A stretch of DNA of 64,000 nt from Centroscyllium fabricii (taxonomy: Eukaryota), in contig JBNRSN020000003.1 of the NCBI GenBank assembly GCA_051313645.2, positions 497,674,001-497,738,000 on the forward strand, read 5' to 3'. Each line of letters starts with the position of its first letter. Position 1 is the stretch's first letter. Shown here piece after piece: positions 1 through 64,000 of the stretch. The notes below the pieces were generated by a model. The model saw only the letters and a program-made list of their open reading frames with translations. It searched no databases and was not told the DNA's origin. Position numbers and translations under genes: made by a program.

Positions 1-1183
1 GGGACGGGCTCCACCTGAACCAGGATGAGACCCGTGTCCTAGCAGAAAGGGTAAACAGGGAGGTGGCAAAGGCTTTAAACTAGTAAGATGGGGGGAAGGG
101 TCTACAAGAAATGTAACCAGCCTAATTATAAACAAAACAGGAAAAGAGAGCATAGGAAAGAATAAAGTATGGGAGTAGCTGTACTTATTAGGGATAACAT
201 AATGGCAGTGGAAAAAAGTGACACAGCTATTAGCAAGACAAAAATAGAATCCATATGGATAGAAATAAAATATAATAAAGGATCAATCACACTAATAAGC
301 ATAGTCTACAGACTAGCTAATAGTGGAAGGGAGGTGGTGGAAGAAATATGCAGACAAATTAGGGAAATGAGTAAAAAACATAGAATAATAATCAAGGGGG
401 ATTTCAACTACCCCAATATTAATTGGACAAAAGATGTAGGTAAAGGGGTTACAATGTGTACAGGACTCCTTTATAACCAAATATGTAAAAAGCCCAACAA
501 GGGAGGATTTGCCATTAGATCTAGTTATGGGTAATGAACCAGATCAGATAAGAGAAGTAAAAGTAGGGGAACATCTAGGCAATAGTGACCAGAATATAAT
601 ATGCTTTAAAATGATCATTGAGAAGGACATAAATATGACAAAAACCAGGGTAATAGATTGGAGAAAAGTTGATTTTGAGGGGCTGAGAATAGTATTTGTG
701 AAAATAAAATGGGCAACAATATTGGCAAACAATGATGTAGAGCAGCAATGAGAAACATTTAAAACAGTGTTCAACAGAGTGTAGGAAAAATATATTCCGC
801 TAAAAGGAAAGAACAAACTAAACACTAATTAGACTCCATGGATGAATAAAGCCATAAGGGAACAATTGAGAGTAAGGAACGAGGCAGACATTAAGTATGG
901 TGACAGCATGGGAGTGCATGATGAGAGAGAATATGAAGAGATTAGGAGAGAAGTAAAAAAAAACAACTGAGAATGCAAAGAGGAACTATGAACTTAAATA
1001 ATCAAGGAACATAAAGCAAAATAGTAAAATATTTTACAGGCACATCAATAAAAAAGAAAGGTTGGGATGGGAATAGGGCCATTAAGGGATAGACAGGATA
1101 ATACCACAGGTTACGATAGAGAGATGGCAGAAATATTAAATAATTATTTTGCTTCAGTATTTACTAGGGAGATAGAGCAGGTG

Positions 1184-1313
1184 GAAAAGCAAAATACTGC
1201 GGATGCTGGAAATCTGAAATAAAAACAGAAAATGCTGGAAATACTCAGCAGGTCAGGCAGCATCTGTGAGAGAGAAACAGAGTTAACGTTTCAGGTCGAT
1301 GACTGTTCATCAG
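1184..1313 (-). mobile_element. Penelope-like family B terminal fragment with hammerhead-like core, inserted in CR1
   Basis: Minus strand reads CTGATGA ACAGTC ATC GACCT GAAA CG TT. Flanked by near-duplicate GATAGAGCA(G/C)GTG. Confidence 0.7.
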
Positions 1314-2348
1314 ATAGAGCACGTGTACATGACATTGGATGATGAGATTAGTAATGGGATAAGTGCATTTAAAATAAAAAGATAGGATATCTTAAATAAA
1401 CTAATCAAACTCAAAGAAGATAAAACCCCTGGTCCGGATGGATCACATCCATACATTTTTAAAGAATCTAGGGAAGCGACAGCAGAGGCATTACTATACA
1501 TATTTAATAATTCCTTAGAAAAAGGTGTAGTGCCAGAGGACTGGCAGATAGCTAACATAATACCTACATTTAAGAAAGGGGATAGAACAAGTCCAGGGAA
1601 TTATACACCAGTTAGCTTAACATTGGTGGTAGAAAAAATAATGGAATTCCTATTAAAGGAGAAAATAGAAGAACATCTAGAAACCAAAAACATAGTAATG
1701 AATAGTCAACATGGAAAGAGAAAGTCTTGCTTGATCAACCTCATTGAATTTTTTGAGGAGGTAGCAGAGAGAGAGTAGACAATGGTAATGCAGTAGATGT
1801 AATTTATCTAGATTTTCAAAAAGCCTTCGATAAGGTTCCCCATAATAGACTGATGAACAAGGTCAGAGAACAAGCAGTTAGGAGACAAGTAGCAGAATGG
1901 ATAGCTAACTGGCTTCAAGACAGAAAGCAGAGAGTAGGGGTAAAAGTTCGCTATTCACAATGGCAGAAGGTAGGTAGTGGTGTTCCACAAGGATCAGTGC
2001 TGGGACCACTGTTGTTCACAATTTTAATTAATGATTTAGACTTTGGAATCACAAACACAATTTCTAAATTTGTAGATGACACCAAATTGGAGGGGGGGAT
2101 AGTCAATACTGAGGAGGACTGCAACAAATTACAGGAGGACATTAATAAACTTGCAGAATAGGCATGTAATTGGCAAATTAAGTTCAACACAGATAAATGT
2201 GAGGTATCACATTTTGGTAGGAAGAATAGGGAGGTCACTTATTACTTGGAGGAATCAAGTCTAGGTGGGGTAGAGGAACAAAGGGATCTCAGAGTACAAA
2301 TACACAAATCACTAAAAGTTGCGACACAGGTTAGCAAGGCCATAAAAG

Positions 2349-3390
2349 CAGCAAGAAGTCATACAACACCAGGTTATAGTCCAACAGCTTTATTTGCAAT
2401 CACAAGCTTTCTGAGCGTTGCTCCTTCATCAGGTGTACTAGAGATGCATAAAGACACAGCATATATAGTCAGAGAACAATGTAATCTTTCCAACTGCCCT
2501 TCATCACACCTCAGCAGAGAGACATTCATAGCAATCAAAGGTGTGAATGGTGTTATAAAAGGTCAGGCAGGCACCATCTGAAGAACAATGAAGTGGAGTC
2601 ACAAAGGGTCAAATGTTGCACCATCTGGGGTCTGTGTGAAAACCAACACAGAACAATTTAAAAAAAAGATTTTTCTTGCTGGAAATCGCAGCCAGTACAG
2701 CCGCATCTGTGTAGTGAGGACAAGCCAAAGATCACTCGAGTCTGGATGACTCTACATCAGGTGGGGTTACATATAGCCTGACATGAAGCCAAGATCTCGG
2801 TTGAGGCCGTGCTCTTGAGTGCGGAACTTGGCTATCAGTTTTTGATCGACGAACAAAAACTGATAGCCAAGTTCCGCACTCATGAGCACGGCCTCAACCG
2901 AGATCTTGGCTTCATATCACGCTACATGTAACCCCACCTGACGTAGAGTCATCCAGACTCGAGTCGTCTTTGGCTTGTCCTCACTACACAGATGCGGCTG
3001 TACTGGCTGCAATTTCCAGCAAGAAAAGTCTTTTTTTTTTATTGTTCTGTGTTGGTTTTCACACAGACCCCAGACTGTGCAACATTTGACCCTTTGTGAC
3101 TCCACTTCATTGTTCTTCGGATGGTGCCGGCCTGACTGACCTGTTTGAACACCATTCACACCTTTGATTGCTTTGAATGTCTCTCTGCCGAGGTGTGATG
3201 AAGGGCAGTTGGAAAGATTACACTCTTCCCCAACTATATATGCTGTGTCTTTATGCATCTCTAGTATACCTGATGAAGGAACAATGCTCCGAAAGCTTGT
3301 GATTGCAAATAAAACTGTTGGACTATAACCTGGTGTTGTGTGACTTCTTACATTTGTCCACCCCAGTCCAACACCGACACCTCCACATCA
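2349..3390. mobile_element. Penelope-like family A fold-back insertion (~500 bp inverted arms) inside CR1
   Basis: Arms ~2351-2843 and ~2852-3351 are reverse complements. 2851-2931 encodes EQKLIAKFRTHEHGLNRDLGFISRYM*, resembling the C-terminus of the Penelope GIY-YIG endonuclease. CATAAAAG is duplicated at the flanks and the CR1 frame resumes (KAIK|EANQA). Confidence 0.85.
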
Positions 3391-4484
3391 TAAAAGAAGC
3401 AAACCAAGCACTAGGGTTTATTTCTAGAGGGATAGAATTGAAAAGTAAGGAAGTTATGCTAAACCTGTATCGAACCTTGGTTAGACCACACTTAGAGTAC
3501 TGTGGACAGTTCTGGTCACCATGTTATATAAAGGATATAGAGGCACTAAAAAGGGTGCGGGGAAGATTTACAAGGATGATACCAGAAATGCGAAGGTATA
3601 CCTATCAGGAAAAGATGAACAGTCTGGGTCTCTTTACTCTTGCAAAAATAAGGCTGAGGGGTGACCTAATAGAGGTCTTTAAAATTATAAAAGGTTTTGA
3701 TAGTGTGGATACAGAGTGATTGTTTCCACTTGTGGGGAAGATCATAACTAGAGGCCATTGATATAAGATAGTCACCAAGAAATCCAATAGGGAATTCAGA
3801 AGAAACTTCTTTACCCAAAGAGTGGTGAGAATGTGGAACTCGCTACCACAGGGAGTGGTTGAAGCAAAAGGTATAGATGCATTTAAGAGGGGGATAGACA
3901 AGCATAGGAGGGAGAAGGGAATAGAGGGTTATGCTGATAGATTTAGATGAGGAAAGGCAGGAGGAGGCTCGAGTGGAGCATAAACACTGGCACGGACTGG
4001 TTGGACGGAATGGCCTGTTTCTGTGCCATATACCTGTATCCTATGTGATCCTATGTAATCCTACGATTCACTACCACATTTTGTTTAGTTTATTTATAAT
4101 AAAGTACATTAGGTTTCAACTTTGGCACATATCCCTTGAATATTTTCATTTCTTAGTAGAAAATTTCAGTAGACCTTTTTTAACCACAGCCAATAATATG
4201 ATCTGACTACCTTAACACACAGGTCTACTTCTACCTACACCATCAAAAACGCAATTTTGATTTGACACCTTGCCGACTGCCATATCAGTGCTTGGATATT
4301 GATTGAAGTCAAAATCAAACCAGATGTGTGCATTATTTGCACAAATAATCTTACAATGCAACATCTTTTTGTTATGCCTAAGATGTTATGCTACAAATCC
4401 CAACTTGAAAAACTGTGATCCAGATATAGGTACACCAAAGCAAAAGTGAACACCTAGTCAGCATCTGGGTAGCTCCCATGGAGA

Positions 4485-4737
4485 CAGTCCAAAGATGTGC
4501 AGGTTGGGTTAATTGGCCAGGATAAATTGACCCTTAGTGTTAGGGGGTTAAATATGTGGGGTTACGGGGATAGGGTGGGATATGTGTCGATGCAGGCTTG
4601 ATAGGGATATGGGGAGAGGGCAGGGACGGGGTGCTGGGTTTGGATGATCAGCCATGATCTCATTGAATGGCGGAGCAGGCTCGAAGGGCCGAATGGCCTA
4701 CTCCTGCTCCTAGTTTCTATGTTTCTATGTTTCTATG
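4485..4737 (+). mobile_element. 5'-truncated HE1/mermaid-like SINE with CR1-type tail
   Basis: CAGTCCAAAGATGTGC...GATTGGC central domain. Tail AATGGCCTACTCCTGCTCCT followed by (TTTCTATG)n. Confidence 0.75.
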
Positions 4738-5052
4738 AGACAGTACAATATCACATTGAACAGAAGATATACAGAAACGTTTCAGCTGGAAAGGCAGATA
4801 TTGAAACATTATTCTACAACCACAAATTAAGAACAGCAGTTTCTAATCTTTATGACAAAACTATGGAAGATCATACTATTGAGAAAGTACACCCGCAAAC
4901 AAAATGATAAGCAGGCATATTAACGAGGAAGACTTGTAACAGTGAACGTTCTCAGTTCTATAGCAGCTAGCAAAGATGGATTCCTATATATGGCCCTGCT
5001 TTTTGCACTGTGCCTCCGTTATACATCATGAACGACACTAAATCAAATAATT

Positions 5053-5186
5053 GGGGTGGATTTTAACTTGCCAACCATGCATAAAGTTAGCACTGCGGTT
5101 GGGCCACCAATTACACAGATTGCCTGATTTTTATTTTCATCCCCAACACCGGTTTTATGCCCAGATGGTAAGTTGAAAATCTACCC
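5053..5186. mobile_element. Small MITE with imperfect TIRs (Harbinger-like termini)
   Basis: GGGTGGATTTTAACTTGCCA ... TGGTAAGTTGAAAATCTACCC. Confidence 0.5.
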
Positions 5187-5189
5187 AAA

Positions 5190-6865
5190 TCATAGAATCA
5201 TAGAAATTTTACAGTGCGGATAAGGGCCATTCGGCCCATCCAGTCCGCACCGGCCCAGAAAAACTCCTCACTGTACTAACCCCAGTTGCCCGCACCTGGC
5301 CCATAACCCTGTATGTTATGGTCCTTCATGTGCTGGTCCAAGTATTTTTTAAATGTTGTGATGGTTCCTGCCTCCACCACCCTCACAGGCAGGGAGTTCC
5401 AGTCTTCCACCACCCTCTGGGTAAAGAAATTTCTCCTTACCTCCCCCCTAAACCTCCCCCCCCTGATCTTGAATCTATGTCCCCTAGTGCTTGACTCTCC
5501 CACCAGGGGAAACAATGCACCTTTGTCTACCCTATCGTGTCCCCTCATGATCTTGTACACCTCAATCATGTCACCCCTCCACCTTCTCTTCTCCAAGGCA
5601 AACAACCCCAGCCTGTCCAGCCTTTCCTCGTAGCACAGGTCCCCCAGACCAGGTATCATCCTGGTAAACCTTCTCTGCACCCTCTCCAGGGCAGCCACAT
5701 CCTTCCTGTAGTGCGGTGACCAGAACTGCACACAGTACTCCAGCTGAGGTCTCACCAGTGTGTTATACAAGTTTAACATTACCTCCCTACTTTTGTATAC
5801 TATGCCCTGGTTAATAAAGGCGAGAATTCCGTATGCCTTCTTAACTACCTTGTTAACGTGTCCAGCAACCTTCAGGGAGCTGTGCACCTGTACCCCCAGG
5901 TCCCTCTGTTCCTCGGTCCTATTTAACGTTTTGTTGTTCATGGTATATTCCCTTACCCCATTTGGTCTACCGAATTGTATGACCTCGCATTTCTCTGGGT
6001 TGAACTCCATTTGCCATTTTTCTGCCCAATTAACCATTATATCTATATCCTCCTGAAGCCCCTTACTATCCTCATCGTTGTTTACCACCCTTCCGATTTT
6101 CGTATCATCAGCGAATTTGCTGATCGTACCCCCTACTCCCATATCCAAATCGTTGATGTATACTAGAAACAGTAAGGGTCCCAAAACCGATCCTTGGGGG
6201 ACGCCACTGGTTACTGGTTTCCAGTCACAGAAGCAGCCCTCTACCATTACCCTTTGTCTCCTATCCCCCAGCCAATTTTCGATCCACTGTGCCAAGTTAC
6301 CCTGTATCCCGTGCGCTCTAACCTTTGTTATTAGTCTCCTATGTGGGACTTTATCAAAAGCTTTGCTAAAGTCCATATACACTACGTCCACAGTACTCCC
6401 TTCATCCACCCTCTTTGTTACCTCCTCAAAGAATTCCAACAAATTGGTCAGGCACGACTTACCTTTGACGAAGCCATGCTGACTGTCTCTTATTAGACCT
6501 TGGTTGTCCAAATGCGAACTGATTTTATCCCTCAGAATTTTTTCCATTACTTTCCCCACTACAGATGTAAGACTGATTGGCCTGTAGTTGCCCGGTTTGT
6601 CCCTACTACCCTTTTTAAACAGGGGTACTACATTAGCCGTTCTCCAGTCCTCAGGTACATCCCCTGACGCGAGAGAGGTCCTGAAGATTTGAGACAGGGG
6701 ACCCGCAAGCTCCTCCCTGGCCTCGAACAGCAGCCTGGGGAACATTGCGTCCGGCCCTGGTGATTTGTCCACCTTTAAGCCTCCCAAGATTTCTAGAACT
6801 TCTTCCCTTGTAATGGTAATATCCTCAATTACCCCCCCTACATTCTGTCCGATTTCGATGTCATG
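5190..6865 (-). mobile_element. 5'-truncated CR1 LINE with uninterrupted RT reading frame
   Basis: ORF 6787-5276 (503 aa) with KSPGPD, NYRPISLTS, DFSKAFD, GVPQGSVLGPLLF, FADD motifs. 3' tail (TTCTATGA)n seen as catagaatcatagaa at ~5191-5205. Confidence 0.95.
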
Positions 6866-7211
6866 AATATGTCATGAACTTTCATTATTAGCAATATAGA
6901 TACAAAGGCAAATAGAAAGTATCACCAAAAGATACAGTTATGCTGCCATTTTAACATAACTGCATCTTTTAGTGATACTTTCTATTTGCCTTTGTGGTTT
7001 GAGATGCATATACCTATAATTGACAACATAACTTGGCAATCAGATCCTAACCAGGCTCCGAAGTGCACTAAAGCCAAGCGATGTTAAATCCCTGCCAAGA
7101 GACCATTTCACACTCATTTGAGTTTACACGTGGTGCATTATAACTCCAGCCAGAGCAAAGCTGCACTTTTTTAAATGTCCAGGTGATCCCATTTACTTTT
7201 TGATGTTTTTA

Positions 7212-7925
7212 ATGGGAGGAGAAGGTGGACAGAAGACACACCCCCATCTTCATCCAAGGGGCTGAGGTGGAAAGGGTGTCCAGCTTCAAGTTCCTAGGGG
7301 TCCACATCTCGGAAGATCTCTCCTGGTCACTAAACACCTCCTCTCTGGTTAAGAAGGCCCAACAGCGCCTGTACTTCCTAAGGAAGCTGAAGAAAGCCAG
7401 GCTGTCATCCGGCATCCTCTCCAACTTCTACCGCTGCACAATAGAAAGCATACTGACAAGCTGCATCACTGTCTGGTATGGTAATTGCACTATCTCGGAC
7501 CGGAAAACCTTGCAGCGGGTAGTCAAAACTGCCCAACGAATTACCGGTACACAGCTACCGTCAATGGAAAGCATCTACCTCAAACGCTGCTTACGGAGGT
7601 CTATGAACATTATTAAAGACCCCACACACCCCAGCCACAGTCTGTTCGCCCCCCTGCCCTCCGGGAGACGCTACAGAGCAATTTGCACCCGCACGACTAG
7701 ATTCAAGAACAGCTTCTTCCCCAGGGCTGTTAGCCTCCTGAACTCTAAAAAGAAACTCCGGTACCTGCACACCTGAAAATGTACTTTACTGTATGCATTT
7801 TGCATGTAATTTATTTATTTTATTTGCACTACTCTCGGGAGATCGAGTCTTCGTCTCGTTGTATTGTACTAGTACTCTGCAATGACAATAAAACTTGAAT
7901 TTGATTTGAATTTGATTTGATTTGT
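7212..7925 (+). mobile_element. 3' fragment of Rex1/Babar-like non-LTR retrotransposon
   Basis: ORF 7225-7776 with FKFLGVHISEDLSW, KKAQQRLYFLRKL, FYRCTIESILT, LPSGRRYR, RFKNSFFP. AATAAA followed by (TTGA(A/T)T)n tail at ~7887-7924. Confidence 0.85.
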
Positions 7926-10900
7926 GTTAAATTAACTTTCGTGGGACCACCCTGGCATGCATACCAAAACCTCCTTCCTCTCTGATCTCAGAGCAACCTG
8001 CAGTCAGTAGTATAACTCTGGTCTGCCAACTGTGCTTCACATTCTACAAATTAGACGGTTAGCTTGAGTATGACTAAGGACAGTATCTGTTGGCTGCTGT
8101 ACACTGTCAGAAGACTCTTGTTACACTATAGACTGATTTCAGTGTGACTGGAGCAGCAACAGTAATAATCTGCTCATATCCTCATATGTGCTTTGCAGTA
8201 TGTTGAGTTCCCAGCAGCTAGTTAGAAAATGTGTGTGTGGGAGCATCTATTCTTCTGTAACATTAAAAAGGTTCCATGTTAAGTTTTGAAAGTACCCAGA
8301 CAGTCTAATGGACCATCTAGGCATGTTTAAAATGAGGCTTCACACTGGATTTGAGTTTTACTAAAGAAGGTGCAAGTTTGAGATGGCATCTTGGAGAAAG
8401 TTTTGCTTAGCTTTAGTGCGGTTACTCTGTTGCTCGAGTGAGTTATACTGAGTTTACGCTTCACAGTGTACCTGATACTACTTAACGTCAACACAGAAGA
8501 GATAATATAACTGTTCCCCAGAACTGCCAAACATCAATGGAGATCTTGCTGTTGGCTCCATTTTTTCAGATCTAAAGAAGAATGGTAAAGGATAGTTAAG
8601 AAAACAGTTTAAACTAGAAAAGGGAATAGGTACACAGCTATTGTTGAAATTATAAAAAGTGTCAGTACATGTAACATAGAGGAGGGAAATCTGGAATAAT
8701 TAACATGTGTAATATTGATCAATTTGCATTATGAAAGTTGAAAATCGTGGCCCTTTTTAAGAAAAATATACAATTGTATTAGAGCATATAAATAAATCAT
8801 AGAATATAACTGCTCAGAAGTTAATTTGATTTTGTTGCATTTGAAAGCATTGTTAGATTAATGATACATTACTGGAATTTACACCAAAAGAAAACTGTTT
8901 AAAAGGCTGTTCAATCCAAAACGTGATTATACAGTGTCGGCTCTGTAAGTGTTTGAAAACAGCAGAAAGTGATGCAGTTTAAACCATAATAACAGCTTGA
9001 CTCACTGAATGTGTCGTACGACGTGAGTTTCCTCTTTGTTTCTGTTCTGGTAGCGAATTAATAGGGAATTAGATTGACAAAGGTAGATCATGACATATGT
9101 TTGATTTAGTATCGTCTGAGATCTGTAACAGAACCACAAACTTTGTCACTGAAGTCAGAGAAATTAGATACATTTAACTATTGTCAGCAATCTGTGTATC
9201 GCATTCCCTCAGCACACAGTATTTAGTGATCTGGTAACAAATACAGGTATGTATTAAGTGCCCGTTCTACCGTGTATTTTAAATAATAGTTTTTCCATAA
9301 TAAAACTAATTCATCATATGCAGAAATACTTCATTAGCACATAAACTTCGATATACACGTATTCATTTTTTTAAACCTGGAGGCATTCTTTGACAATCTA
9401 ACTAAATATGTTATTAATGAAAGCCGATTTCAGGTAAAATCCACACAAGGTCAAAATCGGCTGTTTAATAATTTGTAGTGTTGATGATAGCGTTGCTGGC
9501 TGTTGAGATTAGGTGGTTAAACAAGATCGACTCCTTTGGTATTCACTCTGTTATGGGTCAGTGCTTCAGTCAAAAAATGCAGCACTAGTCATAAGTGGAA
9601 TTTGCATAGGTGAAAGCAAAGTGCTGATGCAAGCCAGAGCAGTCAAGTATTGTTAATGACAAACACAGTACATGAGCAGAATGCATATTTAATTTACAAA
9701 ATGTGGAATTGGGGACAAAATTGAGGCTATGCATCACAGCGGCGATTTTTGTTAAGTATAAAGCTCGCAGAAAAGGTACAGTACTTGCAAATAAGTACAG
9801 CACAATAATTTTAATCCCAAGCAATTGTAAAACTAATGGACAGCAATTTGTTAGGATTTCAGCCAAACTGAACACTTTTCAAATAATACATTACAACTGC
9901 ATGCTTCTAGGTAGTTTAATTGCGTGTGTGTGTGTGTGTGTGTGCTGGACATCCAGTACACATCTCTTGGTTTTTTTTAAAAATTGTTTAAATTGCAAAT
10001 TCTGTTACTTGAATATGATTGAGTCTCGAAATAAGAAATGCTACTGAAAGTGAACTTGATTTTACTGGAGTGTGCGAGAGTCTGAGCGAGAAATTGCAAG
10101 TATTCTGCACCTGTCTTTATGTTTGCGTGCGATCTGTGTGCGCTTGAGTTACATGTGGGAGAGTGTGTCTGTAGGTCTGTGTGTATGTGTGTGGGAGGGT
10201 CACCCCTGCGCGCGTTAGACAGCGGTGTCTTTATCTGAAAGAGGTATCTGTGCTATTGTGTGCTGTATCATTAGCTGTTAGCCCCCATCATCCATACTTC
10301 TCCGGGGGGGGGGGGGTGCCCTGCAGGACCAGGGACAACTCCTGGACGCCTATTGATGTTTCTTGTGCAGGTATGTAGGCACTTCGTGCGGTGCAGTCTT
10401 ACCTTCAGGGCTGACTTCCTTACAATTAGATTGCAATCTTTTATCTTGTGAGGCAATAAGATATGGTAATCAAATGAAGACCCTGAATATAATTGTTTCA
10501 GTTCGAAGTACAACTTTCGATGACGCGCACCGATGCAGGAAGTCTGCTGTACATCAGTGCCTTCTTTTGGCTTTCCACGCTGATGTGTGAACCTATGAAT
10601 TGTATTGGTTGAAGGAATAGTTGAGAATTTTCAGGGGGAACGCATTGTAAGTAGAATGCTAATTGGGGTGCTACCAAACAATACGGTTGCTGAATTATGC
10701 ACAGATGATTCGTTTTTGCATCACGTGATGTAGAAACTAATCATGAAGTGCAATATTCCACAATAACACACAGTCACATGAAAAGACCAGGAACTGGGGT
10801 GAAAGCATCACTTTATATACATTTATACATATACCCAATGAATAGTATACCTTTATCTTTACAATGTGCTGCCTGTGGCATTATTCCAAACATCACGCCC

Positions 10901-12019
10901 AGTGTTGTGTCATTAAATTCAGGAAAAAAAAGTCTGCACTTCATTTAATATTTTAAAATAATATAGGTTAGTTTCAACATGAACACGAAAGTTGATGCAT
11001 ATCGAGATGTTGGGCAGGTTAACACGTTGATGGGGTTGGTTTATGCATTTGGCAACGGAAATGCGCCAACGTGATATTGAAAACAAAAATAAATTCCTGT
11101 CAGGCACTGGTTCACACAAGACTGGAATACAGTATAACATCGTCAGCAATAGTCTCACATTAAAATAGTGAACCCAGCATATGTTATATTTAGTTTTACA
11201 AGGTGATACTTGTTAAAAAATTTAATTGTATGTTTAATTCCATTTTGCTAAAGGGCAGTGGGTAAGCTTTCCCATTTTGTATTAAAAATGTAAATTTTTT
11301 AACACATTTGCATGTACTGAAAACCGGTCATACATTTTCCCATAATGTGCTACACAGTACAAAATATGATTTCGAGGCAGGAAAATAGATTAATTAAGGC
11401 ATATTTTACTATTTAACATTGAATTCATTTCAGAATATTGAGCTGAACTTAAAGCAAAATGTCTTTCATCCGCTTTTGCTTGTATTTGATTACGAGCAAT
11501 CACAGAGGGTATTTACATAAATATATCATGTAAATATTTGGTATTGTTTCCATTTTAATGCGCCGTTGGAAAGTTCACAATGCTGAAACACGTGGCCTTA
11601 ACAATGCTCTTGGAGGTCACTTGGCATGATGGACACTGAGGCCTTAATCTTTGTAACCAACTTTCACTGCAAATTCCAAATAAATCATGATCACACCTAT
11701 TGGTGCCAATTAACACCTTTTATATTAATTCACCCAGCCTGGTGTGGAAAAAAAACTTAACATCTTAATGTTTAATTAGCATAGGAAGTGCACACCAAAT
11801 TACTGCCATTCTGTCGTGATACAAGCATAGGAGAAATACCACCACACAGATCTGTGATCCCTGGTTTCCCCGTGTTAGCTGGCTTTTGTAAGATCCATTG
11901 CGAACATCACTGTTCCATTTGCTTGGGTGGATCGAAGTTTTACACGGCAAATGCGATTGGAAAATTGGAGCGGTCTAAAAGTATGTTACTTCCCTACAAA
12001 TATAATGATAACTACAAGC

Positions 12020-12520
12020 ATATAAGAACACAAGAACACAAGGAGCAGGAGTAGGCCATACCGCCTCTCGTGCCTGCTCTGCCATTCAATAGGATCATGG
12101 CTGATCCGAACTTGGATTCACGTCCACTTCCCTGCCCATTCCCCATAACCCCTTATTCCCCTATCACGTCCGAAGCTGTCTATTTCCAATTTACATTTAT
12201 TTAATGTCCCAGCTTCCACAGCTCGCTGAGGCAACAAATTCCAGACTCACCACCCTCTGAGTGAAGAAATTCCTCCTCATCTCAGTTTTGAAAGGGCAGC
12301 CCCTTATTCTCAGATTATGTCCCCTAGTTCTAGTCTCACCCATCAGCGGAAACATCCTCACCGCATCCACCCGATCAAGCCCCCCTCACAATCTTAGATG
12401 TTTCGATAAGATCGCCTCTCACTCTTCTGAACTCCAATGAGTAGAGGCCCAACCTACTCAACCTTTCCTCATAATTCAACCCCCTCATCTCTGGAATCAA
12501 CCGAGTAAATCTTCTTTGTA
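12020..12520 (-). mobile_element. CR1 LINE 3' end fragment
   Basis: Tail (AAGAAC)n plus AGGAGCAGGAGTAGGCC. Minus strand resembles the CR1 ORF2 end seen in the other copies (AGGAGGAATTTCTTCACTCAGAGGGTGGTGAG). Confidence 0.8.
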
Positions 12521-14439
12521 GCAGTTGTTGTGGTTATTTAGGAAATTACACCAGCAAGTTTATACCAATATGGCTACCGTTTTTCGTTAGCAGTGAAGCA
12601 AAACAGCGCAGTAAACGTCGGTTACTGTGGACTTTCGTTTAAATGGAACCGGTGTTCAGGCCTAGATTCATGTCCCACACTCTATAATGACAGATGGCTG
12701 TTTTATAGACTGGAGTGACTAACTACTTCATTGAAATGATTCTTCACCGGCGCTGTAGCGGGAATAACAAATAAAAAAATTATGTTAACCAAAAGCCATG
12801 GTCACTTTAATTTCCGTGTACTTGACATGTATTAGGTTTCTTTGTGACGAATTCTGATTCCGTGCCTTGTCGGCGCTGATTTTGGAGGTAAACTCCTCGT
12901 AACGCTGTACAATGCAGTCAACGCCCAAGGCGTTGGGTGTGATGGTTATAATCTGCCCACTGTTAAACAATAGGCCTTCCCTCTTGGCGATATACTGCAT
13001 GTTATTTGGCTGGCGGAGGTCACTTTGCGCGGTCTTTACCCAATGAGGGAAGTGGATAAACGGAACCTTCCTTCAGCAGACAGGTTATTCATATTGGGAG
13101 TCTTCTAACCTTACTTTGATGACAACGTAATGCATTTTAAAAGCTGCTTTGGTGACCATATATATATGATCTGCAGAGTTTTGTAAAGCGTGTGAAATAT
13201 TAACTGATTCGGTATGACGGATACAAATTTGGGTCTCGGATTTTAAAACAAATAATGTCCACACCAACAGAAAATGTTGGGAAAACATCCGTGAAGAGAG
13301 AAATATAGAGTCGACGTTTCGAGTTAGGACAATGTTCACACCAGTTCAGCAAGCTAGTCACTGAGCAAAATATTTCAGAAAGAGATTTTAAAAATTTGGA
13401 AAAGAATTTAAGAATATAATTGGTCGGTTAGTCTAAAAGAAAAGCACTTGGGGCGGTGTGAAGGTACAAAAAGCAGTCGCATCGTATTGGTTGATAACAG
13501 ACGGTCCCTTCTCCTCGCAGCTTTCCTGCACAAGACCGGTACTCAGGGTTTCTGTGGGTCTGCTGCCAGGTTCCTGTTCAGGGACATGACTCTTCTCATT
13601 TTTCTCGCGTGACTGCCTCACGTTCAGTGGCAATCCTGATTCCGCGTCATTTTCGTGCATGCACTCCCTGTTACAGGGTGCGAACAACGTGTGATGGCCA
13701 ATGAAGCTTTCAAATTATCATTGGCAAACACAATAGGGTTGTGCTGCGTTGTTCTTAGGCAACATTAGCCTGACGAGTCTCTGTAATGTGACTTAATAAT
13801 TATTGCTCATTCCCTTCTTTTGTTTAGTTACATGTTTATTTTCAATTAAATGTAGATTAAATTTCCAGCAGCAATGCAGATTGCTGTATCTGCAACCAAT
13901 TACCCTACTTGGCACTTTTATTTTGACAGAAACTGCTGTTACAGGATTAGACCATTTAACAAAAACACCTAGCTATTTTATTGTTTACTCTCGAATATAT
14001 AGCTTATGAAAGCAATTGTAAAAAGTAGTTTCTCATTTAGCAAAAGCGCTGCTCGTTGGTTTTATTCAGCTTTCAAAATGTGCCCCTTACAAAGGTTCCC
14101 CATTAATAAAAAATTATAAAAAGCAAATAGTCTCGCATTTGCGTTTATGTTTCAGGTGCAATCTATCAGTTGTGATGTATTAACAAATTAAAAAGTATGT
14201 GACGTAAAATACGGTCTTCAATAGTCTGAACAGACACATCAGATTCAGATGAAGGTCTCCAAAGCTGAATCTTGTTGTGCCAAGATGCCAACTTGTGATA
14301 AAATACATGTATGTTGAGAAACGTGTACTATTTGGCATGTGTTACTTATTAATGTACTACAGACTGGTATCCTAGCCACTTACTGACTCTGTTGCAGTGC
14401 CATGAATGTTGTGATTTTGCAAAAGCAAAACCTATTTCA

Positions 14440-14960
14440 CTAATTCATGTAAATCTTCGAAAACGTACGTGCTACATTGTTACCTTTGAGGGTGGTGGGG
14501 CCTTTGTGTTATCTGTTCAGTTCGTCTTTGATTTGACAGGCTTCTGTGCTGTGAAATTAAAACGTGTGTGTTTGCCTTTGTTTTGTTCAATGTTCTGTGA
14601 CAAAATGCTCCTCTGCCAAACTCCTTCACACATTACAAGCCTTTGGGGATATCAAGGGCAACTATAGAAGGGCTACCTGGAGAAAGGTTGCCACGGCAAC
14701 CCTTTTAGCCCACAACTAGATTAGCATATTCATGAGGCTGTAATTTAAACCAGAATTGTCCACACTTGCATAGTGGCCAGGATTTACTATGCAAATAGAC
14801 TGGTTTTACAGGCTGCTGCTTAATTAACTCGTCAAGGCCATCTTCTCACTAAAAGGCAATCTAACTACAGATTAATCGGCCTTTGTTTGCTGCCGTTCCT
14901 TCCTTTTGTGGTAAACATCAGGATTTGTAAAGAGAAGCAAGAGTCATTGCTCTGCACTTA
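14440..14960. promoter_or_regulatory. Candidate distal enhancer of lhx5
   Basis: Near-consensus RFX X-box GTTGCCACGGCAAC (14687-14700), octamer ATGCAAAT (14789-14796), ATTAGCAT and TTAATTAA in unique sequence ~13 kb upstream of the gene. Confidence 0.4.
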
Positions 14961-16305
14961 TTCAATGTTATTTTCAGCTAAGCCTTTCCTTACAACTAGC
15001 TACATGACCTGAAAGATTTTTTTTCCTTAACGCAACATTGTCATCCGGCCATGAACTTCCAGTGTAACTACATTTCCTCAGTCGCTGCGTGATTTTCAAC
15101 ATATTTGGTGAATCAGTTATCATCAAGCTTCTTATAATCCACCAGCGATCATTTTACCTTCATTGAAGAGTGTTGTAACCTGTGCCTTCATGTAAAGTCG
15201 GCTATTTTGTCTGGGGTTTGTTCGCAACACTGTTTAAAATGCATGTGTTTTCTCTTGCGTTTATTATCTTACCTTTTATATATCCACAGCATTGTATTCA
15301 TTGTTTATCAATATTTATTAAGATATTTATTATTTGCATAACTTGTTCTTGCTTTCAAATGGTATTACGTCTTTAGACAAAAGAATTTAAAAAAGGCTAA
15401 AGTGTAATGAAGTAAAAGAAGGTGCAAAAGTGTTCAGATTCTCTGTACTGTGGTGATCTTTCTGGTAACCTTATTACGGCGTCTGAATGATTGTTCTTAT
15501 CGTAGGAACTGTTGTGTCCCAACTATCATTAGGTTTCTGATACAGAAAGGCTCAAAGCTGAGTCAGCTGGCTCTGTGACATGGGATTCCCTCCCTGATGG
15601 CAGCCAGTTGAGGATTTGGCTTTGCAAAGATATTATTGAGCGGCGTTGGAATAATGAAATAGTTGATTTTTACATTTTCAGATAATGATTTGGAATATTA
15701 ATGTTCGTTAAAAAAACATTTTTTTATGTAACAAGTGATATATGTGTCTCGAAGTCTACCCCCCCCCCCCCCCCCCCCCCAATATGGGCTAAAAAAAGAC
15801 AATAATGTATCGAATTCGTTAATGTGCTGGAAGTAATTGCTTGATTCTGCACTTGTCAAAATATGGGCTCGCAGTGGAATTTGTGTTGAAACATTTAAGC
15901 CTCATTAACGGTATCATTTGGATAATATTCTGATGCCGGGGCAGCGCAACCTGTGAGAAAGGAGATGAGGCGGTGGCCAGCGAGTGTCTTTAGCCCCTTT
16001 GGCATATGGTGAGAGGGACAGAGAGGGAGAGAGCAGCCCCGCCGCTCTGCCCTGGGCCCGCCAGCAGCAGCGCCGAGCTGGCGGGGAGCAAATGAGCCGC
16101 GCGACCCCCCGCCCCGCCCCCCGCAGCCGGCGCACCAATCAGGTGGCCCCCTCGGCTACCGCGCGCTCCCCTCACCTGCCCAGCTCTCCCGCCAGCGCCG
16201 CTCGAGCCCAGCGTCCAGCTGGCGCCAGGCTTTCCCCTGCGTGTGCGCGCCTGCGCGCTCCCTCCTCCCCCCACCTGGCGGACCCCTCACCTCAAACCCA
16301 GCGAT

Positions 16306-16540
16306 AAAAAAGCTGCTCGCCGCCCTTAAAGGCACAGTGTCCCGGCCAGCAAACAAAAAGCTGCTCGCCGCCCTTAAAGGCACAGTGTCCCGGCCAGCAA
16401 ACAAAAAGCTGCTCGCCGCCCTTAAAGGCACAGTGTCCCGGCCAGCAAACAAAAAGCTGCTCGCCGCCCTTAAAGGCACAGTGTCCCGGCCAGCAAAAGA
16501 AACCTGCTCGCCGCCCTTAAAGGCACAGTGTCCCGGCCAT
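16306..16540. repeat. 48-bp tandem repeat, ~5 copies
   Basis: AAAAAGCTGCTCGCCGCCCTTAAAGGCACAGTGTCCCGGCCAGCAAAC repeated nearly perfectly. Confidence 0.95.
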
Positions 16541-16898
16541 TGGCGAGCAACAATTGCCCATTGATCAGCCAACGTGGACTCTCAAGCCCAGGAAATTGCC
16601 TTTCATGTTTCACACGTGACAATATCCAGCCAAATACTAAAATATTACAGCAAAATACTGCGGATGCTGGAAATCTGAAATAACAAATATTACTCTGGTC
16701 ACTACAACAAAGGAAAAGTCTTGTTCCTTTACATAAAATGCAAAATAGAACAATTGGCAATTGAATTTAACTCCAGCAATATACTTGAACTGTATACTGA
16801 GAACATGTACGCATAGTTTTACTTATGTACTTTTTCTAAATGTAATCAGGAAAAGTGTAATTCTCAGTACTCTTAAAGAGTCGGTGTTCTTTCTGTTC

Positions 16899-17124
16899 AT
16901 GATGTGGAGGTGCCGGTGTTGGACTGGGGTGGACAAATGCAAGAAGTCACACAACACCAGGTTATAGTCCAACAGTTTTATTTTAAATCACAAGCTTTCG
17001 GAGCATCTGCCCCTTCGTCAGGTGAAAGCTTCTCTTTCACCTGACGAAGGGGCAGAAGCTCCGAAAGCTTGTGATTTAAAATAAAACTGTTGGACTATAA
17101 CCTGGTGTTGTGTGACTTCTAACA
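16899..17124. mobile_element. Penelope-like family A palindromic mini-insertion
   Basis: Terminus ATGATGTGGAGGTGCCGGTGTTGGACTGGGGTGG. Inverted arms around ~17030. TSD TTCTTTCTGTTC at 16887-16898 and 17125-17136. Confidence 0.85.
17037..17074 (+). ncRNA. Minimal type I hammerhead ribozyme motif
   Basis: Stem I TCAC/GTGA; core CTGACGA; extra A; stem II GGGGC-AGAA-GCTCC; GAAA; palindromic AGCT stem III; predicted CUU cleavage after 17070. A mirror copy lies on the minus strand at ~16990-17025. Confidence 0.75.
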
Positions 17125-18600
17125 TTCTTTCTGTTCGTTTGCACTCAGCATTAAACGGTTAACTCATAATCCCTGTAACCCACTTGATGTCATCAGATCA
17201 GGAACTACGGGAAATAGGAACTTTTCATTTGGTGCTCCGAATCTTTATTTCAAGGGATGATGCAATCCACTCTGTAATGGTATAATGTCAAAAGTGGTTT
17301 CGGTTTGCATTGAAACGTTATCAGGTTCCTTTGCATAAAAAACATTGAGCAAACCGAAAATGGATTTAAAGACTCCATTATAAATAAATCAATACAGGTG
17401 TGCAAAATCTCTCTGTTTGGATCAGCTTTTCTGTAATTACTTCAGCCATCTACCCTAATTAGCAGAGTTACTGAAAATGAAACACTAGTGGGAGAAGGGA
17501 CTCGTCAGATGGCAGCTTTAACACAGTTTGTTAAGAACCAAAGTAACTAAATAGCAAACTTGACAAATGTAACGAATGTGACACCTGGATATTACAGATG
17601 AGTATTTTTTTTATAACGTTTGAAGTTTAAGTAAAACTGATCAGAAGACAGGAAATGTGGCATCACATCTCCATGTTTACAAAGTAAGAACTACTAATCA
17701 TTGCCAATAATAAATGCCAAGGATTTTGCTAAGCCAGGACATGTTTGGATCTGGTAAAATCCTTGATACCTGCATGTCTTGAAGTTCGTTGTTGCTAATA
17801 GATCACTAGGCTTCTTCAAAATCAAAGATTGTCTTTTTAGGTAAATAAAATACGTACGATTTAAAACGAAAGTTGGCAGTTAGCCCAGAGAACAACCAAA
17901 ATTCGAAATATGTGAGTAAACTGGGACTGTCAAAGCCAAACCACCACATTAATATTGTGCTGGTATTGGGTTTTTTTTCTGACAACAGATTGTGAATGGC
18001 TAAAATAAGCGGTAGTTGACGTAATCAGGTGATACACGAGTTCATGTCCAGATGGTCGGTTTTGATTCGCTAATAATAAAACATGCAAAAAGTGTTGATA
18101 TTTAACTTGGACCACAGGATGCAAAGGGAGCGTGAGGGTCACTTCTCGCAGCAAAGGCTAATGTTTCGCAGATATGCATCCGCAGCATTAACGAGTCCCC
18201 AAATCCTGGTTCAGCCCCGAAATACAATTTTTTGTTCTTTTAATGATATCGTACAGTATGACATATTATGATGCCAAGTTTAAGCTTCCTGCTGGGCCTA
18301 CAGTATTTTAACCATTTAAAAATACATTTAGAAACAAGATACCGAGTCATGGAACTCTTCAGTTTTCACAAGCCAAGTTTTGGATTGTCTCAGGGAAAAC
18401 TGAACAGTTAAATTCTAGAACCTTAGATCTACTCTCACAGGATGTTAGTGCAAATACTTTATAAAGTAATAGTTAGATTTTTAAAGAAATAGATTAATAA
18501 GAAATGTAGTCATTATAGAAACTATGCCGTTTAATTTGTTTGGAACATATTGCAAGTTAACTCTATTCCCATGTTCGTTACTTTCTCCCTTCTTTTACTT

Positions 18601-19437
18601 ACATAGAAACATAGAAACATAGAAGATAGGAGCAGGAGTAGGCCATTCGAGCCTGTTCCACCATTCAATGAGATTATGGCTGATCATCCAAACTCAGTAC
18701 CCTGTCCCTGCCTTCTCCCCATATCCCTTGGTCCCTTTAGCCTTAAGGAATATATCTAACTAGTTACATAGAAACATAGAAACATAGAAACTAGGAGCAG
18801 GAGTAGGCCATTCGGCCCTTCGAGCCTGCTCCGCCATTCAATGAGATCATGGCTGATCATCCAAACCCAGCACCCCTGCCCCTGCCCTCTCCCCATATCC
18901 CTCGATCTCTATCGAGCCTGCACTGACACATATCCCACCCCATCCCCGTAACCCCACATATTCAATCCCCCTAACACTAAGGGTCAATTTATCATGGCCA
19001 ATCAACCTAACCCGCACATCTTTGGACTGTGGGAGGAAACCCGAGCACCCGGAGTTAGTTGCATATCACCACTCACCCCTTCCCCAATCAGAAGATGGGG
19101 AATGCATCTATCTGTGTGGCGTTTGCACATTCTTCCCGTGTCTGCGTGGGTTTCCTCCGGGTGCTCCGGTTTCCTCCCACAGTCCAAAGATGTGCGGGTT
19201 AGGTTGATTGGCCAGGATCAATCGACCCTTAGTGTTAGCGGGATTGAATATGTGGGGTTACGGGGATAGGGTGGGATATGTGTCAATGCAGGCTCGAGAG
19301 GGATCGAGGGATATGGGGACAAGGCAGGGACAGGGTGCTGGGTTTGGATGATCAGCCATGATCTCATTGAATGGTGGAGCAGGCTCGAAGGGCCGAATGG
19401 CCTACTCCTGCTCCTATCCTCTATGTTTCTATGTTTC
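18601..19437. mobile_element. SINE cluster: CR1/SINE tail (-, 18601-18760), SINE (-, 18767-19053) and SINE (+, ~19110-19437)
   Basis: Same family as 4485-4737. The two longer copies are head-to-head reverse complements carrying the GGGTTTCCTCCGGGTGCTCCGGTTTCCTCCCACAGTCCAAAGA mermaid-like core. Confidence 0.8.
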
Positions 19438-20071
19438 CCAGGGCTGTGCCAATGTTGCTCTTGACCCAGTCATAAGAAAGTGCAGGGGGTTGGCACAGGT
19501 TGGCCCACTCTCCAATGTTCTATTCACCGACAGAATGCACCTCAGAGGAATCGGGGTGACTCCCCGCCCCCGCCGCCTCCTCCCCTCAGAGACAGAAAAG
19601 CACGACGTGGGAAATGACTGGCTCAAGCCTATATCACCTGGCCACCGTACCAATTCACTTCTTTAACATTACAATTAAAGGAAATACCTTGGCGTTTCAA
19701 AAGTCGGGAAATAATCAACATGGCGTCTCCTCCAATTGAGTTAGCTTCAACTTGCAGTTTCATTAAAAAAAATCTAATTTATGATTCGATGATGTTTTAA
19801 CAGGAACCGGCAATTCGTTATGTTAGTCCAATAGTTAACTTGTTGATAATGCACTTGATTGAGCCTGTTATGTATTGCCGCCTCTCAGAGTCTTGCTTCT
19901 AGGACCAAGAAGGATTCTTTAACTAACAAATGGGAAATGCAAAAGTGAGGGATAGTTACAGTTATTCAAGCAGTGGATACCAGAGCATGTGATCACGGTG
20001 AGAATTGTTTACTTTTATATTTGTTAGAGCTTTTGTTGAAAGAAATCACAGGCGAAAGACACAAAAAGCCA

Positions 20072-20260
20072 ATTCCTGAGGATGCTGTATATCTGAAATA
20101 AACACAGAAAATGCTGGAAGCACACAACAGATCAGGCAGCATCTGTGGAGAGAGTTAACGTCAGAACTGAAAGTCAGCCACTGGAAACGATAACCTTACC
20201 TTTCTCTCTCCACAGAGGCTGCTTGGCTTGCTGAGTGTTTCCAGCAGTTTCTGTTTTTCT
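20072..20260. mobile_element. Old degenerate Penelope-like family B palindromic copy
   Basis: ACAGAAAATGCTGGAA...CAGGCAGCATCTGTGGAGAGAG and its diverged reverse complement. A short family B terminus fragment also lies at 16648-16685. Confidence 0.65.
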
Positions 20261-23200
20261 TGCATAAACAAATGATGTTATTGAGTAGGATTCTAAACCC
20301 TAAAAACTATTTTTTTCCTAAATCTTCTTCAAGCGCACAATTAAGACGGAAAATGTGAAAGGTCTTTGTCGAAAGATGAAGGACAAAACTTACTGAAAAT
20401 TGCATCTATCAATTCTAAAAACATTCCAATATCAAAGAGATTTTGTACAATCAAATACGTCAGCTATGACATAAAATGCTCAATATGTATAAGAACAGAT
20501 AGGGAATTTTAGATAGAAAAGATAACCGCATACTATTCCAACTTGGAATTGTGACATGTTTGCCAACACTAATTTAGATGCGACAGTAATTATTTTTCTA
20601 CTATCACCGCCTCTTCTGAGTCACAGCGCAAGTTAGCTCAACGGGCTTACTTACTTCCTAACTTTTACACATTTGAATAAATCTGAGCGTAGTGCGCAAC
20701 TGTCCATGCCGTGTTACTCGAATCACATTCAAGGACTGTGAAATCCAAAATCTTATCATTGATGGGTAAAAAAAAAATCTTTAGAACTCACTTTGTCACT
20801 CTTGAGTTCTGAGATCTTCACTCCAGAAATATACTCAATATTCAACTGTTACTCGTCCTGATGCCTCTATACACTACCTTCTGCTTATAAGGGCACAATG
20901 CCGTTTCCGTTGGTCTTTTATGGTGTCTGGAATGAAGCAATTGGCAAGTAATTATTGATCAGACAATAATGTACTTGTTCTCTCAACGATTTGCGAAATA
21001 GACCCATTTTCTGATAGGCTGCTTTATACACTTCAATGATTTCTACCTTAAGACTTAAATCATTACTATAAGCCCCACTATAATAAATAGTTAATACTAA
21101 CCAACCACATATTGATACAAACTAACTAAACACATTTTTATACAAAACTTTCTATGGCCTGGTACACTTTGGGATGTTCTCACTGCAGTCTCTATTTAAA
21201 TTGAATCGTTCATTTTTAGAAATATGCTATTACGGGTATTACATTGTAAATCCCCTGTGTGGGGGTGTGGGGGTGTGGGGGTGGGGGCGAGGGGAGGGGA
21301 GGGGGGCTCCCAGTGACGCCAGGTAACTGCGCCAATTATCTCTTGTCCAGAGCTTTCAAAAAGTTCCAGTTCTCCGACAAATAACGAAATCTGAAGGCCA
21401 AGAGAGAGCCTACAACTTCATATGGAATATCCGTGTTTGTTGAGAGGCAATGTTACATTTTGTCTTGAATGACAATTCTGTGCTAAGTAAAACAAAGCCA
21501 TTCGGTTCACTGTTGCAGTAATAACAATTCACCTCATGTAGACCCCCAAGGAGCAGCATCTCTACTTTAGGCTCTTAAAAGTGCATTTACATAACAAGTG
21601 ACTTATTAAATCTTCAGAAACATTCTCGTGGGAGTTCCTTCCATATACTACAGTTAATGTTTAGTGTTCCCGAAACTAAAGAAGACATTTTGAATGATAG
21701 TGTTGTGTCGAGCTTAACAAATAATCTTCACATACCAGTTTAGGACGAACCGACCTAGAGGTCTTTTTATTTGAATGATTGATATAGGCGTACAAGGAAG
21801 CGCTTTCTCTTTAAGAATGAAATCTCGATATATTTTAGATGTAAGCATATAGAATTTTCTACAGGAATAATTATGCAAAAATCCTAGTACGTCTGCAGTA
21901 TTCAAATCGCCATCGCGTGTCCTTTGTTCCTGCATAATAAAAGTTAAAAAAAATGTTCCATGCATGTTAAAACAGATGGCATTTATATATCTCACCCTTA
22001 TTCAACGGAAGATAATGACCTTTTCTTCTTTGAGAAACATTTGAAAGCTACAGTTCAATTGGCTGAAAACAAACGGAGTGTTTCCTTTCCAACCGGTTCG
22101 TTGCCTCGCATTGGGTTGATCTATAATCTTGGAAATGTTTGCTACTATACCCGTGTTTGCCTTTTTCACATTTCATAACACTTTCACCTCAATTCGAGAA
22201 CAGGGATGAGGAAACATCAAGAAATGGCAAGCAGGATAAAGATAGGTTTTCAAGCCATCGCAGTTACTACCTTTACGTTTCTTTAAAAAAAAATTCAATG
22301 TAAAACTTATTTCCAACTTCTTCTAAAATATATGTAATTAATCGTAGCCCCGAATACTATACTGTGCAAATATAGTACAACCATAACATTTTCTTAATTT
22401 TAATCAAATCTAAAAAATATTTCCGCCCCAATAATATATTATAATTTCCCAACAATTTCATTTTTGTCCTTATTTTTAAAATGTAGCATTTGTGTAACCT
22501 AATATATTATTTTGCTCTGTCATGTCATAGGTTGTACGATTAGCCATCATTGTGCTTTCCCGACGTACGATGGCTAGTCAGTATTTTCTTTGGCTTTTCA
22601 CCTACTTAATAATTACACCAAATAACCAAGATGATGGTAAAACGCGAAGGCTGGTGTTGACTATGTAAAGAAAGGTCGTCTGGATCAAATTCAAAGTCAT
22701 TTGAGTTTAGGTCACTGGCATAAAATCAGCAGGTATTTGCATTTCTTGACAGACTGTAGAATCTTCTGTCGTCCATCCCCAAGTCCTTGTAAACTTTAGG
22801 ACGAAGATACTGTATGAAAGAAAATCAATTATCAAAGCACATTTGCAGATAAGGTAAGGATACCGGTTCTTTAAAGGCGGGGCATGTGTAAAAGCACTAA
22901 ACCTATACAAACAGTGCTCTTTTTAAATACAGTTCGAGACTACACTCTGGCAGTAAATCAGAGGGGCGCTGCATTTGAGGTGTCAAAACTTCTGATAAAA
23001 CACCAAACATGTATCAAGTGCGCAGCACCCGTGAGTGTTCTGACGCTGAATCTATTCGACCAAAAGAATTACAATTACTTTCGCGAAATGTTGCTGTATC
23101 AGCTGTCCACACACCATTGTTTGGAAATACTGGGTTGCAAAAACTAAAATAAAAATGCCTTGCTGTTAAGAAGCTACTGGGAAAGGCTTTCAAAATGGCA

Positions 23201-26200
23201 TCTGAATTGATACAAAAGGAGATTTTTTCTCTTGTAATCCCTGGAAGCAAATTCTTCTGATACCATCTGAGTCTGTGCTGCTTGCCCGAGGCGAGCCGCT
23301 CCTGCACTTGACTTGGAGCGCTCTAAGCTCTGAGCGGGTGCCAGCCAGTTTAGTGGTGCGCCTCAACGTTTTCCAACACCTTCTAAACAATAGTAAACGG
23401 GGCAGTAACGCTGCATCACCTTCATTTACAACAAATCCAAAATACCAGGTAAACACAAATTTAGCAGTCTCTACTATCACTGAAAGCACGCCTGAGCTAT
23501 ATTATGCTATTTAAAGATTTGTGTACGTGTTATTTTATATTTTACTCTGCATATTTTTCATAAATAAAACGAGCAAATCATGTTTCTGAAATACTTGATC
23601 TGTTTATGACCTTATTTAGTTTCAAGTATTTCCTTTTTTTCTAAAAAAAAACAATGTTACTTAAAATCTGCGCATATTACCTTCCGTTGTTTTCCAGTCA
23701 CATCATTAGGGAATACTGGAAACCCCTTTTCAGTTCAGCTCCGCAATATGACTGCACACGCTCACAGTGCCTCTGTTTTTCTTTCTCATGCTTTCTTAAT
23801 GAGACAAGTAATTGATTGATTTTAATATACATGACTGATTGTTTCTCCCTTGTTTTGTGAGTGAAAAGATTTCTGGGTAAACTGACGTTCCTACCGCAAA
23901 GTGGGACGAGCTAATTATATCTGACCACATAAAAATAAATGTTATATGTTTTAAAGGAGTCAGAGATCTCCCAGAAGAATTGATCTGTTTACTATAAAAT
24001 TACTTAAGGGAATTGCATTTTTGAAGAGGTTCTAGCAGTACGATAACAAACGTACTGATCTTGGTATATAAAAATTACCAAAGTAAAGTGATAAATTCTC
24101 AAACGATGAAACTTACGTTCAATGCAGAGGTAGTGTTTTCCCCCCTCGGTGTGGGATTCAAATGTTGATTGTCCTCAGTTCTTGCTTGAAGCAGTCGTGC
24201 CAGAATACTATATGCAATTTCTCACGCTTCGCTGATATCAAAGCAGTGGTAATGAATGCTGAGAACTATTTAAATTTATCATTTGTAAAGCAGTCACTTA
24301 TAAAAGCCTAGGCGATTTACAAGGGCCATGCTGGGTTTGTTTAACTTTAAAATTGCACACACAGAGCAAAATAACTGCTCCTAATCACTTTGCTAGTGCA
24401 GTTTTTTAAAAATTGATTTTAAAAAAAATAGAATTACGCTCTTACTAGCTATTTCGATTTTAAGAAAACAGTCCGCAATGTCTTTCCTTTTGTAACACAT
24501 GCCATCCCCAAATATTTTATCTGTGGAATGATCCCCAGTATTCTATAATCTGGAGACTATTATACAACGTGCATTGGGTGTATTGATTTATAATCATTTA
24601 CCCGCTGTATTGTAATGATAATTTCCAAATAACCCTTCAAAAATAGGGCTGATTGGCGTTTTACATCAATTACAAATCATGTTCCGGTCTCATTATTCAT
24701 AACATTTACCACATACGGATTCCGAAAAACATAAAGCTTTATGTCGGCGTTGTTGAAAGGTATGCAAGGGTACAGCAATGTGCACGGCCTAAAGATCTAA
24801 CTAAACATAAATTAAAATGTTCCATAAGGATAAAGAACTAAGGCATCACAGCATATTAAACCGTTCCTGGAGATGCAACGAGGTGTCCTTGAGTTGCTCA
24901 GCCACGCGTTTGTTTGTTATTAATAGGGACAGTGAGGCAACGGTTTCATTTTAATAATGTACACCTTTTATTTTGATCTTAGTTTACTTAGTTACAATTC
25001 GGGCATATTGAGTGTACTCCATATATTTGCCATTAATTCAGGATGGCGAGTAACCGGCGATGCTCTTTTAAGGCTGAAATAGGGCGCCAGATTATTTCGC
25101 AAATGTACAAATAGTTAATACCGGAATTTTGTTACACGACATCTTTGCTCTTTTATGCAAACGAAATAAAAAGTCTTTCACAAACAATATTGCCCGGGCC
25201 AGGAAAAGTTGGAACCCAGTTCACCTTCTCAAAAGATAATTTGGTAATGGTTTCACCGACCAAGGCTCAAAAAGATCTGAGTCTTTGCCTCACAAAATGC
25301 ACATATATGTAGCACTCTGATCTTGCAGCTAACCTAACCCTTTTCAGACTTTTGTTCTTTTCTGAAACGTCACAGAAACGTGACCTCGGGTTCATTACAC
25401 TGCAGATTTGAAACGACTTGGGGTTCCATGTCAAAATAATCACTTCCCTCTACACATGAATTAACATGAATGAAAACGGAACCGTTTGTTGAACGTTGGG
25501 AACGTAAGCATAAAATTGTCTTTGGCTATGTTATGTAGATGTTCCGCGGCTAGAATGCATTGTTGTTTTATTGTATCTGTTAAATAAATGCTCATTCCAG
25601 TTTCAAAATAACTCATCGGTTCTTCCCTGCATTCTCTGTCAGGAACTATAAGAAACGACGAGTACATTTTGAAACTATTGCGACGCCTTGTGCTTTCAAA
25701 ATAACACTTACTTTTATAAGGAGATGGCTATCTGTTGGGCATTGCCACCCAATCAAATACGCAAATACAAAGATAACCTGCCGCTATTTGCAAGTATAAC
25801 ATGTCTCAAAAATGTATTCCAAAGTTTAGTTTAAATTATAATATATATTTGGCACGATGTGATTTGCCCAGTGTGGGTTATTGTTTCCACTCGGCATTAC
25901 CATCTCTACATACAGTTGCCTAATCCACCATAAATCGATGGATTGTAATACACAACCTATGCATAATGAGAACTAACTCGTGCCATTTTGTACACTCGCG
26001 TGAATACTTTGTTTTGAATCGTAATTAAACAGCCTGATCCATGCTCGTTTGAACATGCACAGTGGCGATTATGGCATCGGGAAATGAGGTCCGCGTTCTC
26101 CGCCTTGGTAAATGTAAATTACATGTATTTGATCGGTAATCAGGTGTAACGGGCTGTTACCAAGATCAAGCCAGCCAGCCATTGGTGAGCACTCTGAATA

Positions 26201-27739
26201 TTTGTCCGCATTGAATCAAATAAAAACGGACGCAACTAACATATAACACGGTAATTAAATATTACATATACTGCATATTACTGACCCAAAGAAACATTTG
26301 TATTATAGACACGTCAATTCTAAACATATGTGTTTTGTTCCATGCTACTGCCACGTCGTGGTGCCAAAGCTAACAAAATATATGTAATTGAAGTACTGTA
26401 CTATAATCAAAAGTTGTAGTGTTGGATAGTAGTTTATAATTGGAGATTTCAAAAGTTTTCTCTCGCTGTCCCCTTCCCCGTCCAAGAGTCAGGTCATTTC
26501 CAGTTACCGAAATTCAACTCAGGAAAGTGCAACAGATCAAGTTTCAGATGTTATATCAACACCCTAAATGCCTAAGCTGTTAATTACTTAATAACCCCAC
26601 AGTGCCAATTTATACGTTCCCCTAGATTTCTGATTTTTAAATCAGAGTGCTTAAAGCACAGGCTTCTCTTTAAGGCGCGGTGGAAAGATGGGTAAAATAT
26701 GTAACTGAGTAAATACAACATGTTTAGTTTGTTATCCTGCAAAGGTGATAAAACCAAGACAGTAAATGAAATGACTAATTAAACAGCTTCATTCTGTTCC
26801 CATTAGCAGTTGCTTTGTCAGGCACTTGTCAGCCCACCCTTTTAACTGTGAACTTAAGTCTACAAAGTTAATCCGCCCCGTATATCTTTCTAATTACCCC
26901 ACAATACAACAGGTGAGACGTTATGTGTCGAAATCACTGCTCTCTCCAAAAATGAACCATATATTTTAGTTCGTCACCGCACCCAAAAGAGTTATAATGC
27001 AACTCAACGACCCACAGATGTGTGATTTCCAGAAACGACTTTAGTTTGTAAAAAAACCACAAACCAGCTGATTCTTATTTTTCAGATTGTTTTGATTTTA
27101 TTTAGCCTGTAATACAACTAACATAATATATGAGAAGGAAAACAGCTTAAATGTGCTTGTTGGAAAGTCGATTGGACACAATCAAAAAAAACAATTAACT
27201 TGTCAGAAAAGTTTTACATGCGGAATTTTCTCCAAATGCATATTTCAATCGGTAGCCTACGACAAAACACACTCCACTAAATCGATTACCTCGCAATTTA
27301 TAACGATTAGTACCAATCAGATAAAGTTGCCTTTACAAAGAAACCGACGGACAGATCCATCCCCAGGCTAACAGCTAGACCGAGCGTTTACTGCACTGAA
27401 CTTCTGAATTCTGTATATCGCCCCGCCAAGAGCGTGGATTCTGATCTTTACACTTATGCAAAGAGACCTTTATCCCTTAATTGGCTTTTATTTTGGGCAC
27501 CGAGTCTCTGAATCTGTTTCTGGGGAAGATAAACGCTGCTCACAAAGGTGACCCGACCTAGAAGATGTTAACTTACCAAAAACAACGTCCTTTTACTGAG
27601 ACAAAAGAAAAATCTTCGTATCAGAAAGAGGGGAATATGAGGAAATTGTTAAAATATTAGGCACCGAGTAAACCTAACACCCACAATGATAATGGGCTGT
27701 TTTCCTCTGTGCGGACACAACGTTGCATTCAATTTGGAT

Positions 27740-28227
27740 ATGTTATAAATTAGGCGTTTCTATGGTAGCATGTCTCTGATTGGCCGACACATCCCGTACG
27801 TGGCGGCAAACGTCACCAAATCTGAATAAGGATGCGCGAATTACAGCTTGGTACACAAAGATGATGGAGACAGCATGAGCGCCGAGAAAAGTCCCATCCA
27901 GCCCAGATAGGATGAACTCGAGTTGATTGCTGAATGTGTAAGGATAGCTTCCAGAAGCAAGATGAGCTGCTAACAGGCACATCTGAAAATAAAAGAGGAT
28001 TATTTTTTTGCATTTTTCCAGCTCCACCAAACTTCAGGGAGAAAAAAAAACCAATCCTACCCATCGCGTGCAGCTTCGGCAGAAGGGGGAAAAGTAGCGG
28101 CTGCGAGCCTGACAAGAGGAACTGGAACGGAGCAACTGGATTTTTGAAGTGCAGTCTGCAGTCACTTGAAGTTACGGTTTTTTTTTCCCAAAGGAAAAGC
28201 GAGATTGTATCCCTGAAGCAAACCGCG
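27740..28227 (+). promoter_or_regulatory. Putative lhx5 proximal promoter / 5' UTR with reverse CCAAT box and uORFs
   Basis: CTGATTGGCC at ~27776-27785, CpG-rich, directly upstream of the lhx5 ATG, with several short ATG-initiated ORFs. The TSS cannot be determined from sequence. Confidence 0.5.
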
Positions 28228-28397
28228 ATGGTGCACTGTGCTGGTTGTGAGAGGCCTATTTTAGACAGGTTTCTCCTGAACGTGCTGGACAGAGCTTGGC
28301 ACATCAAGTGCGTCCAATGCTGTGAGTGCAAGTGCAACTTGACTGAAAAATGCTTTTCAAGAGAAGGGAAGCTTTACTGTAAAAACGATTTCTTCAG
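28228..28397 (+). CDS. lhx5: LIM homeobox protein Lhx5, coding exon 1 (LIM domain 1)
   Basis: ATG at 28228 in strong context (gcgATGg). Encodes [57 protein letters not shown]. Donor AG|GTGAGT at 28397/28398, 170 nt, phase 2. Confidence 0.97.
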
Positions 28398-28731
28398 GTG
28401 AGTTCGATGGACTTCCGTTCTCATGTTAAAGCGACAGGGGTTCTTTTTTTGTTCAACAGCAATCTGCGCGTCATTGTGTTTCTGTGTAGTTCATCTCAAA
28501 AAATCAAACCCACCAGTCGGGTGAATACTGCTTGCCCACTGGCCGTGCTTCGGCTTGTTTGGTACACACATCCCACATATGGAGCTAAGTTCGCATAACT
28601 CTTAACAATGATAAATAAAGGAACATCATTAAAGAATAACAGCAGCACAAACCAAGAAAAACGCATTTTGATTTTGATTCCAGTACAGGCCTACAAAGGG
28701 CTCAGATGGGGGGCCGTGTAACTTTAATGAT

Positions 28732-29025
28732 AGCAAAATACTGCGGATGCTGGAAATCTGAAATAACAGAAAACGCTGGAAAATCTCAGCAGGCCAGGCA
28801 GCATCAGTGGAGAGAAATATTATTGAGTCGACGTTTCAGGTTAGGACCCTTTGTCAAGACTAAAGCAAGGAAATGAAACAGTTTTTCACGTTTCGTGAAA
28901 AACTGTTTTATTTCCTTGCTTTAGTCTTGACAAAGGGTCCTAACCTAAAACGTCGACTCAATATTTCTATCTCCACAGATGTTGCCTGGCCTGTTGAGAT
29001 TTTCCAGCATTTTCTGCTGTTATTT
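28732..29025. mobile_element. Penelope-like family B palindromic insertion in lhx5 intron 1
   Basis: Terminus GCAAAATACTGCGGATGCTGG. ~130-bp inverted arms around ~28891. 17-bp TSD CGTGTAACTTTAA(T/C)GAT at 28715-28731 and 29026-29042. Confidence 0.85.
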
Positions 29026-30549
29026 CGTGTAACTTTAACGATGTATTCGGTGTTACATTGTTTTTTTTCTCCAATTACCACAATATGCAATATTAAACTA
29101 TTTCGAGAAACATCCGTAAGTGTTATTTCCGACCCACCTGGTGTCGAATGCACTAACTGGCTCGATTTATTTCCGGGTCTACTCAATGTTCCGTGCACCT
29201 TCTAATGCCTGCCAGCCAGCACGGAGCAGGTCTAACCGGGGGCATCAGGTATACGGCAAGCGGCAGTGTGACCCATTCGCAATCGGAATGGCGCATGTCG
29301 AAAAGTTTAGAAACTTCTAAAGGTTTTAGAGAATACCAGGGGGAGAAAAAAAATATTCCGGAACAAGTTGCAATTCAAATGCAAAATCGGTAGATTGTAC
29401 GATGTTCTTATGTTTCAGTAAGTGATGGGAGTTAACGCAAACGTTTGTTATTTAAAAAAAAAACTGCAAGTGCCTGGAAATAACACTTGCTTACTGGGCC
29501 TAACCAACGTGCATTTAAATAGGAAGAATGGGACTTGGCTCTTTCTGATTCCTTCCAAATGCAAACTACTCGCCAATTTGAAGATTCTTTTCAGGTGCCT
29601 AATATAGCAACACTTAAACGCATTTAATGATTCTGTTAAGCTGCAGATGAACCAATTACACCTCGCGGATAAGACAAAGATGACATATGATCTCTAATTC
29701 TTTTACTAAATCAACGTCATTGTCACCAAAATCGGCCTGTACGGCAGCTGTGGTATTGAGTGTACGGAAATAATCACGGTCGGACAGTGTTGGGCGATGC
29801 ATGACTTTTGGTGTCCTAGTCTCAGAGGTCGGAGGCTGTTGGCCTCTCTCACCTCCCGTCCCGGAATCCCCTACATTTTCCAGGCCCAGAGCCGGTGCAC
29901 CTTAAAATAATAATAACTGAAAAATAATCTTTCGCCCAACTTAAGCATCAGGGGAATATGGTCACAAGAATCTTCTAATATACTTTTCTCAGTATATACG
30001 TCGTGCGTGCTTCTGTGTATGTGACAGCGCTTTTATGAAATCTAATGCGTTCACCCCCTGAGTGGAACAGTTATTTTGATATTCCAACGTTAGATTGCAA
30101 TTTTGTCACTTTAAACTATTTCAAGATCTATTCTCACTTATGGCTTGCTATTGTGTTTCCATTCCAATTAATTATAAAGAGTATGAAAATCTATTCAAAA
30201 TTCAAAAGGAGGTTTTTTCGTTCTTCATAAAAAAAGACAGAAAGATACCTTCACAACAAGCATTAAACAGTGAGGTGCAAGTGAAGACAATTTAAACATA
30301 AACGCGAGCGCTCTTCCAGTCTCCTTAAAACCCCATTTTATTCACAACAGGAGGAATAAACTGACGCGTTGCTGAAGATACTCTGGTCGCTTCCGATAAG
30401 CAAAACCGTTCTGTCAGATTCCCAGAACTGGTTCTAATTATTAAGTCCTCGTGGCCGTCCTAATTGCACAATTTTCTCAATGAGATGGTAAAGGCTTATT
30501 TAATTATGGAGGTGGTATATATTTACGTGGCGCCCCTTTCTGTTTACAG

Positions 30550-30773
30550 GCGGTTCGGTACAAAATGTGCGGGATGTTGTCAAGGTATCTCTCCCAGTGA
30601 CCTCGTAAGAAAAGCCAGAAATAAGGTGTTTCACTTAAACTGCTTTACTTGTATGGTTTGTAACAAACAACTGTCCACTGGAGAGGAACTATATATCATT
30701 GATGAAAACAAATTTGTGTGCAAAGAAGACTATTTGAACACCAGCAGTTTAAAAGATACCAACTTAAATTCAG
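30550..30773 (+). CDS. lhx5: Lhx5 coding exon 2 (LIM domain 2)
   Basis: Acceptor tttacag|G. Encodes [62 protein letters not shown]. Donor CAG|GTAAG, 224 nt, phase matches. Junction DFFRRFG is Lhx5-like (Lhx1 has DFFRCFG). Confidence 0.97.
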
Positions 30774-31540
30774 GTAAGGCCCGACGCTGGTCCTTGTATT
30801 AAAACCTATTTGTTAATGCTTGTAGAGGGCGGGAGTTGTTTTGTTTTTGTTGTCTTTCTCCCTTATGGGGTGTCACTAATTCAAAACGCCTTAAAACATC
30901 CCCCATCTCCCCCTTGGCCCCTCATTTCTAGCCTGGGAAGCTTTCTGCAATCTTCATCGCCTCTTTGCTATGACTGCAAAAATCTCATTTACTTTGACCA
31001 CATGCCGCGCGTTTGATCTCTAAAACTGTATTTACAAGAAGATTTTGAGATTATTTATCACATTGGGGTATCAGACGTCGGAAATACCTCTCAGGATTTC
31101 CATTTGGATTTGATGTGGTTTAAAGTCAAATAAACGACCACTATATTTTACAAATACTGCATACTTTATGCAAACGCTGTTTTCATGGATTTTTTTTAAA
31201 TCCGTGTGAAATTGCAACAGCATTATCTGAAAATACATGGATATATCATTTCGTTAAAAATGAAAGAAAGTTTTAAAAGCTTTTGAATGTGAAACTAGAA
31301 AATGAAAACATTAAACACGTGTTTCGGGGAAGCGTAACTATACACATTCTATTGGAGGAATGTTCAAAATTGTGCTAATGACTTGGATTATGACTTTGTA
31401 ATTTTTGTAAAGTCATCTCCCTTCTTTCTTAATACTTGCCGAGTTTATTTATATCGTTTGCTCTTCGCCTGCTTTACCAAAAGCAGCTTTCATTGAAGCC
31501 TGCTTCTGACAGGTTAATAAAAGCCGTTTGTGTATTTCAG

Positions 31541-31818
31541 TATCTTCGTGTACAGATCGGAGTTTATCGCCTGATATCCAGGATCAGAATATAGACGATA
31601 CAAAGGAAACGGACAATTCCACCTCGTCAGACAAAGAGACGCAGAATAATGAGAACGAGGAACAGAGCACGGGCACCAAGCGGAGAGGACCCCGAACCAC
31701 CATTAAAGCCAAGCAGCTGGAAACATTAAAAGCCGCCTTCGCCGCTACCCCGAAGCCCACCCGACACATACGAGAGCAACTTGCTCAGGAAACAGGCCTC
31801 AACATGCGGGTTATTCAG
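31541..31818 (+). CDS. lhx5: Lhx5 coding exon 3 (linker and homeodomain helices 1-2)
   Basis: Acceptor tatttcag|TA. Lhx5-diagnostic [12 protein letters not shown] linker, then [47 protein letters not shown]. Donor CAG|GTACC, 278 nt. Confidence 0.97.
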
Positions 31819-32464
31819 GTACCAGCATGCCGTTGCTTTTTCGGCCCAGAGCCACTTCAGCTGTACACCGTGACCATCAATCCTCACTTGATTTATTGGG
31901 TCCTTTAAAAAAAAAACATTTCTTGGGAATGACTGAAGTTATTTTGCCACATGACCTTTATTGGTTCATTCAAATATTTTCATTGCTTGTTTAAATAAAG
32001 GCGCGAATATTTCGAATCAATATATTTTGTTGCAAATGTGATTTTTACAGGAGGGACACTTAATGCACAGAGTTCTTGTCTTTCATTTTATCCCAGGAGG
32101 TTTTTTAAGAATTCACATTACACTTTGACTGTGTAAAGGCCAGTTCAGTACTGCACGGGCACCAGTGAGGGGGTGCGGGCACTCTCTCAACACATTGCCA
32201 TCGGGGTCAATGCCCGGGCTACTTCCGTGTACGTGCATAATCAATCTGATGCTTTGTCTTTACCCATAACATTTACACTTAATGCTTTTTAAGATGCTTC
32301 GTGACGCGATCGATTCCCTCCTAACGTAAATCTTCCAGGCGCGTCAGAATCATGTTACTACCATCAAATTGTTAACTTTTTTTCCAGAAAGAAGTGAACT
32401 TTTTTTTTTAGGGGGGTTGGCGTTTAACGTTAAATTGTGGTTTGCAGCCTCATTGTCTTCGCAC

Positions 32465-32556
32465 AAAGGAAAGGTATTGGTTTAACCAAAGGATAGGTAT
32501 TGGTTTAACCAAAGGAAAGGTATTGGTTTAACCAAAGGAAAGGTATTGGTTTAACC
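32465..32556. repeat. 23-bp tandem repeat x4 in lhx5 intron 3
   Basis: AAAGGAAAGGTATTGGTTTAACC x4 with one mismatch. Confidence 0.95.
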
Positions 32557-32679
32557 AGCAGACACAGTGATTTCTCTGAACTGGCTTGCCCTACAATGTA
32601 TTCATTGCGCACATAGGCAGTTGTTTAGTAAATGCACTTGCTGTATTTCCCATTAAAGAACGGGCCATTGTTTTGGCAG

Positions 32680-32845
32680 GTCTGGTTTCAGAACAGAAGA
32701 TCTAAGGAGAGGCGGATGAAACAATTGAGTGCTCTGGGTGCGAGGCGGCACGCTTTCTTCCGGAGTCCCAGGCGCATGCGTCCTCTGGGAGGGCGCCTGG
32801 ACGAATCGGAAATGATGGGATCTGCCCCCTACAATTACTATGGAG
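32680..32845 (+). CDS. lhx5: Lhx5 coding exon 4 (homeodomain helix 3)
   Basis: Acceptor ttttggcag|GTC. Encodes [44 protein letters not shown]. Donor GAG|GTACT, 166 nt. Confidence 0.97.
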
Positions 32846-32958
32846 GTACTTTGCACAACGCTCAACTTCCAAAAGAGTTTGGCTGCTTTGAAAGCGGCGG
32901 TGCATGGGCCCAGTGCTATAATATCACTGTTCTCCTCTCAATTCTCGTTTATTTAGCC

Positions 32959-33162
32959 ATGATGTGGAGGTGCCGGTGTTGGACTGGGGTGGACAAATGT
33001 AAGAAGTCACCCAACACCAGGTTATAATCCAACAGCTTTATTTGAAATCACAAGCTTTCGGAGCGTTGCTCTGACACCTGATGAAGGAGCGTTGCTCAGC
33101 AAGCTTGTGATTTCACATAAAGCTGTTGGACTATAACTTGGTGTTGGGTGACTTCTTACATT
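32959..33162. mobile_element. Penelope-like family A palindromic insertion in lhx5 intron 4
   Basis: Same terminus and inverted arms as 16899-17124. TTCTCGTTTATT duplicated at the flanks. An extra 30-bp terminal fragment lies at 33302-33331. Confidence 0.85.
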
Positions 33163-34792
33163 TCTCGTTTATTGGGATGGCAGAGACGGATGCGAATGTG
33201 TCATCTTTCGGCGTTTAAATCAGCCGCTATGTACCTCTTTTTTTTGTTGCAATCCGAACTTAAATCATAAAGCACATTGGTCAGGTCCCTTTGTAATTCT
33301 AATGTGGAGGTGCCGGTGTTGGACTGGGGTGTAATTCGGCTGCGAAGGAGGCTCCTCCTGCTTTCCAGCTATTATTTTATCAGGTGATTCACATTTCGGA
33401 ATACAGGGCTGTTCCCCTGTCTCGGGGTTTTATTTCGCGCGTTCAACCGCGCTAATTCGGAAAAAAGGCCACATCGTTTTCACGCTTTTGTTACACAATG
33501 TAATAGTTTTCGAGCTTTGAAATGATCCAGATACATCACTTAGGGAAAGGACGGTTCGGATATGCGTTTGTCACTTTGCATTGCGTGAATCAATTGTTTG
33601 TGTAATGACCACCTCCCTTCACAAGGGAGCATTTTTTTAAATCCCCTACAATTATCTCGATGTTTCAATTGAACGCTTATCCAATGCGTTCACTTCTGCG
33701 AATTGTCACGACGACTCCAGGTATAAGCCAAGAGTCCATTTGATAACCGCCTAGTTTACGTTCTACACGTTCGTACGATCCGAGTGGTCGAAGGTGCTCG
33801 GTTGCTATGACTTTCTCACTCGTTTTGTGGCATCTGCACGGGTATTGAGTGAATGATCGCAGCCTGTTGAGCTCTTTAATCCCCCCCTGTAAGAGACTCC
33901 GCTCCGGCGCTGGCCAAGTTGCGCCCGATAAAGCAATGCATTGTGATGAAGCTGTCTTTTTGAAGAGAAGCCTAGCCCATTCAGCGTGCACTTTCTCTTG
34001 TGTTTCCCCGAACAAAGCTACAGCTGCAGTCTTTTGTCGGATATTCACCCAGGATTTGTTCCAATTACCTCGAACTCTTCGAGCATATGGAGGGTCACTT
34101 GCAGAGCGCCGCGACTCTGCTCTCCACCGTTTGCTGCAGCCTTCTGCTTCCAAATGTATAACAGCACCTTCACTAATGTAACGCATTTCACATTTTTTGG
34201 CGAAGTAAATATAATATCTTAAGCACCCACGATAAGAAGTTCCCAAATTTACCTTCGCGCCGCAAAGTACAATACTATTAATATGAGTTAAATCTTGACT
34301 GCGGTTGCGCGAAGAGGTTCCAATGCTGTGCTCAATCGTCTAACATAGCTGTACTTTATCAATCCAAACCGGATACCAGTATAGTGAATTATATATTACA
34401 AATCGTCTCCTACTTTTGAATGGTATAAGTGTTAAGAATGCTTTAGGTAGAATGTATTACGTATGTTAATATGGAATCTCCTATTACTGCACGCAATACC
34501 TAATACCCATATAGATATGAATGGCATTTTTTTTAGTTACATTTAGTTAGCAGGAACATTATCGACACTTCTATAAAGTACAAAACCTTACCAGGAGCAG
34601 GCACTATTAGTTCTATTAATGTGCTTCAAAATTAGCTGCAATTTTGTGGAATACCAAAAAGAACAACACAGGACCAGCATCAACAGGTTTCAATATTCCA
34701 TTCATTGAACGCGATTTGGAATCTATACCTTACACGTTCACTGTAGATGTTATAGGTATATAGATAGTGATCTCACATTTTACTGAGGACTA

Positions 34793-35110
34793 ACATAGAA
34801 ACATAGAAGATAGGAGCAGGAGTAGGCCATTCGGCCCTTCGAGCCTGCTCCGCCATTCAATGAGAGCATAGCTGATCATCCAAACCCAGCACCCCGTCCC
34901 TGCCCTCTCCCCATATCCCTATCAAGCCTGCACCGACACATATCCCACCCTATCCCTGTAACCCCACATATTCAATCCCGCTAACACTAAGGGTCAATTT
35001 ATCCTGGCCAATCAACCTAACCCGCACATCTTTGGACTGTGGGAGGAAACCGGAGCACCCGGAGGAAACCCACGCAGACAGGGGGAGAATGTGCAAACTC
35101 CACACAGATA
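34793..35110 (-). mobile_element. HE1/mermaid-like SINE in lhx5 intron 4
   Basis: catagaaacatagaa tail and mermaid-like core on the minus strand. Confidence 0.8.
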
Positions 35111-35817
35111 GTACTTTGCTTAAATGAATGGAGTTTTTATTGCAAGCATAATGGAATGAGTCATATTCCATTGACTGCTGGCGTTTAAGTTCCCGTCTTT
35201 TGGCGTTTACCAATAATTGCAATTGCTCCTTCTAAAATTATGCATACATATACTGTTTATATTATTTACTCCAGTGTGTCTTTAACCGGCCTTAAGAACC
35301 AAAGTTTAATATGTAACAGGGAAGTCAACTGATTTACGTTACTATAAGGTCACTCCCATTGGTTAACAGTAATAATTATCAAGTGATGAGCAGTAAATCA
35401 CACATCACGTTGGCTCTGACTGTGTGGGGACAGCGAAGAGTAACATTCTACCCTTGGTCATCATACTCAGCTGATCATAAAATCCGAAAGATTCAGATTT
35501 TGCCTTTTTTTCAATGAGTACTATAGCGTGTCATCCACGAATTGTTTGTGTACTGGGCTTCACATGGGTGAGCCTGGATTTTATATGTCGGCCAAAAATG
35601 AATGTTGGAAATGAAAGCTGGTCTCAAAGTCCTGCTATCAAAACAAAAGTCAGCGCCATCCTCCCCAGCTTCACTTGTCAGTGATAGCATGGACATCACA
35701 CCCCTGAGTGCGCGCGCAGTAAGATTTACTTGTCCTTGCGAGGAATGAGGAACAACAAGTCCTCACTACACAACCAAATCACCCATTTTAATTTAACTTC
35801 TGGTAATATTTTAAACT

Positions 35818-36045
35818 GGGTTAGGTTGATTGGCCAGGATAAATTGACCCTTAGTGTCAGGGGGATTGAATATGTGGGGTTACAGGGATAGGGTGGGATA
35901 TGTGTCGGTGCAGGCTCGATAGGGATATGGGGAGAGGGCAGGGGCGGGGTGCTGGGTCTGGATGATCAGCCATGATCTCATTGAATGGTGGAGCAGGCTC
36001 GAAGGGCCGAATGGCCTACTCCTGCTCCTAGTTTCTATGTTTCTA
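35818..36045 (+). mobile_element. Truncated HE1/mermaid-like SINE in lhx5 intron 4
   Basis: GGGTTAGGTTGATTGGCC...AATGGCCTACTCCTGCTCCTAGTTTCTATG. Confidence 0.8.
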
Positions 36046-36269
36046 TTACATTTTAATATGTAATTATATTACATTTCTGTGCATTGTAGTCTTTTTGATC
36101 TAAACGTTACATGATTGGTGGTGTGCTCAGGAATTCTCCTGGAATATAAACTGAAATTGTTCCTTTCTTTGTCTGAAGAATCCGACAGAAATTATTATGC
36201 TGCATGAATTTAATTGGAATTTAATTGCAAAGGTAGACACGTTTCTCTTCTTTGTTTTATCCTATGTAG

Positions 36270-36655
36270 ATTATCAAGGAGACTACTACGGCCCAACTGC
36301 AAATTATGACTTTTTCCCGCACGGTCCACCGTCCTCTCAAGCACATTCGCCGGCAGATTCCGGCTATATGCAGTCCTCAGGACCCGGAGGAACCTCACTC
36401 GGAGTACTTGAACCTCCCCTTTCCGGCCACCATCCTCCCACTATCGGTGGCAGCGAAAACCAAAGGTATACGGACATGATTTCCCACCCTGACACCCCGA
36501 GCCCTGAGCCAGGCATGACCGGACCGCTGCACCCGATCCCGGGCGAAGTGTTTAGCGGGGGGCCCAGCCCGCCCTTCTCCATGTCCAGCAACAGTGGCTA
36601 CAGCGGCCCGCTTTCACATCCGAGCCAGGAGATGAACGAGACTGCGGTCTGGTAA
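36270..36655 (+). CDS. lhx5: Lhx5 coding exon 5 (Pro/Ser-rich C-terminus to stop)
   Basis: Polypyrimidine tract and tgtag|AT. Encodes DYQGDYY...[10 protein letters not shown]...[14 protein letters not shown]...EMNETAVW*. The spliced CDS totals 1224 nt = 407 aa plus stop. Confidence 0.96.
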
Positions 36656-37086
36656 GGCGGATCCAAAACCCCCGCACACAGTGAAATCCACGCGGCTCGC
36701 CTACCCAACCAATGGTTAATGATCACAGCACTCTGGCATTAGGCTACTGAACTCTAACCTCTTTCAAACACTTTCTTAAAGCCCCCACCCCCCCCGCGGG
36801 CCACACCCTCCACCCCCACCCTCGCCCACACCCAAAGAGGCGGAGACGATGTGACCGATTGCCAAGACTACAACACCGCCTGGTGCAAGTGACCTCAGGC
36901 AGGGAGGGGGGAGAGGGAGGAAGTGGGTGTTGCGCATGCGTAATTGCACCCACGTCCGGTATGCACAGTGAACTCTGGGAGAGAAACTGCCTGCTCGAAA
37001 CCTGGAGCTGCCACTTCCCCTGCCCGGCAGCGAGTCTGAAGAAGGCACTGGATATTAATAGAGTTACTGGTTCTGTTGTTAATGTG

Positions 37087-37316
37087 AATAAAGGTCGTTT
37101 TAGTTTCCACCCACCCCATCCTCATCTGACAATCCATGTTTCCATGAGTCATAGAAAAAGAAATCTGGCATCGATGATGACAATCACTTTTAGTGCTTTG
37201 AATAGTTCGTTCCCATCCCACAACCTTGGAGACCCCCCTGTGTGACACCTTTTTAAATTTCTTTAATTAACTGTAAAATTGTCACCATTGATGTTAAAAA
37301 GTAAAACTTGAATAAA
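37087..37316 (+). terminator. Candidate lhx5 polyadenylation signals
   Basis: AATAAA at 37087-37092 and 37311-37316, the latter followed by T-rich sequence, 0.4-0.7 kb after the stop codon. Confidence 0.45.
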
Positions 37317-39240
37317 TATCCTTTTTTTACAAACAGCGATTAGAACGCTTTATTTCGGCAGTCCTCTGTTATTATGAAAATGACTGTGAAAAATGTGTTT
37401 GGGTGATGGGATTTATTATAGATGTGCGCTCATCCACAAAGGGAAAAACTCAAAGTACCTCAGTGCAACTTTGGTTCATTATTACACTGCCAGGGCTGAG
37501 ATAATAGGTTGAAAGATCGTGACTCTTCCTGCCGTAATATGCCATCCAACTGATCTGATGCAGAAAGCTAGAAATTGAATACAAATAGATTTGAAGAAAT
37601 GATGCAGCAATAACCTCGCCTCACTCAGACATACGGCTTTAACCATGTGCACAACATTGCTGGATACTTCAATGGACATGGATGATAAAATCACTGATAA
37701 ACCTTTGGCGGTATATTTATGCAAACTATTATTTTACAATCTATTGCCATATATATATGTAAGCAATAGGACATAAGAAATAGGAGCAGGAGTAGGCCAT
37801 TTGGCCCTTCAAGCCTGTTCAGCCCCTCCCCCTATATAGCGCCCCTGTACCCCCCCCCCTCCTACCAAGCTCACTGTGTACGTTATCGTAAATGGGAGCA
37901 CATGTTAATTCGGCATAAAACGAATATATATGTTGCTTTAGGCTGTTAAATATGAATGATAGTCGTTTTGTTCCTACATGCCTAAATATATACATAAAAG
38001 GTGTTCCAGCCACCATTTGTAAAATGAACATAACTTGGCCTCAGTTTCCGAGATAGTTTGCTAAATTAAAGCCCAACAAAGATATAGCTTGACTGAACCG
38101 ATTTTACTTTAGAGGTTGTTAAAATCTCCAATATATTTTGTGCTAACCAGACCTTGGGATTCGAACAACTTCATCCTGAGGATACATCTTGTATTTATTT
38201 TATGAATGCAATAATTAGATTGTGTTAACTGTCAGCTCGTTCTTCTGAATTGAACGCAATGTTACTAAAATCGCGTTCTGTGTTTTTGCAGTACACTTGA
38301 AGCACATTTTTGGTATCCATAGTAAAAAAAAAAAATCACAAGTTAAAAGGTGGCGGAGGGCAGAATTATCGGTTAATTAAAGCATAGCCCCCAGTAAGAG
38401 TTATAAATAGCGCAGTTAAAAGGGTCACTCCAGGCAAATAATTATGGGGATATGATGAGCGAACTGCTGCAAGTTTTCTTTTCATATCTTATCACTTTTT
38501 TCGCAGATCTATTTCACCGAAAAAGAAACCTGCGAGACGTGATATTTAACCTAATAGTAATTTCTTCGAACTGAAATAATGCGAATGCCCCGTGTGTGAA
38601 TGCAATTTTTAGTCACAGAATAAGACGCCTGTTTAATTTAAATATGCAGTTCAGAGGCCAACTGCCAACAGCGCCTTGTTGTCACCATTAACTTAATCGT
38701 TTTCACTGATACTCCTTCACAGGACGTATATTTAATATTGTACTGTAATTTCCTTCAGAATCTTTGCAACCCAGTTTCCAGTTGGGCGCATTCATTGTAA
38801 GAGTGTTTAAGCTGTGTTGGGTTTATCATCAATGAGCCATCAATCAAATGAACCCCAATGGTGTGTATGAAAAGGGAATAGGCGATAAGCTTTATGAAGA
38901 CTAATGACTTAAAATGTACATTATCCAAGTGTCGCGTAAATGATTTAAACCCAAGTTTACAGAGGGAACCCCAACCTTTTAATGGTATTCACCTGACGAC
39001 ACGTTGATTTTTGTTAGCTTCTTGGGTATTTCTGTAAATCATCTGTTCACCTGAGCTTTAATCAGTTGCTTTATGCAAATCTGTTTTCCCACAATGTAAC
39101 CAAGGCCTGTTCCATTTGTGGACGCCCTAAAACGATGACAATGTTCTGATCATGCTTAATCTGAAGGGAGGGAGTTGTGCTAACTATGTGCTCCAAATTT
39201 ATAAACGTGCAGTAATCCAATAATCCAATCTCAAATATCA

Positions 39241-39690
39241 GAAGCTCAACGTAAAGTCGAGGAACACCTCATCTTCCGATCAGGCACTTTACAGCCCTCC
39301 GGACTCAACATCGAGGTCAACAATTTCAGTTCATAACTCCGGCTCCCATCATATATTTTTACCTCTTTTTATCCTGCTGAGTTTTTCCAACATTTTCTGA
39401 TGTTTATTTGGCCTTTCTTTTCTCTATCGTGGCAGCCACCTCTTGTTCTGCCAGAGTTTTTCACACCTAATCAACTATTGTCTCCTGTCCACAGAATCTC
39501 GTCTAAGTCTTTTCTCTTTGTGCTGTCTTTCCTTGTTCCTTCCCACCCCCCACCCCCCTCGTGCTTGTGTTTCATTCCCCAACTGTAGTTTTGATAAAGC
39601 GTCTGAACCCGAAACGTCGACTCTATATTTCTCTCCACCGATGCTGCCTGGCCTGCTGAGTTTTTCCAGCATTTTCTGTTCTTATTTCTG
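39241..39690 (+). mobile_element. Penelope-like family B 3' fragment (endonuclease C-terminus, pyrimidine-rich UTR, hammerhead-like motif)
   Basis: 39241-39336 encodes EAQRKVEEHLIFRSGTLQPSGLNIEVNNFSS*, resembling a GIY-YIG C-terminus. TTGATAA...GAAACGTCGACT at 39591-39622, then the family B tail. Confidence 0.8.
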
Positions 39691-40195
39691 AAATAAGTTG
39701 TATTGTCCTTAGCCAGGTGCAGCTGTTCTGGTGTGTCAGGCTATAGTATCCATTCCCTGTCAACAATAGATAAGGAAACGAAACCAAATGTTGACACAAA
39801 CTTTATTGTTTCCATTTTGTTTTCCAAAATGGTGACCTATTTAAGAAGCGGATTCCACTTTCAGGGCCCACTGTATTGTGTCGGTCTTTTGCTGTCGATT
39901 TGAAGTTCGTTTGCCAGTACCTCTCCTAGCTTTAAACAGACAGCCCCTTTAACCACGGTGCTCAGCACGATTATGTAGGCACATGTAGATAGTCCCAATT
40001 AAATTATTCTGCATTTGGTATGACCTTGACTGTTTACACTATTTTCAAACCACCCAACGTACGTGTCATATGTGTGTGTGGCGAGAGGGGGTGGGGCGGC
40101 ATATGAGTGAGTAGGTCTATGCGTGTGTGAGCGAGAGAGAGAGATAGGGTGTATGAGGTGAACTGTATGTGAGTGTGTCTGCTCTGAATGTGTTC

Positions 40196-40336
40196 ATGAT
40201 GTGGAGGTGCCGGTGTTGGACTGGGGTGGACAAATGCAAGAAGTCACACAACACCAGGTTATAGTCCAACAGTTTTCTTTTAAATCTGTGATTTAAAATA
40301 AAACTGTTGGACTATAACCTGGTGTTGTGTGACTTC
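40196..40336. mobile_element. Penelope-like family A palindromic mini-insertion
   Basis: Family A terminus with inverted arms. TSD CTGAATGTGTTC on both sides. Confidence 0.85.
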
Positions 40337-41639
40337 CTGAATGTGTTCTGTATGAGTGTGCTTTAGTTTGCGTATATAGTGATATTTCTTTGTTGTGTGA
40401 CTGTGTGTGTATATCGCATGTATTTGTACACATCTGTGTCTGTGTACTATGTGCATATTGGCGTGTACGTTGTGTGTGTACGTGTGTACGGTGTCTGCGG
40501 ACTGTGTGCTTGCGTGTGTTTTGAAGAGGTACCGTATAATTTTTCAAGCTTTCGGTGAAAAATAGCAGGATTCAGTTTTGTCGACTTTCTATAATTAATG
40601 ACCTCAGTTGTAATAGGATTTTGCAGCCTTTGGCACTGACTGGAAACACCTTTTTGCATAAGATGTAGCATACAATAGGGAGCTGCCTCTTGATTTATGG
40701 GTTCTTACTCCGGAATGAATCTCCCGGGTAGCTGGCCAGCAAAAATTCATCAGAAGAGACACAAACGGCTTTTGTGTGGATGTGGTTTTTTTCTCTCTCT
40801 CTCTCTCTCTCTCTCACAGTACCTGAAAATTGATACCTACTTGGACTAGAAACGCAAATGAGAAAGTGAAAAAACAAACATATTTGACGATATTAATGGC
40901 ATTGCGGTTTATCGCAGTTGGGTATTGCAAGCTAATGTTGTCTTGAAACAGTAGACGGTATTCACCTGAACCTGCACTCCAAGCAGTCGCTTGTTTCTGT
41001 TCCAGCTGTTACACCACAAAGCATTAATCAAATGCAAATCCAAAAAGGTCATTTGTAATGCCTAAAGGCTGGTTTAAATTCCCCAATATCCCTACTCCTG
41101 GGTTCTTGATAGAACTGTATTGAAATTTACAGCAAATAAAATGGTCTTCTCACCTGCTTGGAGTTCTGTAATTATTTTTCTGACGTTTTCCTTCAAAGTA
41201 AATGTGGTTTGATTACAGTTTTTTTTTAGAAAAATAATACTTTGCCTTTTTACAATTTTCTTTTGGCTTGGTTGAATTTGAATGCACAAAGTGGACTTGG
41301 AATTGACTGGCGTTTGGTTTGAGTGGACATTGATACTACACCATTAGGAGGAGCGTTTATAGTCTGTCAGCGCTTCACATGTGTTTACTGTAAGGATGCC
41401 TGCTAGATGTTTGAAAAACACTGCTCTCACCTGCGGTTGCGATGTACAAGAGCCATCTGAAGCTGCTGAACATCTTGATTTGTGACATTTTTCAAATGCA
41501 TATGTGCCCGCAACGAAAATCTACCGATATATACATTCTTTATCTATAATAGACAACCTTTTTAATGGACATTGTAATCATACATCTGTAATCCGTTGCA
41601 TTTATACACACGTTTGTATTTTCAAGTAGTGTAAATAAG

Positions 41640-42181
41640 ATGATGTGGAGGTGCCAGTGTTGGACTGGGGTGGACAAATGTAAGAAGTCACACAACACCA
41701 GGTTATAGTCCCAACAGTTTTATTTGAAATCACAAGCTTTTGGAGCGCTGCTCCTTCATCAGGTGAAGTGAAGAGATGCATATAGGCACAGCATATATAG
41801 TCAGAAAACAATGCTGGACGATTACAGGTAATCTTTCCAATTACCCGTTATCATACATAAGAACAGACGAAGTAGGAGCAGGAGTCGGCCATACGGCCCC
41901 TCGGGCCTGCTCCGCCATTTAATAGGATCATGGTTGATCCGAACTTAGACTCACGTCCACTTCCCTGCCCGTTCCTCGTAACCCCTTATTCACACCCCGA
42001 CTCTGCAGGGCAGTTGGAAAGATTACCTGTAATCATCTGGCAGTGTTCTCTGACTATATATATGCTGTGTTTATATGCATCTCTTCACTTCACCTGATGA
42101 AGGAGCAGCGCTCCAAAAGGTTGTGATTTCAAATAAAACTGTTGGACTATAGCCTGGTGTTGTGTGACTTCTTGCATTTGT
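41640..42181. mobile_element. Penelope-like family A fold-back insertion with a nested CR1/SINE 3' tail (41856-41992, minus strand)
   Basis: Inverted arms ~41675-41845 and ~42008-42180, each with a CTGATGA-GGAGC/GCTCC motif. AATAAGATGAT duplicated at the flanks. The central insert begins cataagaac...gtaggagcaggagtcggcc. Confidence 0.85.
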
Positions 42182-43813
42182 AATAAGATGATTGGTGATG
42201 TCACACGGGTTCTATTGTGATACGGCATTTAGATAACTGGTGGCGATCCCATAGATAACTGGTGGCGATCCCATAATGTAACAGCACGCAGTTTATTTAT
42301 AAAATGTTTATTCAGTGTTCGTCAAAATGTTCAAACTTTGATGTAAACAACACATGGACCAATGGAAGACTTCGCCCTACATTTACGCGGGCCATGGTGG
42401 CGAAACCGGAGCGTGTACCTGGTGGTTCAGGGAGCCTATTGGTTGTCGGGTCTTTGTGGTACTTTGTGGATTTAAGAGGCCGGAGTTTTCACTATTTCTG
42501 GTGCCTGCAATGTGCCAACATATTTGACTTGATTGGAGTGTTTTTGTTCTGGGATGGTTAGGTCTTGTTGTTCAATAGTGTTACAGAAAAGAGTAATGTA
42601 TGCGCCTATGGTACAGGGACCGGCATCACTATCGTTAACAGTGGGCCAGTGAAAAGTTGCTCTTCACTAAGGTTACGATGCAGCTCTGCCTCAAGCGCGA
42701 TCTAATGAAGGGATACTGTGCGGAGTTCCTAATGCAATAGTGGGGTAAACCATCTCCTGTTTGTTTGGGGTGTTTGGTTGCGATATGTTGATTGATTCGA
42801 TTCGTGCAGGTCAGCACAAAGCCCTGTGGATAATAAATCATGTAATTATGGCGGGCTTCATAGTGAAGCAAATACCAGGAACCTCCATTAATCACTGGTA
42901 ATTGTTAACTCAGAAAGTTAATGCTTGGATAACCGGGCAGTCCGGGTACTCCAACTAGAGCAATTCCCTCATCTTTATAGTATTTAGTCCACACCCTGGG
43001 ACTTTATTTCACCAAATAACGAGCTTCTCATTTTTTAAATAAAGTTCAACTTAAAAAAAACTCTAACCCAGAATTGAAAACCGCGTTCTAATTTTGTAGT
43101 AACTTCAAATGTACAAGGAGGCTGGATGATTTCGTTTCTCCAGCGACTGCTGTGACCCACTACCTATAATGTGAGCCTTTTCATTTCCTTAATTCGATGT
43201 AAGACGTGCCTTTAAACAGCCTTTATGTGATATGAAAACTTGTAAATGAAATGACGCACTGGAAAGTGCAAAGGAGAGAAACCCATTTTATTATGTGTTC
43301 CTTAATAAAAACGCATGGTGGAGATAAATTAAACAGCGCATTATTTATGGCACAAGAGTTGATCCTCCAATGTGTTATTAGGTAATGTATAATGTCAAAA
43401 ATAGTCGATCTTTGGTATGGGCAGCAAGTGGCTGTTTTGAAAAATATCAGTTCTTTTTCCCTTTTGACAAGCAACTCAAAAGATTAACTGGGTAAAGCTA
43501 CAGAGGTGGACGAGGGGGGAAAGCAAGACATTTCCAGAAGCTGGAAGCTTTAGCGAATAAGTGGAATATGCGGAAATAAAACATGGCTCTTTATGGCTCC
43601 TGTTTTGATGATTTATAGAATGTAGGATCACGTCAGATTTTTTTTATGGGTCTAACTTTAACAAACACCAAGTGCTGCAGTCCCCTGCAGCTTTACTGAC
43701 ATGCATTGTTGCGTGCATTACAAACAGTGCACTTTGCTTAGTCCCAAATGCAGACGGGGACGGTAAACTGTACTGACCGTGCAGTCAGCAGCGGTCAGTC
43801 GGTCTGCAAAGCT

Positions 43814-43968
43814 ATGATGTGGAGGTGCCGGTGTTGGACTGGGGTGGACAAATGCAAAAAGTCACACAACACCAGGTTATAGTCCCAACAGTTTTATTTG
43901 AAATCACAAGCTTGTGATTTCAAATAAAACTGTTGGACTATAACCTGGTGTTGTGTGACTTCTTGCAT
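43814..43968. mobile_element. Penelope-like family A palindromic mini-insertion centred on AAGCTT
   Basis: ...GAAATCACAAGCTTGTGATTTC... is a perfect centre of symmetry. TGCAAAGCT duplicated at the flanks. Confidence 0.85.
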
Positions 43969-44564
43969 TTGCAAAGCTCTGCTAGTTTGGGAGCGCCTGT
44001 CGAGGATGTGCTGTGCAGGACCACAGACAGCTCCTAAAGGCCCATGTGGTCTGAGCACAAACAACAGCCGCTCGGTATCTGACGCCACCCAAACCCGATT
44101 CTCTTTCCAAGAACCATTTCCACCCAGTCGTCTTCGACTAAAAAAAAACATCTTGATCACCGGGATTCGGTTGTGGCGGAATTTGGCGAAAGCTCTCTTG
44201 CTTCAACTCACGTTTGTTTATTTTGTTCCATTTCCGCCGAGTATTTACGATACATCCAGTTAAAGGTTGCAACCGTTGCTTATTGCAGCTGAGCTAAACC
44301 CACAGCAACAATATTAGTCGACTTCAAAGTAAAGTTTAGAATCAAACCCCCAAACAGAGATTACCAATCCCCTCACATTGATTTGATTTGATTTGTCAAT
44401 CAGCTGCAGTACAGGAAATACTGAAGGACACTCAACACATTCCTGATGCCGATATTTGTGTGAATTAATACGACATGTTGCCGTAAATGCTGAATGTTCA
44501 GATTTCTTCCACATGTCTGCCTTTTGATACTGAACAGTGGTCTGTCCCCAACACCGGGGCTGGT

Positions 44565-44660
44565 GAAGGTGGGTTAATGGAGTCGAGATACAGATCCGAC
44601 TTGATCTAATTGAATGGCGCAACAGGTTCGAGGGGCTGAATGGCCTCCTCCTGCCCATAC
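44565..44660 (+). mobile_element. Short CR1/SINE 3' tail fragment
   Basis: GATCTAATTGAATGGCG...CAGGTTCGAGGGGCTGAATGGCCTCCTCCTG. A similar shorter tail lies at ~37771-37820 on the minus strand. Confidence 0.6.
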
Positions 44661-44878
44661 CTTCCTTTGTAAAGTGCTGCAAGAGATCTGATAACGAAGT
44701 CTCAGTCCCAACATACGTTTATCAAATTGTGGTGCTTGGGTGGTTTGAGATTTAATGATCAAAAATAATCAACAGTTTCCCCGGGAAACTGGACGAGCTT
44801 GTGCTATCTGGCCGTGTCCTGTGCAATAATTTCACCATTAGAGAAAACGCTAGTGCCTTTTTCTTATTTCAGTAACCT

Positions 44879-45275
44879 CAGCCTGCAGTTATACTGACCA
44901 CCCACTCACCCCCCCCCCCCCCCCCAGCCTGCAGTTATAATGACCACCCACTCACCCACTCCCGACCCCGGCCTGCAGTTATACTGACCACCCACTCACA
45001 CCCCCCCCCCCCCCCCAAAGCCTGCAGTTATACTGACCACCCACTCACCACCCCCCCCCCACCCCAGCCTGCAGTTATACTGACCACCAACTCACCCCCC
45101 CACACCAGCCTGCAGTTATACTGACCACCCACTCACCCCCCCAGATTGCAGTTATACTGACCACCCACTCACCACCCCCCAGCCTGCAGTTAAACTGACC
45201 ACCCACTCACCCCACTCAGCCCCCACCACAGCCTGCAGTTATACTGACCACCCACTCACCACCACCACCACCCCT
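44879..45275. repeat. Minisatellite, 9 units of a ~31-bp core plus variable C-rich tract
   Basis: CAGCCTGCAGTTATACTGACCACCCACTCAC(C)n repeated 9 times. Confidence 0.95.
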
Positions 45276-45856
45276 TTGCAAAACGTTTCGGTGTGTTATG
45301 TGGAAGTGCCAGTATAACACGGGAGCCTGGGCCGATTACTGAATGCAGTGAGCCAAAGTGCGAGGCCCTGCAGGAAGCCAGCAAACACCACTTAGATTGG
45401 ATACCGGTGGATTATACCATCAAGCACGGGTTCAAAAGTGCCCGGGGATCTATTAAAACATTCCTGGACATTATATAAACAGTAACGCGTCTTTTAAATA
45501 TAACCTCCTAACACAGAAACATAACCAGAGGGAAGCAGTTTTGTATCCGCTTGTGCAGAGTTCGCTCTGGTCGGGGGCAAGCCACGCCCCAAAGTATAAC
45601 TTCATTGTCAGCGGCAGTCTGTAGCTGCCCCCGGGGCTTCACACTGGGTTATACAGTATTCAGTGCAAATTCAAACCCAGAGGAGTCTCTCACCGCTTGG
45701 CTTTATACCCCTCAGAAGTCAGATTCGGATGGAAGTTCGCAGTTTTCTGTCCACTTTTGCATCAAGACCACATGTACTCATGCAAACGTGGCAGTGGAGC
45801 CGCCGAGTTTGTGTCGGCCCTGTTCTGGTTTTGAGGTTAGAATGCAACCTTAAATC

Positions 45857-46105
45857 AAATGCAAGAAGTCACACAACACCAGGTTATAGTCCAACAGTTT
45901 TATTTGAAATCACAAGCTTACGGAGCGCTGCTCCTTCCTCAGGTGAAAGAGAAGTTCACACAGAATGCATCTGTATTACACCTGATGAAGGAGCAACGCT
46001 CCGAAAGATTGTGATTTCAAATAAAACTGTTGGACTATAACCTGGTGTTGTGTGACTTCTTGCATTTGTCCACCCCAGTCCAACACCGGCACCTCCACAT
46101 CATGG
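45857..46105. mobile_element. Penelope-like family A palindromic insertion
   Basis: Inverted arms with hammerhead-like cores at ~45910-45946 (-) and ~45979-46014 (+). TSD AACCTTAAATCA. Confidence 0.85.
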
Positions 46106-46330
46106 TAACCTTAAATCAGCACATGGGGAGTTGTGGATCCGTTTTAACGCGTGTTTTTCTTTTAAAAGTACTGACTTTTGTTAATGTGAAATTTGCCGTA
46201 CATGCAACTGTGTCAGGTTACAATACTCCACAAACTAAATCTAATAAATGTTCAAGTAACTTTTGAAAATCAGTGGCTAAACTGGAGGAAACTGACGCCA
46301 CTGAGCAAAAGTGACCAAGCTCATCTTGTT

Positions 46331-46531
46331 AACAGAAAACGCTGGAAAAACTCAGCAGGCCAGGGCAGCATCGGTGGAGAGAGAAACAGAGTTCAGAATG
46401 AAGAAAGGTCGTCGGCCTGAAACATTAACTCTGTTTCTCTCTCCACCGACGCTGCCTGGCCTGCTGAGTTTCTCCAGCGTTTCCTGTTGTTGTTTCGGAT
46501 TTCCAGCATCCGCAGTATTTTGCTATGGTTT
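46331..46531. mobile_element. Penelope-like family B palindromic insertion
   Basis: Inverted arms. TGAAGA AAGGTC GTC GGCCT GAAA core remnant. TSD AAGCT(C/A)ATCTTGTT. Confidence 0.8.
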
Positions 46532-46922
46532 AAGCTAATCTTGTTTTCAGGCATCTATTACATTTGTAGTAATGAAAATGTTGCAAAACATGATTTCCCT
46601 GCACGTCATTGTCTTAGTGTATAACAGGTGCGGTAAACCATGTGCGTGTTTCCTGATCGGGTTCCCATAAGTTTTGCAAAAACGATGATTAGAAATTAAG
46701 CTGCTGTCTGTAAGAGAGAGAATGCGGCCTGAATTGGACAATTATGTGAGGTATAAACGCACCGGGGATGCTCTTTAAAAGACGATCAATGTAGAAATGT
46801 CAATCGGTTTATCAGGTATCCATTAAGATCTATTCCCATTAAGGGTTTATTTATTTAGAGTCTGGTAATGCGAGATAAACAGAGGTGGTCCTAGATATTG
46901 GATCGCGCTGTGCCTATTTTAC

Positions 46923-49900
46923 AGGGGTTAAAATTGGCCCGAGGGACCAATATGGCAGGTGACGTATGCACTCATTCCACGTTGGCCGAGTGGCCGCCCA
47001 CCATATTCGATCAGGCTCCCCATAAGCATCAGAACTATTAAAAACGTACATTATAATATTTAAATAAGGGTCACATGCTTGTTGTAGAACCCTTTTGTGA
47101 AATTGGTTAGCCCCAGTGCCTGAATTGCCATGTGATAAACTCGCTCAGCAAATCATGGCAATAATAGGTAGCAAGGACCCCACAGCAGAGCTATTTAAAG
47201 AGTTAATTCAGAATTGTTGCTGGTTTGTCCTTTTAAGCAGCTGATTAACATCTGGGTGTTTTTTTTGTTGTTGTTGCCTATTTTCTGCATTACAACTGAA
47301 CCAACCTCTTTCTGGTGTTGCACTGCTATTGTCTGCCTTCAAAACAGTTTTACTGAAGTCATGGGTGGTCTGGTAAGTCTGCCGTTGGGGCTGGAGGGTG
47401 GGGGTGGGTCAGGAGAGAGCAGGAGCAGCTGGGAGAAGAGGAAGGAGGAGGGCACTGCACAAGAGATCATGCCTACAGAGGGTCTTCAGGGAGCATTTCT
47501 CAAACTTCAACTGCACAGAGGAGCAACATGTCAAGCGCCTTCACTTCACCAATGTGGCTAAGACTGAACTATGTCACCTGTTGCAACCACAACTGGGCCC
47601 TCAAACCAGGGCACAGACAGCATTGCCTGTGGCTGTCAAGGTTACCCTGGACCTCATCTTTTATGCAACTGGCTCCATCGAGGCTGCAGCAGGTGACATT
47701 ACTAACATCTCATGGTTTGCTGTAACCGGGAGGTCACCAAGCCTCTCTATGCCAAGAGGAACACACACTTCACTTACCCAATGGACAGAGTGAAAGCAGG
47801 AGGAACGAGCACTCAGGTTGATGGCATTGTAGGCTTCCCAGGGGTGCTACAGTGCAGTAGACGGCACCCACACTACCTTGTCCTGGCATCTTTCTCAATA
47901 GAAAGGAATTCCACTCCCTTAATGTCCAGCTTGCCTGAGACCGCAGGCAGCTTGGATCGGTGTCTGTTTTTTCTGGCAGCAATCATGATTCATTCATTCT
48001 GTACCAGTCCTCTGTGCCACCTTTTATTCCAACCAGACCATCAGGCCACAAGCTGGCTACTGGGTGACAAGGGATATCCCCTTCGGACATGTCTCATGAC
48101 TCCTGTCTGGAACTTGGTCACAGAGGTGGCATAAAACAAGAACCACGCTTCCACCAGAAATATGGTCGAGCAGACCATCTGCTCAAGTAGTGCTTCTGCT
48201 GCCTGAACCATTTGGGAGGAGATTTGCAGTATAGTCCTTACTGTGTATCCAGATTTGTGGTTGTCTGCTGCATAAACTTTCCATAATATGATTCCAGTCC
48301 TTATCACCACCTGTGCAGCAAAAAGTGCAGGAGGATGAGGAGGAAGAGCAACATTAACCACTGGTGCCGCCGAGCAGCCAGAGCTCTTTGAGAGCAATTC
48401 ATCCAAAAGGACAGCACGTGAACCATCCCTCCCATCGTCAGTACACCAACAGTCCTGTCTACCACCATCTGATTGACTTCCTTCAATCCAACCTTATGGG
48501 ATTTGCCCACACTTCACTATAAATGATGGCCCAGAAATTCGGGTCGGAGGCTTCCCGCGGGTGCAAGCCTCCAACCTGCACTTACCTTGCGCGCCGGCCG
48601 TTGAGCTGTTGGCCCGCGTGGAATTTCGATCCTGGGCCTCCTCCAACTGCCGGCGTGCAGTGCTTGTGTATCTCAGTGGCGCAGATAGTGCGATGCGTCC
48701 TCTGGGATCACGTGGGCCACGGAGAGCCAATCGGAGCAGAGAATGCTCCATTCATAAGTTTGACAGGAAGAGTTGTAAAAACTATGAAAACTACAAGCCC
48801 CCAAAATCACCAAATCTTCAAATAAATTTTTTTTAAAATCACATTTCCAAAATAACGATAAATTAATAACTATTTTAAACAATAATTAAAATTTTTGAAA
48901 AAATTAACTATTTTTCCTAACGGGGCTAAAGATAAACTTACCTTTCTTTAATTATTTAAAAATAATAAACCTATGGAAAAAATGTTTTAATTTGAATTAA
49001 TTCAGTACTTACCTTGTTAAAAGCAGGCCTTACGCCTGCTTTTTTTGTGTGTAACTTTTTTTCACTTACCCGGATAGAAAATCCTGTAAAAAAAAAAAAA
49101 TGCAAGTGCAATGCGCACGCGCTGCTGCTCCCACGCACGCGCTTCACCTCGTAACCCCTTAGTTTGGGGAACAGAAGTGCCGGTTTCCCACCCTGTCCAT
49201 ACTCACGTGTTTAGAGCCTAATTTCTGGGCCATTAACACCAACACCAAATCCAGAAAAATAAATCCAACAACTGAATGCCATCTGTGTATAGTAAGTAAG
49301 AATCACCTTTGTGAAACCCCTTAGTGCCTGTCTTGTGAGCTTATTTACCTACCCTTGGTGTTCCTACAAAGTGTACCGCCAGTGACTACAGCTTAGGAGA
49401 TGGAGTGCTGCTGAACTCCTATTGAGGACACTTCAGATGGCTGTGGTAGGTGACCTCAAGCAGCGCTGAGCCTTGAGGGCCTGGCTGCAGACTGCAGCAT
49501 CTTGGTGTGGACAGGGGCAGTCTGGTGCAGCTCGCTGTATGGCACTGATAAGGGCACTGGTGGAGTGGAGGGTAGGGAGCAGACATGCTACCATCCTGAG
49601 AGAGGACAGCAGGTACATCTTCCATGGAGCCAAGGCCACTCTCCTGGGACTGCACCTCAGCACTCGTAGGGCCCTGCACAAGAACAAAAAACAGGAGTGA
49701 TGTGACGCTCTGGAAGCCCCCGTCAAATTGGGCCTCCAGGGCCAAGATGCTAGCCATCTGACCTTCCATAGCAGCAGTGTGAGTTGCCATCATGGTGGCC
49801 ACCACTTTTATGCTAATGAAGCTAAGCACTCACTCCATGTTGGACAAAATGGTCTCCATTGCTCTGCGTAAAGCCGAAACACAAGTTGGAGCTGGACTCC

Positions 49901-50790
49901 ACTATGCTCTGAGCCATTGCATGCAAGCTGGCTGGCAGGCTGCCCAATGTATCTAACATTTCGTGATGTATGCCCATCAGCTTTCTTCGATAGCCTGGGC
50001 CCTCAAAGTCAGCATCTGAGTCCTCAGCAGCAGAGCTAGTGTGTGATCTCATCCTCCGGCGAGCTGAGACCTGTGGCGTTATATCGTCCTGCCCTAGCTC
50101 ATGCATACTTGTGCCCATTGATTTGCCATGAGAAGACCCTTCCTCGAAGCTATGCTCTAAAATATGCATGGTGCCAGTTATTTGTTTGGGTCAGATCGAG
50201 TGACACTGTATCTTCAGGGAAGCTGGTCACCTCTTCATGAAGTGGCACAGGGGTGTTGATATTTTTAGCATCTGAAATGAAAGAGCAGGACAAGGGTTAG
50301 TTTTTAGCGTGAAGGGAGAACAGAGGGAGATAAATGGCTGGTGAAAGCAGCTGCAGTTTGTCATGTAGAGTGTGTAAGATGTTGTAGAAGTAAAAGGGAA
50401 AAAGGAGGATAAGGTGTAAAGTAATACCGTGCGATGTCTCCTCCACCATCACCACTCACCACGCCATGACTTCCCCCTGCTCGTGATGGTCAGCACATCA
50501 TCTTCCAGAGGGGAGAGAGGGTATGGAGACAGGCTCTGCCTCCTCTGGTCACTTCCTCCTGCCTCATGCTGTGCGCAACCTTGTAAGAAAGAAAGGAATC
50601 TTTTAGTGAAAGCCCTGTGAGGTGTTTTAAGAATATGCCTGTCACAGTCAAATAGTTTTTATGTTGTGTGGAAGTTGAAGTGTGGGGATGTGAGGGTTGC
50701 AAAAGTGGTGAGAGTAGGAGGTGCAGAGAGTGTGAGTAGGAGGAGAAGGAGGTGGAGCGAAGTGATGTTTTCTGTGATATCACAGAGGAA
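46923..50790. mobile_element. Degenerate, truncated PIF/Harbinger transposon (transposase on +, Myb/SANT-like accessory gene on -)
   Basis: HARBI1-like fragments at ~47360-48420 (RVFREHFS..EEQHVKRL, ALPVAVKVT..FYATGS, WLLGDKGYPL..LMTP). Convergent second-gene remnants at ~49400-50600 resemble the accessory gene of the 56-61 kb element. Ends are uncertain. Confidence 0.75.
48528..49231. mobile_element. MITE nested between the two genes of the degenerate Harbinger
   Basis: TIR GGCCCAGAAATT ... AATTTCTGGGCC, GC-rich ends, AT-rich centre. Confidence 0.75.
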
Positions 50791-51674
50791 AGTAACCCAA
50801 CATAAGTATTAAGATTTTAATTTGCTCAATTTACTTTCTTTACAACTTTTTAAACAGGGCCCAAGTAAATGTTTGAATAATACTCCATATCATTTGTAAA
50901 TATCTCCCTTTTCTAATATTCTTACACCTATACATTGTATTTCCTATCTCACAGTAGCTTTAAGGATAACGTAATATGAATATTTGACAAATAGAGATAT
51001 GTTGTTTACTCTTGTTAACTAAAGGGAAGATCTTTGGCGCTGGATATTAGCTACAATAAACTTAGAACAGTTTTGTGATATCTGTGATTTGCCTGCTGAT
51101 AGTCAGTCAAGTTTCTCCAAATATATCCAATAGCTATCACGCTCAAATCTGTGAGACATCTGTCTCTTGCAGCATCCTATTGTTATGACGCCCCCTATAC
51201 AAAGAAGAACAAAAACTGTGCCATAGTTTAAAAGGAGGGTCATCGTCAAGGCCACTGATTTGCATTTTTCATGAAAAATGGACAGAATCGCAGAGTACAA
51301 GCCCCAAAATACAACTAAATGCTTGGGAACACCACATAAAAAAACAGAATTTAAACTTATTCAGATAACATAAAGCAATGAGCCTAGTTTTAAATAGACA
51401 GAACCTAAATACCAGTAAAAACTCCACAATCCCATATAATAAAAAGGAAATTTGATGTATTCAGTCATTGTAAACCAGTGCTCCTGGGTACCACCAATGC
51501 CCTTTAAAAAGAATAACGAACATCCTTTGTATTTCATTAATTTTTCTGCATTATCGTTTAGTGAGTGTTAACACCTGGACTGGAGGATTGGTTTGGAGAA
51601 GTGACTGAACTCGCCAACGTTGAATTCACCCCATACATATATAGTCACGCATTAATTCAGCAGTATGTCACTGA

Positions 51675-52033
51675 TGATTTTAAAATTCTCATCCTTGTTT
51701 TCAAACCCCTCCATGGCTTCGGCCTTCCCTATCTTTGTAACCTCCTCCAGCCCTGCAGCCCTCCGAGATCTCTGCGCTCCTCCAATTCTGGTCTCTTGCG
51801 CATTCCCCAATTTTAAATGCTTTGCCTTCAGCTGCCTAGGCCCTAAGCTCTGAAATTCCCTCCACGACTCTGCCTCTCTCTTTCCTCCTTTAAGATGCTC
51901 CTTTAAACCTACCTCTTTGACCAAGCTTTTGGTCACCTGTCCTAATATATCCTTATGTGGCTCGGTGTCATACTTTGTTCGATAAAGCTCCTGTGAAACG
52001 CAATGGGGTGTTTTACTATCTTAAAGGTGCTAT
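51675..52033 (+). mobile_element. L2-clade LINE 3' fragment
   Basis: Encodes FKILILVFKPLHG..LPYLCNLLQP..PPRSLRS. Ends GCTATATAAATGCAAGTTGTTGTTG, typical of L2-type 3' ends. Confidence 0.7.
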
Positions 52034-52499
52034 ATAAATGCAAGTTGTTGTTGCTTTATTTGTTGACGACCAGTTTAATAACTTAAACAAACAGGTTTTT
52101 CACAGTTTAAATGTAAGTATTGAACTAAACAATGAGAAAGAGAGAATAAGCTAACAGGTGTTAAGGTTCATTGTAATACTTAGTGTCACATTCTTAGGAG
52201 GACACCCTGATGGCTCAGTGGATAAATGTACCATGTGCTGTGGTATTGACTTGATGTCCTATTTACTGCCAGGTATGAGCTTTAACTTCAAAGGCAGTGT
52301 AGTAAAATAAACAAGTTAGCACCATCTCCAGAGGGGCTGAGACCTACCTAATGAGCTGGATTTTGCTTGCGCTTCCTGGTGGTTACATAACCACTGCTGC
52401 CCAAGGGAGAGGTCAACATACTGGAGAAGTTTGGGCTTTTCACCCTTGATCCTTGAAAGCAACTGAAAGATGACCTTACGCAGGTATAAAATCGATAGA

Positions 52500-52720
52500 T
52501 CTGGGAGATGACTTCAAACTAAACCATGACAAGGGCACACAGGTTCAAACCAGTAAATGGCAAATTTAGAATTTTTGTCAGGATGTTCGTCACCCACAGA
52601 TTGCTCAAAACACAGAATGGATTTCCAGATAGAACAGTGGAGACAATAACCTTAAAATTGTTCAAGAAACAATTGGGTGTCAGGATGTGAGAGATTGTAG
52701 GGTCTTTCTTCATTGATGAG
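52500..52720 (+). mobile_element. Highly degenerate CR1 3' fragment
   Basis: ACAAGGGCACACAGGTTCAAA...TTCGTCACCCACAGA...CAGAATGGATTTCCA resembles the CR1 ORF2 C-terminal coding end. Confidence 0.45.
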
Positions 52721-52926
52721 CCAGTCGTCCTCGTCTGTCCGTACTGTACTTATTTTATGATCTTGTGATCTTTGCTAGCTATTTGTACATCGGGTGGCTC
52801 AGCTCACTTGTACAGGTACAGGCCATTGATATGTCTCTCTAGTACTTGGGTTGTGCGAACCTTCCCAGCCATTGGTGGGGGGTGGGGGAGCATTATAGTG
52901 GTAAGAAACAAGTTACAAAATATAAT

Positions 52927-53763
52927 GGGCCAGAAATTCGGGTACCTAAAGCAGATGCCCACGGCGATGCCCACGAAAAATGCCCACGGATCCGAGATGC
53001 CCACGGATCCAAAACTTCCGATGCTGAGGGAAAAGGGCCCTCAGCATGATGCCCAGGAATGAGTTGCACCCAAAACTTCCGAATCAAAAAGGGTCATTTT
53101 TTTCAGTGATTCTGTGGGCAACAGAGCCCACAGATGCACTTGAAAAAAGCTTGAGTAACTCGGTGGTGAGGTAGAGAGAAATGTTCTTAAGCAAGGTAAG
53201 GTAATTTTTTAACTTTAATTTAAATTTTTTACAGTTTTTGGGAGTAGTGTGGCCAGATCGGTAACGTTAAATTTTTAAGTTAAAGTTTTTTTTAAAATTT
53301 AACAAATCCAATTTTAAGTTAATTTACCTGGTTGAAATCGCTAATTTTTAAAGTTACATTTGTGAAATTTTTAACTCTCTAGCTAATTTTTTTTTTTTTT
53401 AAATCTACGGAGAAAAAATGGCTGAACTTACCTGCCGTTTCTTCCTCTGAGCTGCTGCTGTGCCCCCGCGCTGTTCCCCGCGATTTTGTTATGCAGCTCC
53501 GCACTTACCTGCTCTCACTAAGGTCTGACTCGGGATCTCGGCATTTAAATTAGGGATCTGGTGGGCGTTTTCTATTTAAATTTGGGATCTGTGGGCGGGG
53601 CTTACACTTCGCACGTAACGTGGCTGGACTGCCACGTTGCGAACGAAGGGGGCGGAGCCAATCGCAAGTTTTGAGGGAAAAAAAACTCCGATGTTGCTGG
53701 GCTTCGTTAGTGCTCCGCATGGTCCTAGTTGCCCTCCAACCGGCAAACCCGAATTTCTGGCCC
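52927..53763. mobile_element. Harbinger-type MITE, unit 1 of tandem dimer
   Basis: TIR GGGCCAGAAATTCGGG ... CCCGAATTTCTGGCCC flanked by AAT on both sides. Confidence 0.85.
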
Positions 53764-53766
53764 AAT

Positions 53767-54601
53767 GGGCCAGAAATTCCGATGCCTAAAGCAGATGCCC
53801 ACGGAGATGCCCACGAAAAATGCCCACGGATCCAAGATGCCCACGGATCCGAGATTTCCGATGCTGAGGGAGAAGGGCCCTCAGCATCAAATGCACGAGT
53901 GAGTTGCACCCAGAAATTGGGCTCCAAAAGGGTGCTTTTTTTTCTGTGTTTCTGTGGGCAACGGAGCACTCAGATGCACATGAAAAAAGCTGGAGTAACT
54001 CATGGGTGAGGTAGAGAGAAACGTTCTTAAACAAGGTAAGTTACTTTTTTACCTTTAATTTTAAGTTTTAACAGTTTTGGGGAGTAATGTGGCCAGATTG
54101 GTAGCGTTAAATTTTTAAGTTAAAGTTTAAAAAAAAAAATTACAAATCCGATTTTAAGTTAATTTACCTGTTTCAAATTGCTAATTTTTAAAGTTAAATT
54201 TCTGAAATTTTTAACTATCTAGCTATAATAAAAAATCTAAGAGAAAAAATGGCAGACTTACCTAGCGTTTCTTCCTCTAAGAAGCTGCTGTGCCCGCGCT
54301 GCTCCCCGCCGAGTCTGTGAGTGCAGCTCCACACGTCCCTGCTCTCACAAAGGTCTGACTCGGGATCTGTGTGCATTTTTTAATTTAAATTAGGGATCTG
54401 GGGGCGTTTTTATTTAAATTTGGGATCTGTGGGCGGGGCATACACTGCGCACCTAGCGTGGCTGGACTGCCACATTGCGAACGAAGGGGGCGGAGCCTAT
54501 CGGAAATTCAAAGCATAAAAAAAGTCCGATGTTGGTGGGCTTCTTAAGTGCTCCGCATGGTCCTAGTTGCACACCAACCGGCAAACCCGAATTTCTGGCC
54601 C
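53767..54601. mobile_element. Harbinger-type MITE, unit 2 of tandem dimer
   Basis: Same TIRs and orientation, flanked by AAT at 53764-53766 and 54602-54604. Confidence 0.85.
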
Positions 54602-54907
54602 AATATTAAAACAATTATGGAGGTATAGCTTGTACAGTCCTTTTTCTGGTGCTTTGGCAATCACCATGCAATATAAATGGGGCAGCTTTGATGACACCAT
54701 GAAGCTATAGCAATATTGCAGCACCACATTTCACAGCATAAAAAGTTACTTTTACACTACTCTTCATTTAGGGCAAGTTCCTGGTAACCATCATTCATAT
54801 GTCAACACTGCTAACTCCAGCACCTATATCCCAACAGCAGACTTGCAGACCCATAATAAACTAGGTCATAGCAGTTTGTTGCCAGGATAAGATAACTGAA
54901 TTTAGTA

Positions 54908-55255
54908 CAGGTTGAGCACCGGTAATCCGGCACCCGATGGTCCGGCACCTTCAGTGGTCCAGCACGAATTGAAACCGGCGGTCTTCAGTTGGCGGAGCAG
55001 CCGCTCGGCAGCACCACTGTTTCCCGCGAAGGGTGGACGAGCGCCGAAGGCATCGGGCATTTGGGTTACTGCTTTTTTAGATTCTGGAAGTGTTCTATCC
55101 CCTGGCTCCCTCCTGGGGAGTGTTCTACCCGCGCGCTCCGGGCCCCGGGGAGTGTTCTACCCGCGTGTTGCCCCCGAACCTTCAGTGGTTCAGAATTTTC
55201 AATGGCTCGGCACTGGCCTGGTCCCGAGAGTGCCCGATTACCGGTGCTCAACCTG
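54908..55255. mobile_element. Tc1/mariner (pogo/Tigger-like) MITE
   Basis: TA|CAGGTTGAGCACCGGTAATC...GATTACCGGTGCTCAACCTG|TA: TIRs with TA target duplication. Confidence 0.85.
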
Positions 55256-56486
55256 TATTTTAAATTTAGGAAGCTAACTCATCGAGGGCGATCTCCTGGA
55301 ATTCAAGCAAAACAACTACCAGTATAAAGTTTATTTGTTATTGCACTTAGTTAGATGCAAGGACCACGAGTTACTGAAGTACAGGTTTCCACAGCTGACA
55401 GAAATCCCAAAGTAAAATCCCTCAATTGGGATACATTATCACAGCACACATTTAGAGCGTAGAAATCAGAGGTTTTATTGCATTAAATAAACAAATGACT
55501 GGATATGATTGTTGTATTGTGGCACTGAATTGATAGTATAAACCGAGAATTGGATAACATTTGACATTTATTAAATACACATTATAGCTTACACATGTGT
55601 AACATTGATGTTTTCCAATGTCATCCTGAGAGAGGATATTCTCCTTGGATAATAGACATGAAGAGGTGAAGTTGGCAGAAAAATGAAAGAATCCAGTATA
55701 TGTTCACCCATTCCTCTTTTCTGTAAGTGAACATCTTGTACTCTATAATTAGGTTTTCAGGATTTTGATGTTTTTTGAGGTTTGGGTATTATTTGAGTGA
55801 TATTTCACTTTCATCAAATTTGGTGTTTTTTCAATGTAAAAATTGTGTTTAAGAAAGTTTCACTCATAATCATTCTATTGATGAACTTTTTTTAGTAAAA
55901 CAGTACGAGAGTAAAAGGATAAAACAGTAGCTCTATCTACATCTTATTAAAATGAGGCATTTGTCGCAAACTGAGCTTGTAATAAATCATTTCAGTGTTT
56001 CCTTGGACATTCTTGCTCTCTCTTTCTGACCTGCAATGGTTTTCATCTCCGAGATCAGCTTTTCAACATTGGCACTTGACAACGACAAGGCCAAGATGGC
56101 AAAAACGCAGTCTGATAATTCAGGCCACGAATAATGCTTCCCTCACCAGAACCTGAAGGCCATTGTTTGCGGGGATGGGCTCAATCAGCAAACTATATAC
56201 ATATCATGCCAGAGGCATTAATAGCATGAAAAATAAACATGTGGGCCGTGATTTTATCGTTGGTGGCGGGTTGGGTGCGGGTCAGGTGGTCGGCGGGTTC
56301 TCGTCCCGTCGCCGCTTTCAGGCGGTCAGAAATTGCAATTTTGCCTTAATTGCTCCATTGAATTACTATGTGCGCACTACCCGGCCCAATTAGTGGTTTC
56401 AGGTCTGCAGCGTGCCTCGGCAGACGTCTGTGAGCCAGCTGCATGTAAGGGGCCCATGCAGCCTTGTTTCATTCTCTTATGATTTG

Positions 56487-59290
56487 ATGGTGGATTTCGT
56501 GTTGCCGACTGCTCCCGTGACTGCTGCAAGTGCCAAGGCCTCCCCCGGCTTTGATGATGACCCCCTCAATGCTCTTGTGGATGGAGGGTGCAAGGAGGTA
56601 CTATTCCCATCCTCTGGACAGAGGAAGCCTCCTCAGCAAAGCAAAGCAGCCTGGCTGCAAATTGCTCAGAAGGTCAGCTCCAGATCGTTGTATACTCGCT
56701 CCTGGGTCCAGTGCAAGAGAAGGTTCAATGACCTGGTACGCTTAGGAAAAGTGAGTATAACATCACACTTATCCTCAATCTGCTCCCCATCTCCTTTCAT
56801 CACCAACACTCTGCATTATCAACCTACTCCTGCACATTCCACTTTACCCTTACTTCCCTTGCACCCTTAACCATCCCTCTCACTCTATGTACACAATCAC
56901 TTCACTATTCCACTACGTTGCCCTCACATTCGCTATCACTGTTATGCAATGCCAACAACTAACAACACACAGGGAAGGCCCTTGGTGTTGGCACCTCACT
57001 CCATCTTTGTCTCCTTCTAAGCATCTATGTTATGGATTCTCTACACTCACTCCATCATTCTCATTCAAAACATCACTTGTGTCCCTCATTGCAGGAAAAG
57101 AGAGACCACAATAAGAGGGAGAGGGCTAGGACAGGAGGAGGGCCACCTTCTATTTCCCATATGACCAATGCTGAGGAGGTTGCACTCGAAATAATCAGAG
57201 TTGATGAGGATCTGCAAGTGGGGGGACAGTCGGATGGGCGCAGCAGAGCAAGCTGGTGACAGAATAGATTTGTATCTCTCTCATTTAGATTGCATGAGTG
57301 ACTGACATGACATCTGATACTCATACAGATTGACTTATGATCACCTGCACAATTCCATATTCCTGCTACGTTAATATCACATGCCTAACTCATGCCTTTA
57401 CTCCCCCACAGGACCAACGAGAGCCCCCCTCCTGACTGTCCAGGAGGAAGAGCCTAAAGACTCCTCAGAGGAAGCTGCAACCTCTGAGGGCGCAGCGTCA
57501 GCAGCATTAAGTGCACCCAGCACCAGCGCAGATACAGGTTGAGCACCGTTAATCAGGCAACCGAAAAGCCGGCAACTTCAGTCGTCCGGCACAAATCGCC
57601 CCGACTGCCCTGCGCATGCGCAAAATGGCCGCCGCGATCGAGGCTTCGGCGAATGAACTGTGCATGCGCTCGCCGTTCGGCGGTGCATGCGCAGATCATT
57701 CACTGAAGCCTCGATCGCGGCGCCCATTTTGCGCATGCGCAGGGCAGTCAGGGCGAACAGACAGGAGAGGGCAGGAGAGAGAGCGCAGCAGAGCCCACTC
57801 CAGCCTTTGATCCCGGCACAATCACACTCACCGTCCCGATGGCTTCAGGAGACGCCGACCCCATGGAAGGCAGCAGCGACTCGGACTCGGGAGGCCGAGA
57901 GCTCCGGCGCCTTGGAGTCACTGGGATACGAGGAGGAGAAGGAGGAGGCCTTCTCCGACCTGTCGGATGAGGAGCAGATACCCCACATCAGTGTTTACCG
58001 TGCACCCTCAACCACGCTTGAAACGGGGACAGGTCCCGCCTAGCTTGCTTTGATTGGGGGGGGGGGTGGCAGGAGGTTTGTGATTGGTGGAATGGCCTGT
58101 CAATCCCGTGGCTGGGGGGGGGGGGGGGGAGAGGAGCCTTGTGATTGGTGAAGCAGCCTGTAAATCCTGCGGCTAGGGTGCCAGGAGGCTTGTGATTGGT
58201 GGAGCAGCCTGTCAATCCTGTGGCAAGGAGAGGGAGGCGATTTTGTGATTGCAATGTTATGCGCATGCGCGTGGCCATTTTGAATGGTGCGCGCATGCGC
58301 ACTGGCCAACTTCATTCTTCCGGTTTTTTCGCAAAACCGGCCTGGGCCTAGTCCCGCCCGTGCCGGTATAACGGTGCTCAACCTGGATGCACACCTCGGT
58401 GGGACCTTCGTAAGATAGAGTAGTATTGTCACCTGGTGTATCACAGCTCACAAGTGAGCATCAGCAGATGGTGGAGACAGGGACAACAGTGGAGAGTCCT
58501 CGTGAGAGGCTGCAGGTTGCTCCCAGCTCTGCTCAGCTGCATGTGGATCCTGTGCCTCTGGGCCATCCAGAAAGAGAGTGGTGCTGGAACTCCAGGACCA
58601 AGTGCAAGAGTCTCTGGCAGGTTTTGCATCCAGGGTTACTGCGAGTGTGGAGAGGATGGAGGAATCCATGTCTAACATGAGCAGTGCCTTTGTGGAGGCA
58701 ATGGCACATGAATGCACCACCACGGAAAGGATGGCTGTGGTCATGGAGGAGATAAGTCACCAGAGTCAGTAAAACATGGTGAATGTTCAAAATAGATTGA
58801 CATCTCTGGAGGAGCAATGGGCAGCTATTGAGCAGAGAAACCACAGCTTCATGGAAGTCCTTTTGAGAAGGACTGCCAGGTCAGATACGGGTCCTCATGG
58901 CCCGCCTGATGTACAGCAAGGTGCTGTCCAGCCACTTGCTGGCACTGAAGTGGGCCTGACCCATGAGAAGGATGTTGGTGGCAGGCAACAAGGAAGGGTG
59001 GACTCCTCTCTAAGACCTCACACTCCCATTCCACTGCGTAGCCCTCAGTCAGAGCTCCACCAGAGTCCTCACCCAACTGAGATGGGCATCTCAGCCCCTG
59101 CACAGCTAAAGGAGGAGCAGACTGTTGCCGAGCAACTCACAGGCTCGCAACCCCAGAGGATGCCCGGCAAAGGTGTTGAAGCAGGAGCAGCATGAAAGTG
59201 AGCAAGGTGCCTCCACACCTGCTGAAGCCACAGGGGAAGCACTACGTAGAAGCACGCATAAGAGGAAGATAAAGCACAAGGATAGTCACT
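56487..59290 (+). pseudogene. Harbinger Myb/SANT-like DNA-binding accessory gene (spliced, disrupted)
   Basis: Exon ~56487-56750 (PGFDDDPLNALVDG...AAWLQIAQKVSSRSLYTRSWVQCKRRFNDL; donor GTGAGT). Exon 57095-57255 (EKRDHNKRERARTGGGPP). Exon from 57412 is interrupted by a MITE and has frameshifts. Confidence 0.8.
57535..58385. mobile_element. pogo/Tigger-like MITE nested in the Harbinger Myb gene
   Basis: TA|CAGGTTGAGCACCGTTA ... TAACGGTGCTCAACCTG|GA: same TIR family as 54908-55255, with the right TA degraded. Confidence 0.8.
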
Positions 59291-59548
59291 TGGATGTTCT
59301 GTTCTGTTGTCTTTTGTTGTGTTTAATATTTGGCATTGTCATCCTTTTGTGCATGTATTAAACAGAAGTGATGGCAAACAGCTGAAGTTCTGGCCTCTGT
59401 GTTCTGGGAAATAGAAGTTCCACATTGAGGGCTCAGGGCGATTTGTTTTTGTATTGATGGTGGTGAGAGTGACAGGAACCCACAGGTTCTTGTACATTGT
59501 GTCTGGTGTGATAAGAAGGTGCCAGCCACATGTGTTTGATTTGTCTAC

Positions 59549-60754
59549 CTAAGTGAATCTGGCAAAGATTAGTGCATCCCTTGCATCACGGGCAGCAATG
59601 TGCTCGTGTGCTGCTGGAGCTGGCTCATCTGCCTCCACAAGGTCTTCCTCCTCCTCCTCATCTGAGGAGGCTATGCACTGAGCCACTTGTTCCTCAGGTA
59701 GCTGCAAGCCACGATGCTGTGCAATGTTGTGCAGTGCACAGCAAACCACGATGATTCTGGATACCCTGGCTGCTGAGTACTGTAGGGCTCCACCTGATCA
59801 GTCAAGACATCTGAATTGCATTTTGAACAAGCTGATGGTTTGCTTGATGATGGCTCTGGTGGAAATGTGGCTGACATTGTAGCGCTCCTCTGCTTCATTC
59901 GATGGCCTCCTCAGTGGCGTCATTAGCCACGCCTTCAGGGGATAGACCTTGATTCCAAGTAGCCATCCGGAAAGTTGGGTTGGCGGATTGAAGAGCGGAG
60001 GCACACTAGACTGTCGCAGGATGAACGAGTCATGGCAACTGCCAAGGTACGTTGTGCAAAAATGTATAATGTTCTTCCTGTGGTTACACACCAACTGGAT
60101 GTTATGCGAGTGGAAGCCCTTGCGATCGACAAAAACAGCTGGGTTGTGATGGGGCGCCCTATGTGTGCAGTTTACAATGCCCTGCACCCTTGGCAAGCTT
60201 GCCAGCTTTGCAAAGCCAACTGCACATGCGGTTACACTTGCTTCATCCATGGAAAACTGGATGTAATTGTGCACCTTTGCAATGAGGGCATCAGTAACCT
60301 GCATGATGCACGTGTGTGCAGCTGACTGGGAGATGCCGCTGATGTCTTCAGATGAGCCCTGCAAGGATCCTGAAGCAAAAATTTGAGGGCGGTGGTGACT
60401 TTGACATCCACTGGTAAGGACTGTCCACCCACTCCTCTGGGCTCCAGGTGTTGGTGCAGCATTGCGCAGATGTCAGCGACTACCTCTCGCGGAAGTCTCA
60501 GCCTCCTTTGGCACTGCTGCTCAGTCATGTTGAGGAAGGTCATCCTCGGCCTGTAAACCCTGTGCTGGGGGGTATCTCCTGTGGCGAGGTGCAGCCCTGC
60601 GCTGATGCCCTCTGCTCTGCGCGTCATCAGGTGGGTGAGGAGGAGGTTGGCGTTCCTGTTGTTGCTGCTGCTGTTGTGCCTGGTTCTGCTGCTATCAGGG
60701 CTGCTCTTCCTCCGGATCTGACGACCAGGATGAAAGGGTATAAATGGTTCCCAT
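59549..60754 (-). pseudogene. Harbinger (HARBI1-like) DDE transposase, inactivated
   Basis: Fragments [94 protein letters not shown] across several frames. Catalytic acidic residues appear mutated. Confidence 0.88.
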
Positions 60755-61940
60755 GCTGCTGGTAGATATGTCAGTTGAGGAATAGAAGTTATAAGTGCTC
60801 AGTCAATGTGGGGAGAGGATTTTCCCAGGAGGTCACAGTGGAGATGGATCTCAGCTTAAACACTTACAAGATTAGTAGACCTGCAAAAAGTTTTGCAAAA
60901 CCTGAAAAAACAAAGTTATGCCATCTGTAAGTGAGCCTTGTTGAGAGCTTTGTTTTTGTACTGGAGCTGCAGCTGTCAAGAAGGCAGCCACTTGGTGAAC
61001 TGGGTACAATCAGCTGGCGTGGTTTGGGAACGGCGTGGAACACACAGAAAATGTGCAAAAATCGAAAACCGCTGTTAAAATAGGATTATCCAGACAGTTA
61101 ACAAGCTGTTAACTGCCTTAAGGGCCTCTCCCACCCCTTGGTGGCAGGGCCGATCGGGACTCACAGGGCCGGCATTTGGCAAAGTGGCATGGAGGCGGGA
61201 TCGGAACCCGCCATCAATCAAAGTGATTTTACCCTTTGACCCGCCTCCAAACCTGCCCTCTCAATGCCAATAAAATCGCGGCCGTGGTCTTTAGAGCTGA
61301 AGAGAATGCACTGTTTCTATATGGGTCAATGACTAGTACTGAATACCAGAGCAATGCTTTATCCACTTCAAAAGGCATTGTAGGTGTGATATTTCATGAC
61401 AGTGATGCTTGTCATTTGTCATGCTTGGCGTCCAAAAGAACCCTAAAGCTAGTCCCAGCACAAACACAGAAAGCTCTTTCCCTCAAGTGGAATTCTAGCA
61501 TCATCCCAACTATATTGAATACCTCTGGCCTTTTTGTTATTTCCATGACAGAAGACATATTCTCACTTAGAAATTGCAATATAAAATAAATCACTTTTCT
61601 CTTCACTTCACTGTCACCATGGTTACATAAACCTTCACATTTCTTTCCAGTTGCTTCTTCACTAGACAAAATGTACGTGAAGGAGTGCCACATTGCAAGC
61701 AACAGGTCAACTGCTGCAATCACTGAATGTTGTTGTTTCTATAACACAGTTATGATGACTCTTAGCTTAATTCTCCTTTGATGGTAAACTGTAAAATATT
61801 TTTGTTTCAGTCAATGTGTATACTTAAATAAAGTATCTACACAAGTGGGCGATGCAATGGATTAGACATTGGCTTTTCACCTCTGCAACTTGTCAAAATA
61901 AGAAGAAAGTCTTTCCTGTCCGTTGGCTGTAAGTGTTGTG

Positions 61941-64000
61941 TGTCACAGGGTGCCTTTCCCTTTAAGGTTTCAAGACAGCTTGATTGTGTGCAGCACACCT
62001 GTTTTGAGGACTTGTTCCCCTGGTTATTCTATTATCATATCAATTATCGGTTTCACATGCCTGTGTGTCCCTGTTATCTTTGCCTGCAGCTTATTGGCTA
62101 ACACGAAATGATCTGTTTGCCGGTTTGGCTCATAAGCTGGAGGTCTTGACCAGGCTGGTGCGGGATCATTAGATAGATTCATTAGATTGAATTGACTGTC
62201 TTCAAACTACAGGAAGAGTTGGTTGCTGTTCTGAGCTGCTGGAGGGGCAATGGGTTTGGGAGTTCCATTGCTCAGCCTGGACATTGCACTCTGCTACCTG
62301 AAGCTCAGGCTTGGACATTCATCTGTTGAGTAAGGGCGTTCCCCTGCTAGTGGATCAGGTATTCTCACTCCCATGAACCCCGTTGGGTTAAGTCCCCGCG
62401 GAAGAGCGGATGATGAAATGAGATCCAGTATCTACTCCTTGGACATTTGGTCATTATCACCCAACCTCAGGTTTGGACGTTGCAGTAGGGTATGTGAGGA
62501 GTCTCAAGGATTGAGGATGGATTCTCCTTCTGAAGACTCTGAAGAGATGGGTTCCAGCTGTAGGGCGGACTCTGGGAGAGTTCTATTACTTATCCAGGAC
62601 ATTGCTCGCACCCACCTGTATTCAGGTTTTGGACAAGGATTTCTCTACTCTATGACACGCTTTGTTGCGTAGCATTCCACACAACTTTGGGAAGTTTGGT
62701 ACCAGTTCCAAAAGGAACTTGTTTTCTATTTCTATCTCGTTATTTTGCAACTGTAATAAGCTGGTGCCAGTTTTCTATCGAAGACTTGTTTAGATGTATA
62801 TATATTTGTGTATGTGTGAATGCATTTATTAGGTTTTCGGTAATTTGTATATATTAAAGGAGTTTAGCTCAAGAAAGCCATTTCAGTGTCTTTGCATTTG
62901 GGCGCCACCACACTCCGTTACAGAATGATCCCGCCAGATTTGGGGCCCAGCAGACACTGAAGCGTCTAGCACTCCTTAAATTGCTTTATTCCTGGAGGAC
63001 GGTTGGTCCCTCCTCCGCACCCCTCCACCCACCCTATTCCGGCTTTTTGGGTATTTGGGCCGTCAGCAGTCGTCCCTTTAAGGGGGGGGTTCTGTCACAG
63101 GGTGCCTTTCCCTTTAAGGATTCAAGACAGCTAGGTTGTGTGCAGCACACCTGTTTTGAAGACTTGTTCCCCTTGTTATTCTATTATTATATCAATTATC
63201 GGTTTCACATGCCTGTGTGTTCCTGGTTCTCATTGCCTGCAGCTTATTGGCTAACACTAAAATATCTGTTTGCCGGTTTGGCTCATAAGCTGGAGGTTTT
63301 GACCAGGCAGGGGCGGGATCATTGGATTCATTAGACTTTCTACAAACTACTGGAAGAAGTGGTTACTGTTCTGAGCTGCTGGAGAGGCTATGGGTTTGGG
63401 CTTTCCCCTGCCCTGTGGAGGACGTATTCTCTTTGGGAAACTCGGCTAGAGTGAGACTAGCTGTGGCAGCTAGAGTGAGACTAGCTGTGGAGTGGACTTC
63501 AGAGAACTACAATTGTCATCATTCTGGACATTGCGTTCTGCCACCTGAAGCTCAGGTTTGGACATTCATCTGTTAAGTAAGGGCATTCCCCTGCTAGTGG
63601 ATCAGGTATTCTCTTCCTCAGAAGACTCCGTTGGAGTGAGTCTCGACCGCAGGGCGAACTCGGAAGAGATCCAGAATCTACTCCTTGGACATTTGGTCGT
63701 TATCACCCGAACTGAGGTTTGGACGTTTCAGTAGGGTATGTGAGGAGTCTCAATGTTTAAGGATGGATTCTCTCCTTCTGAAGACTCTGAAGAGATGGGT
63801 TCCAGCTGTAAGGCGGACTCTGGGAGAGTTCCATTACTTATCCAGGACATTGCTCGCACCCACCTGTACTTCAGGCTTGGACATTTATTTCTCTACTCAA
63901 TGATGCACTTGGCTGTGTAGCATTCCACACAACTTTGGGAAGTTTGGTACCAGTTCTAAAGGGACTTGTTTTCTATTTCTATCTTTGTATTTTGCAACTG
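61941..64000 (+). mobile_element. Miniature / internally deleted Ty3-gypsy (Tf1/sushi-like) LTR retroelement; 3' LTR runs off the window
   Basis: 5' LTR 61941-62922 (TGTCAC...GTTACA). 170-bp internal region with PBS-position AATGATCCCGCC and PPT AAGGGGGGGG (63080-63089). 3' LTR starts TGTCACAGGGTGCC at 63093. Confidence 0.85.

What the first reader, a model, noticed from the sequence alone, without database searches (positions are those of the whole stretch)
61941..64000. Miniature LTR element with a self-complementary (tRNA-independent) primer-binding site
Seen: directly after the 5' LTR, AATGATCCCGCC (62924-62935) is the exact reverse complement of GGCGGGATCATT in the 3' LTR (63312-63323) and of GCGGGATCATT in the 5' LTR (62160-62170). 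That site lies ~30 nt downstream of a CATAAG motif. The internal region is only 170 bp: PBS, a gag-start-like remnant (GPADTEA) and a PPT. Known: Tf1/sushi-group elements prime reverse transcription by pairing the first ~11 nt of the transcript with the PBS. Inference: this is a TRIM-like non-autonomous self-priming element, with the TSS predicted at ~62159.
Basis: partly seen in the sequence, partly recalled or inferred. Interest (0 to 1): 0.7.

Follow-up and report, generated by a model that had tools for sequence, protein, structure and literature searches.

The report
Gene-less self-priming LTR retrotransposon family
This 2.2-kb gene-less jumping element, present in thousands of young copies in a 7-gigabase genome, has a primer site that matches its own predicted RNA start instead of a tRNA, so it likely starts copying itself the way yeast Tf1 does, and its relatives show what looks like a stepwise loss of everything except the RNA signals this would need.

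Summary
Observation confirmed. The element has two ~1-kb LTRs around a 170-bp core and a 6-bp target duplication. It is a family: 2,708 exact LTR/primer-site junctions, 45 of 45 sampled with a short core, LTR pairs 97.8-99.9% identical. The 11-nt primer site (PBS) has no tRNA-type TGG. It is complementary to a site 29 nt behind a TATA-like box, and five family-level PBS variants each have their own perfect complement, two of the changes arising inside the non-coding lineage. The 'gag remnant' is better read as one arm of a ~20-bp U5-leader RNA stem. Relatives with shared breakpoints form a series: 4.5 kb gag-pol-chromodomain, 2 kb, 712, 368, 168 bp. No full-length element with this LTR or PBS was found. 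The window copy is a chimera of two subfamilies. It is too long for a strict TRIM. Self-priming is known for Tf1/sushi elements; I found no paper on a non-coding self-primed family. The start site and cleavage are untested (no RNA data). The scan noted self-priming signatures before on other DNA (BEL/Pao, copia), not on this family. Verdict: real; a new variant of a known kind; moderate interest.

The parts
61935..61940 (.). Left target-site duplication GTTGTG; right copy lies just beyond the window (equivalent 64171-64176)
61941..62922 (+). 5' LTR, 982 bp, TG...CA, subfamily A (85 of 86 diagnostic sites)
62131..62136 (+). TATA-like box CATAAG, 29 nt before the primer site; TATAAG/TATAAA/TATTAG at the same distance in coding relatives
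   Evidence: function inferred
62160..62170 (+). Predicted first 11 nt of the RNA = predicted self-primer, exact complement of the PBS
   Evidence: start site not measured
62853..62858 (+). ATTAAA, candidate polyadenylation signal 70 nt before the LTR end, implying an R region of about 700 nt
   Evidence: aligned with AATAAA of coding relatives; function inferred
62881..62907 (+). U5 arm of the predicted U5-leader stem (this copy has a private mismatch at 62904)
62924..62934 (+). Primer-binding site AATGATCCCGC, 1 nt after the LTR, no TGG
62941..62961 (+). Leader arm of the stem = remnant of the first gag codons, start codon lost, 2-nt deletion
62974..62995 (+). 22-nt remnant of the protease gene left between two deletion junctions (16 of 22 identical to the sister family, which matches L092 internal 1314-1335 at 22 of 22)
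62995..63079 (+). Last codons and 3' untranslated region of the parent; 62995-63092 is 75-90% identical to the 3' ends of coding relatives
63080..63089 (+). Polypurine tract AAGGGGGGGG, 3 nt before the 3' LTR
63093..64000 (+). 3' LTR, subfamily B (86 of 86 diagnostic sites); 1,078 bp, runs 170 bp past the window; carries CATAAG at 63284 and the primer-site copy at 63313-63323

Best explanation
This is one copy of a high-copy, non-coding LTR element that shares its ends, primer region and 3' end with chromodomain-bearing Tf1/sushi-type retrotransposons of the same genome, and that likely primes reverse transcription with the first 11 nt of its own RNA, using proteins likely supplied by full-length relatives. 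Proposed steps: (1) Pol II starts at 62160, 29 nt behind the TATA-like box (inferred from spacing). (2) The 5' end pairs with the PBS about 750 nt downstream (complementarity and covariation shown; pairing in vivo inferred), while U5 pairs with the former gag start and holds the PBS in a 33-nt loop, crossing the first helix as in the Tf1 'pretzel' (sequence support shown; joint formation inferred). (3) RNase H of a borrowed reverse transcriptase cuts after nt 11 (by analogy with Tf1, untested). (4) Strand transfer over the long R, plus-strand priming at the PPT, and integration with a 5-bp, sometimes 6-bp, duplication (duplications shown). The family arose by successive internal deletions (shared breakpoints shown; order inferred). 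The window copy later acquired a 5' LTR of another subfamily by recombination (chimerism shown; route inferred).
For: Family: 2,708 exact LTR-end/PBS junctions, control 0; 20,446 LTR starts; 45 of 45 junctions in 40 loci taken from the head of the list have a short core of about 160-175 bp; 34 LTR pairs are 97.8-99.9% identical, median 99.3%, and 31 of 34 have a duplication (27 of 5 bp, 4 of 6 bp). Primer: present in 42 of 45 (36 exact, 6 with one mismatch); 96% conserved across 32 LTRs against 66% on either side. In gag-bearing relatives (11,029 junctions) 30 of 30 loci hold the complement of their own PBS (22 exact, 8 with one mismatch). Five PBS types each have a perfect own complement; 5 of 11 positions differ among them. 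A tree nests the window's PBS type (support 100/99) among non-coding elements with the older PBS. U5-leader stem: 90.2% of 691 cells paired, 15 double-sided changes (0 of 500 shuffles), slid controls 29-48%; duplex -40.8 kcal/mol in 60 non-coding against -29.2 in 34 ATG-bearing sequences, shuffles -19 and -17. Parentage: gag, protease, RT, RNase H, integrase and chromodomain in a full-length relative; nested shared breakpoints.
Against: No start-site, cleavage or expression data were obtained. The third helix of the Tf1 pretzel was not found (no better than shuffles). In nested folding of whole 5' regions the primer duplex won in only 2 of 10 non-coding and 5 of 6 coding elements, because the program cannot hold both crossing helices; this is uninformative on joint formation but shows that the stem can compete. 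Stem covariation rests on 3 of 21 pairs, not more than shuffles give for that measure (406 of 500), and related sequences inflate the cell counts. 3 of 45 sampled copies lack the primer site. The helper is unidentified: 0 matches for this PBS followed by a gag start. Many copies have a weakened TATA box (CATAAG, CTTAAA). The tree is short (223 columns), includes the PBS columns and is midpoint-rooted.
Confidence: 0.85

Rival explanations
1. The element is primed by a host tRNA (3' end or half molecule), and the LTR match is incidental.
For: TRIMs are defined with a tRNA-type PBS (PMC6934838, passages). My tRNA survey was narrow: 32 genes of 2 anticodon types.
Against: No TGG until 62941, 18 nt after the LTR, inside the leader arm. 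Best 3'-end match 4 nt. The PBS changes between families together with the LTR site, which a fixed tRNA cannot explain.
Confidence: 0.02
2. The complementarity is a vestige inherited from the sushi-type parent; the short elements spread by DNA-level duplication or recombination and do not use it.
For: Solo LTRs, tandem arrays and chimeras show much DNA-level recombination.
Against: Dispersed copies with distinct 5-6-bp duplications and near-identical LTR pairs across subfamilies whose LTRs differ by 3-24% from the window's indicate integrase-made insertions after reverse transcription. Two paired PBS/primer changes map inside the non-coding lineage.
Confidence: 0.03
3. The 11-nt primer comes from the element's own 5' end but in trans, from the second RNA of a packaged dimer, since a 600-1,140-nt loop is long; or the U5-leader stem serves dimerisation or packaging (it contains the palindrome GGGCCC) more than priming.
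For: Primer-to-LTR-end distance 616-1,143 nt in non-coding copies against 261-522 in gag-bearing ones. The stem out-competes the duplex in nested folding of 8 of 10 non-coding RNAs. The third pretzel helix is absent.
Against: Tf1 is described as folding its own RNA (PMC7175516, PMC10085805, passages). Sequence alone cannot separate cis from trans. A helper's primer is unlikely: the commonest one would pair with two mismatches and one wobble.
Confidence: 0.1

Closest known systems
Tf1/Tf2/Tj1 of fission yeasts and the Tf1/sushi group of Ty3/gypsy chromoviruses (seen through passages of PMC7175516, PMC10085805, PMC4600332, PMC6317226; the Levin, Lin and Levin, and Butler et al. originals were not held or not read)
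   Same: 11-nt complement between predicted RNA start and a PBS next to the 5' LTR; a second helix between PBS-adjacent leader and LTR; parent with chromodomain integrase; LTR ends TGTCA...TTACA and polyadenylation signal near the LTR end as described for the Sushi LTR model (PMC3601003, passages).
   Different: Encodes nothing; third pretzel helix not found; R-U5 loop of 600-1,140 nt; LTRs near 1 kb against a mean of 572 in the Sushi training set; mechanism only inferred here.
TRIMs (PMC6934838 and PMC10886601, passages), including animal biv-TRIM and Helenus/LTR-11_DR
   Same: Two LTRs around a short non-coding core with PBS and PPT; 5-bp duplications; solo LTRs and LTR-core tandem arrays; origin by internal deletion.
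   Different: 2.2 kb with 1-kb LTRs against under 1 kb with 100-250-bp repeats; PBS not complementary to a tRNA. Kojima's paper states that Helenus LTRs do not pair with their PBS.
Intermediate-size (1.5-4 kb) non-autonomous LTR families and TR-GAG elements of plants (bioRxiv 10.64898/2026.03.01.708851, passages)
   Same: Falls in the unnamed 1.5-4 kb range; chimeric LTRs, tandems and solo LTRs; the 2-kb relatives keep gag and protease like TR-GAG.
   Different: 'self-prim' does not occur in that preprint's main text; here the parent is a sushi-type element and the whole deletion series is still present.

Membership tests
Tf1/sushi self-primed chromoviruses | PBS next to the 5' LTR complementary to about 11 nt in the LTR, not to a tRNA 3' end | tested here: met
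Tf1/sushi self-primed chromoviruses | That LTR site is the 5' end of the RNA | not testable with these tools
   No RNA run was listed; support is indirect: fixed 29-nt spacing to a TATA-like box
Tf1/sushi self-primed chromoviruses | RNase H cleavage between nt 11 and 12 | not testable with these tools
   needs RNA ends or an in vitro assay
Tf1/sushi self-primed chromoviruses | Three-duplex pretzel structure | tested here: inconclusive
   central duplex and U5-leader helix supported; third helix no better than shuffles
Tf1/sushi self-primed chromoviruses | gag-PR-RT-RH-IN order with a C-terminal chromodomain | tested here: not met
   The element itself encodes none; met by the full-length relative L093, to which the core is linked by shared ends and breakpoints. 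So a derivative, not an autonomous member
Tf1/sushi self-primed chromoviruses | RT phylogeny places the parent in the vertebrate (sushi) clade | not tested
   No RT tree with named references was built; the label rests on domain order, LTR motifs and priming signature
TRIM (strict definition) | Two terminal repeats, non-coding core with PBS and PPT, target duplication | tested here: met
TRIM (strict definition) | Total under 1 kb (1.5 kb in the wider definition), repeats 100-250 bp | tested here: not met
   2,230 bp; LTRs 982 and 1,078 bp; mostly 0.9-1.4 kb in the family
TRIM (strict definition) | PBS complementary to a tRNA | tested here: not met
   no TGG; covaries with the LTR
LARD | Over 4 kb with a long non-coding core | tested here: not met
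   core 170 bp
Retrozyme / Cassandra / Helenus types | Ribozyme, 5S or tRNA-like sequence in the LTR | tested here: not met
   0 Rfam matches at E up to 1 over the whole element

The most novel reading that the evidence does not exclude
A long-lived non-coding lineage that no longer shares LTR body or PBS with any autonomous partner, maintains and re-writes its own 11-nt primer/PBS pair, and has turned the former gag start into a stronger RNA stem. With its surviving intermediates it is a natural deletion map of the minimal cis signals for self-primed retrotransposition outside yeast: LTR ends, primer, PBS, U5-leader stem, 98-nt 3' segment with PPT.
Probability: 0.6. Interest if true: 0.55.

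Novelty: new variant of a known kind. Interest (0 to 1): 0.42.

Why it matters
Self-priming was demonstrated for yeast Tf1 and is described as 'implicated' in vertebrate elements (PMC4600332, passage). Here several families in one genome change PBS and primer together, including inside a lineage with no protein to constrain it, which is comparative evidence that the pairing is used. The family is short, young and abundant (about 20,000 LTRs, roughly 20 Mb or 0.3% of the assembly by my estimate), so the predicted start at LTR position 220 and the cut after nt 11 can be looked for directly in ordinary RNA-end data. It also shows that annotation tools that demand a tRNA PBS or a size under 1 kb would miss or mislabel such families. 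It is not a new mechanism.

Tried and rejected
Autonomous partner with the same PBS: 0 matches. 10 loci with a relative-type 3' end and an LTR starting TGTCAC were 9 coding-type ends and 1 sister mini element, none with the window's LTR. RNA evidence: no RNA holder listed; no evidence either way. DNA contigs of two runs (one study, possibly the source) carry the left flank/LTR junction but are too fragmented to test the chimera. tRNA survey returned only Lys and Cys genes: too narrow, so the argument rests on the missing TGG and on covariation. Third pretzel helix: not found. A conserved fold of the 3' 112 nt: weak, 1 of 16 pairs with a double change; no structure claimed. Rfam: none. ATG frames in the element (52, 99 and 55 aa): the 99-aa frame of the 5' LTR is cut to 55 aa in the 3' LTR; treated as chance. 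The pattern (395 hits) also matches intact protease genes, so it does not count the 712-bp form. Template switching as the source of the chimera: rejected, since it would give two identical mosaic LTRs, not one pure A and one pure B. Literature: searches showed no paper on a non-coding self-primed family (70 and 73 returned 0 papers); Repbase and Dfam could not be searched and may already list such families; no supplements were read.

Full report
1. The observation. The window ends in an LTR element: 5' LTR 61941-62922 (982 bp, TG...CA), core 62923-63092 (170 bp), 3' LTR from 63093. The neighbouring genome stretch shows the 3' LTR to be 1,078 bp, ending 170 bp past the window and followed by GTTGTG, the same six bases that precede the 5' LTR. 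The PBS (62924-62934) is the exact complement of 62160-62170 and of 63313-63323. CATAAG lies 29 nt before each. The exact 11-mer appeared in 2 of 20,000 dinucleotide shuffles of the LTR. The first TGG, which a tRNA's CCA end would need, is 18 nt after the LTR.

2. It is a family. The 20-nt LTR-end/PBS junction occurs 2,708 times, reversed control 0. A pattern across the window's own core junction occurs 383 times, and a degenerate LTR-start pattern 20,446 times. I fetched 40 loci from the head of the list (one contig, not chosen by core sequence). All 45 junctions in them are followed by a short core of about 160-175 bp, 86-97% identical to the window's in the 38 loci measured. Of the 40 loci, 34 gave an LTR pair: identity 97.8-99.9%, median 99.3%. 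31 of the 34 have a duplication (27 of 5 bp, 4 of 6 bp); the other three are tandem arrays whose ends I did not resolve; six loci were dropped because an end or the PPT was not delimited. Their LTRs differ from the window's 3' LTR by 3-24% plus many gaps, so several subfamilies have moved recently. Four of the 40 loci show two or three units in tandem. Of 29 other loci closest to the 5' LTR, 24 are solo LTRs, 23 of them with a duplication.

3. Relatives and the priming signature. A looser pattern (LTR end, PBS, gag start) has 11,029 hits. In 30 of 30 loci examined the LTR holds the complement of that element's own PBS (22 exact, 8 with one mismatch), and in 29 of them a TATA-like box sits at the same spacing as in the window. 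Over all junction rows, which include some loci twice, the box-to-site distance is 29 nt in 71 of 78 rows with the window's PBS type and 48 of 52 others. Five PBS types recur with a perfect own complement: AATGATCCCGC (61 rows), AACGATCTGGC (27), AACGAACTGGC (10), AACAATCCGAC (3) and AACGATCCGGC (1 row; 23 of 30 loci). Across 32 LTRs of the family the site is 96% conserved against 66% for the flanks. A full-length relative (L093) has gag, protease (weak, under the cut-off), RT, RNase H, integrase and chromodomain in one 1,449-aa frame: a chromovirus layout. One caution: plus-strand synthesis may copy the primer into the PBS (established for tRNA primers; a Tf1 paper title seen says the self-primer is not removed), so the covariation may be mechanical, not selected. 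Either way it points to the 5' end being the primer.

4. The gag remnant is probably an RNA stem. The 20-odd bases after the PBS pair with U5 (62881-62907 with 62941-62961), leaving the PBS in a 33-nt loop. On 33 sequences, 90.2% of 691 cells pair, with 15 double-sided changes (0 of 500 shuffles) and slid controls at 29-48%; but only 3 of 21 pairs carry such changes, no more than shuffles give, and relatedness inflates the counts. The duplex is stronger in non-coding elements (-40.8 kcal/mol, n = 60) than in ATG-bearing ones (-29.2, n = 34): loss of the start codon and a 2-nt deletion removed a mismatch and a bulge. This helix crosses the primer duplex, so nested folding picks one or the other (duplex in 2 of 10 non-coding and 5 of 6 coding RNAs). 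PMC10085805 (passages) describes Tf1's three-duplex 'pretzel', with two helices between PBS-adjacent and LTR sequence. I find the central duplex and one of these; the third is not supported.

5. Origin by stepwise deletion. Alignment of cores gives a nested series. Full-length: about 4.5 kb. A 1.84-1.97 kb class lacks RT, RNase H and most of integrase. A 712-bp form (L067, L224) joins core base 50 to the protease region and keeps the 2-kb class's junctions. A 368-bp form (L199) has lost the start codon. A 168-bp sister family (368 junctions) keeps bases 1-49, 22 bases of protease and the last 96. The window's core is 149 of 170 identical to that sister. A tree of the shared segments separates coding-type elements (99/99) from non-coding ones and nests the window's PBS type (100/99) among the sister elements (34 rows, one of 35 chosen loci not delimited; midpoint root). 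So two paired PBS/primer changes most likely arose after coding was lost. The order of deletions is inferred from nesting, not from a rooted test. The LTR body has diverged beyond alignment with coding relatives except at the ends and short patches. No element with this PBS and a gag start exists by pattern. The helper is therefore unknown; it is probably one or more of the full-length families that share LTR ends, stem and 3' segment.

6. This copy is a chimera. Its LTRs are 90.1% identical with 138 gap columns. At 86 sites that separate two subfamilies the 5' LTR is type A at 85 and the 3' LTR type B at 86; the core matches B-type copies at 98-100% and A-type cores at 94-95%. With one duplication on both sides, the likely routes are recombination of a B unit into a solo A LTR with the crossover in the last 50 bp, or conversion of the whole 5' LTR. 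An assembly error is not excluded (one search confirms only the left junction). The LTR divergence must not be used to date this copy.

7. Comparison and novelty. It works like Tf1 (PMC7175516, PMC4600332, PMC10085805, PMC6317226: passages only). It is a derivative, not an autonomous member, of the Tf1/sushi group; the sushi label rests on domain order, LTR motifs (PMC3601003, passages) and priming signature, with no RT tree. It fails the strict TRIM definition on size and on the tRNA PBS (PMC6934838, PMC10886601: passages) and falls in the unnamed 1.5-4 kb range (bioRxiv 10.64898/2026.03.01.708851, passages). TRIM- and LARD-labelled repeats are reported in a caecilian genome (PMC8498967, passages). 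Nine literature searches showed no report of a non-coding self-primed family, but the primary Tf1 and sushi papers, repeat databases and supplements were not seen. Earlier scan notes call this a shark genome (not tested here) and report self-priming signatures in BEL/Pao and copia elements of other genomes; a sequence look-up found nothing on this family.

8. Verdict. Real, well supported, a new variant of a known kind. Confidence in self-priming by the element's own 5' end about 0.95, in the full cis model 0.85. Interest 0.42.

Noticed in passing
L092, L094, L095, L105, L106, L107, L108 (7 of 20 loci fetched, not a random sample): A 2.5-kb class lacking RT, RNase H and most of integrase but keeping one 611-623-aa gag-protease frame (broken in L108). 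Pfam finds a chromodomain in L092 and L105, not in L094 or L106. Similar breakpoints in lineages 77-92% identical; dN/dS 0.21-0.43 over codons 1-470 among six copies. Looks like an animal counterpart of plant TR-GAG elements under purifying selection, possibly a Gag supplier.
   Followed up: partly
L115, L192-L221: Sister non-coding family (368 junctions) with the older PBS and its own complement in 23 of 30 loci; in L115 the R region is expanded by tandem units of about 62 nt.
   Followed up: partly
L122, L123, L125, L129, L133, L138, L143, L149 and others: Subfamilies with a 13-15-nt duplication of the LTR end, and one with a partial PBS duplication; both lengthen the loop that holds the PBS without breaking the stem.
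   Followed up: partly
L039:1291-3284; L080 upstream of its primer site: Two solo LTRs of different subfamilies 20 nt apart; an LTR end directly 5' of another element's predicted start site.
   Followed up: no
window 56292-61212: Inverted 22-nt arms at 56292-56313 and 61191-61212, a 72-nt hairpin at 57596-57756, three 62-nt repeats at 58064-58237 and a 224-aa frame at 59801-60472 (-); resembles a Harbinger-type DNA transposon (label recalled, not tested).
   Followed up: no
window 5279-6871 (-): 531-codon open frame resembling a CR1-type reverse transcriptase (label recalled, not tested).
   Followed up: no
window 63445-63490: A 24-nt tandem duplication inside the 3' LTR R region, and repeated TTGGACATT-like motifs (4 in the 5' LTR, 5 in the 3' LTR); the long R seems to grow by local duplication.
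   Followed up: no
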